Of a DNA stretch of 58,187 nucleotides, positions 1 to 58,187 are shown one piece after another (position 1 is the first letter of the stretch; each line of letters starts with the position of its first letter). Source of the stretch: Actinomycetota bacterium (GTDB lineage: Bacteria > Actinomycetota > Acidimicrobiia > Acidimicrobiales > Ilumatobacteraceae). The stretch spans positions 1-58,187 of the forward strand of contig RFTA01000001.1 of assembly GCA_009923685.1 (NCBI GenBank). The letters are read 5' to 3'. The notes beneath the pieces were generated by a model that did not search any database, was not told where the DNA came from, and saw only the letters and a list, made by a program, of their open reading frames with translations. The translations under genes were made by a program, and so were the position numbers.

Positions 1-1961
1 ATTTTTGGACACGGTGGCGAGTTGTATTCCCAGTCATCAGGCCAGTCTGCTCGGGGTGAAATTGCGTAATCTGCATCTGAGCCTGCCAACTGCTTGCAAG
101 CAATCTCAGCCATTAATGGATTGATGCTGATGTCTTCAAGCGAGATTATCCCAAGACCATTTTCGATGTTGCTCAAAATCTGAATTGCCGGGCCATTGTT
201 GCCGAAAAACAGGTATTTGCTGTCTTGATCGTTTCTGACCAATTCGCGCATCTCTTTGAAACTAGGTGGTTCGGTTAGTCGTGCGGCACCCCAGCTTTCG
301 CCATGGCCAGTTACGCGACGCCACTCAAAGGCTGGATTTGGTGCGCTAAACAACGAGACCAAGGGAACTAGTGCAACGAGGAATATAGGCAAAATGGAAA
401 GTGAAGTTCGTAGAGTGCTCGGAGGATTATCTCGCAAGTGTGAGTTTCTTAGAATTTGAATGTAGCTAACAATCGTTAGCGATAGCGGAATTAGAAACAC
501 AACAATCTCGGGCACGAGAGACCGACCTGTAAAATAGAAAAGCGTTGACGACCCCCAGAGCCCGGCAAAAGCGAGGACAATCGCTGTGCTCGAATCTTTG
601 ACGTTTAGCTGCTGCAATAACCCTTTGCCAAACAACGCGAGTGTTCCAATTATTGCACTTGTTCCCAAAACTGAATAAAAGAAAACCCACAGTCCAAAAT
701 CAGGCATTGGTAAATTCATATAGCCGTCAAAACCGTGTACCTGAATCATCGCTAGCCAGGTAGAGATTTGTAGTGCGTCTCCGAATAAGGCATAGATAAA
801 AAAGATTGAACCGAAGGTCACCAAAGTCGAAACTACGGTAATCGCGAAGATGAGGGTTGAAATTCTGCGGCTTGATAGAAGAGCAGACAAAATTATTACG
901 ACCGCTATAGCCGCAGGAATACCGAATTCGGGATTATTGAATGCAGTGATGCCGGCGATAACTCCGACTAATACAGCGGTCCTCATGCTTGCAAGGCGGA
1001 TCTCTGCCTTGTTGAGTCGTAGAAGCGTAAACAAGAGAATTAAAGGCAAGATTGTGCGAGCCGGCACCAAGTTCATGTGTTGAGCGATGCTTCCCCAGAT
1101 TTCTTGGTTTGGTTGAACCTTAATAAACACCACCGATGTGGTCACCATTAATGCCACGCCCCATGACTTGAGATAAAGAACGTATTTAGTTATCAAAGCC
1201 AGAATTACGACTTCGGAGATAACTAAAAAGTTGACCCAAAGTAATGCCGAATTGACTGTAAATGATGGGGAGATGAAAGTAGTGAGTTTTAGAGGGAGGC
1301 CAAGGAGTCCAACATATTGGGGCATGACTTCGTTATATGGCCATTTCCCGCTCGCCTGAATTAAAAAATCATTCAAAATGTACTTTGAGTGATGTAGCTC
1401 AATAAGTCCATTAAAAGGTTGGATAAAAGATGGTAGGTAGTAGATAGCGAAGACAATTGTTGCGAAAACGTTAAGAAGATAAGAATTCAAACCGCCGTAT
1501 GTGGCTATCGGCCAAAACTTGCTTGTAACTAAAAATATGCAAACTATGCCCATGAATAACAAAACAAGTGCGAGTTTGTCGCCCCAGCCAAACCAAAGAC
1601 GGGTACCTAAAGACTCAAACATCTCGTCACCCCAGCGCCACCCAAAACTAACTATTAGAAGGGCTATCGAATAAATTGCGATCAGGCTCTGTGATTCAAC
1701 GATGTATCTCGAAGCAAGAATTCTAGGCAAGGCTAAAAATCCGATTGCGCAAATCAACAGAAGGAGAATCACCGTCATTCGATCGGAAATTTCTGTTGGA
1801 TCTAATTTTGAGAAAAAAGCGACTCTGCGAAGTGCCCTGGAAATCGGGTCACCAAAAACCATGTATCCAGTGAGTGATGTGGCGATAAGCGCAAACGAAA
1901 GATTGAAAAGAGCAAATAATCGCCCGTAGTCGTTTTCTGTCTTTTGCTCAGAAGAATTCAC
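1..1961 (-). CDS. Large polytopic integral membrane protein; its C-terminus runs off the left edge. It may be a GT-C-like cell-envelope glycosyltransferase, but function is not established.
   Basis: Hand translation of the minus strand, in the frame whose codon low ends fall on multiples of 3, shows no stop from position 3 up to the in-frame TAA at 1995-1997. The ORF is absent from the track because it has no stop inside the window. Candidate starts are GTG 1959-1961 or ATG 1860-1862. The translation has many hydrophobic segments (e.g. LLLLICAIGFLALP, ALVLLFMGIVCIFLV, VLVGVIAGITAF). A hydrophilic C-terminal part follows (..FEWRRVTGHGESWGAARL..). Confidence 0.6.
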   Translation of the reverse strand, partial: MNSSEQKTENDYGRLFALFNLSFALIATSLTGYMVFGDPISRALRRVAFFSKLDPTEISDRMTVILLLLICAIGFLALPRILASRYIVESQSLIAIYSIALLIVSFGWRWGDEMFESLGTRLWFGWGDKLALVLLFMGIVCIFLVTSKFWPIATYGGLNSYLLNVFATIVFAIYYLPSFIQPFNGLIELHHSKYILNDFLIQASGKWPYNEVMPQYVGLLGLPLKLTTFISPSFTVNSALLWVNFLVISEVVILALITKYVLYLKSWGVALMVTTSVVFIKVQPNQEIWGSIAQHMNLVPARTILPLILLFTLLRLNKAEIRLASMRTAVLVGVIAGITAFNNPEFGIPAAIAVVIILSALLSSRRISTLIFAITVVSTLVTFGSIFFIYALFGDALQISTWLAMIQVHGFDGYMNLPMPDFGLWVFFYSVLGTSAIIGTLALFGKGLLQQLNVKDSSTAIVLAFAGLWGSSTLFYFTGRSLVPEIVVFLIPLSLTIVSYIQILRNSHLRDNPPSTLRTSLSILPIFLVALVPLVSLFSAPNPAFEWRRVTGHGESWGAARLTEPPSFKEMRELVRNDQDSKYLFFGNNGPAIQILSNIENGLGIISLEDISINPLMAEIACKQLAGSDADYAISPRADWPDDWEYNSPPCPK

Positions 1962-2003
1962 GGGTGTCCAATCAAGCGATATTAGATAGTTAGATTACAA
2001 GGC

Positions 2004-3977
2004 GTGGTGGAGCGGGGGGAAATCGTTTGGACGCCGAGCGATAAGTGGGCGAACAAAACGCGCCTATTTGAGTTTGCAAACGCTGTTGGGTTTGACGAAC
2101 TGCACGAATGGTCGGTGCAGTCGCCCGACGAGTTCTGGCGTAAAACTTGGCAGTTCTGCGGTGTTGTCGGCGAACAAGGCGAGCGTGCGATACATAAAAC
2201 TACGAATCAAAATGATGTGTCGGCGCAATTCATAACCACTCGATTCTTTCCAGATGCCAAAATCAGCATCGTCGAAAACTTCTTAAAGCGCAGTGGCAAT
2301 GGTGAAGCGTTAGTTGCAATAGACGAAACTGGCAAACGTGCCTCGCGAACATGGGATGAGCTGCGACACCGCGTCGCAAGCCTCGCGAGTGCGCTTGAGA
2401 CTATTGGTGTTGCAGAAGGCGACAGGGTGGTCGCGTGGCTTCCGAACGCAATCGAAGTTGTCGAGACGATGCTGGCAGCGGCTTCGATTGGTGCCATATT
2501 TTCGTCATGCTCGCCAGACTTTGGGGCACAAGGAGTCTTAGATCGTTTCAGTCAGATTACGCCAAAAGTTCTGGTCGCTACTGACTCATATATATATGGC
2601 GGTAAAAGGTTCGACTGTCTCGAGCGTCTGGCCGTCGTGCGCAAAGGCTTGCCCTCATTAAAAGCGACTTTGCTGGTTAGGCAGAATGCGAACACGATGC
2701 CACACGAACTAGTCGACTATGAGTCGTGCTTGAAATCTGGAGCCAACACGCCTGTCGCACCACGCAGATTCAAATTTGATCACCCGTGGTATGTGCTCTA
2801 TTCGTCGGGCACGACTGGAGTACCAAAATGTATTGTGCATCGCACTGGCGGCGTCTTGCTTCAGCATCTCAAAGAGCATCAGCTGCATTGTGATATCAAG
2901 AACGACGATCGGGTGATGTACTTCACGACAACTGGTTGGATGATGTGGAATTGGCTCGTTTCGGTTCTCGCAAGTGGCGCCACCGCCGTGCTTTACGACG
3001 GTTCGCCAAGTTTTCCGACGATGAATCGACTATTTGACCTTGTCGACCAAGAGCAACTCACCCTGCTCGGCACATCAGCCAAGTTCATCGACTCGGCTCG
3101 CAAGTCCGATATCAATCCGATCGCAACACATTCGCTAAAAACTTTGCGCACGATTTGTTCAACTGGTTCGCCGCTTGCTCCTGAAGGTTTTGGTTGGGTG
3201 TATGAAAAAGTTGCGACCGATGTACATCTTGCATCAATTTCGGGCGGCACCGATATTTGTGCATGTTTCGTTGCTGGCGACCCGACAAGCAGCGTTCACG
3301 CCGGTGAGATTCAACGCCCGTGTCTCGGTATGGATACTGACGTCGTTGATGACCAAACGCACTCGCTCAAAAAGAGTTTCGATACTGCCGGTGAACTGGT
3401 TTGCCGTCAACCATTTCCGTCGGTGCCGCTCGGCTTTTGGGGTGATGGATCATCGGGTTTGCCGAGCCCTGATTCGCCAGGGCCAAAGTTTCGCGCCGCC
3501 TATTTTGAGAGATTCCCGGGAATGTGGAGCCATGGCGACTTTGCATCATGGTCAAAAAATGGCGGCATGACGATTCATGGTCGAAGTGATACGACTCTCA
3601 ACCCCGGCGGTGTGCGAATCGGAACCGCCGAAATTTATCGAGTCGTTGAACAACATTCGGACGTGCTCGAAAGTCTCGTGTTTGGTCAAGACTTTGACAA
3701 CGACGTGCGCATCGTGCTGGCGGTGAGGCTTAAACCAAATGCAGTTTTCTCCGATGAGATAATCGCCGACCTAAAGTTGCGCATTCGCAACGCGTGCACG
3801 CCAAGGCATGTGCCTGCAGTAATTATCAGTGTCGCCGATCTGCCTCGCACGCGCAGCAACAAACTTGTCGAATTGGCTGTTGCTGATGCGGTCAACGGTC
3901 GACCAGTGCGCAACATCGAAGCGATTGCCAACCCCGAAGCGATCACGGCGATCGTTGAAGCGTTAAAAGTTAATTAG
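2004..3977 (+). CDS. acetoacetyl-CoA synthetase (acetoacetate-CoA ligase, AMP-forming)
   Basis: 657-aa ORF with a GTG start. It has the AMP-binding motif YSSGTTGVPKCIVH. The N-terminus (..WTPS..) and C-terminus (PRTRSNKLVE) are typical of this family, as is the length. Confidence 0.85.
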   Translation: MVERGEIVWTPSDKWANKTRLFEFANAVGFDELHEWSVQSPDEFWRKTWQFCGVVGEQGERAIHKTTNQNDVSAQFITTRFFPDAKISIVENFLKRSGNGEALVAIDETGKRASRTWDELRHRVASLASALETIGVAEGDRVVAWLPNAIEVVETMLAAASIGAIFSSCSPDFGAQGVLDRFSQITPKVLVATDSYIYGGKRFDCLERLAVVRKGLPSLKATLLVRQNANTMPHELVDYESCLKSGANTPVAPRRFKFDHPWYVLYSSGTTGVPKCIVHRTGGVLLQHLKEHQLHCDIKNDDRVMYFTTTGWMMWNWLVSVLASGATAVLYDGSPSFPTMNRLFDLVDQEQLTLLGTSAKFIDSARKSDINPIATHSLKTLRTICSTGSPLAPEGFGWVYEKVATDVHLASISGGTDICACFVAGDPTSSVHAGEIQRPCLGMDTDVVDDQTHSLKKSFDTAGELVCRQPFPSVPLGFWGDGSSGLPSPDSPGPKFRAAYFERFPGMWSHGDFASWSKNGGMTIHGRSDTTLNPGGVRIGTAEIYRVVEQHSDVLESLVFGQDFDNDVRIVLAVRLKPNAVFSDEIIADLKLRIRNACTPRHVPAVIISVADLPRTRSNKLVELAVADAVNGRPVRNIEAIANPEAITAIVEALKVN

Positions 3978-4751
3978 TTAACGCTCTTCGTAATTCGGTT
4001 TCAAGTTCAATAATGGCAAATAGTCATCTAAGTCGAGCGCATCAAAACCGCCGATAAATAGTGCCGAAGTCGCATCGCCATTATTCGAGTCGCGAGTTGC
4101 CTCATGCAGGGCATTGCGTAGTGCATTTAGTTGACCATCGCCAATCGAGCGACTTGCGATGATCGGCAAACACGGCACGAGCGGACCATTGCAAATTACG
4201 AACAGAGAATCTATTGCTGCGCTGTCAATTCGTCGCAGATGTGCGAGCGTAACGCTGTCGATAGATGCGACGTCAGCCTCACCACGACACAACATACGCA
4301 CACTCTCGGCGTGCGAACCTGAAATTCGAACGTCGCCACGCCAAGATTCTTGCGGACCGTGAATCGCTGCGATCAAGCTGATCCATCCAGAGAGACTTTC
4401 AAGATCGTTGACTGCAGCAACCGAGCCTTGAAAGTCAAATGGTGTTCCGTCAACTCGTCCCAAAACGACGCTTCGATAAAAGTGGCTTGCAGATTCAGGC
4501 GTCGTTTGGCGAAACGCACCGACCACACGAACCTTTTCGGCAAGACGAGTTACGAGTGGCCAACCGCAGGTCTGGCTAACAAAAGCGCCATCGCTTTGCC
4601 AAAGTTTTGTCGGGTCGCTAGTTCGAGTTAGCTCGCGAGGCAACCAAGAACATCGTCTTGCAACGTCACTCCAGAGTTTGTCGTAAGCCCACGCGACATC
4701 TTCGAACGGGTAGAAACCCAACTCGGCAACAAAATTGCCTGAGTTACCCAT
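3978..4751 (-). CDS. PhnD/SsuA-like periplasmic-binding-fold protein without a recognisable signal peptide
   Basis: 257-aa ORF convergent with the upstream gene with zero gap. The pattern ..GSHAESVRMLCRGEADVASIDSVT.. resembles phosphonate-type substrate-binding proteins. The N-terminus (MGNSGNFVAELGFYPFED) is not hydrophobic. Confidence 0.45.
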   Translation of the reverse strand: MGNSGNFVAELGFYPFEDVAWAYDKLWSDVARRCSWLPRELTRTSDPTKLWQSDGAFVSQTCGWPLVTRLAEKVRVVGAFRQTTPESASHFYRSVVLGRVDGTPFDFQGSVAAVNDLESLSGWISLIAAIHGPQESWRGDVRISGSHAESVRMLCRGEADVASIDSVTLAHLRRIDSAAIDSLFVICNGPLVPCLPIIASRSIGDGQLNALRNALHEATRDSNNGDATSALFIGGFDALDLDDYLPLLNLKPNYEER

Positions 4752-4771
4752 ATTCTCAGGCTAGTTAATTT

Positions 4772-6070
4772 TTACGGATGCAACCCTCGCATGCGATGCG
4801 AATCGGCAATGGTCTTGATGCCGAGCACTGAGGCCGCCAATCGATACGGCAACTTCTGTTCAACCGAAAACGAGTGCAATCGCTTGAACGCCGACTGCAT
4901 CAACGAGATAACTTTTTCGTTGACTTCATCTTCGTCCCAACTCAAGTGTGCAAAGTTCTGACACTGTTCGAGGTAGCTGCAGGTCACGCCGCCCGCATTT
5001 GCATAAACATCTGGCACGACGATGATGCCGCGTTCGGTCAAAACCTCGTCGGCTTTGGGGGTCAAAGGTCCGTTCGCGCCTTCGACAACAAGTTTGGCTT
5101 TGATGTTTGACGCAATCGTTTCGTCGACTGCGTCGCCGAGCGCACAGGGCATGACGATTTCACACTCAACAGTGAAGACATTCGCCGCGCCAGCAGAGCC
5201 AACGCCGACTATTTCACCTGCACCAGTTTCAACGACGCTCTTTGCGCCTTCGCGCATTTTGCGATCGATCATCGCGATGTCGAGACCGCCGGCATTATGA
5301 ATCGCTCCACCGACGTCGGCGACTGCGACTATTTTTGCACCGCGTGCGTGCGCGAGTCTTGCCGCCCAAGCACCCACTTGTCCGTACCCTTGAATCGCAA
5401 TTCGTGAACCTGCCAAAGCCAAACCCATTTGCTGACCAGCGAGGGCAGCCGCTTCTACGGCACCGCGACCAGTTGCTGATTCGCGACCAAGTGAGCCGCC
5501 AAGCTCGATCGGCTTGCCCGTCACAACACCTGGCACGATGTGGCCGACACTCGCCGAATATTGGTCGAGCACCCACGCCATCACTTGGGCGTTCGTGCCG
5601 ACATCAGGTGCAGGCACATCTTTGTCTGGGCCAAGAAACGGAATCAATTCTGAAACGTAGCGTCGCGTAACTTTTTCGAGTTCTCGAGGTGTCAGCGTTT
5701 TCGGGTCAAATGCAATGCCACCTTTTGCTCCGCCGAGTGGCAAATTCATTATCGCCGTTTTCAGCGACATGCCAATCGCGAGCGCTACAACCTCGTCGCG
5801 TGTGACGCCTGGGTGATAGCGAATGCCGCCTTTGGCCGGACCACGAGTTGTGTTGTGATGAACGCGCCAGCCGACAAGATGATCACGCCTACCGTCGTCG
5901 TGTCGAAACGGTATCGAAACTTCGAGCACGCGTCGCGGGGCGATGATTGTCTCGATCAATCCGTCCTCAAGCCCCAACCATTCTCCTGCTTGACGAACAC
6001 GAAATTCGGCAGACTCAAGCGCGAGATCTTTCGGCAGGTGTTGCGAACTCACACGGCTATTCTGCCTCAT
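4772..6070 (-). CDS. gdhA: NAD(P)-dependent glutamate dehydrogenase (Glu/Leu/Phe/Val dehydrogenase family)
   Basis: 432 aa. It has the catalytic-lysine motif GPAKGGIRYHP, PLGGAKGG, and a Rossmann GYGQVG. Confidence 0.85.
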   Translation of the reverse strand: MRQNSRVSSQHLPKDLALESAEFRVRQAGEWLGLEDGLIETIIAPRRVLEVSIPFRHDDGRRDHLVGWRVHHNTTRGPAKGGIRYHPGVTRDEVVALAIGMSLKTAIMNLPLGGAKGGIAFDPKTLTPRELEKVTRRYVSELIPFLGPDKDVPAPDVGTNAQVMAWVLDQYSASVGHIVPGVVTGKPIELGGSLGRESATGRGAVEAAALAGQQMGLALAGSRIAIQGYGQVGAWAARLAHARGAKIVAVADVGGAIHNAGGLDIAMIDRKMREGAKSVVETGAGEIVGVGSAGAANVFTVECEIVMPCALGDAVDETIASNIKAKLVVEGANGPLTPKADEVLTERGIIVVPDVYANAGGVTCSYLEQCQNFAHLSWDEDEVNEKVISLMQSAFKRLHSFSVEQKLPYRLAASVLGIKTIADSHRMRGLHP

Positions 6071-6160
6071 TTGTGAATGTCTGTGGTGACGTGCCAGTCA
6101 ACAACTAGTTAAGTTTGAGCAAACCATTTCGATTAACGACTGCAAGTAGCGGTTATCTGG

Positions 6161-8443
6161 CTATTTCAACGGTCGTAACCGCGGCCACTTACCGATTTTG
6201 TCAAGGCCTGCAACGGTGCTGGCCATAGTTTCGGGTGATACCGGGTGACTAATCAAATAACCCTGAGCCTTGCTGCAATGCAAATCACCAAGCGCATGAA
6301 GTTGTTCGACCGTTTCGACACCTTCGGCAACGACATCGAGACCAAGTGAGTTGGCCATGGCAATGATCGTTTTTACCAGCGATCGGGCATTGTTGTCACT
6401 TGCTAATTCGTTGATGAAGGTTCGATCAATTTTCAACCGATGGATAGGGAACCGCTGCAAAAAACTCAACGACGAATATCCAGTGCCGAAGTCGTCAATG
6501 GCAACGCGCACGCCGACCTCAGAGAGCCTGCGAAGAGTGTCAAGCGCCTGCTCGGGTTGAGTGATCATCACGCCTTCGGTGACTTCAAGCCAAAGTTGGT
6601 CGGCTGGCATTCGTGACCGCATCAAGGCTTCGTTCACCACTGCGACAAAATTTGGGTCATGCAATTGTCGCGGCGAAACATTCACAGACATTGTTGCGTC
6701 GCGCCGACAAATGCCTTGATTGATCCAGCCTCGCAAGTGGGTGAGTGCTTCGAGCAATGCCCATGCACCAATCGGCACGATGATGCCTGTCTCCTCGGCA
6801 ATCGGAATGAACTCAGCGGGTGAAACATTCGTCCCATCTTCCATGTCCCAACGCATCAGTGCTTCGAAACCGATAACGTCACCAAGATCGATGTCGATTA
6901 TCGGTTGATGGACAAGCCGTAGTTCGCGTCGTTCAAGTGCACGGTAAAGCGCAGTCTCTACGGCAAGGCGTTGATTCACTCGCTCGAGCATCGACTTGTC
7001 GAAAATTGCGACACAGTTTCTGCCGGCGTCTTTGGCCCGATACATCGCAGTGTCGGCATGTCGCAGAAGGTCATCGGCACTGGTCGTAATTTCTGGTTCG
7101 AAAACCGCGACGCCGATACTCGCTGAAACAAAAACATCACCTTGGCGCAAAGCAAGTGGTTCATGAAAACTTTCAAGCACCATGTCGGCGAGTAGCACCG
7201 CGTCACTTTGATTCTTTGACTTAGCGTCGAGCACCACGAACTCATCGCCCGAAATTCGGCCGACTATGCATCGCTCGGGCAAGGCGACTCTGAGCCTTTG
7301 GGCGACCGATACTAAGACATCATCTCCCGCAGAGTGACCAAGGCTGTCGTTGATGTTCTTGAAACGATCAACATCGATGAACAGCACGGTTGGCGAATAT
7401 CCGCCGAATCGAGAATTTTCTATCGATGCTGCAACATGTTCGAGCATCAAACCCCTATTGGGCAAGTTCGTCAGCGCGTCGGTTTGCGCCGAGTCAATTA
7501 GGCGAGTCTGCAACGCTGCGTTCGATCGCACAGCAAATATCACGCGAGAAGTTACCGCTGCTGCCAACACAAAAATAGAAACGGCGCGCACTACACGGTC
7601 TGTTTCGTTGGTCGGATTGGTAAGTGCAAGCACAACAACTGGCACGACCAGCGCCGTGGTGGTCAAAATCAAACGACCGAGTAACGGCTGGCGTATGCGT
7701 CGTATTGAGTGCGACGCCAAAGTTGCAACACTCGGGTGAAGAACAGTTGCTGAAACCAAGAACAAACTCGCGATATACGGCGCGTTCGCAATTTCGTTCG
7801 AAATCTCGAGACGACCCGATTGATTCGTCGCATAAAAGAGATCGCCGATCAACGAGAATGCAATTGCACTACTTGCCAGCCATACTGCTGGTGTTCGTTC
7901 TGTCTCACCAAATAGCAGCGTGGCGAGCAAAAAAATCACAATCGCGCTAGATGCCAGAGTCGCCCCGCGCAGTGCGGTTACCGAGACGACATCAGGCGAT
8001 ATTTCTCTCGCTGGGTTTAAAAAAGTCACCCAAATCAAGAACCACGAGCCGAGACCAATTATCAGCGAATCGAAAACGACATTGACCGGGTCTTTACCGA
8101 ACCTGCGTTGAACCGTGATGAAAAGGCCCGTGACCAAGACCAACTGAACCGCGAAAAATAGAAATTCAGACGTAGCTTGGGCAAAAACAGTGTTCGCATC
8201 TCTTTGGTCAAAAATTTGGGCGAAAATTAGAACGACGATCAACAACAGCAATGCTGACCAAACTCGACGGTCAGGCTTGTTCACCCAAACTCCCAAAACT
8301 GAAAAGACAAAGACTTGAACCGTCGCCGTCAGGTAGATCGCGTCGGTTGATACACCCGCGAACTCGAACATGTGCAACCCTGAGGCGATGAAAGCGAGAC
8401 CGATCATCACCCATGCCGCACGAGAAACGGCTTTAGACATCAC
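6161..8443 (-). CDS. membrane-anchored GGDEF-EAL (c-di-GMP turnover) protein
   Basis: 760 aa. The N-terminal ~300 aa are multi-pass hydrophobic. The GGDEF domain has a variant SGDEF motif (GRISGDEFVVL). The EAL domain has EALMRW, DDFGTGYSS, KIDRTF and EGVET. Confidence 0.85.
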   Translation of the reverse strand: MMSKAVSRAAWVMIGLAFIASGLHMFEFAGVSTDAIYLTATVQVFVFSVLGVWVNKPDRRVWSALLLLIVVLIFAQIFDQRDANTVFAQATSEFLFFAVQLVLVTGLFITVQRRFGKDPVNVVFDSLIIGLGSWFLIWVTFLNPAREISPDVVSVTALRGATLASSAIVIFLLATLLFGETERTPAVWLASSAIAFSLIGDLFYATNQSGRLEISNEIANAPYIASLFLVSATVLHPSVATLASHSIRRIRQPLLGRLILTTTALVVPVVVLALTNPTNETDRVVRAVSIFVLAAAVTSRVIFAVRSNAALQTRLIDSAQTDALTNLPNRGLMLEHVAASIENSRFGGYSPTVLFIDVDRFKNINDSLGHSAGDDVLVSVAQRLRVALPERCIVGRISGDEFVVLDAKSKNQSDAVLLADMVLESFHEPLALRQGDVFVSASIGVAVFEPEITTSADDLLRHADTAMYRAKDAGRNCVAIFDKSMLERVNQRLAVETALYRALERRELRLVHQPIIDIDLGDVIGFEALMRWDMEDGTNVSPAEFIPIAEETGIIVPIGAWALLEALTHLRGWINQGICRRDATMSVNVSPRQLHDPNFVAVVNEALMRSRMPADQLWLEVTEGVMITQPEQALDTLRRLSEVGVRVAIDDFGTGYSSLSFLQRFPIHRLKIDRTFINELASDNNARSLVKTIIAMANSLGLDVVAEGVETVEQLHALGDLHCSKAQGYLISHPVSPETMASTVAGLDKIGKWPRLRPLK

Positions 8444-8499
8444 GAAAACGGTACTACAGATGTTCTAAACTTTTGATCGGCGGGGTTTTGGTCCCATAG

Positions 8500-9114
8500 T
8501 TGGCGTCTAACGCCAAGAAAGAACCCTTGCCGATGTTCGTCACCCGTCACTCCAACGTCGTTGATGTCGCGTTGCGTGAAAAATTGTGGCGACTTTATCG
8601 CACAACGTATATTTCGACCGCCGAGGCTACTGTCACTCACGAGATGCTCGACCAGCAAGAGTTCAATGAGCAAATCTCACGTGATTCGAATCGGGTTTGG
8701 GTGGTCTGGTGCGACTCGATTCCAGTCGCGATGACATTGGTTTCAACCGATGTTCGAGCAACCCGATGGCTAAGTGACATTTATTTCGAAAGACACTTTC
8801 CTGATCGATATCGCGCTGGTCAGGTGCATTACATCGTTTGGGTGGTGGTCGATCCGTCGGCAGATGCGAAAGGGGCGAATGTGATGCTCGCACGTCAGGC
8901 GTTGACCGCAGAGGCGCGAGATGGCGCATTGTTGGTTTTTGACGTGCCCGAGGTTCATCAACCTGGTGCCAAGGGTGGCGCTGCAGAACTGTTGTTTCGC
9001 ATGGCCAAGATGGTCGGAGATGTCGAACTCTTGCCGTTGTCAACGCAAAGATATTTTGCGCTCGACTTCGCCAAGCTGCCCGCTCTAGAAGAGGCACCCG
9101 AAGTTAATTTCTAG
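8500..9114 (+). CDS. hypothetical protein, possibly GNAT-fold acyltransferase-like
   Basis: 204-aa ORF starting at TTG 8500; ATG 8533 (MFVTRH..) is the more likely start. The segment VVVDPSADAKGANVMLARQAL weakly resembles GNAT motif A. No firm family was recognised. Confidence 0.4.
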   Translation: MASNAKKEPLPMFVTRHSNVVDVALREKLWRLYRTTYISTAEATVTHEMLDQQEFNEQISRDSNRVWVVWCDSIPVAMTLVSTDVRATRWLSDIYFERHFPDRYRAGQVHYIVWVVVDPSADAKGANVMLARQALTAEARDGALLVFDVPEVHQPGAKGGAAELLFRMAKMVGDVELLPLSTQRYFALDFAKLPALEEAPEVNF

Positions 9115-9146
9115 AAGGCTCGGCTCACGGTAGTCTTAAGCCAGTA

Positions 9147-10118
9147 ATGAGTGTTTCCGTAGCCGCAGTGACGGTTGTTGTGCCAGGGTCGCACTTGATG
9201 TCAAGTTTGCTTGGTGAACGCGACTCGCATTTGCGACTCATTGAATCAGAGTTTCCAAACACGACAATTCGAGTACGTGGCAATGAGATTTCTATTTCGG
9301 GTACTGAGACCGACACAGTTGGTAGTTTGTTCGAAGAGCTCACTTCATTGTTGCAGGGTGGAGAGAACTTGAATTCGTTGGTCGTGGCCCGAAGCATCGA
9401 GATGTTGCGCGTTCATGAAAGACCGAGTTCTGTGTTGACTCACGACATTATGCGCGCAAATCAGGGCAAACCTGTGCGTCCAAAGACCTCGGGTCAAAAA
9501 CATTATGTCGATGCAATTCGTGAAAACGTGATCACTTTTGGTCTCGGTCCGGCTGGCACTGGCAAGAGTTGGTTGGCTATCGCGATGGCAGTTCATGCTC
9601 TTCAAACAAAAACTGTCCAACGGATAATCCTTACACGACCCGCGGTTGAAGCCGGCGAGAGGCTTGGTTTTTTGCCCGGCGACTTGATGGCCAAACTCGA
9701 TCCTTATCTTCGTCCGCTGTATGACGCTCTTCATGACATGGTTGGTGCTGAAGGTGCCTTGAAACTAGTCGAGAAACAAATTGTCGAAGTAGCGCCACTC
9801 GCATATATGCGTGGTCGCACGCTGAACAACAGTTTTATTATTTTGGACGAAGCGCAGAACGCGACACCCGAACAAATAAAAATGTTCTTGACTCGCATCG
9901 GTTTCGGTTCAAAGGTCGTCGTTACCGGTGACATGACGCAAGTTGATATTCCAGATAATCGCAGTGGCCTTTTCGGCTTAGAAAAAGTCCTCACGGGCAT
10001 CGAGGGTCTTTCGTTCGTGCACCTTGGTGTTTCAGACATTGTGCGCCACAAGATTGTGTCTGACATCGTCGCGGCTTATGAGCAGAGAGGTTCGAGCGCG
10101 GTGAACCTTCGTGCTTGA
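9147..10118 (+). CDS. phoH: PhoH-family ATPase (PhoH/YbeZ)
   Basis: 323 aa with Walker A GPAGTGKS and Walker B FIILDEAQN. It is followed by ybeY, the conserved arrangement. Confidence 0.9.
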   Translation: MSVSVAAVTVVVPGSHLMSSLLGERDSHLRLIESEFPNTTIRVRGNEISISGTETDTVGSLFEELTSLLQGGENLNSLVVARSIEMLRVHERPSSVLTHDIMRANQGKPVRPKTSGQKHYVDAIRENVITFGLGPAGTGKSWLAIAMAVHALQTKTVQRIILTRPAVEAGERLGFLPGDLMAKLDPYLRPLYDALHDMVGAEGALKLVEKQIVEVAPLAYMRGRTLNNSFIILDEAQNATPEQIKMFLTRIGFGSKVVVTGDMTQVDIPDNRSGLFGLEKVLTGIEGLSFVHLGVSDIVRHKIVSDIVAAYEQRGSSAVNLRA

Positions 10119-10701
10119 ACCACACATCAAGCGTTCTGGGCCACGAAAAGTTGGCGGCGACGGTGAAATCGAGGTGTTTTGTGCAGATGAGCAAACCGAT
10201 GTTGCCGTCGATGTAGCGCGATGGCATCAACTCGCCAAAAATGTGCTGATTTCCGAAGGGGTGCGAGGTGCGGCCGAACTTACGTTGATGTTCGTACCAG
10301 AATCAGCGATCGCCGGACTCAACGAAAAGTACATGGGCAAAGTCGGGCCAACCGATGTTCTCTCATTTCCGCTTGATGCGGTCGAAGCAATTCGCACACC
10401 TGGCCCAGGCGCGTTTTCGCGTGGTCCCGACAAGTCGAATGTCGATCTCAATGACCTGCCAATTCTTCTCGGCGATGTTGTCTTATGTCCGATCGTTGCT
10501 CTACGACAGTCGTCCAACCACGCCGGAAACATCGATGATGAGTTCGCATTGTTGGTGACACATGGTGTGCTGCATGTGTTGGGTTATGACCACGAACAAG
10601 AAAATGATGCCGCAAAAATGCACGCACGCGAGCGCGAGTTGCTCGAGCTTCATCATTGGTGTGGTCCGATGCCTGCGACATTTTCGAAGGTCTACGAATG
10701 A
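10111..10701 (+). CDS. ybeY: rRNA maturation endoribonuclease YbeY
   Basis: Zinc motif HGVLHVLGYDH. The ORF overlaps the phoH stop by 8 nt. The true start may be internal, because 196 aa is long for the family. Confidence 0.85.
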   Translation: MLEPHIKRSGPRKVGGDGEIEVFCADEQTDVAVDVARWHQLAKNVLISEGVRGAAELTLMFVPESAIAGLNEKYMGKVGPTDVLSFPLDAVEAIRTPGPGAFSRGPDKSNVDLNDLPILLGDVVLCPIVALRQSSNHAGNIDDEFALLVTHGVLHVLGYDHEQENDAAKMHARERELLELHHWCGPMPATFSKVYE

Positions 10702-11981
10702 TTTTTGCGACGACACCTACCGCAGCAGATTATTGGATGCTTTTCACGGTTTTCGTCCTTCTTGTTGCCCTAACCGGTTTGTCATTGGCCGAAATGAGTC
10801 TCTCGCGAGTTACAAAACAGAAGGCTCAAGCGTTGCTTGAGCAAAACGGTAAGCGTGCGAAAATCATCTTGAAACTCGCCGAAGACCCAACCAAGTGGGT
10901 CAATCCTTTGTTGTTGACGGTAAACATTTTTCAAACCGTCCAAGCGACGTTTACCGGAATTGTTGCAGGTCGGCTTTTCGGCGCACCTGGTGTTGCGATC
11001 GGGGTGACGCTCAATGTCGTCGTGTTTTTTGTATTGGCTGAAGCCGTACCCAAGACTTACGGTCTCATTCACCCCGTGCGTGGCGCAACGATAACTGCGG
11101 TGCCGGTGCATGCGCTGACGAGTTTTTATCCATTGCGCGTCATGTCGCAGGGTCTCATCAAACTTACGAATGCAATTGTTCGAGGCAAGGGTTTGGCCGC
11201 AGGTCCGTTCATCAGCGAACAAGAGTTTCTCGGCATTGTCGAAGCTGCTGCCCAAGACGCAGTGATTGAGCACGAAGAACGCGAACTCATTGAGTCTGTA
11301 ATTGAGTTCGGCGACACCGTTGTTCGAGAGATAATGGTGCCGCGACCTGATGTGGTTACGATCAACGATGACTTGATCATTTCTCAGGCGATCGACATCA
11401 TCGTCGAGCATCAATTAAGTCGTCTGCCAGTGTTGCGAGCCGACGATGACGATCAAGACGATCTCGTGGGTGTCGTTTATGCCAAAGATCTGATCGCCGC
11501 CGAGAGAGCGGGTCGCGGGTCTGAATCTATTAAAACTGCTCTGCACACAGTCGAAGTTGTGCCCGAAATGAAGCCCGTTGCAGACTTGATGCGACAAATG
11601 CAGCAAGAGAAGTTTCACTTGGCGATGGTCGCTGATGAGTATGGCTTGCTTGCTGGCCTCGTGACGCTTGAAGACTGTCTCGAAGAATTGGTGGGCGAAA
11701 TTGGCGATGAGCACGACGAAGACGACACCTCGGTGCAACGACAACCAAACGGCGACTTGCTAGTCGCTGGCGTAACGACCATAGACAAACTCAATGAAAT
11801 TCTTGAATCTGAAATCAGCACGATTGATTACGACACGATCGGCGGCTTGGTGTTCGGTGAGCTTGGTCATGTGCCCGAAGTTGGCGAGTCGGTAACTCTC
11901 GACCAAAAGGTATTTCGCGTCGAAGAGCTCGATGGTCGGCGCATTCAAGTCATTCGAATTTCGCCTGTGAAAAACAATTAG
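10698..11981 (+). CDS. hemolysin-family/CNNM protein (DUF21 membrane domain, CBS pair and CorC_HlyC domain)
   Basis: The ORF track starts at 10656. ATG 10698 forms an ATGA overlap with the ybeY stop and precedes a hydrophobic N-terminus. The CBS region (REIMVPRPD) and the C-terminal transporter-associated domain fit the family. Confidence 0.85.
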   Translation: MIFATTPTAADYWMLFTVFVLLVALTGLSLAEMSLSRVTKQKAQALLEQNGKRAKIILKLAEDPTKWVNPLLLTVNIFQTVQATFTGIVAGRLFGAPGVAIGVTLNVVVFFVLAEAVPKTYGLIHPVRGATITAVPVHALTSFYPLRVMSQGLIKLTNAIVRGKGLAAGPFISEQEFLGIVEAAAQDAVIEHEERELIESVIEFGDTVVREIMVPRPDVVTINDDLIISQAIDIIVEHQLSRLPVLRADDDDQDDLVGVVYAKDLIAAERAGRGSESIKTALHTVEVVPEMKPVADLMRQMQQEKFHLAMVADEYGLLAGLVTLEDCLEELVGEIGDEHDEDDTSVQRQPNGDLLVAGVTTIDKLNEILESEISTIDYDTIGGLVFGELGHVPEVGESVTLDQKVFRVEELDGRRIQVIRISPVKNN

Positions 11982-11990
11982 TCTCAGTTC

Positions 11991-12740
11991 ATGGAGATCT
12001 CGCTTCGCGGAAAAACTGCAATCGTCACAGGTGCGTCACGGGGTATCGGTAAGGCGATCGCAAAATCTTTTGTCGACGCAGGTGCGCAAGTGATGCTTAC
12101 CTCGCGAAAAATTGACGCCCTACAAGCCGCAGCGAAAGAACTCGATGGCGAGACCGCGGTTTTCGCCGCCAATGCAGGTGACATCGATCAAGCGCACGAA
12201 TGTGTCGACGCGACGATGAAGCGTTTTGGCAAGATCGACATCTTGGTGAATAACGCGGCAACAAACCCTTATTACGGTGCGACACTTGGTGTCGATTCGG
12301 CGCAATTCGACAAAACTTTTCAAGTCAACTTGAAAGGCCCACTGTTCTGGAGTCAAGCGGTGTTCAACGCGTCAATGCAGAAAAACCCAGGCGTCATTTT
12401 GAACATCGCCTCAGTTGGTGGTTTGCGAGCAGAGCAAGGTCTTGGGGTCTACAACTTGACTAAAGCAGCTGTGATCCATCTGACGAGTCAGTTGGCATGC
12501 GAATTAGGAAGAACCAGAGTCGTGGGCATCGCACCAGGTTTAGTCAAAACGCTTTTTGCGTCGGTACTGATTGAAAACGTTGGCGAGAGACTCGCTGCAG
12601 CGCTACCAACGAAGCGACTTGGTGAACCTCAAGACATCGCCAACTTGGCGCTATTTCTGTGCTCAGATCTCGCGTCTTGGATCACCGGAGAAACTTATGT
12701 GATAGACGGTGGTGCAGGGGTGCGCTCGGGCACGATGTAA
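11991..12740 (+). CDS. short-chain dehydrogenase/reductase (SDR)
   Basis: 249 aa with TGASRGIGKAIA, NNAA, and a YxxxK-type catalytic region (YNLTKAA). Confidence 0.85.
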   Translation: MEISLRGKTAIVTGASRGIGKAIAKSFVDAGAQVMLTSRKIDALQAAAKELDGETAVFAANAGDIDQAHECVDATMKRFGKIDILVNNAATNPYYGATLGVDSAQFDKTFQVNLKGPLFWSQAVFNASMQKNPGVILNIASVGGLRAEQGLGVYNLTKAAVIHLTSQLACELGRTRVVGIAPGLVKTLFASVLIENVGERLAAALPTKRLGEPQDIANLALFLCSDLASWITGETYVIDGGAGVRSGTM

Positions 12741-13963
12741 ATTTTCGCCGCCTTCAAAAAGACTGGTCCAAGCGTTATGAGTGCTGCGAGCAATACCAGA
12801 CCCGACGCTAGATATGTCGCTCGCAAACCGAATGTAAATGCAATTTGCCCACCGATAAGCGCGCCAATGGCCGTGCTGCCGGTGCCAATGAATCGATAGA
12901 CGCTATTGACGCGGCCGAACAACTCGGTGGGAATAAGCCTTTGACGCATGCTCACGGTGATCACATTCCAAGTTGTTCCTGCGATTGACATAACGATTCC
13001 GCTGATTGCGACGGCCCAAATTTCAGGAAACACACCCGGCACGACATCTGACATGCCAAAAATTACGTAGGCGAGAATTATTGCCGTGGTGGCGCCGAGT
13101 TTGTTGCTGACCTTTTCACCAATCAGGCCACCGAGAATCGAACCAATCGAAATGGCAGCGAGCAAAATACCGAATCCACGAGCGCCAAGTCCGAGTTCAT
13201 CGCGTGCAAATTTAACGAACACTGCTTGGGCGAACATGCCACACATGTTCGCCACGCCGAGCATGATTGCCAAAGTGCGCAGCAAGTCGTGGCCCCACAA
13301 CCAAGTCAGACCTTCTTTAAGATCAGTTTTAAACGAATTCTTAGACTTATCGCTGCTCAATTTGGTTTTCATGGCAATTGACTTAATCAGCAACGCAGCC
13401 AGAAGAAGAGCCACTGCATTGACTCCAAACGGGGCATAAACGGCTAGCACAAAAATCCATGCTCCGAATGGAAGACCAATAAAACCATTGGTGATAATTT
13501 GAGAAATAAACAGTCGACTATTGGCTAATTCGAGTGATTTCTCGTCCACGATGGCTGGCAAAATCGCCTGTGAACTCATATCAAAAAACAATTCGCACAC
13601 TCCACCAATCGCGGCCGCCAAGATGAGGTGGTAAATATTCAGCCAGTTTGACGCGGCTCCGATAGCGATGATGCTGAAAATCAAGCACCGAACCAAGTTC
13701 GCGCGAAACATTATCTTCTGGCGATCATGTCTGTCGAGGTAAACCCCAGCGGGCAACGACAGCACGAGCCACGGCAACATTGCAGCAAAACTAATTGCGG
13801 CGATCAATCGGGTGTCTTCAGTCAGTGATATCGCGAGAAGCGGTGCAGCGGCAACGACCATTCCGTCGCCCAGATTTGAGATCGTTGACGATGCGAAAAG
13901 TCTCCAGTATGAGCTCGGCAGATTTGGCTTCTGGTCGTGTGAATGAACTTCGTTGCTAGTCAT
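12695..13963 (-). CDS. MFS transporter, EntS/MFS_3-like ('transmembrane secretion effector' type)
   Basis: 422 aa with about 12 hydrophobic segments. The N-terminus YWRLFASSTISNLGDGMVVAAAPLLA is typical of that subfamily. Its start overlaps the menE stop by 8 nt. Confidence 0.75.
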   Translation of the reverse strand: MTSNEVHSHDQKPNLPSSYWRLFASSTISNLGDGMVVAAAPLLAISLTEDTRLIAAISFAAMLPWLVLSLPAGVYLDRHDRQKIMFRANLVRCLIFSIIAIGAASNWLNIYHLILAAAIGGVCELFFDMSSQAILPAIVDEKSLELANSRLFISQIITNGFIGLPFGAWIFVLAVYAPFGVNAVALLLAALLIKSIAMKTKLSSDKSKNSFKTDLKEGLTWLWGHDLLRTLAIMLGVANMCGMFAQAVFVKFARDELGLGARGFGILLAAISIGSILGGLIGEKVSNKLGATTAIILAYVIFGMSDVVPGVFPEIWAVAISGIVMSIAGTTWNVITVSMRQRLIPTELFGRVNSVYRFIGTGSTAIGALIGGQIAFTFGLRATYLASGLVLLAALITLGPVFLKAAKIYIVPERTPAPPSIT

Positions 13964-15080
13964 GATGAATTAAAAGCTCGCTCATTAAGACTTTGCCAAG
14001 GCTCGATCGTGGTATTTGATTGACAATGAATAGTTTTTGCGGCGCACAATAATCGGGTTGCGAGTCTCGCACATGTGCTCGCAAGATATCAAGATCGAAT
14101 TTCTTGACATCAGGTCGAAGTACGACCCACGCAGTCACTGCTTGACCCCATTTTTTGTCTGGTGTGCCCGCGACCACCACATCTTGAATTACATCGAGTT
14201 GCCGAATCGATTTTTCGACAGTGTTTGGCCAAACTTTATAGCCACCCGTGTTTATTAAATCGTCTTTGCGACCCAAGATTTTAAGTTGCCCGTTATAAAT
14301 TTCTCCGAGATCACCGGTCATAAACCATCCGTCGACCGATTTTGGATCAAAACCATCTCGATAGCAGCGAAACAGACTGTCGCAGCGCAATTCAATTTCT
14401 GATTCGGCGCCAAGCCTCATTTCGACTCCGACAAGTGGTCGTCCGTCATAAATGACCCCGCCCATCGTCTCGGTCAAGCCATAGGTTGCAATTGCGTTAT
14501 TCGGCAATTTGTCAAATGTTTGCGAGCCACCAACTAACACGGTTTTGAATCTGGTTATATCGACTGATCGTAAAACCGTCGGCACCAGCGAAGTCAAATT
14601 TGCGCCGTCATTAAGCGCCGAGTTGATCGTCGCGCTGTCTGCACGCTGAGCGATTGTTAGTTTCGAACCAAAATGCAACGCTCGCAAGACAACCGATAAA
14701 CCGCCAACGTGAGCCAGAGAGATACACGCCAACCAGTGATCGCTATTGGTGCAATCAAGTCGGCTACCCGTCGACCTAATAGCCGAATCGATTGATTTGT
14801 GGGTGTGTACAACACCTTTTGGTCTACCTGTCGAACCAGAGGTTGCGATCACTAGCGCATCGTCTGTTTCGACGGGTTGTGAGTCATTTAGTTTCGACAC
14901 TTGTCCGTCTCGACCGACAACCCTCGAAGCCTTGAACGATGTCAGCAAATCTTTGCGTGCGATAATCGGCAAACGTTGGTCTAGGGGCAGTGCCGCGTCA
15001 CCAGAATCCCAAATTTTTTGCAGCGCAACCACGAACTCTTCGCCTGCCGGCATATCAATGGCTACCAGTTCACGCACCAT
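13956..15080 (-). CDS. menE: o-succinylbenzoate-CoA ligase
   Basis: 374-aa short adenylate-forming enzyme with TSGSTGRPKGV and YGLTET. It lies in a men gene neighbourhood. Confidence 0.75.
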   Translation of the reverse strand: MVRELVAIDMPAGEEFVVALQKIWDSGDAALPLDQRLPIIARKDLLTSFKASRVVGRDGQVSKLNDSQPVETDDALVIATSGSTGRPKGVVHTHKSIDSAIRSTGSRLDCTNSDHWLACISLAHVGGLSVVLRALHFGSKLTIAQRADSATINSALNDGANLTSLVPTVLRSVDITRFKTVLVGGSQTFDKLPNNAIATYGLTETMGGVIYDGRPLVGVEMRLGAESEIELRCDSLFRCYRDGFDPKSVDGWFMTGDLGEIYNGQLKILGRKDDLINTGGYKVWPNTVEKSIRQLDVIQDVVVAGTPDKKWGQAVTAWVVLRPDVKKFDLDILRAHVRDSQPDYCAPQKLFIVNQIPRSSLGKVLMSELLIHHD

Positions 15081-15114
15081 TTCAGCGTAGATGTTTTGTT
15101 GTTAAGTTAGAGCC

Positions 15115-15993
15115 GTGCGCGACTCGATCAATTTGTGGATACTGGGTGCGCGTCCAAAGACTTTGCCCGCCGCGGTCGCACCAGTCGCTGTTGGGGCTGC
15201 GTGTGCGAATGTTGTTGAGACCACAAAAGAAAATTGGTCGAACGCATTCTTCGCTTTGATCGTTAGTTTGGCACTTCAAGTTGCGGTTAATTACGCAAAC
15301 GACTATTCAGACGGCGTTCGCGGCACCGACAAAGATCGAGTTGGCCCATTACGACTCGTTGGGTCGGGTTCTAAAAGCCCGGCTGCCGTCAAGCGTGCAA
15401 CTTTCTATGCGTTCGGCGTCGCCGCAGTGTTCGGTTTGATCCTCGCGGCAAGTGCTTCGTGGTGGTTGCTGCTCGTGGGTATTGCGTGTTTTTTGGCCGG
15501 CTGGTTTTACACAGGCGGAACTAACCCGTATGGGTATCTGGGTCTTGGTGAGGTGTTTGTATTCATTTTTTTTGGTGTCGTTGCGATCACGGGCACAACT
15601 TTTGTTGTTGCACAAGAAATCACGATGGTTAGTTTCTTGGCTTCTGTTGCTGTTGGCTGTTTGGCTTGCGCACTTTTGGCCGTCAATAATTTACGCGATA
15701 TCGAAGGTGACACAATCGCCAACAAACGCACACTTGCTGTGAGGCTGGGTGAAAGACGAGCAAGAAAGTTCTATGTTTCACTTTTCTTCGTTGCCGCAAT
15801 CGCAATTATTCTCGTTTCAACTTCTCACAGAAGCGCGGCGATTGGCATGCTTGGTTTAGTTGCGGCCATCAAGCCAATTAAACGTGTAGCAAACGGTGCA
15901 ACTGGCAAAGAACTTGTCGAGGTTTTGGTGTTGACCGGTCGTGTACAAATATTGGTGGCCGTAGCGTTGAGCGTTGGTTTGATCGTCGGTTGA
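15115..15993 (+). CDS. menA: 1,4-dihydroxy-2-naphthoate polyprenyltransferase
   Basis: 292-aa UbiA-family membrane protein with the Asp-rich motif NDYSDGVRGTD. GTG start. Confidence 0.85.
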   Translation: MRDSINLWILGARPKTLPAAVAPVAVGAACANVVETTKENWSNAFFALIVSLALQVAVNYANDYSDGVRGTDKDRVGPLRLVGSGSKSPAAVKRATFYAFGVAAVFGLILAASASWWLLLVGIACFLAGWFYTGGTNPYGYLGLGEVFVFIFFGVVAITGTTFVVAQEITMVSFLASVAVGCLACALLAVNNLRDIEGDTIANKRTLAVRLGERRARKFYVSLFFVAAIAIILVSTSHRSAAIGMLGLVAAIKPIKRVANGATGKELVEVLVLTGRVQILVAVALSVGLIVG

Positions 15994-15997
15994 GTAG

Positions 15998-16744
15998 TTA
16001 AGTCGACGACAGAAATTTCTTCAAGTGGGTCAAAAAAATTTCAGGCTGCTCAAGGTGTGGGGTATGGCCGGAGTTTTTTATCTCGACTAGTTCTGCGTTG
16101 TTGCCAATTTCAGAAACTAATCTTTTAGCCAACGCCAAATACTTTTGATCGTTGGTGCCTGCTATTACCAGCACAGGCATCGTCAACTCTCTCAACCGCG
16201 ACCATGTCGGTTGTTGTCGTCCCGCTCCGCATAGTCGAAGGCTTGAACTCAACCCGATAGTTGAATTTTTCAGTCTCATATCTCGCTGGTTGGTTTTGGC
16301 ACTTAGGCCTCTGAATAGTGGCAATGACAGCCAACTGTCGACGAACTTTTCAATTCCGTCTTGCTCGATTTTGGTCGCGAGCGCCTCGTCACTCTTGATT
16401 CGATCCAGGCGTGACTGCTTGTCTTCGATGCCGGCTGTCGCGCTAACCAAAACCAGTCGGGCAACATTTTGTGGTTCGGCGAGCGCGAGCGTCAAACAGA
16501 ATCTTGCACCAAGCGAATAACCAAGGTAGGTCGCCCTTCCACCAACTTCGCCGATTGCCTTTGCGCCTGATTCAAGATTCAAAGATATGTCGCTTGATTC
16601 ACCGTGATTCGGCGCATCAATCGCGATCACCTCATGGGTCTGATTGAGTTCTGCGACTGTCTTGGCCCAGGTCTCGCGTGTCTGGGTGAAGCCATGCACC
16701 AAAACAACACGTTCACCTCGACCAGTCTTGGCGAATGCAAGCAT
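15998..16744 (-). CDS. menH: alpha/beta hydrolase, probable SHCHC synthase
   Basis: 248 aa with the nucleophile elbow GYSLGA and a C-terminal SGH. It is divergent from menD. Confidence 0.65.
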   Translation of the reverse strand: MLAFAKTGRGERVVLVHGFTQTRETWAKTVAELNQTHEVIAIDAPNHGESSDISLNLESGAKAIGEVGGRATYLGYSLGARFCLTLALAEPQNVARLVLVSATAGIEDKQSRLDRIKSDEALATKIEQDGIEKFVDSWLSLPLFRGLSAKTNQRDMRLKNSTIGLSSSLRLCGAGRQQPTWSRLRELTMPVLVIAGTNDQKYLALAKRLVSEIGNNAELVEIKNSGHTPHLEQPEIFLTHLKKFLSST

Positions 16745-16827
16745 CAGATGACGCTAACCGAACGGACACTTGTGCGATTTGCCACAAGGTTCGAACTTTT
16801 TGCACTCATTGCTGCCACGATAGAGGC

Positions 16828-18534
16828 ATGGCTTCTTCGGCGGCGACCACTGCAACATTCTGCGCCACTTTGGTCGATGAATGGTTGCACTGTGGGGTAC
16901 GCCATGCAGTTGTATCGCCGGGCTCGAGGTCTACGCCCATTGCTCTCGCGATCGCAACTCGACCAGAGATTTTACTGCATATTTTTCACGACGAACGAAG
17001 TGCCGCATTCGCCGCTTTGGGCATTGCCAAGATGTCGGGTGTACCCGCGATTTTGGTTTGCTCGTCAGGCACGGCGGCAGTTGAATTTCATCCCGCTGTT
17101 GTCGAAGCACACCACGCCGAGGTGCCGATCTTGATTTGCACCGCAGATCGTCCGGCTGAATTACAGGGGGTCGGTGCACCTCAAACTATTGATCAACGAA
17201 ATCTCTACGGAGTTGCGGTTCGAAAATTCGTCAATGCCGAAGTTGCTGACGATAAAGACAGCCATGTTTGGCGTGATCTTGCTCGCGAACTTTTTGCGAC
17301 GAGTCTCGGACAAGTTCAAGGTCCGGTTCATCTAAACATGCGATTTCGTGAACCTTTGTTGGGCACCGTTTCGTCACTTCCACAACGCGATCAGCGCTCG
17401 GCGACAATCGCCAAAGAGGTTCCGCGTTTCACGAACCGAAACAAGCGAAAACTTCTCCGTGCACTTGAATCAAAGCGAGGACTGTTAGTCGTTGGACCCG
17501 AAAATTTTCGTCCAGACTTGGTGTTGAATCTCGCAAGCGCTTTGCGTTGGCCACTGTTAGCCGATCCGCGAAGCGGTACCCGCGTTCCAAACGATGTCGT
17601 AGTTGCTGCCGCAGATTCGATTTTGCGCAACGAAAAGTTTGCAGAGAAAATGCGACCAGAAATTATTCTGCGTATAGGCGCCCTGCCCGCGTCAAAGGTC
17701 GTTAATTCTTGGTTGTCAAGTTCGGGTGCACAGCAAATTGTGCTTACCACGTCGCAAAGTCTTGCCGACCCAGATCAACGTTGCTCGATGCATCTTGTCG
17801 GTGAAATTGATGAAATTTGTGAACAAATCATCAACGCGACTCTTAAATTGAACTCGTCTGCAACTTTTGGTGATGGTTCATGGTTGAAACAATGGGCGAG
17901 CGCAGAAGATTCGGCCCAGAAATCGATAAATGCTGCTCTCGCTGACGAGAAGAGAATTACAGAGCCAGCGATTGCTCGAGCAATTTACGCCGGCCTTCCC
18001 GAGGCGTCGCACTTATTCGTTTCAAGTTCGATGCCGATACGCGATGTTGAATGGTTCGGCGCACCCCGCCATGGGCTGAGGGTTCACGCAAATCGTGGTG
18101 CCAATGGCATTGACGGTGTCGTCTCGACGGCGGTTGGGGTTGCGCTGGCATCTGGTCAGACCACGACCCTGTTGATCGGCGACATTGCCCTTTTGCACGA
18201 TGTAAATGGCTTGCTGAACTTGACAAACCGAAATATTGATCTGCGAATCGTCGTTGTTGACAACAACGGTGGGGGTATTTTTTCTTTTCTTCCTCAAGCC
18301 CAAGCGTTAGACCCAGGTGTTTTCGAGACGATTTTCGGCACTCCGCACACGGCTGATATTTCATTGCTTGCGCAGGCCCACAAAGTTGCGTTTCACGAGA
18401 TAAACAATCTTAAAGAACTAGAAGAAGTGTTGGCACAGCGAGGCCCTTGGTTGGCCAGAGTCGTCACTGATCGGCAAGAAAACGTCAAGGTTCACGAGCG
18501 CATAAATCAAATGGTTTCTGCGCAGTTGCACTAA
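16828..18534 (+). CDS. menD: SEPHCHC synthase (2-succinyl-5-enolpyruvyl-6-hydroxy-3-cyclohexene-1-carboxylate synthase)
   Basis: ThDP enzyme. The ORF track starts at 16735, but ATG 16828 (MASSAATTATFCATLVDEW..) follows GAGG and avoids overlap with menH. ThDP motif IGDIALLHD..NNGGGIF. Confidence 0.85.
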   Translation: MASSAATTATFCATLVDEWLHCGVRHAVVSPGSRSTPIALAIATRPEILLHIFHDERSAAFAALGIAKMSGVPAILVCSSGTAAVEFHPAVVEAHHAEVPILICTADRPAELQGVGAPQTIDQRNLYGVAVRKFVNAEVADDKDSHVWRDLARELFATSLGQVQGPVHLNMRFREPLLGTVSSLPQRDQRSATIAKEVPRFTNRNKRKLLRALESKRGLLVVGPENFRPDLVLNLASALRWPLLADPRSGTRVPNDVVVAAADSILRNEKFAEKMRPEIILRIGALPASKVVNSWLSSSGAQQIVLTTSQSLADPDQRCSMHLVGEIDEICEQIINATLKLNSSATFGDGSWLKQWASAEDSAQKSINAALADEKRITEPAIARAIYAGLPEASHLFVSSSMPIRDVEWFGAPRHGLRVHANRGANGIDGVVSTAVGVALASGQTTTLLIGDIALLHDVNGLLNLTNRNIDLRIVVVDNNGGGIFSFLPQAQALDPGVFETIFGTPHTADISLLAQAHKVAFHEINNLKELEEVLAQRGPWLARVVTDRQENVKVHERINQMVSAQLH

Positions 18535-18556
18535 AAATTGAATCTTCGTTAGAACT

Positions 18557-19750
18557 TTACGGCCGAATCAGCGCCGCCAACATCGCTTGAAACTTGGCCT
18601 GTGTCTCGGCCAACTCGCTCATCGGTTCGCTATCACCAACTATGCCACCGCCCGCAAACAGTCGGGCAGTGGTTCGCTCAGGGTCGAACTCAGCACAACG
18701 AATTGCAACCGCAAAAGTACCTTCGCCGCTTTGATTGAAATATCCGATTGCCCCGCCATAGCGTCCACGATTCATGCCCTCGACTTTTGCAATTTGATCA
18801 AGAGCTGCCTGCTTTGGTGCGCCGCCAAGTGCGGGTGTGGGTGAGAGTGCATATGCAAGATCAAGGACACTGGGGCGTGGTTCACTCAATTGGCCAGATA
18901 TTTCGGTACCAAGATGTTGAACGTTTGCAACCGCAACAATTGAAGGTTCGGGTTGCCAATCGAGAAACGAACACCACGGCAAAAGAGTGTCGTGAACCAT
19001 GTCGATAACGATGCGATGCTCGAGTTGATTTTTAGTACTGGCGACCAATTCGTTCGCTATTTTCTTGTCTGTTGCTGGATTCCCCGTTCGAGGTGCGGTG
19101 CCGGCTAATGGGTGACTTGATACTTGACTGCCGCTGACGTTGACCAGCAATTCAGGTGATGCGCCGACGAAACCGTCGAACGAATATCGATAGCTCGAAC
19201 CGAACGAAGTTTTTAGACGCTGCAAAATTGCACGTACGTCGAATTTTTGATCAGTGGTCACAAAAATATCACGGGCGATAACCGCTTTATCTAGTTTCTT
19301 TTCACGCACCGCCTGTGCGGTCGACCGCACGGCATCTAAATAGTGAGCAACAGCAACACCTTGCTTGACCGAAAACGTGGCTGCGAAATTTCGTTGCTCT
19401 GAAATCGTTTCGAACTCAATGGTCGAATCATCAATTGTTGTGCACCATTGCTGTCCGTCGGCAGTCTTGCCGATCAGTACGCGTGGAATAACGAATTCGT
19501 GTGGGTCGCTACTGATGAAGGGAATGCAGCCAATTGCTATCGGGCCGGCGCCCGAAATGCCACTCTGGTTGTCGTCAATGATTGCTCTCAGTCTTGATTC
19601 GACATGGTCGCGCCCGGCTCGCAGGGCTACACCGCGACCAGCAATACCGACACCGTCACGAACGAATAGATAGCCGTCATCGCCGGCGAAGTCGTTCAAA
19701 TCAATAGTTTGGTCAGTGACCGTCGAGAGTTTTCGAGTAGTTGATCTCAT
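18557..19750 (-). CDS. menF: isochorismate synthase
   Basis: Chorismate-binding C-terminus (GRYGGAIGY, FAGGGIV). The start was chosen at ATG 19748-19750, which shares 1 nt with the menG stop. The track ORF extends to 19825. Confidence 0.8.
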   Translation of the reverse strand: MRSTTRKLSTVTDQTIDLNDFAGDDGYLFVRDGVGIAGRGVALRAGRDHVESRLRAIIDDNQSGISGAGPIAIGCIPFISSDPHEFVIPRVLIGKTADGQQWCTTIDDSTIEFETISEQRNFAATFSVKQGVAVAHYLDAVRSTAQAVREKKLDKAVIARDIFVTTDQKFDVRAILQRLKTSFGSSYRYSFDGFVGASPELLVNVSGSQVSSHPLAGTAPRTGNPATDKKIANELVASTKNQLEHRIVIDMVHDTLLPWCSFLDWQPEPSIVAVANVQHLGTEISGQLSEPRPSVLDLAYALSPTPALGGAPKQAALDQIAKVEGMNRGRYGGAIGYFNQSGEGTFAVAIRCAEFDPERTTARLFAGGGIVGDSEPMSELAETQAKFQAMLAALIRP

Positions 19751-20502
19751 CAATTTCGAGTCGCGACAATTAACTGAGTCAAGCCGCCTGATAAATTTTT
19801 GTGCTCGGCGTCCGAGAAGCCACATTGTTTGAGCATCGTAATCAGCGCATCTGGCTTGGGTAGATATGCGACGCTTCGTGGCAAATATTTGTATGCGGCT
19901 CGATCAGATAGCAGTCCACCAATAATTGGAACGATACGACCGAAATAGATTTTGTTGCCGAACCGAATGAATGGATTCGTCGGCACACCAACATCGAGAA
20001 GAGCGATGCGTCCACCACGACGAGTTGCGCGAGCAAGTTCGATGAAAAACATCTGCAGGTTCTCGAGATTGCGTAGTGCGAAGCCACATGTAATGCCGTC
20101 GACGCATGAGTTAGGTATCGGTAATCTCAAGATGTCAACCTGGGTTCGTGGCGCCCCGCTTCTATCGGCACTCAACATGCCGTATGACAGATCCATTGAT
20201 ATGGGTTGATAGCCGTTTCGTTTGAGTTCGATACAAAGGTCACCCGTGCCGCTAGCGAGATCGAGTACGCGAGAGCCCCTCGGTAAGTTGAGTGCTGCAA
20301 CGGTTTTCTTTCGCCATCGCGTATCTAATCTGAAGGTCATAAGTCGATTTACGAAGTCGTATCTTGGGGCAATCGCATCGAACATCTCACGCACAGCCTC
20401 GACTTTTTCGACACCATTTGGCAGATCGTTGCGATCCCATTTCTTGCGCTTTTGCGTTGTATCTGCCACGTGTTTCAGGCTACGGGACAACGGCATTGGC
20501 AT
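19750..20502 (-). CDS. menG: demethylmenaquinone methyltransferase
   Basis: 250-aa UbiE/MenG signature FDAIAPRYDFVNRLMTF and SAM motif VLDLASGTGD. Confidence 0.85.
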   Translation of the reverse strand: MPMPLSRSLKHVADTTQKRKKWDRNDLPNGVEKVEAVREMFDAIAPRYDFVNRLMTFRLDTRWRKKTVAALNLPRGSRVLDLASGTGDLCIELKRNGYQPISMDLSYGMLSADRSGAPRTQVDILRLPIPNSCVDGITCGFALRNLENLQMFFIELARATRRGGRIALLDVGVPTNPFIRFGNKIYFGRIVPIIGGLLSDRAAYKYLPRSVAYLPKPDALITMLKQCGFSDAEHKNLSGGLTQLIVATRN

Positions 20503-20559
20503 GGTGAGTAACAGTTTTGTGACACATTTCTGTCAAACTGAGCAGAGGAGATACCTGCC

Positions 20560-21780
20560 GTGATTGATTTTTCGTTCTCGCCCGAAGTTGAAAGCGTTCG
20601 TATCAAGGTGCGCGAATTTATGGATACCGAAGTTCGCCCTCAATGGGATTCGATCGATCAAAAAGACCGCTCTCAAGTAGTTCGCGCAATTGTCAAGTTG
20701 CGAGGTCGAGCTCGAGATCATTGGAATCTGTGGTTGCCGCATATGCCCGCCGAATGGGGTGGTATGGGTCTTGGTCCAACTGCCATGGCTGCGGTGTCTG
20801 CTGAAGCGGCGAAAGTAAGCATCGGTCCATTTGTCTTGAATGCCCAAGCGCCTGACGAGGGCAACCAACACACGCTTTTGCATTGGGCAACTGACGAGCA
20901 GAAAGAAAAATATCTACGACCACTTTGTGAGGGAACGTCGCGAAGTTGCTTTGCGATGACCGAACCCGAAGTCGCTGGTAGCGACCCAACTTTGATTAAA
21001 ACCCAGGCCTACCAAGATGGTGACGAGTGGGTGATCAACGGACACAAGTGGTTTATTTCGGGTGCGCGAGGTGCTCAATTTGCATTGTTGGTTGCGCGCA
21101 CCGAAGATAATCCTGATTTACCTCAGGCAGCAAACTCGTGTTTCATCGTTGACATACCGAGCGAAGGTTTTAATATCGTACGCGACGTCGAGACGATGTC
21201 AGGTGGTCACAATCATTGCGAAATTTTGATTGAAGACCTTCGCGTTCCCGCAAAAAATATGTTGGGTGGTCGTGGTCAAGGTCATTTGCTTGGTCAATAT
21301 CGACTCGGACCCGCTCGCTTAGCCCATTGCATGCGTTGGATCGGTCAGGCTGAGATCGCACTTGACATGATGGTCGATCGTGCTTTGAAACGCTATTCGC
21401 ATGGTTCGATTCTGGCCGAAAAGCAGGGTATTCAGTGGTTGATCGCCGACTCGTCAATGGAGCTTTATCAGTGCAAACTTATGGTGTTGCACGCCGCATA
21501 CAAAATCGAGAACGGTCAGAGTTTCACGTCAGAAGTTTCAATGGCAAAACACTTTGTCGCCAACAGTTTGTGGAGAATCATCGATCGGGCGATTCAAGTA
21601 CACGGCGCACTCGGCTACTCAACAGACACCCCGCTTGCCCATATGTTGCAGCAAGCACGTTGGAGTCGTTTCGCCGATGGCGCCGACGAAATTCATCAGA
21701 TGCGAATTGCTCAACGCACGATCGCGGCTTTCAAAGATCATGGCTCGACAAAATCAGCGACAGGAGATCTTCCATTATGA
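20560..21780 (+). CDS. acyl-CoA dehydrogenase
   Basis: 406 aa with CFAMTEPEVAGSDP and a C-terminal catalytic region (QVHGALGY). A strong AGAGGAG RBS precedes GTG 20560. Confidence 0.85.
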   Translation: MIDFSFSPEVESVRIKVREFMDTEVRPQWDSIDQKDRSQVVRAIVKLRGRARDHWNLWLPHMPAEWGGMGLGPTAMAAVSAEAAKVSIGPFVLNAQAPDEGNQHTLLHWATDEQKEKYLRPLCEGTSRSCFAMTEPEVAGSDPTLIKTQAYQDGDEWVINGHKWFISGARGAQFALLVARTEDNPDLPQAANSCFIVDIPSEGFNIVRDVETMSGGHNHCEILIEDLRVPAKNMLGGRGQGHLLGQYRLGPARLAHCMRWIGQAEIALDMMVDRALKRYSHGSILAEKQGIQWLIADSSMELYQCKLMVLHAAYKIENGQSFTSEVSMAKHFVANSLWRIIDRAIQVHGALGYSTDTPLAHMLQQARWSRFADGADEIHQMRIAQRTIAAFKDHGSTKSATGDLPL

Positions 21781-22745
21781 TCAGCAAAACCGACACGACC
21801 TTCGGAGTTTTTATTCCACAAGGTTGGAAGATGGAACTAGTGTCGATCGCCGACCCGGTAGCAAAATGGAACAAGGCCGTCGAAATTGCACAGTTGGCCG
21901 AAAAACTCGGATTCGATTCGGTTTGGGTATACGACCACTTTCATAATGTGCCGCGTCCCGCTCATGAGGCGGTATTTGAATGCTGGACCGTGATGGCCGC
22001 TATCAGTCAGCGCACCACAAAAATCAGACTCGGTCAGATGGTGGGTTGCAACCTATATCGCGAACCAAGTTTGTTGGCAAAGATCACCTCGACACTTGAT
22101 GTGATTTCTGGGGGTCGACTTGATTGGGGTATCGGCGCCGGCTGGTATGAAAACGAATGTCGTGGCTATGGCTACGACTTTCCTGAGCCCAAGGTACGAA
22201 TCGCAATGTTGCGCGAGTGTGTTGAAATCGTTCGTTCAATGTGGACTCAAGAAGAGACCAATTACTCGGGAAGGTATTACAACCTGGTGCGCGGCAATTG
22301 TGATCCAAAACCACTTCAAAAACCACACCCACCAATTTGGATCGGTGGTGGCGGAGAACAACTGACGCTCAGAGTCGTCGCCCGCTATGCCGATTGCTCA
22401 AATTTTGGTGGCAGCCCTGAAGAGTTCGCTCGTAAACGAGAAATTTTGAAAGGTCATTGTGCGGCAGTCGGTCGTGACGAATCAGCGATTCGCAAGACAT
22501 GGTCTCCGGACGTTTTTATTCGTCGAACTGAAAAAGAGATCAAAGCGGCAGGCTCATTGAGTTTGCGCGCAGATCCGGTTGACGAGTGGCAGAAAAACAA
22601 TCTCGTCGGTACCGTCGAGCAGGTCACTGAGAAAGTTCAAAAATATATCGATCTCGGTTGTAGCGGTTTTATACCGTGGTGCGCCGACTACCCGAGTTCA
22701 GAAACTGTTGAATTGTTTGCCGAAGTGATGAACAACTTCAGATGA
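21777..22745 (+). CDS. LLM-class (luciferase-like) F420-dependent oxidoreductase
   Basis: ATG 21777 forms an ATGA overlap with the ACAD stop. The N-terminus FGVFIPQGWKMEL and the motif FDSVWVYDH are typical of the actinobacterial F420-dependent LLM family. The track ORF (21435) carries a spurious N-terminal extension. Confidence 0.8.
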   Translation: MISKTDTTFGVFIPQGWKMELVSIADPVAKWNKAVEIAQLAEKLGFDSVWVYDHFHNVPRPAHEAVFECWTVMAAISQRTTKIRLGQMVGCNLYREPSLLAKITSTLDVISGGRLDWGIGAGWYENECRGYGYDFPEPKVRIAMLRECVEIVRSMWTQEETNYSGRYYNLVRGNCDPKPLQKPHPPIWIGGGGEQLTLRVVARYADCSNFGGSPEEFARKREILKGHCAAVGRDESAIRKTWSPDVFIRRTEKEIKAAGSLSLRADPVDEWQKNNLVGTVEQVTEKVQKYIDLGCSGFIPWCADYPSSETVELFAEVMNNFR

Positions 22746-22756
22746 ACCACCCGCGG

Positions 22757-23215
22757 TTATAGGTAGTAGCGAAAAACAACTTCAGCCACGCAAGAGGGTT
22801 TCTTTGCGCCCTCGCATTCGAAAGTTGTTTCGAGTGTTACTTGCACGCCACCAGCTACATCTTCAACGTTCAAGAGTTTGACGCCGGCACGAAGTTTCGA
22901 ACCGACAGGCACCGGCGACGGAAATCGAACTTTGTTTGTGCCGTAGTTGACGCCCATTGCCACACCTTCGACCCCGAATATCTGTGGCAAGAAAACTGGA
23001 CCAAGCGAGAGAGTCAAATATCCGTGGGCGATTGGTCCACCAAATGGGCCCGCCTTTGCTCGTTCGACGTCGATGTGGATCCATTGATGATCGCCCGTCG
23101 CATCAGCGAACAAGTTAACTTGCTCTTGGGTGATCGTCAGATAATCGGAGTAGCCAAGATGGTTGCCCACTTGGCTTTTTAGTTCATCGATACTTTTAAT
23201 TATGAGTTTTGCCAT
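22757..23215 (-). CDS. MaoC-like (R)-hydratase/dehydratase
   Basis: 152-aa hot-dog fold with the motif FADATGDHQWIHIDVERA..GPFGGPIAHG. Confidence 0.85.
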   Translation of the reverse strand: MAKLIIKSIDELKSQVGNHLGYSDYLTITQEQVNLFADATGDHQWIHIDVERAKAGPFGGPIAHGYLTLSLGPVFLPQIFGVEGVAMGVNYGTNKVRFPSPVPVGSKLRAGVKLLNVEDVAGGVQVTLETTFECEGAKKPSCVAEVVFRYYL

Positions 23216-23257
23216 GAACCAAGTGTGGCAGGCATTCGGTCGCCACGACGAACTGAA

Positions 23258-23698
23258 TTAGCGATACCAAATTTTTTGGTGGCTTCGACTTTGGGGATGC
23301 AGAATCAGCGCACACAAGGCGATCTCGAAAATCAAACTCAGGGTGCTTCCGCCACTCAACTTGCGATAAAGCGAAGACGCAATGCCGCTGGTGTTCTCGA
23401 GGTCTGAATAAGCCCAGAAGCGTAAGACGAATGGCGAAAAAGCCGCTGCGATCGCGAACTTGTAACCCAATTTTAAGTCGTTTGCCATGAACAATCCCGA
23501 CAGTGCATGCAGTGCGACCACTAAAAGGCCAACGATCAGACCTACGCCAAATCGGTTGCGAATATAACCCAAATAATCGGTCGAGTCGATAACGCTTATC
23601 AATGCAAAAAATCCGTTCAGATAAAGCAACATCGCCGCAATTTGCAGAGTCTGTGGTTGCATGCGGTCAAACCATTTGCGCCAATCAATACTTAGCAT
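23258..23698 (-). CDS. small integral membrane protein (about 4 TM), unknown function
   Basis: 146-aa ORF with four hydrophobic stretches. No recognisable motif. Confidence 0.5.
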   Translation of the reverse strand: MLSIDWRKWFDRMQPQTLQIAAMLLYLNGFFALISVIDSTDYLGYIRNRFGVGLIVGLLVVALHALSGLFMANDLKLGYKFAIAAAFSPFVLRFWAYSDLENTSGIASSLYRKLSGGSTLSLIFEIALCALILHPQSRSHQKIWYR

Positions 23699-23746
23699 TA
23701 TTCAATTGTGGCAGATCGTCGCGGTCTTAATCGGTAGCCTTCAGTC

Positions 23747-24586
23747 GTGCGTAGCGCCTTTATTTCTTTGGTCGGACGACCGAATGTCGGAAAGTCGACG
23801 TTGCTAAACGCTTTGATCGGCAAGAAGGTGAGCATCGTCTCGAACAAGCCACAAACAACACGAACTCGCGTTCGTGGCATTTTGAACAAGGGCGACGCTC
23901 AATTGGTATTTGTCGATACGCCTGGTCTTCATAAAGCTACGACAGCGCTCGGTGAACGAGTCAATGCGACTGCTCTCGAGTCGATGCGTGATGTTGACAT
24001 CGTTTGTCTGTTGATAGATGCGACGCAAACATTCGGCACAGGTGACAAGTGGGTGAGCGAGCAACTTGACGTTCGAAAAGCAATCGTTGTGATCAACAAA
24101 ATCGATGCTGTTTCGCCGGCCAAACTTCTTGCTCAATTGAGCTCGATTTCGTCTTTGGGCGCCGCCGAGTATTTTCCGGTGTCGGCAAAAACTGGCGAGG
24201 GTGTCGAGCAGTTGGTCGCCGAATTAGTCAAACGCGCACCAATTGGTCAAGCGATGTATCCACCAGAGATGACATCTGAAACGCCGCAAGCCCAGTGGGT
24301 TGCCGAACTTGTGCGCGAACAGTTGCTGTTAGTCACCCGAGACGAATTGCCTTATTCGATTGCCACGCGTGTCACCGAATGGGAGTGGCCGCGGGTTCGC
24401 TGCGAAATAGTTGTCGAGCGCGAAAGCCAAAAAGGCATGGTCATCGGCAAATCAGGCAGTGTTCTCAAGTCGGTTGGCACCGAAGTTCGCAAACAAATGC
24501 CCGATGGCGCGTTCTTAGAACTCTTTGTAGTTGTCGACAAAGACTGGCAACATCGTGCCGACCGCGTCGAACGCCTCGGCTACTAG
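23747..24586 (+). CDS. era: GTPase Era
   Basis: G1 GRPNVGKST, G3 DTPG, G4 NKID, and a C-terminal KH domain (VIGKSGSVLK). GTG start. Confidence 0.9.
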   Translation: MRSAFISLVGRPNVGKSTLLNALIGKKVSIVSNKPQTTRTRVRGILNKGDAQLVFVDTPGLHKATTALGERVNATALESMRDVDIVCLLIDATQTFGTGDKWVSEQLDVRKAIVVINKIDAVSPAKLLAQLSSISSLGAAEYFPVSAKTGEGVEQLVAELVKRAPIGQAMYPPEMTSETPQAQWVAELVREQLLLVTRDELPYSIATRVTEWEWPRVRCEIVVERESQKGMVIGKSGSVLKSVGTEVRKQMPDGAFLELFVVVDKDWQHRADRVERLGY

Positions 24587-24595
24587 TTCGAGTTG

Positions 24596-25222
24596 TTAGC
24601 CGGCAAGGGCGACAAGTAGAGACGAGTAGTCGTCGAAACTTACGGTAGTTCCAGGTTTTGCCAGGTCTCCGCGTCCACGTGGCACGGCAACGTTTTGTCC
24701 ATCAACGGTAAACACAACCTGTCCGACCCCGGGTCGTCGAGTAAATGTCAACACCAATTGCGCAATCGCTAGTCGTTGATCAATCGGAGAGAGTTCACTC
24801 AAGAATTGTGCGTTGGTATCGATTTGCGCGATTCCTTTAGAGATCTGAATCGTGGCGTTTAGCGATGTCGGCAGGGCGCTGCGCAAACCAAATCCGTTGT
24901 CGCCTGATGGCGGCCCGGCGACCAATGCCGCCAAAACTTGCGAGGTGGTGGCTGGGCTGACGATTGATTGAATTGTGGCCACGACACGATTTGCGCTGAT
25001 GTAATAAAGTTCAACGGGCTCTGAAACCACTTCAACCAATGATGATGCTGTGTCTTTCGCAGAAGTGCCCGCAACAACTGTCGTAGACGTCGAAGTTGTC
25101 GTAGTTTGTTCGCCGAGTTCGAGTGGCAGTTCTGATTGCGAGAGATTTTCGACATTGCTGCTACTCGGCACGCCACAACTGCTAGTGACCAAAAGCAAGA
25201 CAACGCCGATTGTGCGCCTCAT
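24596..25222 (-). CDS. GerMN-domain lipoprotein (short LpqB-like)
   Basis: 208 aa with a signal peptide and lipobox-like LLVTSSC. A Ser/Thr-rich linker is followed by a GerMN-like domain. Its start overlaps the stop of the upstream histidine kinase, as in mtrB-lpqB operons. Confidence 0.6.
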   Translation of the reverse strand: MRRTIGVVLLLVTSSCGVPSSSNVENLSQSELPLELGEQTTTTSTSTTVVAGTSAKDTASSLVEVVSEPVELYYISANRVVATIQSIVSPATTSQVLAALVAGPPSGDNGFGLRSALPTSLNATIQISKGIAQIDTNAQFLSELSPIDQRLAIAQLVLTFTRRPGVGQVVFTVDGQNVAVPRGRGDLAKPGTTVSFDDYSSLLVALAG

Positions 25223-26685
25223 GAGTCGCCTTTGCTCGCATCACTTGACGAATTTCGTTTGACGGTCACAACGAATCTGGCCCCGCCATTGCTATTTGTC
25301 TCGACCCAAGTTTTGCCGCCGAGGGCGCGTGCGTGCTCTTGCACAATTGCCAAACCGAGACCGCTTCCGGTGCTGTTACGCGACGCCGTTCCACGCGCAA
25401 AGCGATCGAAAATTCGTTCTCGCTCGCTTTCGGCGACGCCTGCGCCAGCATCGTCTACGCAGATGCGAAATTCGTTTTGACCGCCGATCACTGATAAAGC
25501 GGTCGCTCCGCCTGCGTGGTCGCGGGCGTTTTCAAGCAGGTTCAACACGATCCGCTCAATGCGTCGCTTATCAAGAACGGTTGAGTCGCTCGAATCAACC
25601 GTTGAGGCAAAAGCGACTTCACCAAAGCCGTGTCGTTGTGCGACTCGCTTGACCAAGTCAGCGAGATTCACGTTCTCTTCTTGAGATTTGCCCGCACCTG
25701 CGTCGAGGCGCGAGAGTTCGAGCAAATCGAGCACGGTACGGTCGAAACGCTGCACTTGGCCAGCAATAATGTCGAATGCTTGCTTGTTGCGGTCGCTGAG
25801 GTCGTCGCGTCGGCCCTGCAAAACTTCGACGGCAGCGGCGAGAGCCGTGATCGGAGATCTCAGTTCATGGCTGACATCGCTGGCGAATCTGGTTTCTCTC
25901 TGAATGCGAGTTTGCACGGCATCAACCATGTTGTTGAATGAATTCGCAAGTCTTGCGAGTTCGGGGTCTCGTTCATCTTCGAGCCGCGCATCAAGACCAC
26001 CCGATGCGATATCGGTGGCGACGGTTGCAACTCGGCGCAATGGTCGTAAAACACTGTTGCTGCTAGAAAAACCAAAAATACCTCCGGCGATCGTGATCAA
26101 GATAATGCCGAATGTGAGAGTGGTGCGAATTGTATTGAGTGTTCGTTCAACGTCTGTCAACGGAAACGCCTCGAAATAATGTCCCGATATCGCTGCGATT
26201 GAGATGCCGAGGGCTTCGTATGGTTCGCCATTGAACTCAAACCTCTGTCGAGAACTTTGCCCAGCCAAAGTCTTTGCCAAAAGTTCGCTCGGCAGGTTTG
26301 ATTGGGTGAACCGCAGCGGTTCTTGTGCGAAAAATGATTCGGCGGCGACCAAGTGCAGAACCGCATAACCGCCTTTTTCGGTGCGAATGTTTGTGACGAT
26401 GTCGCCTGCGTCTTGAGGGCTGACACCAACAAGTGTGCGCAACAACTGAGCATTGTTGATTGCTTGACTTGTCGCGAGTTCAGATCGTTGATCAAGCAGA
26501 TATGCACGTGTCGAGGCGTAGGTAACGATGCTCAACGAAACTGCGGCGGCAAATGCGCTGATGCTGAAGTAAAGCAACATGCGACCTCTTAGGCCACGCA
26601 ACCCATCAATGCTGTTTTTTATTCGGGCGATTTGGGCGGAGGGCCAATTTATATTCGACTCGTCAGTTGCTGAATTGACCTGCAC
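25219..26685 (-). CDS. mtrB: sensor histidine kinase, MtrB-like (2 TM, HAMP, HisKA, HATPase)
   Basis: 488 aa with H-box SHELRSPIT, N-box NLLENARDH, and G-boxes DDAGAG / GSGLGLAIV. GTG start. Confidence 0.75.
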   Translation of the reverse strand: MQVNSATDESNINWPSAQIARIKNSIDGLRGLRGRMLLYFSISAFAAAVSLSIVTYASTRAYLLDQRSELATSQAINNAQLLRTLVGVSPQDAGDIVTNIRTEKGGYAVLHLVAAESFFAQEPLRFTQSNLPSELLAKTLAGQSSRQRFEFNGEPYEALGISIAAISGHYFEAFPLTDVERTLNTIRTTLTFGIILITIAGGIFGFSSSNSVLRPLRRVATVATDIASGGLDARLEDERDPELARLANSFNNMVDAVQTRIQRETRFASDVSHELRSPITALAAAVEVLQGRRDDLSDRNKQAFDIIAGQVQRFDRTVLDLLELSRLDAGAGKSQEENVNLADLVKRVAQRHGFGEVAFASTVDSSDSTVLDKRRIERIVLNLLENARDHAGGATALSVIGGQNEFRICVDDAGAGVAESERERIFDRFARGTASRNSTGSGLGLAIVQEHARALGGKTWVETNSNGGARFVVTVKRNSSSDASKGDS

Positions 26686-26713
26686 ACCTTAAGCATTGCG
26701 GGAATTTCGCCAA

Positions 26714-26758
26714 CCCCCACCGGCGGGAGCCAAGGGGGAGCATGGCATCCCGCCGGTG
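26714..26758. promoter_or_regulatory. GC-rich perfect inverted repeat (stable hairpin) in the divergent mtrB / mtrA intergenic region
   Basis: CACCGGCGGGA (26718-26728) pairs perfectly with TCCCGCCGGTG (26748-26758). The stem can extend through GCCA/TGGC with a 1-nt bulge. The flanking CCCCC (26714-18) can pair alternatively with the loop GGGGG (26734-38). Confidence 0.6.
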
Positions 26759-26853
26759 TGACATCTCAATATTGCTCGGCTTGTTTGACGGAACCCCGAT
26801 AAATCTGTGACATTCTGGTAACAAAATCGAACTTCGGGGCAGAATAGAGAATC

Positions 26854-27543
26854 GTGCAGACCTTGCTATTCATTGAAGACGATCGCGACATTCGCGCCGC
26901 ATTAAGACTCGCGCTTGAAGATGAGGGATATAAAGTTCTCGAGGCCATTGATGGTGATTCTGGATTGAAAATCTTTTCGTCTGAAGTGGTTGATCTGGTG
27001 TTACTTGATTTGCGATTGCCCGATATGTCTGGCTTTGATGTTTGTCGCGATCTTCGTCGCAAGAGTCTTGTACCGATAATCATGGTCACTGCACAAACAG
27101 ACACCCATGATTTGGTTGCTGGTCTAGAGGCGGGCGCCGATGATTACGTGACAAAACCAGTCGTTGCAAAAGAACTCGCCGCACGCATCAGAGCCGCGCT
27201 AAGACGCACAACGCAAATGTCGGTCAACTCGTCAAGTCTCGATCGATTCAAAGTGCGCGACATTGAAATTCGAAGCGATCAAGGTGTTGTGCTGAAAAAT
27301 GACGCCGAGATTCCGCTGACGAAGACCGAATATCGTCTGTTGCACGTTTTCATCGAGAATGCAAACAAAGTCTTGTCGCGCGATCAATTGCTCGAACTCG
27401 TCTGGGGATACGAATATCTTGGTGATAGTCGCTTGGTTGATGCGCACATCAGGCGACTTCGATTAAAAATTGAAGATGTGCCTGATGAACCGCAAATTGT
27501 TGTGACGGTGAGAGGTATGGGCTACCGACTCTTGACTGCGTGA
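26854..27543 (+). CDS. mtrA: OmpR-family response regulator, MtrA-like
   Basis: 229 aa with a receiver domain (LLDLRLPDMSG, TAQTD, ADDYVTKP) and a winged-helix domain (LTKTEYRLL, VRGMGYRL). GTG start. Confidence 0.8.
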   Translation: MQTLLFIEDDRDIRAALRLALEDEGYKVLEAIDGDSGLKIFSSEVVDLVLLDLRLPDMSGFDVCRDLRRKSLVPIIMVTAQTDTHDLVAGLEAGADDYVTKPVVAKELAARIRAALRRTTQMSVNSSSLDRFKVRDIEIRSDQGVVLKNDAEIPLTKTEYRLLHVFIENANKVLSRDQLLELVWGYEYLGDSRLVDAHIRRLRLKIEDVPDEPQIVVTVRGMGYRLLTA

Positions 27544-29429
27544 GCCAAGAATTCTTTCGCTCTTTCTGGTTTCGATGTGAACTCCATAGGCGGCAACATT
27601 CCGACAATTGATTTGCCGTAGCCCTTCGTCACGAGTCTTGGGTCGAGAATGGCGACAACACCCATGTCTGTTTGAGTGCGAATTAGACGACCGGCAGCCT
27701 GAGCCAACTTGGTTGCCGCAATTGGTATGTCTATGGCAGTAAATGCCGATTTGCCATAAGCGTCGCGACGTGCGCTCATCAACGGATCTGTAGGCACCGG
27801 AAACGGAAGGCGATCAATTATCACGAGACTTAGCGTTTGGCCAGGTACGTCTACTCCTTGAAAGAAGCTTTGAGTCGCGAAGAGGCATGTTGCCTCGCTT
27901 TCGGCAAATTTTCGTAGCAGTTCCATTTTCGGCAAGTCGTCTTGCTTGAGAACTTTGAAATCAAGTTTGCGCTCGAGCTCTTCGTAGGCGGCATTGAGTC
28001 GCGCATAACTCGTGAACAACGCGAGAGTTCTGCCTCCGGCCGCGTTGATCAATTCTTCAATTTCTCGATGTACGACCTTGTCCCGCATGCCTTGTGCAGG
28101 GTCTGGCAAATGAGCGGCGCAATAAAGAAGTGAATTGTTTTCATAATCAAATGGACTCGCAACATGGCATGAATCAAAACTCTCGATCGGTAGACCAAGT
28201 CTTTCGGGCAAATTCGTCGGAATCGTCGCACTTGTGAGAATCGCTGTTCTCTGCGACCAAACCGACTCTTGAAGTGCCGCGCCTACGTTCAACGGACGCA
28301 TCTCAAGAGAGCATCGCTCGGCAGAACCCGCGATATAGGCGACATAGCCGTTGCGATCGGTGAGCGCCAGGTCAAGGTCTTCGATAAATCGAGTGCACAA
28401 TGATTGTGCACGAAGTTTTCTCTGCTTTGCTGCCTCATCATTTGTGACAATCGTTCGCAACGACTCGAGCACCTCGCTCGCGCGACCGCGCACTTCGATC
28501 AGTGTCTCGCGAGATTCATTTTCGAGGGGTAGGGCAACCCGCTTGTTCAAAAACGGCACGATGGCGTCACGCAATCTAGAAGCACTTTTTGCAAACCCCC
28601 CTGACATGGCATCGTCTCTGATTATCGAGCGCATCGCCGAACCAATAGTCGTGATTCGACTTGGCGAAATTGCGAGCCCGACTGAGTCGGTCACAACATC
28701 TTCAAGTTCATGAGCCTCGTCGAAAATTACGACATCATGCTCGCCAATTATCGTGCCTTCAGTAACGATGTCCAATGCGTAGAGCCAGCCATTGACAATG
28801 ACAATGTCAGAAGTTTGGCTTTGATTGCGTGCACGCTCAGAGAAACAACTCTCGCCAAATGGACATCGAGATGCTCCGGGGCATTCTTCGCTCGACACGC
28901 TGACCATCGACCAAGCATTGCGTTGTGGTTGCCAATCAAGTTCACCTTCGTCACCCGTATTCGTGGTTTCTGCCCACTCGCATAGTTTTCTGACATCGGC
29001 CTTTGTCTTGGCCGAAAGATCGTCAAGTTCGAGTCGAGATTGCGCTCGATCAGCGAGTTCTGCGATTCGTTGTCGACACAAATAGTTGTTGCGTCCTTTG
29101 AGTACGGTCCAAGTGAGTTCGCTTTCACGCGTCGGATTGAGCGACTTGGCGAGCAGCGGCAGATCATTTTGTGAAAGTTGATCTTGCAATGCCTTGGTTA
29201 CTGTAGACACGACAATTCGTCGACCTGAAACAATCGATGGCACCAAATATCCGAGCGTTTTGCCCGTGCCCGTGCCAGCCTGCACTATCAGATGTCGATT
29301 CTTGCGCAACGCACGACCGACCAGTATCGCCATTTCGTCTTGCCCCTGTCGCTCTTCGGCATTCGTAAGTTCGTTGGTGACTCGTCTTAGTGCATCAAGA
29401 ATTTCTTGATCAGCAGAGTTTGTAGGCAT
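27522..29429 (-). CDS. dinG: DinG/XPD-like ATP-dependent DNA helicase with an Fe-S cluster domain
   Basis: 635 aa with Walker A GTGTGKT and the DEAH box VIFDEAHEL. A Cys cluster (CRQR .. CPGASRCPFGESC) lies between motifs I and II. Confidence 0.8.
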   Translation of the reverse strand: MPTNSADQEILDALRRVTNELTNAEERQGQDEMAILVGRALRKNRHLIVQAGTGTGKTLGYLVPSIVSGRRIVVSTVTKALQDQLSQNDLPLLAKSLNPTRESELTWTVLKGRNNYLCRQRIAELADRAQSRLELDDLSAKTKADVRKLCEWAETTNTGDEGELDWQPQRNAWSMVSVSSEECPGASRCPFGESCFSERARNQSQTSDIVIVNGWLYALDIVTEGTIIGEHDVVIFDEAHELEDVVTDSVGLAISPSRITTIGSAMRSIIRDDAMSGGFAKSASRLRDAIVPFLNKRVALPLENESRETLIEVRGRASEVLESLRTIVTNDEAAKQRKLRAQSLCTRFIEDLDLALTDRNGYVAYIAGSAERCSLEMRPLNVGAALQESVWSQRTAILTSATIPTNLPERLGLPIESFDSCHVASPFDYENNSLLYCAAHLPDPAQGMRDKVVHREIEELINAAGGRTLALFTSYARLNAAYEELERKLDFKVLKQDDLPKMELLRKFAESEATCLFATQSFFQGVDVPGQTLSLVIIDRLPFPVPTDPLMSARRDAYGKSAFTAIDIPIAATKLAQAAGRLIRTQTDMGVVAILDPRLVTKGYGKSIVGMLPPMEFTSKPERAKEFLAHAVKSR

Positions 29430-29456
29430 CTAAGTGTCGTTGCGGTGGTTATTCGG

Positions 29457-30125
29457 TTAGCTCGTCACAAGGGCTATCGCGGCGTCGAGTTCAACTGCGT
29501 CAAAATCTGGCCAGGGTCGTTCGGTGAAATAGATCTTTGCTGCGTTGATCTGCCAGAGCAAAAAATTTGAAATTCGTGATTCGCCTGAAGTGCGAACCAG
29601 AACGTCGACCGGGGGAAGCGACTGGTCGTAAAGGTGCGATTGAAGATTTGCAGGTGTTAGTTCGCACCCGCTTTTGACCAGAAGCTTCGCCGCACGTGTG
29701 AGTTCGCTTCGCGAGCCATAGTCGAATGCAACCGTCAGCACCATGCCCGAATTTGACTTCGTGTCGTCGATCGCCTTGCGTATTGCGCGCTGAACATAAA
29801 GCGGTGTTCGTGAGCCCGGCTCATCGAACGGTCTACCTATCCAGTTGACGCGGACATTGTTTTCGTTTAGCTCTGCGATGCGACCAAAGAGTTTTTTGTG
29901 GAGTCCAAGGATGTGACGAACCTCGGCTCGTGGGCGAACCCAGTTTTCGGTTGAAAAACCAAACACGGTCAAATATGCGATCTCGCGTTTTGATGCTGCA
30001 CGAACAATGTCGGCAAGAGCCTCTTCACCTGCCGAGTGCCCAGCGGTACGAGGCAAACCCCGCTTACGGGCCCATCTTCCGTTGCCGTCCATGATGCAAG
30101 CCACATGAAGAGTTTTCGAAATCAT
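29457..30125 (-). CDS. uppS: cis-prenyltransferase (undecaprenyl/decaprenyl-diphosphate synthase family), catalytic motifs intact, C-terminal RXG tail absent
   Basis: 222 aa with IMDGNGRWA, FSTENW and RTSGESRISNFLLWQ. The protein ends ..WPDFDAVELDAAIALVTS, just before the point where E. coli UPPS has ..NRERRFGG. Confidence 0.85.
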   Translation of the reverse strand: MISKTLHVACIMDGNGRWARKRGLPRTAGHSAGEEALADIVRAASKREIAYLTVFGFSTENWVRPRAEVRHILGLHKKLFGRIAELNENNVRVNWIGRPFDEPGSRTPLYVQRAIRKAIDDTKSNSGMVLTVAFDYGSRSELTRAAKLLVKSGCELTPANLQSHLYDQSLPPVDVLVRTSGESRISNFLLWQINAAKIYFTERPWPDFDAVELDAAIALVTS

Positions 30126-30187
30126 TTGCTCAACGCTAACAACTCTGGTTGTCGAGGTGAGTTGTCTGGAAGTGAGAGAATGACATC

Positions 30188-30781
30188 GTGGTTAAAGCGT
30201 CTCGCGATCTGCACGGTGATTTGGCACATATCTTGGTGTGTGCGGGAACCGTGGTTGAGTGGCTGAAAACCACGTCTGATCAATGGAAGGTTCAGATTGA
30301 TGCGTTAGTTCGATCTGTTAGTGGCGTTGGGGTTCGCTGGCTTTCGATTTATCCATACTCTGGTCAGGCCAGCGCCATTGAGCGCACAGAAATTTGCAAT
30401 GCAATAATTTCGGTTTTTGGAGGCCAACGATCAGGTGATCGAGTTTCTGTCATCGCCGATCACGGTTTGGTGGTCGTTGTCGATACTTGTGCAAATGGAC
30501 AAGAACGATTCGTCAACGCGGTCGCACAATTGAGTAGCAGCCAAGAAATTGATGAAGACAAACTCGCAGCGACGCTTCTTTCGCCAGCTTCGGGCGAACC
30601 TGACTTGGTCTTGGTTCTGGGCTCGCCAACTCAGGTGCCTGAATCGTTGATGTGGGAGCTCGCTTATAGCGAACTCGTTTTTCTGAATGTTCCTTGGTTG
30701 CAATGCGATGTTGAGCACATTCAAATGGCGATTGGAGACTTTCAACGTCGTGATCGGCGCTTTGGCGGTGTCGACTCGTGA
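30188..30781 (+). CDS. degenerate UPPS-like paralog (probable non-catalytic cis-prenyltransferase-fold protein) retaining the C-terminal RRFGG
   Basis: 197 aa with a GTG start. HILVCAGTVVEWL aligns with H-IMDGNGRWA, with the Asp and Arg lost. VRWLSIYPYS aligns with the LTLYAFS region. PDLVLVLGSPTQVPESLMWELAYSELVF aligns with DLLIRTSGE-RISNFLLWQ-AYSELYF, with RTSGE lost. The C-terminus is QRRDRRFGG. The stop overlaps the recO GTG (GTGA). Confidence 0.7.
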   Translation: MVKASRDLHGDLAHILVCAGTVVEWLKTTSDQWKVQIDALVRSVSGVGVRWLSIYPYSGQASAIERTEICNAIISVFGGQRSGDRVSVIADHGLVVVVDTCANGQERFVNAVAQLSSSQEIDEDKLAATLLSPASGEPDLVLVLGSPTQVPESLMWELAYSELVFLNVPWLQCDVEHIQMAIGDFQRRDRRFGGVDS

Positions 30782-31503
30782 GTTTATATCGCGACAAGGC
30801 GATCGTTCTTCGTACCTATGATCTACGCGAGTCAGATCGCATCATCGTGATGATGAGCGAAGAACATGGCAAAGTCAGGGCCGTTGCTAACGGTGTACGC
30901 AAGATGTCGTCGCGCTTCGGTGCTCGTTTAGAGCCACTTAGTCACGTCGATGTTTTGTTGAGTCGGGGCAAAGAACTAGACACGGTAAGTCAAGTCGAGT
31001 TGGTTACAAGTGCGAGAGGCTTGTATACCGACCTCGACCGACTTACACGTGGCCTCGCAATGCTCGAAGCCGTCGACCAATTAGGTATGGATGGCGAGCC
31101 AACTCCGCATCTTTACAAGATGTTGGTTGGCGCACTGCAGTGGTTATCTGAAAATGACTCGGCACTCGTACTTGCAGCTTTTTATTTCAAGTTGCTCGTT
31201 GTTGAAGGAGTTGGCGCCCATGTCGACGACTGTGTTGGTTGCGGCGCGCCAGGTGAGAACATTGTCGCGTTTGATTTATTTCGGGGTGGTGGACAATGCC
31301 AAAGTTGCCGAAGCGGTGCAACGATTTCTAATGGTGCGATAAAGATTGTGCAAGACATTGTTGGGGGTCGATTGAACTTGGCTCTTGCTTTACCCGAGAG
31401 CGCCGCGACTCGCGAGGTTTCTGATCTTGCTACACGATGTATGGAGCATCACCTTGAGCGTCGACTGAAGTCGGTCGCGGTGTTTGAGCGTCCAGAGCAT
31501 TAG
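30778..31503 (+). CDS. recO: DNA repair protein RecO
   Basis: 241 aa with the N-terminal OB-fold sequence AIVLRTYDLRESDRI and a zinc-finger CVGCG..CQSC. Confidence 0.85.
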   Translation: MSLYRDKAIVLRTYDLRESDRIIVMMSEEHGKVRAVANGVRKMSSRFGARLEPLSHVDVLLSRGKELDTVSQVELVTSARGLYTDLDRLTRGLAMLEAVDQLGMDGEPTPHLYKMLVGALQWLSENDSALVLAAFYFKLLVVEGVGAHVDDCVGCGAPGENIVAFDLFRGGGQCQSCRSGATISNGAIKIVQDIVGGRLNLALALPESAATREVSDLATRCMEHHLERRLKSVAVFERPEH

Positions 31504-31553
31504 TTTCATTAATTTGACGGCAGTCACGCGGTTTTTTGTAATAGTCTGAACGG

Positions 31554-32861
31554 GTGCCAGCTAAAGATTTAGATCAGGTAGTCAACCTTTGTAAGCGTCG
31601 TGGATTCGTCTATCCAAGCGGCGAAATTTATGGTGGTTTTAGGTCTTCGTATGATTACGGGCCGTTGGGTTCGCTGATGTTGCGCAATGTAAAAGAAGCG
31701 TGGATTCGCACGATGGTGCAACAACGGGACGATGTCGTTTTGATTGACGCGGCAATTCTGGGCGCACCACAGGTTTTCGAGGCAAGCGGCCACTTGAGTA
31801 ACTTCAGCGACCCGTTAGTTGATTGCACGATCTGCAAGCGTCGCTTTCGTCAAGACCAAATTGACGACCGCGATTGTCCTCAATCAAAGAAGGGCTGCGA
31901 ATTCACTGACGCGCGTGCTTTTAATTTGATGTTCAAGACGCATGCTGGACCGGTCGAAGGCGAAGGTGCGACGGTCTATCTGCGACCAGAGACCGCTCAG
32001 GGCATGTTCGTAAACTTCGCGAATGTCTTGCAAACGAGTCGAAAAAAGCCTCCATTTGGTATTGCGCAAGTCGGCAAGAGTTTTAGAAACGAGATCACAC
32101 CAGGAAATTTCATATTTAGAACAAGAGAGTTTGAGCAAATGGAACTTGAGTTTTTTATTCCGCCCGCTGAGAGCGCTCAATGGTACGAATATTGGTGCAA
32201 TTCACGCATGCGGTGGTATGTCGATCATGGCATCCCTACAGAAATGTTGCGCATTCGTGAGCATGCAAAAGATGAACTGTCGCATTACTCGGCTGGCACG
32301 AGCGATATTGAGTTCTTGTTTCCTTGGGGATGGGGAGAACTCGAAGGTATTGCTCAGAGAACAGACTTTGATTTGAAGCAGCATGCCGAGCATTCAAGAC
32401 AGAAACTCGAATATTTTGACCAGACAACTAACGAGCGATATGTACCATATGTTGTTGAGCCGGCCGCAGGTGCAAACCGCACGATGGCCGCGTTCTTGTT
32501 GGCGGCATATGACGAAGATGTCGTAAATGATGAACCGCGCACAGTGTTGCGTTTGCATCCGAGGTTGGCGCCGTTTCAAATTGCCGTTTTGCCGTTATCG
32601 AAAAAAGACACTCTTATGCCTCTCGCCAAGAAGGTCCATTCGATGCTTGGTGCTAAATACATGTGCGACTTCGATGAAACACAGGCAATTGGTCGCCGCT
32701 ATCGTCGTCAAGATGAGGTCGGTACGCCGTTTTGTGTGACGATCGATTTTGATTCGCTCGAGGATGATTCGGTTACTATTCGCGAGCGAGATTCGACGGC
32801 ACAAAATCGCGTCAAGATTTCAGATTTGATGCAAGAGTTTTCACAAAGATTAGGTTTTTAA
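31554..32861 (+). CDS. glyQS: glycine--tRNA ligase (dimeric class II type)
   Basis: 435 aa with KRRGFVYPSGEIYGG, YLRPETAQG, FRNEITP and a C-terminal anticodon-binding domain. GTG start. Confidence 0.9.
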   Translation: MPAKDLDQVVNLCKRRGFVYPSGEIYGGFRSSYDYGPLGSLMLRNVKEAWIRTMVQQRDDVVLIDAAILGAPQVFEASGHLSNFSDPLVDCTICKRRFRQDQIDDRDCPQSKKGCEFTDARAFNLMFKTHAGPVEGEGATVYLRPETAQGMFVNFANVLQTSRKKPPFGIAQVGKSFRNEITPGNFIFRTREFEQMELEFFIPPAESAQWYEYWCNSRMRWYVDHGIPTEMLRIREHAKDELSHYSAGTSDIEFLFPWGWGELEGIAQRTDFDLKQHAEHSRQKLEYFDQTTNERYVPYVVEPAAGANRTMAAFLLAAYDEDVVNDEPRTVLRLHPRLAPFQIAVLPLSKKDTLMPLAKKVHSMLGAKYMCDFDETQAIGRRYRRQDEVGTPFCVTIDFDSLEDDSVTIRERDSTAQNRVKISDLMQEFSQRLGF

Positions 32862-32911
32862 TTATTCGTTGAAATCACCAAAGTTGTTCTTACCAAAATA
32901 GAGGAGAAAAA

Positions 32912-33217
32912 ATGTCGCAAGTAGCAGTTGTAGTTAAGTTGAAGATCAAAGATGGTCAACGCGATGCAATGACAGACGCAGTTAAGCCCGGCATTGAAAC
33001 TGCAAAAGGCGAGGTCGGCACACGATTTTATGTTTTTCACCACGATGCAGTTGACGCCAACACGGTTTGGTTCTACGAGTTATACGCCGACCAAGAAGCC
33101 GCAAACGCGCACATGGGGTCTGAGGCGTTTAAGTCTTGGTCAATGTCCCTTGCACCATTTGTTGATGGAGCCCCCGAGTTTTCATTCTTGACGCCGATTG
33201 GTGGCAAAGGAGTTTAA
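32912..33217 (+). CDS. ABM-domain (antibiotic biosynthesis monooxygenase / quinol monooxygenase-like) protein
   Basis: 101 aa of ferredoxin-like ABM pattern (..FYELYADQEAANAHMGSEAF..). A GAGGAG RBS precedes ATG 32912. Confidence 0.6.
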   Translation: MSQVAVVVKLKIKDGQRDAMTDAVKPGIETAKGEVGTRFYVFHHDAVDANTVWFYELYADQEAANAHMGSEAFKSWSMSLAPFVDGAPEFSFLTPIGGKGV

Positions 33218-33220
33218 TTT

Positions 33221-33994
33221 TTGTATCTCGACAAGATTCTCGCACAACATCGCGAAGTTGCGTCGCAAGATGCGAGGTCGTTGTCTGAATTAATCGAGAC
33301 GGCCCGTCGAATTGGGTCGTCGCGAGGTTTCGCTGACCGTTTGGCTGTTGATTCTCAAGATTCATTGGCCGTTATCGCAGAAATTAAACGTCGTTCGCCA
33401 TCGCGAGGTGTGCTTGGTGAAGATTTGAAGCCAGATCTCATTGCGCGCGATTATCAAAGCGCCGGTGCAAGTTGTATTTCGGTTCTGACCGATTCTGACT
33501 TTTTTGGTGGTTCTGTCGAAGATTTGCAGCATGCACGAAAGGCGACCGAGTTGCCCGTCTTGCGAAAAGACTTCACGGTTTCTTTGCAAGACATTTGCGA
33601 CGCAAAAATTATGGGCGCCGATTGCATTTTATTGATCGTCGCCGCCCTCACTAAATCTGAACTTCTTGATTTTCATCAGTTTGCAAAAGAGTTGGGACTC
33701 GACGTTTTGGTTGAAATACACGACGAACCTGAATTAGAGATAGCCATCGAAATCGAATCCGAATTGGTTGGTGTTAATCAAAGAGACCTCAAAACATTCG
33801 AAGTCGATCAGAAGCGAGCAGTGCGGATGGCGGCAAAGATCCCAAGTGGTGTTCTGCGAGTTGCAGAATCTGGAGTACGAACCCGAAGTGATGCTCAGCA
33901 ATTGCGTGACGCTGGTTATGATGCGATTCTTGTTGGTGAGACCCTTGTGACTTCGGCTGATATCACAAAAACTCTCAGCGAATTGCGCGTCTAA
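33221..33994 (+). CDS. trpC: indole-3-glycerol-phosphate synthase
   Basis: 257 aa with IAEIKRRSPS, LRKDF and LVEIHD. The TTG start lies 3 nt after the previous stop. Confidence 0.9.
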   Translation: MYLDKILAQHREVASQDARSLSELIETARRIGSSRGFADRLAVDSQDSLAVIAEIKRRSPSRGVLGEDLKPDLIARDYQSAGASCISVLTDSDFFGGSVEDLQHARKATELPVLRKDFTVSLQDICDAKIMGADCILLIVAALTKSELLDFHQFAKELGLDVLVEIHDEPELEIAIEIESELVGVNQRDLKTFEVDQKRAVRMAAKIPSGVLRVAESGVRTRSDAQQLRDAGYDAILVGETLVTSADITKTLSELRV

Positions 33995-34666
33995 ATGTTC
34001 ATCAAAATTTGCGGTATTACGAATGAGCAAGATGCGCTTCTTGCCGTTGCTCTTGGCGCCGATGCCTTAGGTTTCGTCTTCGCACCTTCACCCCGACAAG
34101 TTGCGCCGCAACGAGTCAAAGAAATAGTGCGACGTCTGCCACAGAGTGTCCTGACAGTTGGGGTGTTTCGCGACGAGCACCCACAGCGTGTAATCGACAC
34201 GGTACGAGAAGCCGGCGTGTTTGGCGCTCAACTTCATGGTCACGAGTCGGCCGCGAATGTTGCCGAAGTGATGGTTGATATTAAGTGGGTGGTCAAAGCA
34301 GTCGTCGCGGGTTCGGTCGAAGCCAAGAACGCCGATAGTTATTTGACCGATTTGATATTGGTTGATGCACCGAATCCAGGTTCGGGTACGCCATATGAAT
34401 TGGATCTTTTGGGTGAAATGCCTCAGTCGGTTCGTATTTTGCTCGCCGGAGGTCTTGCCGCCGAAAACGTCGCAACAGCAATTGCGCAAGTTTCACCGTG
34501 GGGCGTCGACGTGTCTTCAGGAGTCGAAAAGAGTCATGGCTACAAAGACCCGATCAAACTTAAGAGGTTCATAGAAAACGCTCGCGATGCATTTGACGAC
34601 TTTGACCGCGGTGTCCTTGGCGAAGAAGAACGATTTAGCAACAAGCCCTTTAATTGGGAATCTTAA
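33995..34666 (+). CDS. trpF: phosphoribosylanthranilate isomerase
   Basis: 223 aa beginning MFIKICGIT, with GADALGFVF and QLHG. It starts immediately after the trpC stop. Confidence 0.85.
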   Translation: MFIKICGITNEQDALLAVALGADALGFVFAPSPRQVAPQRVKEIVRRLPQSVLTVGVFRDEHPQRVIDTVREAGVFGAQLHGHESAANVAEVMVDIKWVVKAVVAGSVEAKNADSYLTDLILVDAPNPGSGTPYELDLLGEMPQSVRILLAGGLAAENVATAIAQVSPWGVDVSSGVEKSHGYKDPIKLKRFIENARDAFDDFDRGVLGEEERFSNKPFNWES

Positions 34667-34696
34667 GACCTGATAGTCGGGATACATTTAGTCTCC

Positions 34697-35887
34697 ATGA
34701 ACGCAAAACCCGTGCCAACTGAATTATTGACACCAGGTGCTGACGGTCGGTTTGGTGAATTCGGCGGGCGATTCGTGCCCGAAACTTTGGTGCCAGCGTG
34801 TGAAGAACTAGAGCGAGCCTTCACTGATGCGTGGAGTGATTCGCTTTTTAGAACCGAACTTGATGACTTGCTGCGTGAATATGCAGGGCGTCCATCAATT
34901 TTGACAGAGTGTCATAATCTTGGTGCGCAACTTGGTATTCGGCTGATTCTCAAACGTGAAGATTTAAACCACACTGGATCGCATAAAATTAATAGTGTTT
35001 TGGGTCAAGCGTTACTTGCCAAACGAATGGGTAAGAAGCGAATCATTGCCGAGACAGGCGCGGGACAACATGGGGTCGCGTCGGCAACTGCGGCCGCACT
35101 GCTTGGTCTTGAGTGCAAGGTCTATATGGGTGCGGTTGATGTTGAGCGTCAGTCGTTGAATGTCTTTCGAATGAAGCTTCTGGGTGCAACTGTCGAAGCT
35201 GCAAATTCTGGCAGCAGAACTTTGAAAGATGCTGTCAATGAAGCAATGCGTGATTGGGTCGCAAGTGTCGAGACGAGTTATTACTGCATTGGTTCTGTAA
35301 TGGGTCCTCATCCATATCCGTTCATGGTCCGTCAATTTCAGAGTGTTATCGGTCGTGAGGCACGCAAACAATTTCAACAGATGTGCGACGGTGCTGACCC
35401 GAATGTCGTCGTGGCATGCGTCGGCGGCGGGTCAAACGCGATGGGCATTTTTTCTGGTTTTATTGATGCAAAGACACGGTTGATCGGCGTTGAACCCGCA
35501 GGTGGCGCGGCGGTTGGTCGTGGCACACCTGGCGTAGTTCACGGTATGAAGAGTTACTTGATGCAAGATGAATATGGTCAGGTGCAAGAGGCTCACTCGA
35601 TCAGCGCCGGTCTTGACTATCCAGGTGTTGGTCCTGAGCACTCGTATCTTGCGTCTGTGGGTCGCGCCGAGTATCCAAGCGTCAATGATCAAGAGGTGAT
35701 CGAAGGCTTCAAATTATTGGCTCGCACCGAAGGCATTATTCCGGCACTTGAATGCGCGCACGCTGTCGCGTGGATCGCCAAAGAGTCACCAAAAATTCAA
35801 GGGCAAACAGTGCTCATGAATTTGTCTGGTCGTGGAGATAAAGATGTCGCTCAAATGATGACGATTCTCGGCAACGAGTTGGACTGA
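34697..35887 (+). CDS. trpB: tryptophan synthase beta chain
   Basis: 396 aa with the PLP-lysine motif [10 protein letters not shown], plus GAGQHG and GGGSNAMG. Confidence 0.95.
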
Positions 35888-35897
35888 AGAGAAGCCA

Positions 35898-36707
35898 ATG
35901 ATGAAGAATGCAGCGCATAATCATGGCATTCTTGAGTCTCGACTTCGGCAACTTCGTAGTGATGGTCGCAAAATTCTTGTTCCATATATCACTGGTGGGT
36001 TGACCGGGTGGTTGGACGCAATTCGTGGCGCGGCTGCAAGCGGAGCTGATGCAATTGAAATTGGTATTCCATTCTCTGACCCCGTGATGGACGGGCCGAT
36101 TATTCAGATGGCTTCTGAAAAAGCCTTGCGCGATGGTGCGACGCCAAATTCAATTCTGCACGAATTGAGAACTGTTGACGTCGATGTGCCATTGATTGTC
36201 ATGTGCTACTACAACACCGTGTTTCGTGCCGGTCACGACCGATTCGCGAACTCGCTGCGCGATTGCGGTGTTGTCGCTGCAATCGTGCCCGACCTACCTC
36301 TTGAAGAATCGTCGATATGGGCAACCGCCGCCGACAGTGCGAAAATCGAAACTGTAATGCTGGCCGCACCAACTGCGCCAGATGAGAGATTGCCTCGTGT
36401 CGTCGAACGAGCAAGAGGCTTTGTTTACGCAGTCGGGCTGTTGGGTGTAACAGGCGAGCGTACCGAACTTGCAACCACCGCTGTGGCAATGGCGACTCGT
36501 CTTAAAAAGATCACCGATATCCCGGTTCTTGTTGGTGTCGGAGTTTCGAACGCCGAGCAAGCGAAACAGGCGTGCAGTGTCGCAGATGGTGTTATTCAAG
36601 GTGCCTCAGTTGTTCGTCGCCTATTAGAAGAAGGGGTTGATTCGGTCGCGCAATACGTTGCCGAGGTACGCACCGCAATTGATAGCTCTTTAGTCTCAAA
36701 ACGCTAA
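35898..36707 (+). CDS. trpA: tryptophan synthase alpha chain
   Basis: 269 aa with IEIGIPFSDPVMDGP and GVTG. Confidence 0.9.
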   Translation: MMKNAAHNHGILESRLRQLRSDGRKILVPYITGGLTGWLDAIRGAAASGADAIEIGIPFSDPVMDGPIIQMASEKALRDGATPNSILHELRTVDVDVPLIVMCYYNTVFRAGHDRFANSLRDCGVVAAIVPDLPLEESSIWATAADSAKIETVMLAAPTAPDERLPRVVERARGFVYAVGLLGVTGERTELATTAVAMATRLKKITDIPVLVGVGVSNAEQAKQACSVADGVIQGASVVRRLLEEGVDSVAQYVAEVRTAIDSSLVSKR

Positions 36708-36716
36708 ATTATTGCC

Positions 36717-36995
36717 ATGTTGATAACAGGCGACAAAGCACCGAATCTCGCTTTGTTTGATCAAAACGAAAAAAAGGTATCCCTCAAAGACTTCGCCAAA
36801 AAAAAGGTCCTGATTTATTTTTATCCGAAGGCTGATACCCCGGGTTGCACAATGCAATCCAAGCAGTTGAATTTCGAAAAAAAATACGGGCTTGGCTTTA
36901 CATTGCTTTCAGATCCCGAGCATAAGGTCGCCAAGGCGTACAAAATTTCTCCAAAAGATACGCCGAAAAATCTGCTTAAGGCCCTTGAAAAGTGA
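36717..36995 (+). pseudogene. relic of a Bcp/peroxiredoxin gene (internally deleted and C-terminally truncated, still an open 92-aa frame)
   Basis: The ORF keeps VLIYFYPKADTPGCT and the later FTLLSDPEHKVAKAY block. About 25 aa normally between them are missing, as is the last ~60 aa of Bcp. It contains three A7-A8 tracts (36769-75, 36798-805, 36877-84). The stop overlaps the fabZ GTG (GTGA). Confidence 0.5.
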
Positions 36996-37420
36996 CGACG
37001 TTTCCAAAACCAAGCAATCTAATACCGCATCGTCACCCGTTTCTGTTTGTCGACGAACTTGTCGCCTTGGTGCCGGGACTGAGCGCAACCGGAATTTGGA
37101 AGTTGACGGGAAACGAAGACTTTTTCACCGGTCACTTTCCGGGTCGACCCACATTGCCTGGTGTATTGATGTGCGAAGCGATTGCTCAGGTCGGTGCGTG
37201 TGCAATTTTGAGCGAAGAGAAGTTCGTCGGTAAGTTGCCGCTGTTTGGTGGTCTCGATGGGGCAAGATTTCGTCGTCAGGTGGTGCCTGGTGATCTGCTT
37301 GAAATGTCGGTGCAACTTGGTCGTATGTCAGCTCGTGCTGGCAAGGGGACCGGTGTCGCTAAAGTCAACGGCGAAACTGCATGTGAATGCGAATTATTGT
37401 TTGTGATTGTCGACGCGTAA
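36992..37420 (+). CDS. fabZ: 3-hydroxyacyl-ACP dehydratase
   Basis: 142 aa with HRHPFLFVDE and FFTGHFPGRPTLPGVLMCEAIAQ. Confidence 0.9.
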   Translation: MTTFPKPSNLIPHRHPFLFVDELVALVPGLSATGIWKLTGNEDFFTGHFPGRPTLPGVLMCEAIAQVGACAILSEEKFVGKLPLFGGLDGARFRRQVVPGDLLEMSVQLGRMSARAGKGTGVAKVNGETACECELLFVIVDA

Positions 37421-37430
37421 GCCTCGCGTA

Positions 37431-37464
37431 AGATCTGCGTCAGATCTGCGTCAGGTCTGCGGTC
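37431..37464. repeat. short tandem repeat, 11-12 nt x3 (AGATCTGCGTC AGATCTGCGTC AGGTCTGCGGTC)
   Basis: Read directly in the 45-nt convergent fabZ/fabF spacer. It is preceded by a duplicated CGCGTAAG. Confidence 0.8.
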
Positions 37465-37465
37465 A

Positions 37466-38653
37466 CTAAATATATGGAGCGATAATTATCGAACCGTTGT
37501 GACCGCCGAAGCCGAAATTGTTTGAAATCGTCGGTCCAGGTTGCCAAGGGCGTGCGGCGCCAGTGACGATGTCGACGCCAGACATCTCGGGATCAACAAC
37601 AGTTGTGTTCGCAGTTGGCGGTATCAACTTGTGTTCGAATGAAAGCAAAACGGCGGCGGCCTCAAGTGCGCCAGCGGCACCTAGTGGGTGACCAGTCACT
37701 CCTTTGATTGATGTCATCGGAGGTCTCGATTGGCCAAAGACGGCAGCGACCGCGTTCGCTTCAGCAGAGTCGTTAAGTGGAGTTGACGTGCCGTGAGCAT
37801 TTACTTGTTTGATGTCGTTTGGTGAAAGTCCAGCGTCATCGAGAGCTAGTTTCATGCAAGCGATCGCGCCGACCCCTCCGGGCGAAGGCGCGGTGATGTG
37901 ATGTGCGTCGGCATTGCTGCCCGCACCCAAAACTTCGCCATAAATTTTTGCGCCACGTGCCAGTGCTAGATCAAGTCGCTCGAGAACGAAAACGGCGGAG
38001 CCTTCGCCGAAAATAAAACCGTCACGAGTCGCATCAAATGGCTTGCTAATTTTTGTCGTTGAGAGCGCCGTCATATTTGCAAAACCTGCCACAGCAGTTA
38101 TCGTCGCCGCAGATTCTGCACCACCCGAGATAACTGCATCACATCGTCCCCAAGCGACAAGTCGAGCGGCGTAGCCGAGCGCGTGCGTGGCCGCGGCGCA
38201 CGCGGTGCAGATTGTTTCGGCGGGGCCCTGAAAGCCATATCGCATCGATATTGCTGCGCCAGATGCATTCGACATCATCATCGGCACCAAAAAAGGCGAA
38301 ACTCTGCGCTCTCCTTTTTCTACGCGAACGATAACTTGCTCTTCAAGTGTTCGTAGACCGCCGATGCCGGTGCCGAAAATAGTGCCGATACGAGTTGGGT
38401 CATAGGGCAGTGAACCAGATTGGGCTATGGCTTCTGATGCAGAAGCGAGCGCATATTGCTCACATCGATCTGCACGTCGCGCCTCTTTTGGTCCAGCAAA
38501 ATATGGTGCAGGGTCCCAGTTTTCGACTTCTATTGTGTGGCTACCTGAAACACCTTGACCCAACAAACCATTCCAAAAATTTTGTTTGCCGATGCCACAA
38601 GGTGCAACAACGCCAAAGCCAGTTATTGCAACTCGATGACCAGCACCCTGCAT
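37466..38653 (-). CDS. fabF: beta-ketoacyl-ACP synthase II
   Basis: 395 aa with the active-site Cys in ICTACAAATHA and His motifs NAHGTSTP and GHPLGAAG. Confidence 0.9.
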   Translation of the reverse strand: MQGAGHRVAITGFGVVAPCGIGKQNFWNGLLGQGVSGSHTIEVENWDPAPYFAGPKEARRADRCEQYALASASEAIAQSGSLPYDPTRIGTIFGTGIGGLRTLEEQVIVRVEKGERRVSPFLVPMMMSNASGAAISMRYGFQGPAETICTACAAATHALGYAARLVAWGRCDAVISGGAESAATITAVAGFANMTALSTTKISKPFDATRDGFIFGEGSAVFVLERLDLALARGAKIYGEVLGAGSNADAHHITAPSPGGVGAIACMKLALDDAGLSPNDIKQVNAHGTSTPLNDSAEANAVAAVFGQSRPPMTSIKGVTGHPLGAAGALEAAAVLLSFEHKLIPPTANTTVVDPEMSGVDIVTGAARPWQPGPTISNNFGFGGHNGSIIIAPYI

Positions 38654-38675
38654 GAAATGTTGTGCAGGTTAAAAG

Positions 38676-38915
38676 TTAAGAAACTTTTGCCGCGACAAGG
38701 TTGAAGGCTTTGCCGACAGTGTCGACACCTTCGAGGTCGCTTTCAGGCACGGTGATGCCGAACTCTTCTTCGAGCGCCATTACAAATTCGACGAGGTCGA
38801 GACTGTCTGAGCCAAGGTCATCCTTGAAACTCGCTTCCATTGTCACTTTGGCGGCATCTACCGCCAATACATCTACGGCGCATTTTTTGAAACGATCGAA
38901 AAGTTGTTGGTCCAT
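38676..38915 (-). CDS. acpP: acyl carrier protein
   Basis: 79 aa with the phosphopantetheine site LGSDSLDLVEF. Confidence 0.9.
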   Translation of the reverse strand: MDQQLFDRFKKCAVDVLAVDAAKVTMEASFKDDLGSDSLDLVEFVMALEEEFGITVPESDLEGVDTVGKAFNLVAAKVS

Positions 38916-38924
38916 GGTGCAAGT

Positions 38925-39629
38925 CTAGTGCCCCATGCCAAGTCCACCATCGACTGGGATTACGGCACCAGTTATATAGCCGGCTTCTTGTGATGCAATG
39001 AACGCGACGACTGCTGCAATCTCACTTGGCACCGCCATTCGCGCGAGCGGCACAGCTGCGAGCATGTTGTCGCGCTGTTCTTGAGTTAGTGCGGCAGTCA
39101 TATCAGTTTCAACAGGACCTGGAGCAATGACATTGACAGTTATTGATCGTGAGCCAAGTTCGCGTGCAAGTGAACGAGCCAATCCAACAAGTCCGGCTTT
39201 TGAAGCCGCATAATTTGACTGACCAGCCGAACCAAGCAGACCCACAACAGAAGACGTCAAGATAATTCGACCCGATCGAGCGCGAAGCATGCCTTGGGTG
39301 GCGCGTTTACAAACCCGGTAAGCGCCCGTGAGATTTGCGTCGATGACGGATGAAAAGTCAATTTCACTCATGCGTAGCAACAACTGGTCTTTAGTGATTC
39401 CTGCGTTTGAAACGAGAACTTGTACAGGTCCGAATTTTTCTTCAACGGTTGTAAAAGCGGCATCAACTTCTGTTTGTGATGTGACGTCACACTTGACCGC
39501 AAAAAAGTCCCCCGATGGTTTGGTGCTGTTGTATGTAATTGCAACTTTGTCACCAAGTTTCGCAAAATGTTCGGCACAAGCCAGGCCGATACCTTTTGCG
39601 CCACCTGTAATTAAAACGACTCGACTCAT
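38925..39629 (-). CDS. fabG: 3-oxoacyl-ACP reductase
   Basis: SDR with TGGAKGIG, NAG and YAASKAG. The start was chosen at ATG 39627-39629 (MSRVVLITGG), which forms an ATGA overlap with the fabH stop. The track ORF starts at 39641. Confidence 0.85.
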   Translation of the reverse strand: MSRVVLITGGAKGIGLACAEHFAKLGDKVAITYNSTKPSGDFFAVKCDVTSQTEVDAAFTTVEEKFGPVQVLVSNAGITKDQLLLRMSEIDFSSVIDANLTGAYRVCKRATQGMLRARSGRIILTSSVVGLLGSAGQSNYAASKAGLVGLARSLARELGSRSITVNVIAPGPVETDMTAALTQEQRDNMLAAVPLARMAVPSEIAAVVAFIASQEAGYITGAVIPVDGGLGMGH

Positions 39630-40576
39630 GATTGGTCCCACTTTATGACTGCGCTAGCGGCTGTCATCCCAGCTCCGAAGCCAACTAGCAAAACATTGTC
39701 GCCAGATTTGACGCGACCACGATCAATCGCGTCGAATAACGCAAGTGGTATCGAAGCCGATGATGTATTGCCGGTTTCGTGCAACACGACTGCGGTTTTG
39801 CTCATTGGAATATCAAGCCGTTTGCAAGCGGCTTCGATGATTCGAATATTTGCCTGGTGGGGCACAACAAGATCGATCTCGCCTGTGGTCAGACCGGATG
39901 CCTTGATCGACTTCTCGGCAGAGTCGACCATGATTCGCACGGCACGACGAAAAACTTCTTTTCCGTCCATGTGCAAGGTGCCACCAATTTCTGCATAAAG
40001 CAATTCTTCAAGCGAACCATCGGCGTCGAAATCCCAGCCGAGCAATTGTCCAGGGCCACTAGTTGCTTCAATGACTGCGGCCCCCGAGCCATCGGCAAAA
40101 AGAATTGCGGTGTTGCGGTCTGACCAGTCGGTAATTCTTGAAAGAGTATCGGTGCCGATAACCAGAATTCGCCTCATACCCATGGCGATCAAACCGTGAC
40201 CTGTGATAAGCGCATAGACGAAACCCGAGCAGGCAGCGTTCACGTCGAATGCCCCGCAACGAAGGCCGAGACCGTGTTGAACAGTTGCACTCGTTGCGGG
40301 CACTGTGCGATCGGGGGTTGTGGTCGAAAGCACGAGCGCATCTATCGTCGAGGCGTCAATGCCCGCCATTTCGATTGCTTTGCGTCCAGACTCGATTGAG
40401 AGACTCGCCGTTGTTCCGCCGATGTGTCGTCGTTCGATACCTGTTCGTTCGCGAATCCATTCATCTGAGGTGTCCATGGTTTTAGACAGGTCATCGTTCG
40501 TGACAATTTTTGGAGGTAGTGCTGTGCCCCAGCCGATAATTTTTGCGCCAACGACACCATTTGGAATTGTCGGCAT
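39626..40576 (-). CDS. fabH: beta-ketoacyl-ACP synthase III
   Basis: Active-site triad context NAACSGFVYAL, HQANIRII and GNTSSASIP. The start was chosen at ATG 40576 (MPTIPNG..), 13 nt after the fabD stop. The track ORF begins at TTG 40612. Confidence 0.85.
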   Translation of the reverse strand: MPTIPNGVVGAKIIGWGTALPPKIVTNDDLSKTMDTSDEWIRERTGIERRHIGGTTASLSIESGRKAIEMAGIDASTIDALVLSTTTPDRTVPATSATVQHGLGLRCGAFDVNAACSGFVYALITGHGLIAMGMRRILVIGTDTLSRITDWSDRNTAILFADGSGAAVIEATSGPGQLLGWDFDADGSLEELLYAEIGGTLHMDGKEVFRRAVRIMVDSAEKSIKASGLTTGEIDLVVPHQANIRIIEAACKRLDIPMSKTAVVLHETGNTSSASIPLALFDAIDRGRVKSGDNVLLVGFGAGMTAASAVIKWDQS

Positions 40577-40589
40577 CAGATCACTGCTC

Positions 40590-41765
40590 TCATATTGTTC
40601 GCAACCAAGCAATTGGTTGGTGTGCAGTCAGTCTTTCGCCCTCAACGCTGATGTAGTTCTGCAAAATTCCGTCAAACAAAGAACGTACTTCTTGATCGCC
40701 AACCATTCCCAACACATCACCAACGCTAATGCGCGCACCGTTGGCGATTAATTTGCTGGGCGCAAACACTCCAGCGCCGGGGCTAACTACCAAACGTTCG
40801 ACTGCAAAGAGGTGCTCACCTTCGTGAAGTTGTGGCACTGACAGCGATGAAGCGCCAATCCATTCAATGAGTTTGTCGAGTTCGTCCGGCGTGCTGATGC
40901 TCAAAGTGCGAGCAGATTCAATGGTGCGTTTGGCCATGCCTGTGAGAACCCCGCCGGGCCCGAGTTCTACGAAATCTTTGATCCCGTTTTCAGACATCGT
41001 TTGCAGACAGTGTTTCCATCGCACTGGACTTGAAAGCTGCGCCGACAAAAGAGTCGTCCATTCATTGCCTTGGTCGTGCGCTTTTGCATCGACATTTGAA
41101 ACTATTGGCACATCTGAGTCACGTGGTTTTGCGAGGGCGATCGCCTCACGAAGTCGATCGCGCGCAGGAGCCATTAACGGAGTATGAAACGCGCCCGAAA
41201 CAGGAAGTGCCATTACTCGTTTGGCACCTAGCTCTTTGGCGTGTTCAGTGGCAGTTTGCACGGCCGGAGCAGTGCCGGCAATGACCACTTGGCCTGGCGC
41301 ATTAAAGTTTGCGACCCAAACGTCGCTGTCGGCGCGACGACATGCAGTTTCAACTTGGTCGTCTTCTAAACCAAGCACAGCAGACATGACGCCTGGCGAT
41401 GCCGATCCGGCGTCGTGCATTGCCGCGGCGCGCTCTACGACAAGTCGTACACCATCTTCAAAACTCAGAGCTCCGTTTGCTGTAAGTGCCGTGTATTCGC
41501 CTAGTGAGTGACCAGCACAAAGGCTTGGTTCAAAACCAAGTCGTTCAACTGCGTCGAGCACCATCAAACTTGCAACAAACGTCGTCAACTGGGCGTTGCG
41601 GGTGTCTTTCAAAGTTTCGGCGTCTGCGTTTAAAAGAAGGTCAGCAACATCACGATTAGCGATTTCGGAGGCCTCAATTACGAGATCCCAACTTTCGTGG
41701 TCAACCCAAGGTTTGCCCATGCCTGGTCGTTGAGATCCTTGACCAGGAAAGGTGAATGCAAGCAT
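40590..41765 (-). CDS. fabD: malonyl-CoA:ACP transacylase fused to a C-terminal BCCP/lipoyl-like barrel domain without the modifiable lysine
   Basis: The start was chosen at ATG 41765 (MLAFTFPGQGSQ). Catalytic GHSLGEYTA and GAFHTPLM are present, and the FabD core ends near ELGPGGVLTGMAKR. About 90 extra residues follow. Within them, VVSPGAGVF .. ISVGDVLGMV .. GILQNYISVEGERLTAHQPIAWL parallels the BCCP sequence VRSPMVGTF .. VNVGDTLCIVEAMKM .. [20 protein letters not shown]. Confidence 0.8.
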   Translation of the reverse strand: MLAFTFPGQGSQRPGMGKPWVDHESWDLVIEASEIANRDVADLLLNADAETLKDTRNAQLTTFVASLMVLDAVERLGFEPSLCAGHSLGEYTALTANGALSFEDGVRLVVERAAAMHDAGSASPGVMSAVLGLEDDQVETACRRADSDVWVANFNAPGQVVIAGTAPAVQTATEHAKELGAKRVMALPVSGAFHTPLMAPARDRLREAIALAKPRDSDVPIVSNVDAKAHDQGNEWTTLLSAQLSSPVRWKHCLQTMSENGIKDFVELGPGGVLTGMAKRTIESARTLSISTPDELDKLIEWIGASSLSVPQLHEGEHLFAVERLVVSPGAGVFAPSKLIANGARISVGDVLGMVGDQEVRSLFDGILQNYISVEGERLTAHQPIAWLRTI

Positions 41766-41788
41766 CTTCGAATGAGTGCCTTTCGTGT

Positions 41789-41818
41789 TATCTACATCGT
41801 AGAAGAAAATCGTAGAGT
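41789..41818. promoter_or_regulatory. candidate operator in the fab operon promoter: direct repeat ATCGTAGA x2 plus palindrome TCTACATCGTAGA
   Basis: ATCGTAGA occurs at 41796-41803 and 41809-41816 on the + strand (TCTACGAT on the fabD strand). TCTAC-ATC-GTAGA lies at 41791-41803. The repeats sit 24-53 nt upstream of the fabD start. Confidence 0.35.
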
Positions 41819-41899
41819 AAATACGAGTGAATTTGGAGTTAACGACGAGAGAATGCACCGTGTGGGCTCAAGCGATTGGTAGATACGCTTAGCGGGCAA

Positions 41900-41985
41900 G
41901 CCCGAGTGGCGGAATGGCAGACGCGACGGACTCAAAATCCGTTGTCTGAAAGGGCGTGCGGGTTCGACTCCCGCCTCGGGCACCA
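41900..41985 (+). tRNA. tRNA-Leu (anticodon CAA), class II with long variable arm, genomically encoded CCA
   Basis: Cloverleaf folded by hand: acceptor GCCCGAG/CTCGGGC, anticodon stem ACGGA/TCCGT with loop CTCAAAA, a long variable arm, and T arm GCGGG-TTCGACT-CCCGC. Discriminator A and CCA occupy 41982-41985. Confidence 0.9.
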
Positions 41986-42284
41986 TGACTATACGAAATT
42001 TAGGTAATCAATTCGTCGAGCGACGCTTACGTCGCGGTTCGCAGACGTTGCGCGAATTGCGTGACGAACTTCGTATCACTTCCGAGCAGCTTGAGTTCAT
42101 CGAAGGCGAGGCACAAGAAAAAGAGATGCGTGCAATGGTCGCCGAAACGGCCGACGCGGCACTTGAACACCACGAAGCACAAAAGAATCTGGAGGCGATA
42201 CAGAAGTATCACCGTCATTTGGTTTCGTCAATTGCTGAGCATGAAGTTCGGCAAGATCAGTTGCTCGACAAGCTTGGTAGTTGA
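41985..42284 (+). CDS. hypothetical coiled-coil protein (99 aa)
   Basis: The ORF is rich in E/R/L/Q with heptad-like character. The ATG shares its A with the tRNA CCA end, and there is no SD. The stop lies 11 nt before the pdtaR ATG. Coding status is uncertain. Confidence 0.4.
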   Translation: MTIRNLGNQFVERRLRRGSQTLRELRDELRITSEQLEFIEGEAQEKEMRAMVAETADAALEHHEAQKNLEAIQKYHRHLVSSIAEHEVRQDQLLDKLGS

Positions 42285-42295
42285 GAGTTGGATCA

Positions 42296-42871
42296 ATGGG
42301 AATCAAAATTGTTTTAGCCGAAGATGAAGCGATAATTCGGCTAGATCTTCGTGAGAGTTTGATTGAAGAAGGATACGAAGTCGTTGGAGATGTGGGCCGA
42401 GGTGACAAAGCGGTTGAAATGGTGCGAGAAAAGCGGCCTGATGTTGCAATATTTGACATAAAGATGCCGGGAATGTCTGGTCTTGAGGCGGCAAAAATCG
42501 TTTCCGATGAGAGACTTTGCCCAGTGGTGATGCTGACTGCGTTTAGCCAACGCGAAATCATCGAACAAGCTCGTGATGCTGGCGCTCTCGCTTATCTTGT
42601 CAAGCCGTTTCAAAAGTCTGACTTAGTGCCCGCGATCGAACTCGCAATCGGCAGATTTGCCGAAATGCAGGCGCTCTCAAATGAAGTTGCTGCACTTGGC
42701 GCTCAACTTGAAATTCGCAAACTGATCGATCGCGCCAAAGGAGTTTTGATTGACAAATTCAAAATGTCCGAGGCTGACTCATTCTCGTTCATTCAGAACA
42801 AGGCGATGTCTGAGCGCAAAAAGATGGGTGATATCGCCGAGTTGATTATTGGTGGCAAACTGAATCCTTGA
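42296..42871 (+). CDS. pdtaR: ANTAR-domain response regulator (PdtaR-like)
   Basis: Receiver domain (IVLAEDE, DIKMPGMSG, AYLVKPF) plus a C-terminal ANTAR domain (IDRAKGVLIDKFKMSEADSFSFIQNKAM). It lies upstream of polA, as in other actinobacteria. The start was chosen at ATG 42296. Confidence 0.85.
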   Translation: MGIKIVLAEDEAIIRLDLRESLIEEGYEVVGDVGRGDKAVEMVREKRPDVAIFDIKMPGMSGLEAAKIVSDERLCPVVMLTAFSQREIIEQARDAGALAYLVKPFQKSDLVPAIELAIGRFAEMQALSNEVAALGAQLEIRKLIDRAKGVLIDKFKMSEADSFSFIQNKAMSERKKMGDIAELIIGGKLNP

Positions 42872-42928
42872 TCGACGGGCGAGAAGCGCTTTCTGATGCG
42901 GTCTAGGCGCGACGACTAGTTTCTAGTT

Positions 42929-45631
42929 ATGAAACTGATGGCCCTTGACGGCAACTCTTTGGCCTATCGCGCTTTTTTTGCGCTACCGACAGACATGGTG
43001 ACTGCGAGCGGACAGGTTACAAACGCAATTTACGGCTTTACGTCGATGCTTTTGACTTTGATGCGAGATCACAAGCCAGACGGTGTCATCGTTGTATTTG
43101 ATCGCAAAGAGCCGACGTTTCGTCATGAGGCCGCGCCGGAGTACAAGGCACAACGCGAAACTCAGCCTGATATTTTGTATCAACAGCTCGATCTAATTCG
43201 TGAGATGTTGACAAAGATGGGCGTCACCGCGATCGATGCCCCAGGTTTTGAAGGCGATGATTTGATTGCAACAATCGCTGAGATGGCACTTAAATCGGGG
43301 GACGATCTGATTATCGTCACGGGTGATCGCGACAATTATCAATTGGTCAGTGACCCTCATATTCGTGTGTTGTATAACAAGCGAGGTGTGAGTGACTATG
43401 CGCTTTATGACGAGGCAGGTATTCTCGAGCGAACTGGTGTCACACCGAAGCAGTATGCCGATTATGCGGCGCTTCGCGGTGACCCCAGTGACAATCTTGA
43501 AGGGGTGCCCGGCGTCGGTGAGAAGACTGCCGCGAAATTAATAACGAAGTATCAAACCATCGAAGCCGTGTTCGATAATGCAGACGAACAAACCCCGAAA
43601 CTCAAACAAGCGCTGATCGAAAGTCGCTCGCGGGTGTTGCGCAACGCAAAACTGATGGTGCTGCGACGAGATGCACCAGTGAAAATTGATATTCACGCGT
43701 TGTCACCGCGGCCAAATGCGAATGCTGTCAAAGAAATATTTGCCGTCTTTGAATTTAAGACGATGTTCGCTCGCTTCGTTGAGGCAACAAAACACTTCGC
43801 CGGTCTTGACGAAATTTCAGTTGCCGAATCAGACGCCAGCAATGATGTCGCTTCACAAAAGAGTGTGAGTATCTCAGCAACCGTTGAGATTTGCGAGACG
43901 ACGAAAGCGGCCGTATCAGCACTCAAAAAAAATGAAGTCTCTGACATCGCGGCGGCTTGGTTGGGCGATCCTGGCCGCTCAGAGTTGTTGGGTTTGGCCG
44001 TGGTCGGCGAAGTCGCAAAGTCGCAAGTTTTTTGGATATCGGCGAAACTTTTGTTTTCGATCGAAGTGATAGCTGTGCTTAATGATGGCTTCAAGTTTCG
44101 TGGACACAATGTCAAACCATTGATGCGCAGTTTTTTGGGTCTCGGCATCGACCTCAGAGAGATGGTTCTTGACACTGCGATCGCCGCTTATCTGCTTGAT
44201 CCGTCAGAGTCGCGATATGAAATTAAACAAGTCGTTTTGCGATATCTCGAGGTTGATTTTGCTTCGACCGATTCAAATATTCAAGATGGTCAATTAAATT
44301 TTGATGCACCCGACGCAACGAGTGCGGCAAGCAGTACTGCTGCGGCAGAAGCGCTTGGTGTATCGCTAGTGTCGCAAGTTTTGGTTACATCACTCGAAAG
44401 TCAGAAATTGGCCAAGCTTTATTATGAGATAGAACATCCACTTGTAAGAGTTCTTGCACGAATGGAGTTTCTCGGTGTTGAGGTTGACAAGCATCAACTA
44501 AATGAAATCAACAAAAAATTGACCGCTGAGTGTAATGCTCTCACCAAAAAGTTGCACACGATCGCCAAACAAGAGTTCAATCTGAATTCTCCGTTGCAAT
44601 TGCGAAAAATTCTCTACGAGGACAAAAAATTGACACCAGGTAAAAAAAACAAGACTGGCCCGAGCACCGATGCAGCGACCTTAGAAAAGCTAAAAGATCA
44701 GTGGCCAGAGTTCATTGAGCCGTTACTTGAATATCGCGAAGTCGAAAAGCTGCGTTCGACATACGGCGAAGGTTTGTTGAGTGTTGTTGAAGGTGATAGT
44801 CGCATTCACGCGACGTTCAATCAGACCGTTGCGCGCACGGGTCGCCTCAGTAGTGACCAACCGAATCTGCACAATATTCCCGTGCGAAGCGAACAAGGCA
44901 AAGTCTTTCGAACGGCGTTTGTGCCGCGCGAGAAATGTCAGTTTCTGGTGGCTGACTACAACCAAATTGAATTGCGTTGTATTGCGCATCTTGCCAATGA
45001 CCCGGGACTCATCGATGCCTTTAATAAGAACATTGATATTCACAATGTCACTGCGGCAAGTGTTTTCAATGTTGATCCAGATGCGGTTACGAGCGAACAG
45101 CGATCGAAAGCAAAAATGATCTCTTACGGACTTGCTTATGGAATGGAGGCTTATGGTTTGGCCCAGCGACTCGCGATCGGGGTTAGCGAGGCAAGCGAAA
45201 TTCTTGACGCATATTTTGCTGCTTTCCCGAGGGTCAAAAAGTATATGGATGAAACCGTCGAGCTGGCGAGACAACGTGGCTATACCGAAACCCTTTTTGG
45301 TCGCAAGAGGGCTATTCCTGAACTTCAGAATCCAAATTTTCGGATGCGACAAATTGGCGAACGTCAGGCGATGAATTCTGGAATTCAGGGCTTGGCTGCA
45401 GACATATTTAAAGTCGCAATCGTGCGACTCGACAATGGTCTAGAAGCCGGCGGTTTCGAGTCACGGTTGGTTCTGCAGGTGCATGATGAGGTGATCGTTG
45501 AGGCGGTGGTCGATGAGCACCAACGCGTCGAGGCATTGGTGCGCGATTCGATGTGCAACGCCGCCGATTTGGCCGTGCCGCTTGAAGTAAATCTCGCTTG
45601 GGGGGACAGTTGGGCATCGGCAAAAGCTTGA
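42929..45631 (+). CDS. polA: DNA polymerase I
   Basis: 900 aa with an N-terminal 5'-nuclease domain (LDGNSLAYRAFFAL), a central 3'-5' exonuclease-like region, and polymerase motifs DYNQIELR, RSKAKMISYGLAYG and QVHDE. Confidence 0.95.
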   Translation: MKLMALDGNSLAYRAFFALPTDMVTASGQVTNAIYGFTSMLLTLMRDHKPDGVIVVFDRKEPTFRHEAAPEYKAQRETQPDILYQQLDLIREMLTKMGVTAIDAPGFEGDDLIATIAEMALKSGDDLIIVTGDRDNYQLVSDPHIRVLYNKRGVSDYALYDEAGILERTGVTPKQYADYAALRGDPSDNLEGVPGVGEKTAAKLITKYQTIEAVFDNADEQTPKLKQALIESRSRVLRNAKLMVLRRDAPVKIDIHALSPRPNANAVKEIFAVFEFKTMFARFVEATKHFAGLDEISVAESDASNDVASQKSVSISATVEICETTKAAVSALKKNEVSDIAAAWLGDPGRSELLGLAVVGEVAKSQVFWISAKLLFSIEVIAVLNDGFKFRGHNVKPLMRSFLGLGIDLREMVLDTAIAAYLLDPSESRYEIKQVVLRYLEVDFASTDSNIQDGQLNFDAPDATSAASSTAAAEALGVSLVSQVLVTSLESQKLAKLYYEIEHPLVRVLARMEFLGVEVDKHQLNEINKKLTAECNALTKKLHTIAKQEFNLNSPLQLRKILYEDKKLTPGKKNKTGPSTDAATLEKLKDQWPEFIEPLLEYREVEKLRSTYGEGLLSVVEGDSRIHATFNQTVARTGRLSSDQPNLHNIPVRSEQGKVFRTAFVPREKCQFLVADYNQIELRCIAHLANDPGLIDAFNKNIDIHNVTAASVFNVDPDAVTSEQRSKAKMISYGLAYGMEAYGLAQRLAIGVSEASEILDAYFAAFPRVKKYMDETVELARQRGYTETLFGRKRAIPELQNPNFRMRQIGERQAMNSGIQGLAADIFKVAIVRLDNGLEAGGFESRLVLQVHDEVIVEAVVDEHQRVEALVRDSMCNAADLAVPLEVNLAWGDSWASAKA

Positions 45632-45657
45632 TCCAGCGTCCCGAAAAGAGCCGTCGC

Positions 45658-45697
45658 GGATAGGCTGAAGCGTCCTATCCACCTCTCCTATCCACCG
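45658..45697 (+). promoter_or_regulatory. candidate rpsA leader structure: GGATAGG followed by two copies of TCCTATCCACC
   Basis: GGATAGG (45658-64) is complementary to CCTATCC at 45674-80 and again at 45687-93. The 11-nt direct repeat TCCTATCCACC occurs at 45673-83 and 45686-96. The element ends 13 nt before the rpsA GTG. Confidence 0.4.
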
Positions 45698-45709
45698 AAA
45701 GTAATAACA

Positions 45710-47011
45710 GTGTCAACAACTCAATTGATGTCGAGTCCTGAAATGGGAACATTCGACGCAGAAGGCAATTACACACCGCGCAAAGTCACAGAACGAGACG
45801 TCTCATTTGTAGATTCAATCAACGAGACGATTGTTGAACTCAAAGAAGGAAAGCTAGTAAGCGGCACCGTCGTGCGAATTACTCGCGATGAAGTTCTTGT
45901 AGAAATCGGTTATAAGACCGAAGGCGTAATTTTGAATCGTGAACTGTCGATTCGTCACGACGCAGACCCGAACACAATCGTGAAGTTGGGCGAAAAAATC
46001 GAAACTTTGATTTTGACTCTTGAAGATAAAGAGGGTCGCTTGTTGCTTTCGAAGAAGCGTGCGCAATATGAGCGTGCTTGGGGTGACATTGAAGCAATTA
46101 AAAACGCCGATGGCACCGTTGAAGGTCTCGTCATTGAAGCCGTCAAAGGTGGCCTAATCGTCGACATAGGATTGCGGGGCTTTTTGCCTGCATCGCTCGT
46201 CGAACTTCGTCGTGTACGCGATTTGGCTCCATATTTGGGTCAGCGAATTACAGCAAAGATTCTTGAACTCGATCGTCAGCGCAACAACGTCGTTCTGTCG
46301 CGTCGAGCACTTCTTGAAGAGAGCCAAAAAGGCACACAAACTGATTTCCTCGAAAACATTGCCGTTGGCGAGGTTCGCACGGGTCGCATCTCGAGCGTGG
46401 TTGCTTTCGGCGCATTCGTTGATCTCGGTGGAATGGATGGTTTGATCCACGTTTCAGAACTCTCTTGGAAGCATGTCGATAATCCGGGTGCAGTCGTCAA
46501 AATTGGCGACGAAGTTTCTGTGAAAGTGCTTGAGATCGATCGCGAACGCGATCGCATTTCTTTGTCGCTGAAAGCGACTCAACAAGACCCTTGGCAAGAG
46601 TTTGCATCTAGTCATCAAGTTGGCCAATTGGTTTACGGTCGTGTCACAAAACTCGTGCCGTTTGGCGGCTTCGTACAAGTTGGCGACGGAATCGAAGGCT
46701 TGGTTCACATCTCAGAGATGTCGACACATCATGTCGAGGCTCCGGAGCAAGTCGTAACTCCAGGCGAAGAACTTTGGGTGAAGATCATCGATCTCGATTT
46801 GGCTCGTCGTCGCATTAGTTTGTCGATCAAACAAGCTGCCGAGGGTGGTGAATTGGCCGAAGAATATCGCGGACAGTTCCAGACTGATGAACAAGGCAAT
46901 TGGGTAAGTGGTGACGATTCAACTCGAGAATCGGCGTGGGCAGAGTTTTTTGACCCGAATGCAGCGACTGCAGAGACCCCAAAACCAACCGAAGAACCTA
47001 ATGCAGGCTGA
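45710..47011 (+). CDS. rpsA: 30S ribosomal protein S1
   Basis: 433 aa with four S1 motifs (e.g. GTVVRITRDEVLVEIG, GRISSVVAFGAFVDLG, GRVTKLVPFGGFVQVG). GTG start; alternative ATGs lie at 45728 and 45743. Confidence 0.9.
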   Translation: MSTTQLMSSPEMGTFDAEGNYTPRKVTERDVSFVDSINETIVELKEGKLVSGTVVRITRDEVLVEIGYKTEGVILNRELSIRHDADPNTIVKLGEKIETLILTLEDKEGRLLLSKKRAQYERAWGDIEAIKNADGTVEGLVIEAVKGGLIVDIGLRGFLPASLVELRRVRDLAPYLGQRITAKILELDRQRNNVVLSRRALLEESQKGTQTDFLENIAVGEVRTGRISSVVAFGAFVDLGGMDGLIHVSELSWKHVDNPGAVVKIGDEVSVKVLEIDRERDRISLSLKATQQDPWQEFASSHQVGQLVYGRVTKLVPFGGFVQVGDGIEGLVHISEMSTHHVEAPEQVVTPGEELWVKIIDLDLARRRISLSIKQAAEGGELAEEYRGQFQTDEQGNWVSGDDSTRESAWAEFFDPNAATAETPKPTEEPNAG

Positions 47012-47045
47012 TTAAAAATTTAGTTTTAGATACGGTGAGTATCTG

Positions 47046-47639
47046 ATGATTCTCATTGGGCTCACTGGTGGCATCGGTTCTGGCAAGTCAGAGGTTGCGC
47101 GGCTGTTGACTAGTCGTGGCGCAGTGCTGATCGATGCCGATCTCATTGTTCGCGAATTGCAGCAGCCTGCCGCCGAGGTTTATCTCAAAATGGTTGAACT
47201 TTTTGGCCCTGAAGTGGTCGCGTCAGACAAGACGCTCGATCGGGCCGCAATCGCAAAGAAGGTTTTCAGCGATTCAAACTTGCTAAAGACCCTTAACGAA
47301 TTGATTCACCCGATTGTGCGTCGAGTCATGAACGAACGAATCGATAGTTTTCGCCAATCCGACAAAGTCGTTGTTCTTGATATTCCGTTGTTGGTCGAAA
47401 ATCCGAGAGAAGGTCTTGACGGAGTTCTCGTGGTCGATCTAGATGTTGATTTGGCTTTAGAACGACTCGTTGAGCAGCGAAACATGTCTGTCGAAGATGC
47501 AAAGGCTCGTATTGCCAAACAGGCAACGCGTGAACAAAGACTCGCCATCGCCAACCATGTGATTGACAATTCAGGTGACAGAATTCAACTTGAAGAAAGA
47601 GTCGAAGCGGCTTGGTCGTGGATTCAATCTCTCAAATGA
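47046..47639 (+). CDS. coaE: dephospho-CoA kinase
   Basis: 197 aa with P-loop [11 protein letters not shown] and DIPLL. Confidence 0.9.
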
Positions 47640-49660
47640 GTGAACGCAAATTTGTAGTCGAGTCGCCATTCAAACCTGCCGGTGACCAACCCGAAGCGAT
47701 ATCCAAACTCGTTGCCGGAGTAAATCGTGGTGACAGATTTCAAACCTTGCTGGGCATTACTGGCTCAGGTAAATCAGCAACAATTGCATGGACAATCGAG
47801 CAGGTACAGCGACCGACACTGATCTTGGCGCCGAACAAGTCGTTGGCCGCACAACTAGCACAAGAGATGCGCGAATTTTTTCCGAACAATCGGGTTGAGT
47901 ATTTCGTCAGTTACTACGACTACTACCAACCTGAGGCCTACATTGCTTCGAGCGACACCTTTATCGAAAAAGATTCATCGATCAACGATGAAATTGATCG
48001 GCTTAGACACTCGGCTACTGCAGCGCTCTTGACCAGGCGGGACACGATCGTTGTGGCATCGGTGAGCTGCATTTACGGAATGGGAGACCCTGGCGAGTAT
48101 CGAGGAAATCTTCTCGAACTTCACACGGGCGTCGATTATGACCAACGCAGCATTTTGGCGCGACTCGTCGAACTTCAATATGACCGAAATGATATGACTT
48201 TGGGGCGTGGCAACTTTCGGGTTCGCGGTGACACGATCGAGGTGCATCCTGCATATGAAGAGACGGTTACCCGTCTCGAAATGTTCGGTGACACAGTTGA
48301 GCGAATCTCAGTTGTAGATCCGGTGACGGGTGAAACCCTACGTGACCTCACCGAAATCGTCATATTTCCGGCAACTCACTATGTCGCAGGCGAAGAGCGT
48401 ATGCGCGTGGCGATGCTTGGCATAGAACAAGAGTTGGCACAGCAGTTGAAGATGTTCGAATCTGAAAACAAACTTCTTGAGGCTCAGCGCATACGCATGA
48501 GAACGATGTTCGACTTAGAAATGATGAAAGAAGTCGGCTACTGCAATGGCATTGAAAATTATTCGATGCATATCGACGGTCGTCAACCAGGCGAGCCACC
48601 GTTCACCTTGCTTGATTACTTTCCTAAGGATTATCTATTGGTGATTGACGAGAGCCATGTGGCGGTGCCACAGCTTCATGGTCAATTCGCCGGAGATCGA
48701 AGTCGAAAACAAACTTTGGTCGAGCACGGTTTTCGACTGCCATCGGCTATGGATAATCGGCCCTTGCGATTTGAAGAAACAATCGAGCGTTTGAATCAGT
48801 GCATTTTTCTTTCTGCGACACCCGCAAAGTTTGAAATTGAACTGAGCGAGCAGGTTGTCGAGCAAATAGTGCGACCAACTGGTTTGATCGACCCAGAAGT
48901 AATAGTCAAACCAACAAAAGGTCAGATCGACGATCTAATCGAAATGATCAAGTTGAAGACCGCTCAGGGCGATCGAACCCTCGTGACGACATTGACCAAA
49001 AAAATGTCTGAAGATCTTTCTGAATATCTCATTGAACAAGGTTTGCGAGTTCGATACCTGCACTCGAATATCGACACGATTGAAAGAATCGAAATTTTGC
49101 GAGCATTGAGATTGGGAGAGTTCGACGTGCTAGTCGGTATAAATTTGTTGCGCGAAGGTCTCGATTTGCCAGAGGTATCACTAGTCGCGATTTTGGACGC
49201 CGATAAACAGGGTTTCTTGAGAAGTCAGACTTCGCTTATTCAAATGATTGGTCGCGCGGCCCGCAATGTCGACGGGCAAGTGATCATGTATGCCGACAAT
49301 AGAACGGCCGCCATGGAGTATGCGATCTCTGAGACTGCCCGTCGTCGCGAGTTGCAAATCGCATACAACTTAAAGCATGGCATTGACCCGCAAACAGTTC
49401 GCAAAGCGATCGGCGACATTTTGTCGGTATTGCGTCCAAGCAACACCGCGCCATTGCCCGGCAAAGGAAGGCGAAAAGACCGAGAGCGCGACAAAGTTGT
49501 CAGGGAGCTCAGAGCTCTACCAGAGAGCGAATTAGCCAGATTGATCATGACCCTTGAAGAAGAAATGAACTTGGCTGCTGAAGAACTACGTTTCGAGTAT
49601 GCCGCACGTCTCAGAGACGAGGTAAAAGAACTAAAGCGCGAGTTACGAGATGCCCACTAA
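47636..49660 (+). CDS. uvrB: excinuclease ABC subunit B
   Basis: ATG 47636 forms an ATGA overlap with the coaE stop. The sequence shows [23 protein letters not shown] and a C-terminal UVR domain ([10 protein letters not shown]). Confidence 0.95.
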
Positions 49661-49677
49661 CACTTTGTAGCCTGCCT

Positions 49678-52548
49678 GTGATGGCAAATCAGATAGTTGT
49701 TCGTGGTGCCCGAGAGCACAACCTAAAAAATATCAGCGTCGAACTACCACGCGACAAGTTGATCGTGTTGACGGGCTTGTCGGGCTCGGGTAAATCAAGC
49801 CTTGCTTTTGACACGATATACGCCGAAGGTCAGCGCAGGTATGTTGAGTCGTTGAGTTCTTATGCCCGACAGTTTTTGGGTCAAATGGACAAGCCGGATG
49901 TCGATTTGATTGATGGTTTGTCCCCGGCAATATCGATCGACCAAAAATCTTCCTCGCGCAACCCGAGATCGACCGTCGGCACTATTACCGAGGTCTACGA
50001 TTATCTGCGTCTTCTCTACGCGCGAATCGGAGTGCAACATTGCTCACGCGATATGACTCGTCTGTCGCGACAAACACCTCAGCAAATTGTTGACCGCATC
50101 ATGAAGTTCGACGAAGGTGTTCGATTTCAGGTCTTGGCGCCAGTCGTGCGTGGCAGAAAAGGAGAGTATGACACTCTTTTGCAAGAACTCGCGTCACAAG
50201 GTTTTTCTCGTGCTCGAGTTGATGGCGAAGTCGTCGAGATCAGTGAATTCTTGAAAAAACCTACTCGGTTGGCGAAATATGAGCAGCACCAAATCGACAT
50301 CGTCGTCGATCGTCTTGTGCGCCGAGACGGCATCACACGACGACTAACTGACTCGCTCGAGACGGCACTCCGACTGGCTAATGGAGTGGCAGAAATCGAA
50401 ATTGTGGATGGTGGCGAGCCAATCACATTCAGCCAACATTTGGCGTGTCCGAAGTGTGGCACCAGTTATGAAGAGTTGGCTCCAAGAAATTTCTCGTTTA
50501 ACTCACCATTCGGTGCTTGCGACAATTGCCTTGGTTTGGGCACCAAATACGAAGTTGATGTCGACCTTGTCGTGCCTGATCCAAATTTGAGTATCAATGA
50601 AGGTGCGATAGCCCCATGGAGATCGGCCCACACGCAATATTTCACCCGAATGCTCGAAGCTGTTGCCGACAGATTCGAAATTGATCTCGACAAAAAATGG
50701 TCGAAACTTTCGGTCAAGGCGCAGAAGATCGTGATGAACGGCGTTGACGACAACATGATGGTCAAGTATCGCAATCGTTATGGTCGTACGCGCGAATACA
50801 GCACGTCTTACGAAGGTGTGATTCCATGGATTAAACGTCGTCATGAAGGTGCCGAAAGTGACAACGCTCGCGAACAATTTGAAAGTTATATGAGAGAGGT
50901 GCCTTGCCCATCGTGCAAGGGCGCGCGCCTGAAACCAGATTCTCTCGCTGTGTTGGTTGAAGGCAAACACATCTCCGAAGTTTGTGGTCTTTCAATAGGC
51001 GAATCAGCAAAATTTTTGGCTGATCTTGAACTTTCCGATCGCGATTCGATTATCGCCGAACGAATCACCAAAGAGATCAATGCGCGTTTGGGATTTCTAT
51101 TGGACGTCGGCCTTGACTATTTAACTCTCTCTCGGGCTGCTGCAACGCTCGCTGGTGGCGAGGCGCAACGCATTCGTTTGGCTAGTCAGATCGGTTCGGG
51201 TTTGGTCGGCACGCTTTATGTGCTCGATGAGCCGAGTATTGGTTTGCATCAAAGAGACAATCACCGCTTGATTGAAACACTGCAACGATTGCGCGATCTT
51301 GGCAACACGGTGATCGTTGTCGAGCATGACGAAGACACGATCAGGTCGAGCGATTGGCTCGTCGACATCGGCCCGGGCGCAGGCGAACATGGTGGTCAGG
51401 TTGTCTACAGCGGGCCGGTCAAGGGCGTGCTCAAGGTTAAAAATTCGATGACGGGACAATATTTGTCTGGGGAGCGTAAAGTTGAAATTCCGGCAATGCG
51501 ACGCAAACCGGGAAAAGATTTTTTGACGATTAGAGGTGCTCGAGAGCACAATCTCAAAAATTTAAATGTAAAAATTCCACTTGGATGTTTTGTCGCCGTA
51601 ACGGGGGTCTCCGGTAGCGGCAAAAGTACTTTAATTCGCGACATTTTGTTGCCGTCGCTGATGCAAAAAATTTACAAATCAAAAGATGCGCCAGGCAGAC
51701 ACACCGGTGTCGATGGTGTGATGCATATCGACAAGGTGATCGACATGGATCAGTCACCGATCGGTCGCACTCCGCGTTCAAACCCAGCGACCTATACAGG
51801 TGTCTTTGATGATATTCGAAAACTCTTCGCGTCAACGCCAGAAGCAAAGGTTCGCGGATATCAGCCGGGTCGTTTCAGTTTTAATGTGCCTGGTGGCCGT
51901 TGCGAGGCGTGTTCTGGCGACGGAACTATCAAAATTGAAATGCACTTCTTGCCAGATGTTTATGTGCCCTGTGAAGTTTGCAAAGGTGCTCGATACAACC
52001 GAGACACCCTTGACATAACTTTCAAAGGCAAGAGTATCGCTGACATTTTGGACATGCCGATTGGCGATGCTGTCGATTTTTTTGCGAATCAGCCGCGCAT
52101 CGCTCGTCATATGCAGACATTCGTAGATGTCGGTCTCGGTTATGTACGACTCGGGCAGTCGGCGCCGACGCTGTCGGGTGGCGAGGCGCAACGCGTAAAA
52201 CTAGCTAGCGAACTTTCGAAGCGTGGCACGGGACGCACCATTTATCTTCTTGACGAGCCAACAACAGGTCTTCATTTTGAAGATGTTCGGCGTCTTCTAA
52301 TTGTGCTTGCGCGCTTGGTCGACACTGGTAACACTGTTTTGGTAATCGAGCACAACCTTGATGTGATCAAGTCTGCCGATTGGGTAATTGATCTTGGACC
52401 TGAAGGTGGTAGCGGGGGAGGCTTGGTTGTTGCCGAAGGATCGCCGGAGGATGTAGCGAAAGTGAAAGGGTCACATACTGGTCGATATTTATTGCCAATC
52501 TTGAATGAGTCGAAGACCATGAAGTCAAAAAAGATTGCAAAGAAATAG
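49678..52548 (+). CDS. uvrA: excinuclease ABC subunit A
   Basis: 956 aa with two ABC modules (GLSGSGKSS and GVSGSGKST; LSGGEAQR twice) and zinc-finger Cys pairs ([19 protein letters not shown]). Confidence 0.95.
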
Positions 52549-52557
52549 TTTTCGATC

Positions 52558-54435
52558 ATGCAACGCCCATCGGGTGTAATACCTGAGACGCCAGGTTCTT
52601 ACCAATTCAAAGACGGCGCAGGCCGAGTGATTTACGTCGGCAAGGCCAACAATCTGCGCGCCCGTATAAATAGTTATTTTGCCAAGGCCGACAGTCTGCA
52701 CCCGCGAACAAGCAACATGGTTAGTGCGGCCCACAGCGTCGAATGGATCGAGGTACGCAACGAAATTGAAGCTTTGATCCTCGAACACAGTCTCATCAAC
52801 CGATTTTCGCCGAGATTCAATATTCGACTTAGAGACGACAAGAGTTACCCGTTTCTGGCGGTGACGGTTGATGAGCAGTGGCCTCGGGCAATGGTCATGC
52901 GTGGACGCAAGCGAAAAGGCACACGATATTTTGGGCCTTACCCACACCCTTGGGCGATTCACGAGACACTTGATTTGTTGTTGAAGTCTTTTCCGATTCG
53001 TACCTGTTCAGCAGCGACGTTCAAACAGCACGAGAGTCTCGGTCGACCGTGCCTGCTCTTTCACATAGAAAAGTGTTCTGGACCATGTGTCGGTTCAGTC
53101 GATGGCGCACGATACCAAAGTTTCGTCAACGATTTTTTGAGCGTTATGGACGGCGATAGTGAGAATGTCGTGTCGGCGCTAGAAGAGCAGATGACCGAGA
53201 GTTCAAGAGCACAAGAATTCGAGCGTGCTGCAAAATTTCGCGATCAAATTGAAGCCATAAAATTGGCGCTCGAGCGCCAACAAATGGTCGGTGAGCGCGA
53301 CGAAGATCTTGACGTTATTGGTGTCGCTGAGGACGAGTTTGAGGCTGCAGTGCAGATTTTTTATGTTCGAAAAGGTCGTGTAGTTGGTCGAAAAGGTTTC
53401 ATTGTCGACAAAGTTGAAGAAGTTACTAGCGAAGGTTTGGTGGCGTTGATTGTTGAGCGACTTTATAGCGAGACGCCAATTTTGGGCATTCCTAAGATTG
53501 TGGTTTTGCCGCATGAACCTGATCGACGCGATGTGCTCGAGCAATGGTTGACACTAACTCGCAAATCAAAAGTTGAAATTCGGGTTCCGTTTCGCGGTGA
53601 CAAGCGAGAGCTGCACGAGTTGGTGACTCAAAATGCAAAGCAAGAATTGAATCGCCATCGGCTCCGTCGCGCTTCTGATCACACCGCGAGATCGCGAGCG
53701 TTGGGTGAGTTGCAAGATCTTCTGGGTCTTCCCGAGGCACCCTTGCGTATCGAGTGCTACGACATGGCTCATCTTCAGGGCACCGATTATGTCGGCTCAA
53801 TGGTCGTGCTCGAGGACGGTCTGCCGCTAAAGCGCGACTATCGACGCTTCAAGATCAAAAGCTTCGAAGGAAACGACGATTATGCGGCGATGCGCGAGGT
53901 GCTTACGAGGCGCTTGACCGCGTATATAAACGAGCGAGACCAACCTATTAACGAGCGAGGTGAGCGTCCGGGCAAGTTTTCTTATGCGCCGCAACTTTTG
54001 CTTGTCGACGGTGGCAAAGGACAGTTAAGCGTGGCCGAAAAAGTAGTAAAAGAGTTGGGGCTTGCACATGAAATTCCTGTTGCGTCATTGGCAAAGAAGC
54101 TAGAAGAAGTTTTCGTTCCTGGTCGAAGTGAGCCCGTAGAAGTGCCGCGGGGAAGTGATGCTTTGTTCATGTTGCAGGTTATTCGCGACGAGGCGCATAG
54201 GTTCGCTAATCGGTTTCATCGCGAACTTCGCGGTAAGCGTATGACTAAAAGCGAACTTGAAGGCATCCCTGGTTTAGGGCCTGCGAGGATCAAAAAACTC
54301 GTTGCCGCACTTGGCGGGATGAGCCAAGTCAAAAAAGCAACTCGCGATCAACTGTCCGAACTGAAATGGCTACCAAACAACACAGCAGACGCGGTGTATC
54401 TACGGTTTCATTCTTCATCTGATGCGACACAATAG
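52558..54435 (+). CDS. uvrC: excinuclease ABC subunit C
   Basis: 625 aa with a GIY-YIG N-terminus (GSYQFKD..VIYVGKA), a UVR domain (FERAAKFRDQIEA), an endonuclease V-like region and a C-terminal HhH (IPGLGPARIKKL). Confidence 0.95.
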   Translation: MQRPSGVIPETPGSYQFKDGAGRVIYVGKANNLRARINSYFAKADSLHPRTSNMVSAAHSVEWIEVRNEIEALILEHSLINRFSPRFNIRLRDDKSYPFLAVTVDEQWPRAMVMRGRKRKGTRYFGPYPHPWAIHETLDLLLKSFPIRTCSAATFKQHESLGRPCLLFHIEKCSGPCVGSVDGARYQSFVNDFLSVMDGDSENVVSALEEQMTESSRAQEFERAAKFRDQIEAIKLALERQQMVGERDEDLDVIGVAEDEFEAAVQIFYVRKGRVVGRKGFIVDKVEEVTSEGLVALIVERLYSETPILGIPKIVVLPHEPDRRDVLEQWLTLTRKSKVEIRVPFRGDKRELHELVTQNAKQELNRHRLRRASDHTARSRALGELQDLLGLPEAPLRIECYDMAHLQGTDYVGSMVVLEDGLPLKRDYRRFKIKSFEGNDDYAAMREVLTRRLTAYINERDQPINERGERPGKFSYAPQLLLVDGGKGQLSVAEKVVKELGLAHEIPVASLAKKLEEVFVPGRSEPVEVPRGSDALFMLQVIRDEAHRFANRFHRELRGKRMTKSELEGIPGLGPARIKKLVAALGGMSQVKKATRDQLSELKWLPNNTADAVYLRFHSSSDATQ

Positions 54436-54450
54436 ATAGCCTGTCTAGAA

Positions 54451-55126
54451 GTGGCTGACATACTCTTAATCGCAGGTCTATCTGGTGCGGGTCGCTCGCA
54501 AGCTGCCGATGACTTAGAAGACTTGGGTTGGTTTGTTGTGGACAATATGCCAACTGAACTGATTGACAAAGTAGTCGAGATTGCAGCTGCAGGCGAATCG
54601 CTATCAAAACTCGCGCTTGTGGTTGGAACTCCGACAGCACAACTTGGTGTGATTGAGGTGTTGGGCTGACCTAGTGATTGACACGTCAAACTTGACTGTT
54701 CATCAATTGAAATCGCAACTCGGTGAGCTATTCACCCAAGATGGTGTGTTGGATGCAATGCAAGTATCTGTGGTCTCGTTTGGATACAAACATGGTTTGC
54801 CTCTTGATGTTGATTTGGTCTTTGATGTTCGGTTCTTGCCAAATCCTCATTGGGATGAAAGCTTGCGTCCGCTATCCGGTCTCGATCTGCCAGTGCGCAA
54901 TTTTGTGCTGTCGCAAGAACTCTCTGGAAGATTCTTGGATCAGTTGAGTCAAATGTTGACGGTTCTTTTGCCGGCATATCGAGATGAAGGCAAGAGTTAT
55001 CTGACAATTGCTATTGGTTGCACAGGAGGTCGACATCGTTCGGTAGTTATCGCCGAACAGTTGAAGATTTGGCTGTCAAATAATGCACACCATCCACGCG
55101 TCACCCATCGGGACATTTCTCGCTAA
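54451..55126 (+). pseudogene. rapZ: rapZ (RNase adapter / P-loop ATPase YvcJ family) disrupted by an internal deletion and a frameshift
   Basis: Two ORFs lie in different frames. ORF 54451-54669 carries the N-terminus with Walker A (GLSGAGRS..LEDLGWFVVDNMP). ORF 54653-55126 carries the C-terminal domain (ADLVIDTS.. FGYKHGLPLDVDLVFDVRFLPNPHW .. IAIGCTGGRHRS). About 55-65 residues present in the B. subtilis and M. tuberculosis homologs are missing. That segment includes the Walker B region and the RRSHPL region. Confidence 0.7.
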
Positions 55127-55152
55127 AACTTCAGTCAGACTAAGATTTGCGC

Positions 55153-56163
55153 ATGACAATTCGAGTGGGAATAAATGGTTTTGGTCGTATTGGTCGAAAT
55201 TTTTATCGAGCAATCCGGCAATCTGGCGCTGACATCGAAATAGTTGCCGTGAACGATTTGGGTGCCATCAAGACGATGGCACATTTGCTCAAATATGACT
55301 CGGTACTTGGTGTTTTACCGAACAAAATTGAAGCGGTTGACGAGGGAATAAGCATTGATTCAAAATTGCTAAAAGTTTTATCGAAGCGTGACCCAAAAGA
55401 ATTGGGGTGGGGGTCGCTCGGCGTCGATGTTGTCATCGAGTCAACCGGTTTTTTCACTGAGCGTGACAAGGCCGCTTCTCATCTAGAGGCAGGTGCAAAG
55501 TGCGTCGTTGTTTCAGCGCCCGCGACAAATGCAGATGCGACTTTCGTATATGGCGTCAATCACAAAGACTTTGATCCTAAAAAACATAAGGTCGTTTCTA
55601 ACGCCAGTTGCACAACCAATTGCTTCGTGCCGCTCGTAAAAGTTTTAGACGATGCTTTCGGTGTCGAAAACGGTTTGATGACCACCATTCACGCATACAC
55701 CGGTGATCAATCGATTGTTGACTCTCCTCACAGCGATTTACGACGGGCTCGCGCGGCGGCGATCAATATCATTCCAACAAGTACTGGCGCGGCACGTGCA
55801 ACAAGCCTGGTGATGCAGTCGATGAAGGGCAAACTCGATGGCACGTCGCTGAGGGTGCCGGTGCCGACAGGATCAATCACCGACTTCGTAGCAAATCTAA
55901 AGAGCCCGGCGACAGTTGACGAAATTAATGCGGCTTATAAAACAGCCGCAGCAGGTGAACTGAAGGGAATTCTTGAATATTGCATCGACCCGATTGTCTC
56001 GAGCGATGTTGTCACCAATCCGCACAGTTGTGTGTTCGACAAAGATCTAACAATGAGCATGGGCACTCTGGTCAAAGTGCTCGGTTGGTATGACAACGAA
56101 TGGGGTTATTCGAATCGACTCGTCGACATGACTTCGTTTATTGGGGCAGCACTCAGTCGCTAA
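55153..56163 (+). CDS. gap: glyceraldehyde-3-phosphate dehydrogenase (type I)
   Basis: INGFGRIGR and the active site SNASCTTNC. ATG 55153 was chosen; the track ORF starts at TTG 55147. Confidence 0.95.
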   Translation: MTIRVGINGFGRIGRNFYRAIRQSGADIEIVAVNDLGAIKTMAHLLKYDSVLGVLPNKIEAVDEGISIDSKLLKVLSKRDPKELGWGSLGVDVVIESTGFFTERDKAASHLEAGAKCVVVSAPATNADATFVYGVNHKDFDPKKHKVVSNASCTTNCFVPLVKVLDDAFGVENGLMTTIHAYTGDQSIVDSPHSDLRRARAAAINIIPTSTGAARATSLVMQSMKGKLDGTSLRVPVPTGSITDFVANLKSPATVDEINAAYKTAAAGELKGILEYCIDPIVSSDVVTNPHSCVFDKDLTMSMGTLVKVLGWYDNEWGYSNRLVDMTSFIGAALSR

Positions 56164-57273
56164 ATGATCGCCAAATTAGAAGATCTTGGTGATGTGCGTG
56201 GCAAAACCGTGCTCGTTCGCACCGACTTTAATGTGCCAATGTCTGGTCCTGACGACGATCGAATTATTGTCGACGATTTTCGGATTCGAAGTGCCCTAGA
56301 GACGCTCAACTGGTTGACGTCTCGTGGTGCGAATGTTGTCTGTGCGACTCATCTTGGTCGGCCAAAAGGAAAGAAAGTCGCGAAATATTCAATCGCTCCG
56401 GTCAGAAAGCGACTGGCTGAACTCGCCCCGAGTGTTTTATTGCTCGAAAACTTGAGGTTTAACGAAGGTGAAGAAGGCAATGATCCCAACTTTGTTGCAA
56501 AACTTGTTGACGGCGTCGACATTTACGTCAATGACGCGTTTGGTGCGGCACACCGGTCGCACGCTTCAATTGTTGGACCGCCCAAAACTTTGCCATCGGC
56601 GGCTGGTCGTTTACTGCATCGTGAACTTGAGGTCTTGACAGAATTACGTTCAAACCCTAAACGACCATTCGTGGCGGTTTTAGGGGGTTCAAAAGTCAGT
56701 GACAAACTTGGCGTCATTCAAGCCTTGATGAAAGTTGTAGATCAACTGATTATCGGAGGCGGCATGTGTTTTTCGTTTTTGGCTGCAAAAAATTTGCCAA
56801 TTGGTGATTCATTGTGCGAACTCGACCAATTAGATGCATGTAGGCAACTTTTGTCTGGAGATGTGCCGATTCACCTACCTGAAGACATTGTTGGCTTAAA
56901 CAAATCTGGCGAGTTTGCAACCTTTGGCGTTCGATTACCAGATGGTGCAAAGGGTCTAGATATCGGCCCAGGCAGCGCGGCGGCGTTTGCCGACATAATC
57001 ATGAACGCATGTAGCGTTTTTTGGAACGGACCAATGGGAATGTTTGAAGACGAACGCTTCGCCGCCGGCACGCGTACTGTCGCACAAGCGATGGCCGACA
57101 CTAAAGCGTTCACGGTTGTCGGTGGTGGTGACTCAGCGGCAGCGCTCGCTCAATTTAGATTAGATAAAGAAGTTGACCATGTCTCGACCGGCGGCGGAGC
57201 GTCACTAGAGTTTTTGCAGCTCGGTGACCTACCGGGCCTAGTTGCGTTAAGAGGAGCACCAAATGTCAAATGA
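56164..57273 (+). CDS. pgk: phosphoglycerate kinase
   Basis: 369 aa with RTDFNVP, the HLGRPKG-type motif, and the C-terminal STGGGASLEF. It starts directly after the gap stop. Confidence 0.9.
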   Translation: MIAKLEDLGDVRGKTVLVRTDFNVPMSGPDDDRIIVDDFRIRSALETLNWLTSRGANVVCATHLGRPKGKKVAKYSIAPVRKRLAELAPSVLLLENLRFNEGEEGNDPNFVAKLVDGVDIYVNDAFGAAHRSHASIVGPPKTLPSAAGRLLHRELEVLTELRSNPKRPFVAVLGGSKVSDKLGVIQALMKVVDQLIIGGGMCFSFLAAKNLPIGDSLCELDQLDACRQLLSGDVPIHLPEDIVGLNKSGEFATFGVRLPDGAKGLDIGPGSAAAFADIIMNACSVFWNGPMGMFEDERFAAGTRTVAQAMADTKAFTVVGGGDSAAALAQFRLDKEVDHVSTGGGASLEFLQLGDLPGLVALRGAPNVK

Positions 57274-58054
57274 GATTCGCAAACCGATTATCAGCGGCAA
57301 TTGGAAAATGAATCACAATCATTTTGAGGCAATTCAGTGTGTGCAGAAACTTGCATATCTTTTGACAAAAGACGACTTCGCCTCCGTCGATGTGACCATA
57401 CATCCGCCGTTCACAGATTTGCGCAGCGTTCAGACTTTGATAGACGCCGACGAACTGAAGTTTATTCTTGGAGCACAGCACTGTCATGAGGTCGAAAGTG
57501 GGGCGTTCACTGGTGAGATATCGGCGATGTTCTTGGCGAAACTAAATGTCAGTTATGTGATAGTTGGTCACAGCGAGAGACGAGAAATTTTCGGCGAGAC
57601 CGACGAATCAATTCACAACAAAATCGTGGCAATTCAAAAGAGCAAAATGACGCCTATTTTGTGTGTTGGCGAAACTCTCGCAGAGCGAGAAGCCGGAACA
57701 ACATACGAAAAGGTACTTGGTCAACTAAGAAGCGCTCTCGAAAAGCGCACCGCTGAACAGATCAAGTCAATGGTCATTGCCTATGAACCAATCTGGGCGA
57801 TTGGCACCGGAAAGACTGCGACAGCTGACGACGCACAACGAGTAGTAAGTGCAATCCGTGAAGAAATTTCAAAAATAAGTTCGGCGAGCGTCGCTGGTGC
57901 CGTTCGTCTTCAATATGGCGGCAGTGTCAAGGCGAGCAACATTGCTGAGATCATGGCCCAGCCCGATATTGATGGGGTTTTGGTCGGTGGGGCAAGCCTA
58001 GATGCCGCTGAATTTGCCAGAATTTGTCAGTATCGCCTAACAAAACAAGATTAG
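57263..58054 (+). CDS. tpiA: triosephosphate isomerase
   Basis: 263 aa with SGNWKMN, VGHSERR, AYEPIWAIGTG and GGASL. Confidence 0.95.
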   Translation: MSNEIRKPIISGNWKMNHNHFEAIQCVQKLAYLLTKDDFASVDVTIHPPFTDLRSVQTLIDADELKFILGAQHCHEVESGAFTGEISAMFLAKLNVSYVIVGHSERREIFGETDESIHNKIVAIQKSKMTPILCVGETLAEREAGTTYEKVLGQLRSALEKRTAEQIKSMVIAYEPIWAIGTGKTATADDAQRVVSAIREEISKISSASVAGAVRLQYGGSVKASNIAEIMAQPDIDGVLVGGASLDAAEFARICQYRLTKQD

Positions 58055-58153
58055 TTTCGGCCGAATGGCCTGTTCACTCTTTACCTACGCTGTTAGTCTT
58101 TACGGGACTAGAAGCCATATGGCGTCTACCTAATCTGACGGGGAGGTCGGAGA

Positions 58154-58187
58154 GTGAGAAAAACCACAAAAGTGGCTCGTCTTGCTG
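58154..58187 (+). CDS. 5' end of an unidentified CDS running off the right edge
   Basis: GTG 58154 lies 7 nt downstream of a GGGAGG RBS (58141-46). Only 11 codons (VRKTTKVARLA) are visible. This does not resemble the secG that usually follows tpiA. Confidence 0.3.
   Translation, partial: MRKTTKVARLA

Follow-up and report, generated by a model that had tools for sequence, protein, structure and literature searches.

Two genes of the cis-prenyltransferase family lie back to back in the window, the whole stretch of 58,187 nucleotides that was analysed. The first, here called cat (29457..30125, minus strand), encodes a putative catalytic subunit of 222 residues with matches to PF01255, TIGR00055 and UPPS chains in the PDB. 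The second, dead (30188..30781, plus strand), encodes a candidate accessory pseudoenzyme of 197 residues, with a cis-prenyltransferase fold and without the catalytic residues. Their start codons are separated by a divergent intergenic region of 62 bp (30126..30187) that presumably holds both promoters; a consensus scan of these 62 bp found no promoter. On the other side of dead, its TGA stop codon and the GTG start codon of recO (30778..31503, plus strand; TIGR00613, 140.8 bits) overlap by four nucleotides, GTGA. The 62-bp spacing and this overlap had been described in the first-pass annotation, and the coordinates agree with both. The syntenic context is completed by a DinG/YoaA-like helicase gene (27522..29429, minus strand), which is not part of the enzyme, and by a glyQS-type glycyl-tRNA synthetase gene (31554..32861, plus strand), likewise context only. 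A third PF01255-like sequence was not found within the 58-kb window.

The cat product matches PF01255 with 223 bits (E 4.3e-66, cut-off 27) over profile positions 1-209 of 219 and TIGR00055 with 199.5 bits (cut-off 109.55), and its matches to UPPS chains in the PDB reach E 2e-49. It is 40% identical to E. coli UPPS (EcUPPS). In the alignment of the two, D26, N28, R30, R39, H43, S71, N74, W75, R77, R194, E198, R200 and S202 are all present, and across 73 orthologues of cat their conservation is 95% or higher. On the minus strand, the Region I motif DGNGRW (EcUPPS D26-W31) is located at 30072..30089, FSTENW at 29940-29957 and the IPP-binding segment RTSGESRISNFLLWQ (EcUPPS R194-Q209) at 29550..29594. 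It had been proposed that this protein carries all the catalytic signatures, and the position of the motifs and the two family matches bear this out.

The protein starts six residues ahead of the first strand and stops directly after the last core helix. Its C-terminus, ...ALVTS, falls about four residues short of the RXG position. As the last ten positions of the PF01255 profile are unmatched, the chain is without an RXG tail, in agreement with the earlier description, and the helicase gene on the same strand, which starts 27 bp downstream of the end of cat, leaves no space for a tail that was overlooked. The Y/E pair that follows the WQ motif is gone as well (WQINAAKIYF), with INAAK (29535-29549, minus strand), a segment that varies among orthologues, in place of the canonical I-A-Y-A-E.

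The hits of a protein search with cat were all close to it, with at least 84% identity, and they hold no information on the boundary of the family. Five of these were spot-checked and all five are tail-less, including an entry of 257 residues that is an N-terminal mis-call. The identity of cat is slightly higher to canonical UPPS of Acidimicrobiales (44-48%) than to those of other bacteria (34-44%).

The dead product also matches PF01255 significantly, with 46.9 bits (E 3.2e-12, gathering score 27), and the match covers only profile positions 120-219 of 219, the end included. Both proteins thus give significant hits in the profile search that the first-pass annotation had suggested. According to the alignment with EcUPPS, D26, N28, R30, H43, N74/W75/R77, R194, E198 and S202 are gone from dead, a seven-residue deletion takes out R39 and an 18-residue deletion takes out helix alpha3. 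The degenerate Region I, LAHILVCAGTVVEWL (30221..30265, plus strand), stands in place of a RHVAIIMDGNGRWA-type motif and has lost the equivalents of D26, N28 and R30, with AGTVVEW where MDGNGRW would be expected; further on, SGQASAIER is found where SSENWNRP would be expected. Two other segments on the plus strand are kept, WELAYSE (30653..30673) from the EcUPPS W207-E213 region at the betaE-betaF interface, as well as the RXG motif at the C-terminus, RRFGG (30755..30769), which corresponds to the EcUPPS R241-R242-F243-G244 region. The full C-terminus reads QRRDRRFGGVDS. Replacement of the catalytic residues next to a retained RRFGG tail is what had been claimed for this reading frame, and the alignment confirms it.

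An AF2 model of the dead monomer was obtained with a pLDDT of 82.6 and a pTM of 0.81. The tail residues 194-197 have a pLDDT below 50, which is expected of an unbound tail and is not positive evidence. In a Foldseek search with the model, the best 50 matches listed are all chains of the cis-prenyltransferase family (UPPS, plant short-chain synthases and human NgBR), and UPPS chains are matched with a probability of 1.0, as is NgBR 6z1n_B (E 9e-7, 22% identity). The UPPS fold ascribed to the 197-residue frame therefore holds by profile, model and structural comparison.

In homodimer-type bacterial UPPS, Region I and the RXG motif are located on one chain, and this is the case for neither cat nor dead. 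Accessory subunits are described as lacking the catalytic six-residue stretch of Region I and the whole of Region II and as having a degenerate Region III (bioRxiv 10.1101/139675), and dead shows all of these properties. With the catalytic regions present and RXG absent, cat is predicted to belong to the class of catalytic subunits.

We followed the pair through relatives in two Acidimicrobiia-like sets, 80 species genomes and 80 metagenome contigs. The order dinG<-cat | dead->recO->glyS is found in 78 of the 80 species genomes, and the remaining two contigs have no upstream DNA; with this recurrence the pairing is far beyond chance. The proposed co-occurrence of the two genes is thereby found in relatives as well. 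RXG is absent from all 74 cat orthologues with complete 3' ends that adjoin a dead paralogue; close homologues of cat are thus regularly without the tail, but they are accompanied by the partner gene. A reverse search that started from cat gave 79 tail-less sequences out of 80, and in 62 cases dead is the neighbour. One cat has a tail (L141); it was considered as a counterexample to the split and rejected as a low-coverage chimera at a contig end. Its last ~150 bp code for the N-terminus of a CdsA-like protein, and the similarity to its closest relative stops after the conserved WQ motif, in the part of the gene that encodes the C-terminus.

The adjacency is not universal, because three cat loci carry other genes upstream and because, in other Acidimicrobiales (the high-GC 'dead2' lineages), no catalytic UPPS was found within +/-10 kb of the dead paralogue. 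The linkage of dead to recO is kept throughout the class Acidimicrobiia. The gap between these two genes is at most 41 nt in all 80 loci, with a 4-nt overlap inferred in 48.

The dead reading frame is intact in all 80 genomes, with identities ranging from 32 to 89%, and in at least 457 species genomes altogether. Its dN/dS is about 0.04, equal to that of cat and recO. The gene is under strong purifying selection, and both figures answer the earlier concern that the 197-residue frame might not be conserved. Conservation is uneven along the chain. In residues 133-170 (Regions IV-V, the interface) the mean top-residue frequency is 0.76 and 16 positions are at least 95% conserved, and 21 of the 31 positions conserved to this degree lie either there or in the tail, residues 184-197. 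The N-terminal half is weakly conserved, with a mean top-residue frequency of 0.38-0.53. Most positions of WELAYSE, a motif common to canonical Acidimicrobiales UPPS, are at least 95% conserved over 80 loci, and an R-R-F/Y-G tail is present in all 80 dead orthologues and also in the wider family. About 100 of the best 150 clusters at 50% identity are dead-type sequences. Over the pair, dead evolves 2.7 times faster than cat, and the highest correlation between distance matrices is the one of cat with dead (r 0.81, partial r 0.43), a modest signal given without a significance test.

The position upstream of recO also tells where dead comes from. In related Acidimicrobiales, a canonical, complete UPPS (P0474, P0452) is found directly before recO at the same site, which is also occupied by half-degenerate forms (P0433) and by further dead forms. 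WELAYSE and E[YF]QRRDRRFGG are common to the canonical, half-degenerate and dead recO-linked forms. The recO-upstream position marks the ancestral uppS site, and since relatives keep a canonical or half-degenerate uppS there, dead is best described as the decayed original uppS and not as an orthologue of NgBR. The searches agree with this, as phmmer gives 48 bits to bacterial UPPS vs 20.6 bits to NgBR, and hhalign with the dead profile gives 99.5% (E 2.5e-22) to canonical Acidimicrobiales UPPS vs 81.8% (E 1e-5) to NgBR. Common descent of dead and NgBR is not supported by these comparisons; the likeness is predicted to be one of function, with an independent origin.

The motifs of a complete UPPS are thus split over two chains: every catalytic residue is found in cat without RXG, and RXG is found in dead without the catalytic residues. 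A second, independent complementary loss concerns the EcUPPS Y211/E213 pair: dead keeps it without variation (WELAYSE), and in cat the pair has gone and its positions vary. In the human proteins DHDDS (WQTSHSC) and NgBR (WHIRLTE) the same split is seen for E213 only, NgBR having a leucine at the Y211 position. In E. coli UPPS, E213A reportedly raises the Km for IPP, which we did not use as evidence. The literature on the role of E. coli E213, PMC7839719 included, gave nothing usable. This second loss, and the apparent origin of dead as a degenerated recO-linked uppS, go beyond what the first-pass annotation contained.

We propose, with a probability of roughly 0.7, that cat and dead are the two subunits of a heterodimeric cis-prenyltransferase that arose independently in bacteria, and that the RXG tail of the pseudoenzyme is supplied to cat in trans. 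The heteromeric logic suggested by the first-pass annotation is supported, as nothing that it named as testable evidence to the contrary was found. From the observed anatomy, fold, conservation, complementary losses and positional descent, we infer that the two proteins physically associate as a heterodimer, that the tail acts in trans, and what the product is. The pair would make a polyprenyl diphosphate lipid carrier. The whole active site would be held by cat, with DGNGRW as the Mg2+/FPP site, FSTENW, and RTSGESRIS as the IPP site, and without an RXG segment this chain would be unable to close the site of a partner. The dead protein, which has the same fold, would dimerise via the conserved betaE-betaF/helix interface, and its RRFGG tail would cross the interface into the IPP/Mg2+ site of cat. 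Such an insertion would correspond to the role of the second chain in homodimeric UPPS and to that of NgBR for DHDDS.

The arrangement may have originated inside Acidimicrobiia by duplication, degeneration and complementation. The original uppS upstream of recO would have lost catalysis and kept the interface and the tail, and a second UPPS gene would have kept catalysis and lost the tail together with the coupled Y/E residues. This second gene, cat, may have come by duplication or by horizontal transfer. In its widest form, which we also favour though with less assurance, the proposal is that of an obligate bacterial heteromeric cis-prenyltransferase, evolved independently by duplication-degeneration-complementation of the essential uppS and fixed across much of Acidimicrobiia, including the abundant acIV lineages of fresh water. 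It would be their only source of the peptidoglycan carrier, with relatives that keep a series of complete, half-dead and dead forms, and with RXG and an E213-type glutamate partitioned as in DHDDS/NgBR.

One alternative is that cat is a self-sufficient, tail-independent homodimeric UPPS and that dead is not a subunit but has another role, for example in regulation, in the binding or sensing of polyprenyl phosphate, or in connection with recO. We regard this as unlikely. Its precedent is MM_0014, which is without RXG and active as a homodimer (PMC8131916), and it would fit the many Acidimicrobiales in which dead is linked to recO and not to cat, with no catalytic UPPS within +/-10 kb. However, the tail of MM_0014 still reaches the site of the partner, whereas cat has no C-terminal tail of any kind. 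Furthermore, conservation in dead is strongest in the strand of the interface and in the R-RRFGG tail, for neither of which a role outside an active site is known, and in its Y/E loss cat resembles DHDDS. The deletion of the alpha3 tunnel helix in dead speaks against lipid binding.

Somewhat less probable still is a true heteromer that is a specialised second enzyme, for another chain length or pathway, with the peptidoglycan carrier made by a complete homodimeric UPPS elsewhere. Many Actinobacteria do have two or more cis-prenyltransferases, such as Rv1086 and Rv2361c of M. tuberculosis (PMC7839719). Against this, the window holds no further family member, and dead sits where relatives keep the canonical uppS, which indicates that the housekeeping gene itself has decayed. 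The genomes are also streamlined, and a 1.19 Mb contig of one relative is probably most of its genome. Finally, dead might be no more than a pseudogene, the remains of the old uppS in the course of decay, with a reading frame that stays open by chance or because its translation is coupled to that of recO. This reading could draw on the loss of all catalytic residues and the weakly conserved N-terminal half, but it is effectively refuted, as is a chance reading frame, by selection and conservation: the frame is intact in every surveyed genome at the dN/dS given above, tail and interface are near-invariant, a compact fold is confidently predicted and about two thirds of the best 150 clusters are of the same type.

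The split of catalytic site and tail has been demonstrated so far only in eukaryotes and archaea, and from these genomes it appears to exist in Acidimicrobiia too. UPPS is currently treated as a single-gene antibiotic target. If the heterodimer is real, the architecture of a catalytic subunit with an RXG donor arose more than once, and the pair would offer a soluble, anchor-free prokaryotic model of a pseudoenzyme tail that activates its partner, a mechanism also affected in human DHDDS/NUS1 disease. With copies that are canonical, half-degenerate or dead, one syntenic site would then document, as a rare natural series, the subfunctionalisation of an essential enzyme, and thousands of database entries named 'undecaprenyl diphosphate synthase' would probably stand for accessory subunits without activity. 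That the E213-type glutamate and the RXG tail co-vary in two independent systems is a structural prediction open to testing.

According to current reviews, the characterised bacterial cis-prenyltransferases are all homodimers (PMC13586052), and heteromeric ones are described in eukaryotes and archaea only (PMC13586052; bioRxiv 10.1101/139675). RXG is indispensable in both types, and EcUPPS G244A fails to complement (bioRxiv 10.1101/139675). In homodimers the tail also acts in trans across the dimer (PMC7573591, PMC8131916). Homodimeric UPPS (E. coli 1JP3/1X06; B. subtilis 7JLI) resembles cat in fold and catalytic residues and dead in the tail sequence, F-x-x-R-x-RRFGG. Unlike in these enzymes, where each chain has both active site and tail, the two are divided between cat and dead, so that no dimer would be expected to have more than one active site. 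The homodimeric MM_0014 shares the missing RXG with cat, to which it is weakly similar (E 3e-13). However, it keeps a C-terminal tail (TLGG) that covers the cavity of the partner and has a relaxed acceptor specificity (PMC8131916), whereas cat has no tail past helix alpha7, and its active site is otherwise that of a canonical UPPS.

As in human DHDDS-NgBR and yeast Rer2/Srt1-Nus1, the catalytic subunit has all active-site motifs and no RXG, and its partner is a pseudoenzyme of the same fold that has lost the Region I/II residues and kept the Region IV-V interface and a C-terminal RXG by which the site of its partner is completed (PMC7573591; bioRxiv 10.1101/139675). In the human system, the activity of the DHDDS homodimer is ~400-fold lower than that of the heteromer, and the backbone of the NgBR tail binds the S2 phosphate (PMC7573591). 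Two more properties are shared with DHDDS-NgBR: the accessory subunit has retained the glutamate that follows the W-x motif, which the catalytic subunit has lost, and it is the accessory subunit that evolves faster. We predict that cat belongs to the same working class as DHDDS, of which it is not an orthologue. It has neither the N-terminal membrane-sensor helix nor the C-terminal helix-turn-helix of DHDDS, and heterotetramerisation of the human type is therefore not expected. Unlike NgBR, to which it is not orthologous, dead has no transmembrane region, and its tail is of the bacterial type, RRFGGVDS, in place of RLGK-COOH. The genes also differ from those of DHDDS-NgBR in being adjacent and divergent, with the accessory one coupled to recO.

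A further parallel is offered by the archaeal heteromers (M. acetivorans MaUPPS-A/B, M. mazei MM_1083/MM_0618, A. fulgidus Af1219/Af0707), which are prokaryotic, soluble and without transmembrane domains, as is predicted here. Their B-subunit RXG glycine is needed for activity, and they make a glycosyl carrier lipid of C45-C55 (bioRxiv 10.1101/139675; PMC8131916; PMC13586052). The archaeal accessory subunit is described as NgBR/Nus1-like, whereas dead derives from a bacterial recO-linked uppS of which intermediates are still extant.

The catalytic gene, cat (29457-30125, minus strand; 222 aa), and the gene of its UPPS-fold paralogue, dead (30188-30781, plus strand; 197 aa), are divergent with start codons 62 bp apart, and dead is coupled to recO (30778-31503, plus strand) by a GTGA overlap, as the first-pass annotation had described. 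A DinG/YoaA-like helicase gene (27522-29429, minus strand) is located next to cat, and the glycyl-tRNA synthetase gene, glyS, is next after recO. No third UPPS-like sequence was found in the 58-kb window. The helicase obtains 506.5 bits, below the NCBIfam YoaA cut-off of 680, and positions 1-2000 of the window have a G+C content of 0.44, compared with about 0.50 in the remainder.

The cat protein matches PF01255 with an E-value of 4.3e-66, over profile positions 1-209 of 219 only, and passes the TIGR00055 cut-off. Aligned to E. coli UPPS it retains D26, N28, G29, R30, R39, H43, S71, N74, W75, R77, R194, E198, R200 and S202, and it ends at about E. coli residue 238, four residues before the R242-F243-G244 of the C-terminal RXG motif. 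The C-terminal part of the E. coli sequence used for the alignment matches that in a PDB alignment. There is no hidden tail downstream of cat, because the helicase gene starts 27 bp past its stop codon. In public annotation cat is listed as an ordinary UPPS or a decaprenyl synthase. It shares 44-48.5% identity with canonical Acidimicrobiales enzymes, 40% with E. coli UPPS and 19% with dead. All cat orthologues keep a 4-5 residue insertion, RPFDE in residues 98-102 (29820-29834, minus strand, within WIGRPFDEPGSRTP), which is missing from E. coli UPPS and the canonical Acidimicrobiales UPPS.

The dead protein, publicly annotated as 'hypothetical' or 'UPPS family protein', obtains 46.9 bits against PF01255 (gathering score 27), over profile positions 120-219 only, i.e. 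including the very end. In the alignment to E. coli UPPS it has lost all the catalytic residues retained by cat; a 7-residue deletion spans R39 and an 18-residue deletion spans helix alpha3, part of the product-tunnel lining. It keeps PDLVLVLG...SLMWELAYSELVF and ends in DFQRRDRRFGGVDS, a tail that aligns position by position with those of bacterial UPPS. The earlier description of cat as having the catalytic signatures without the RXG tail, and of dead as a UPPS fold that has lost the DGN..R and RTSGE residues and kept RRFGG, is therefore borne out, with a significant PF01255 match for both. A further complementary difference, beyond those noticed in the first pass, concerns the Y211/E213 pair, invariant in dead (WELAYSE) but replaced and variable after the WQ motif of cat (WQINAAK; orthologues have K, R, A, P, T or E).

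Modelled by AlphaFold2 on a 49-sequence alignment, dead has a mean pLDDT of 82.6 and a pTM of 0.81, with pLDDT below 50 in residues 1-9 and 194-197 only. The best 50 Foldseek matches of this model in PDB all belong to the cis-prenyltransferase family (bacterial UPPS, plant short-chain synthases and human NgBR), for example B. subtilis UppS (E 5e-8) and 6z1n_B (E 9e-7, 22% identity). According to the model, the predicted cis-prenyltransferase fold is that of the whole of dead, beyond its C-terminal half.

Across 80 loci, 31 positions of dead are at least 95% conserved, and 21 of the 31 are in residues 133-170, the betaE-betaF region, or in the tail, 184-197; conservation is weak in residues 61-132. 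Known cis-prenyltransferases dimerise through the betaE-betaF region (PMC7573591). In cat, conservation is highest in the catalytic regions, and the positions that are invariant in dead are just those at which cat varies. The main alternative, an unlikely one, is that cat is active alone and dead has another role, since an active homodimer without RXG exists, MM_0014 (PMC8131916); however, MM_0014 retains a tail covering the partner's site (PMC8131916), cat has no tail at all, and dead conserves precisely the interface and the tail. That cat and dead would be two subunits of one enzyme is well supported by comparative evidence.

A protein database search from dead gave 2240 matches, and at least 457 genomes in a one-genome-per-species scan encode a relative of it. 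The best 80 of these genomes were fetched (L001-L080), all Acidimicrobiia-type MAGs and mostly Ilumatobacteraceae. The split seen in the first-pass annotation recurs there: 78 of the 80 genomes show dinG<-cat, dead->recO->glyS, the upstream DNA being missing from the other two contigs, RXG is absent from every one of the 74 cat ORFs that are complete at the 3' end, and R-R-F/Y-G is present in 80/80 dead ORFs. The distance between dead and recO is at most 41 nt in all 80, with a 4-nt overlap inferred in 48. Across the class, the UPPS pair has the helicase gene on one side and recO on the other. In the window clade glyS directly follows recO (interval 31504-31553); high-GC relatives (L081-L087, L173, L174) have a radical-SAM gene between the two and PPDK 3' of glyS. 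Some records (L004, L006, L008, L010, L011, L027, L043) are titled 'Bifidobacterium breve', 'uncultured Bifidobacterium sp.' or 'Ferrithrix thermotolerans DSM 19514', names that look wrong for genes sharing 70-90% identity with Ilumatobacteraceae MAGs.

The reverse search, from cat in metagenomes, returned 80 contigs; cat is tail-less in 79 and adjoined by the dead paralogue in 62. No dead match was found in the 36-544 bp upstream of cat in 15 contigs, several of them too short to judge, and three contigs with more than 1 kb upstream have other genes there. The one tailed copy (L141, 4001-4870) was rejected as a contig-end assembly chimera with 2.7x coverage, in which a cat-type N-terminus is joined to a canonical uppS C-terminus and then a cdsA-like start (MLRQRIITALVLVAFLL...). 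The join falls past the conserved WQ motif, in the C-terminal portion of the coding sequence, where similarity to the nearest relative stops; a CdsA-like N-terminus is encoded by the final 150 bp, as it would be in a uppS-cdsA operon of another organism.

Among 1.84 billion representatives the dead profile has 329 matches at E 1e-10 or better, and the catalytic motifs are absent and the tail kept in about 100 of the best 150 clusters (50% identity). One high-GC subgroup, dead2, with the tail RRDRRYGGLV, includes 'Acidimicrobiales bacterium' MAG proteins; its genes immediately precede a small ORF and recO, and no catalytic UPPS was found within +/-10 kb of them. Searching with the dead2 profile we obtained 44 dead proteins, 5 half-degenerate ones, which retain RTSGE but not DGN, and 60 complete UPPS (all motifs and RXG). 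Complete enzymes such as P0452 (Acidimicrobiales GCA_025463925.1) and P0474 (1.03-Mb contig) occupy the same site as dead, divergent from dinG or nearby genes and directly upstream of recO, then glyS and PPDK, and the half-degenerate P0433 is at the same recO-upstream site. Canonical Acidimicrobiales UPPS and dead proteins have the unusual signatures WELAYSE and E[YF]QRRDRRFGG in common, and hhalign gives the dead profile a probability of 99.5% with P0474 (E 2.5e-22) versus 81.8% with human NgBR (E 1e-5). Given the shared site, signatures and scores, dead descends by position from the class's ancestral housekeeping uppS and is no relative of NgBR; cat stems from either an old duplication or a transfer. 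A second alternative, in which the pair is a specialised enzyme beside a complete UPPS outside the 58-kb window, is unlikely, as the decayed copy is the housekeeping locus itself.

The small conserved ORF (66-114 aa) of high-GC Acidimicrobiales is located between a dead or half-dead UPPS gene and recO, with 4-nt overlaps on both sides (L083:5702-5914, L084:6732-6932, L086:6630-6881, L087:2834-3178, L091:6771-7058, also L173 and L174), and is absent from the window and L001-L080. Two hydrophobic helices are predicted in its product (V[RS]VT[RK]I..GVVVLG.LC.LA..GFT...LVTV..LV.LV.GGNWL.GR); that it might tether the complex to the membrane, like the transmembrane region of NgBR, is pure speculation. 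Two degenerate UPPS-like proteins, P0361 (L088:6001-6741) and P0364 (L089:6001-6639), have an RXG-type tail and no DGN in unrelated contexts, one a polysaccharide locus (epimerase, Bac_transf, GT4) and one adjoining an HTH_5 regulator, and pseudo-UPPS proteins may therefore occur outside Acidimicrobiia. Two odd members from the representative search, P0328 (353 aa) and P0365 (237 aa), are one apparent dead-UPPS-recO read-through or fusion and one tandem repeat of the cis-prenyltransferase C-terminal half; errors of gene calling or assembly could account for either.

In comparisons of the window with close relatives, dN/dS (unsaturated dS only) is 0.037-0.047 for dead and 0.029-0.063 for cat, with recO comparable to dead, which excludes dead as a pseudogene. 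The evolutionary rate of dead is 2.7 times that of cat (mean distance 0.95 vs 0.36). Among five syntenic genes the cat and dead distance matrices are each other's best correlate (r 0.81; partial r 0.43 with the other three removed), which weakly supports the pairing. The strongest correlation of all tested gene pairs is that of helicase and recO (raw r 0.87, partial r 0.72).

Neither the Region I catalytic motif nor RXG is dispensable, on one chain or two (bioRxiv 10.1101/139675). In human DHDDS-NgBR, the tail of NgBR reaches across the interface, its L291 and G292 backbone amides bind the S2 phosphate and R290 can replace Mg2+ (PMC7573591); the same transverse tail interaction is found in homodimers (PMC7573591, PMC8131916), and, relative to the heteromer, the activity of the DHDDS homodimer is lower by about 400-fold (PMC7573591). 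A heterodimer of cat and dead, joined via the conserved interface, is expected by analogy, in which R191-F192-G193 of dead should complete the IPP/Mg2+ site of cat. With cat alone catalytic and its site completed by the dead tail, each dimer would have one active site. Besides this binding and tail donation in trans, we infer the product length and a role of the pair as the sole carrier-lipid synthase.

A 2026 review states explicitly that the characterised bacterial cis-prenyltransferases are homomeric only (PMC13586052), and in the literature searched we found no heteromeric bacterial one, the bacterial enzymes being described as homomeric only. Judged from sequence, cat and dead would be the functional match of the eukaryotic heteromers DHDDS/NgBR and Rer2/Nus1 and of the archaeal MaUPPS-A/B, MM_1083/MM_0618 and Af1219/Af0707. 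Human DHDDS (WQTSHSC) and NgBR (WHIRLTE), whose motifs were checked against PDB chains, split the E213-type glutamate as cat and dead do, so in two independent systems this glutamate is found on the chain that has the RXG tail; at the Y211 position NgBR has L, unlike dead. The pair is outside the eukaryotic and archaeal orthologous groups. Both cat and dead are without transmembrane or helix-turn-helix additions, the dead tail is of the bacterial type, and the ancestry of the pair is demonstrably bacterial.
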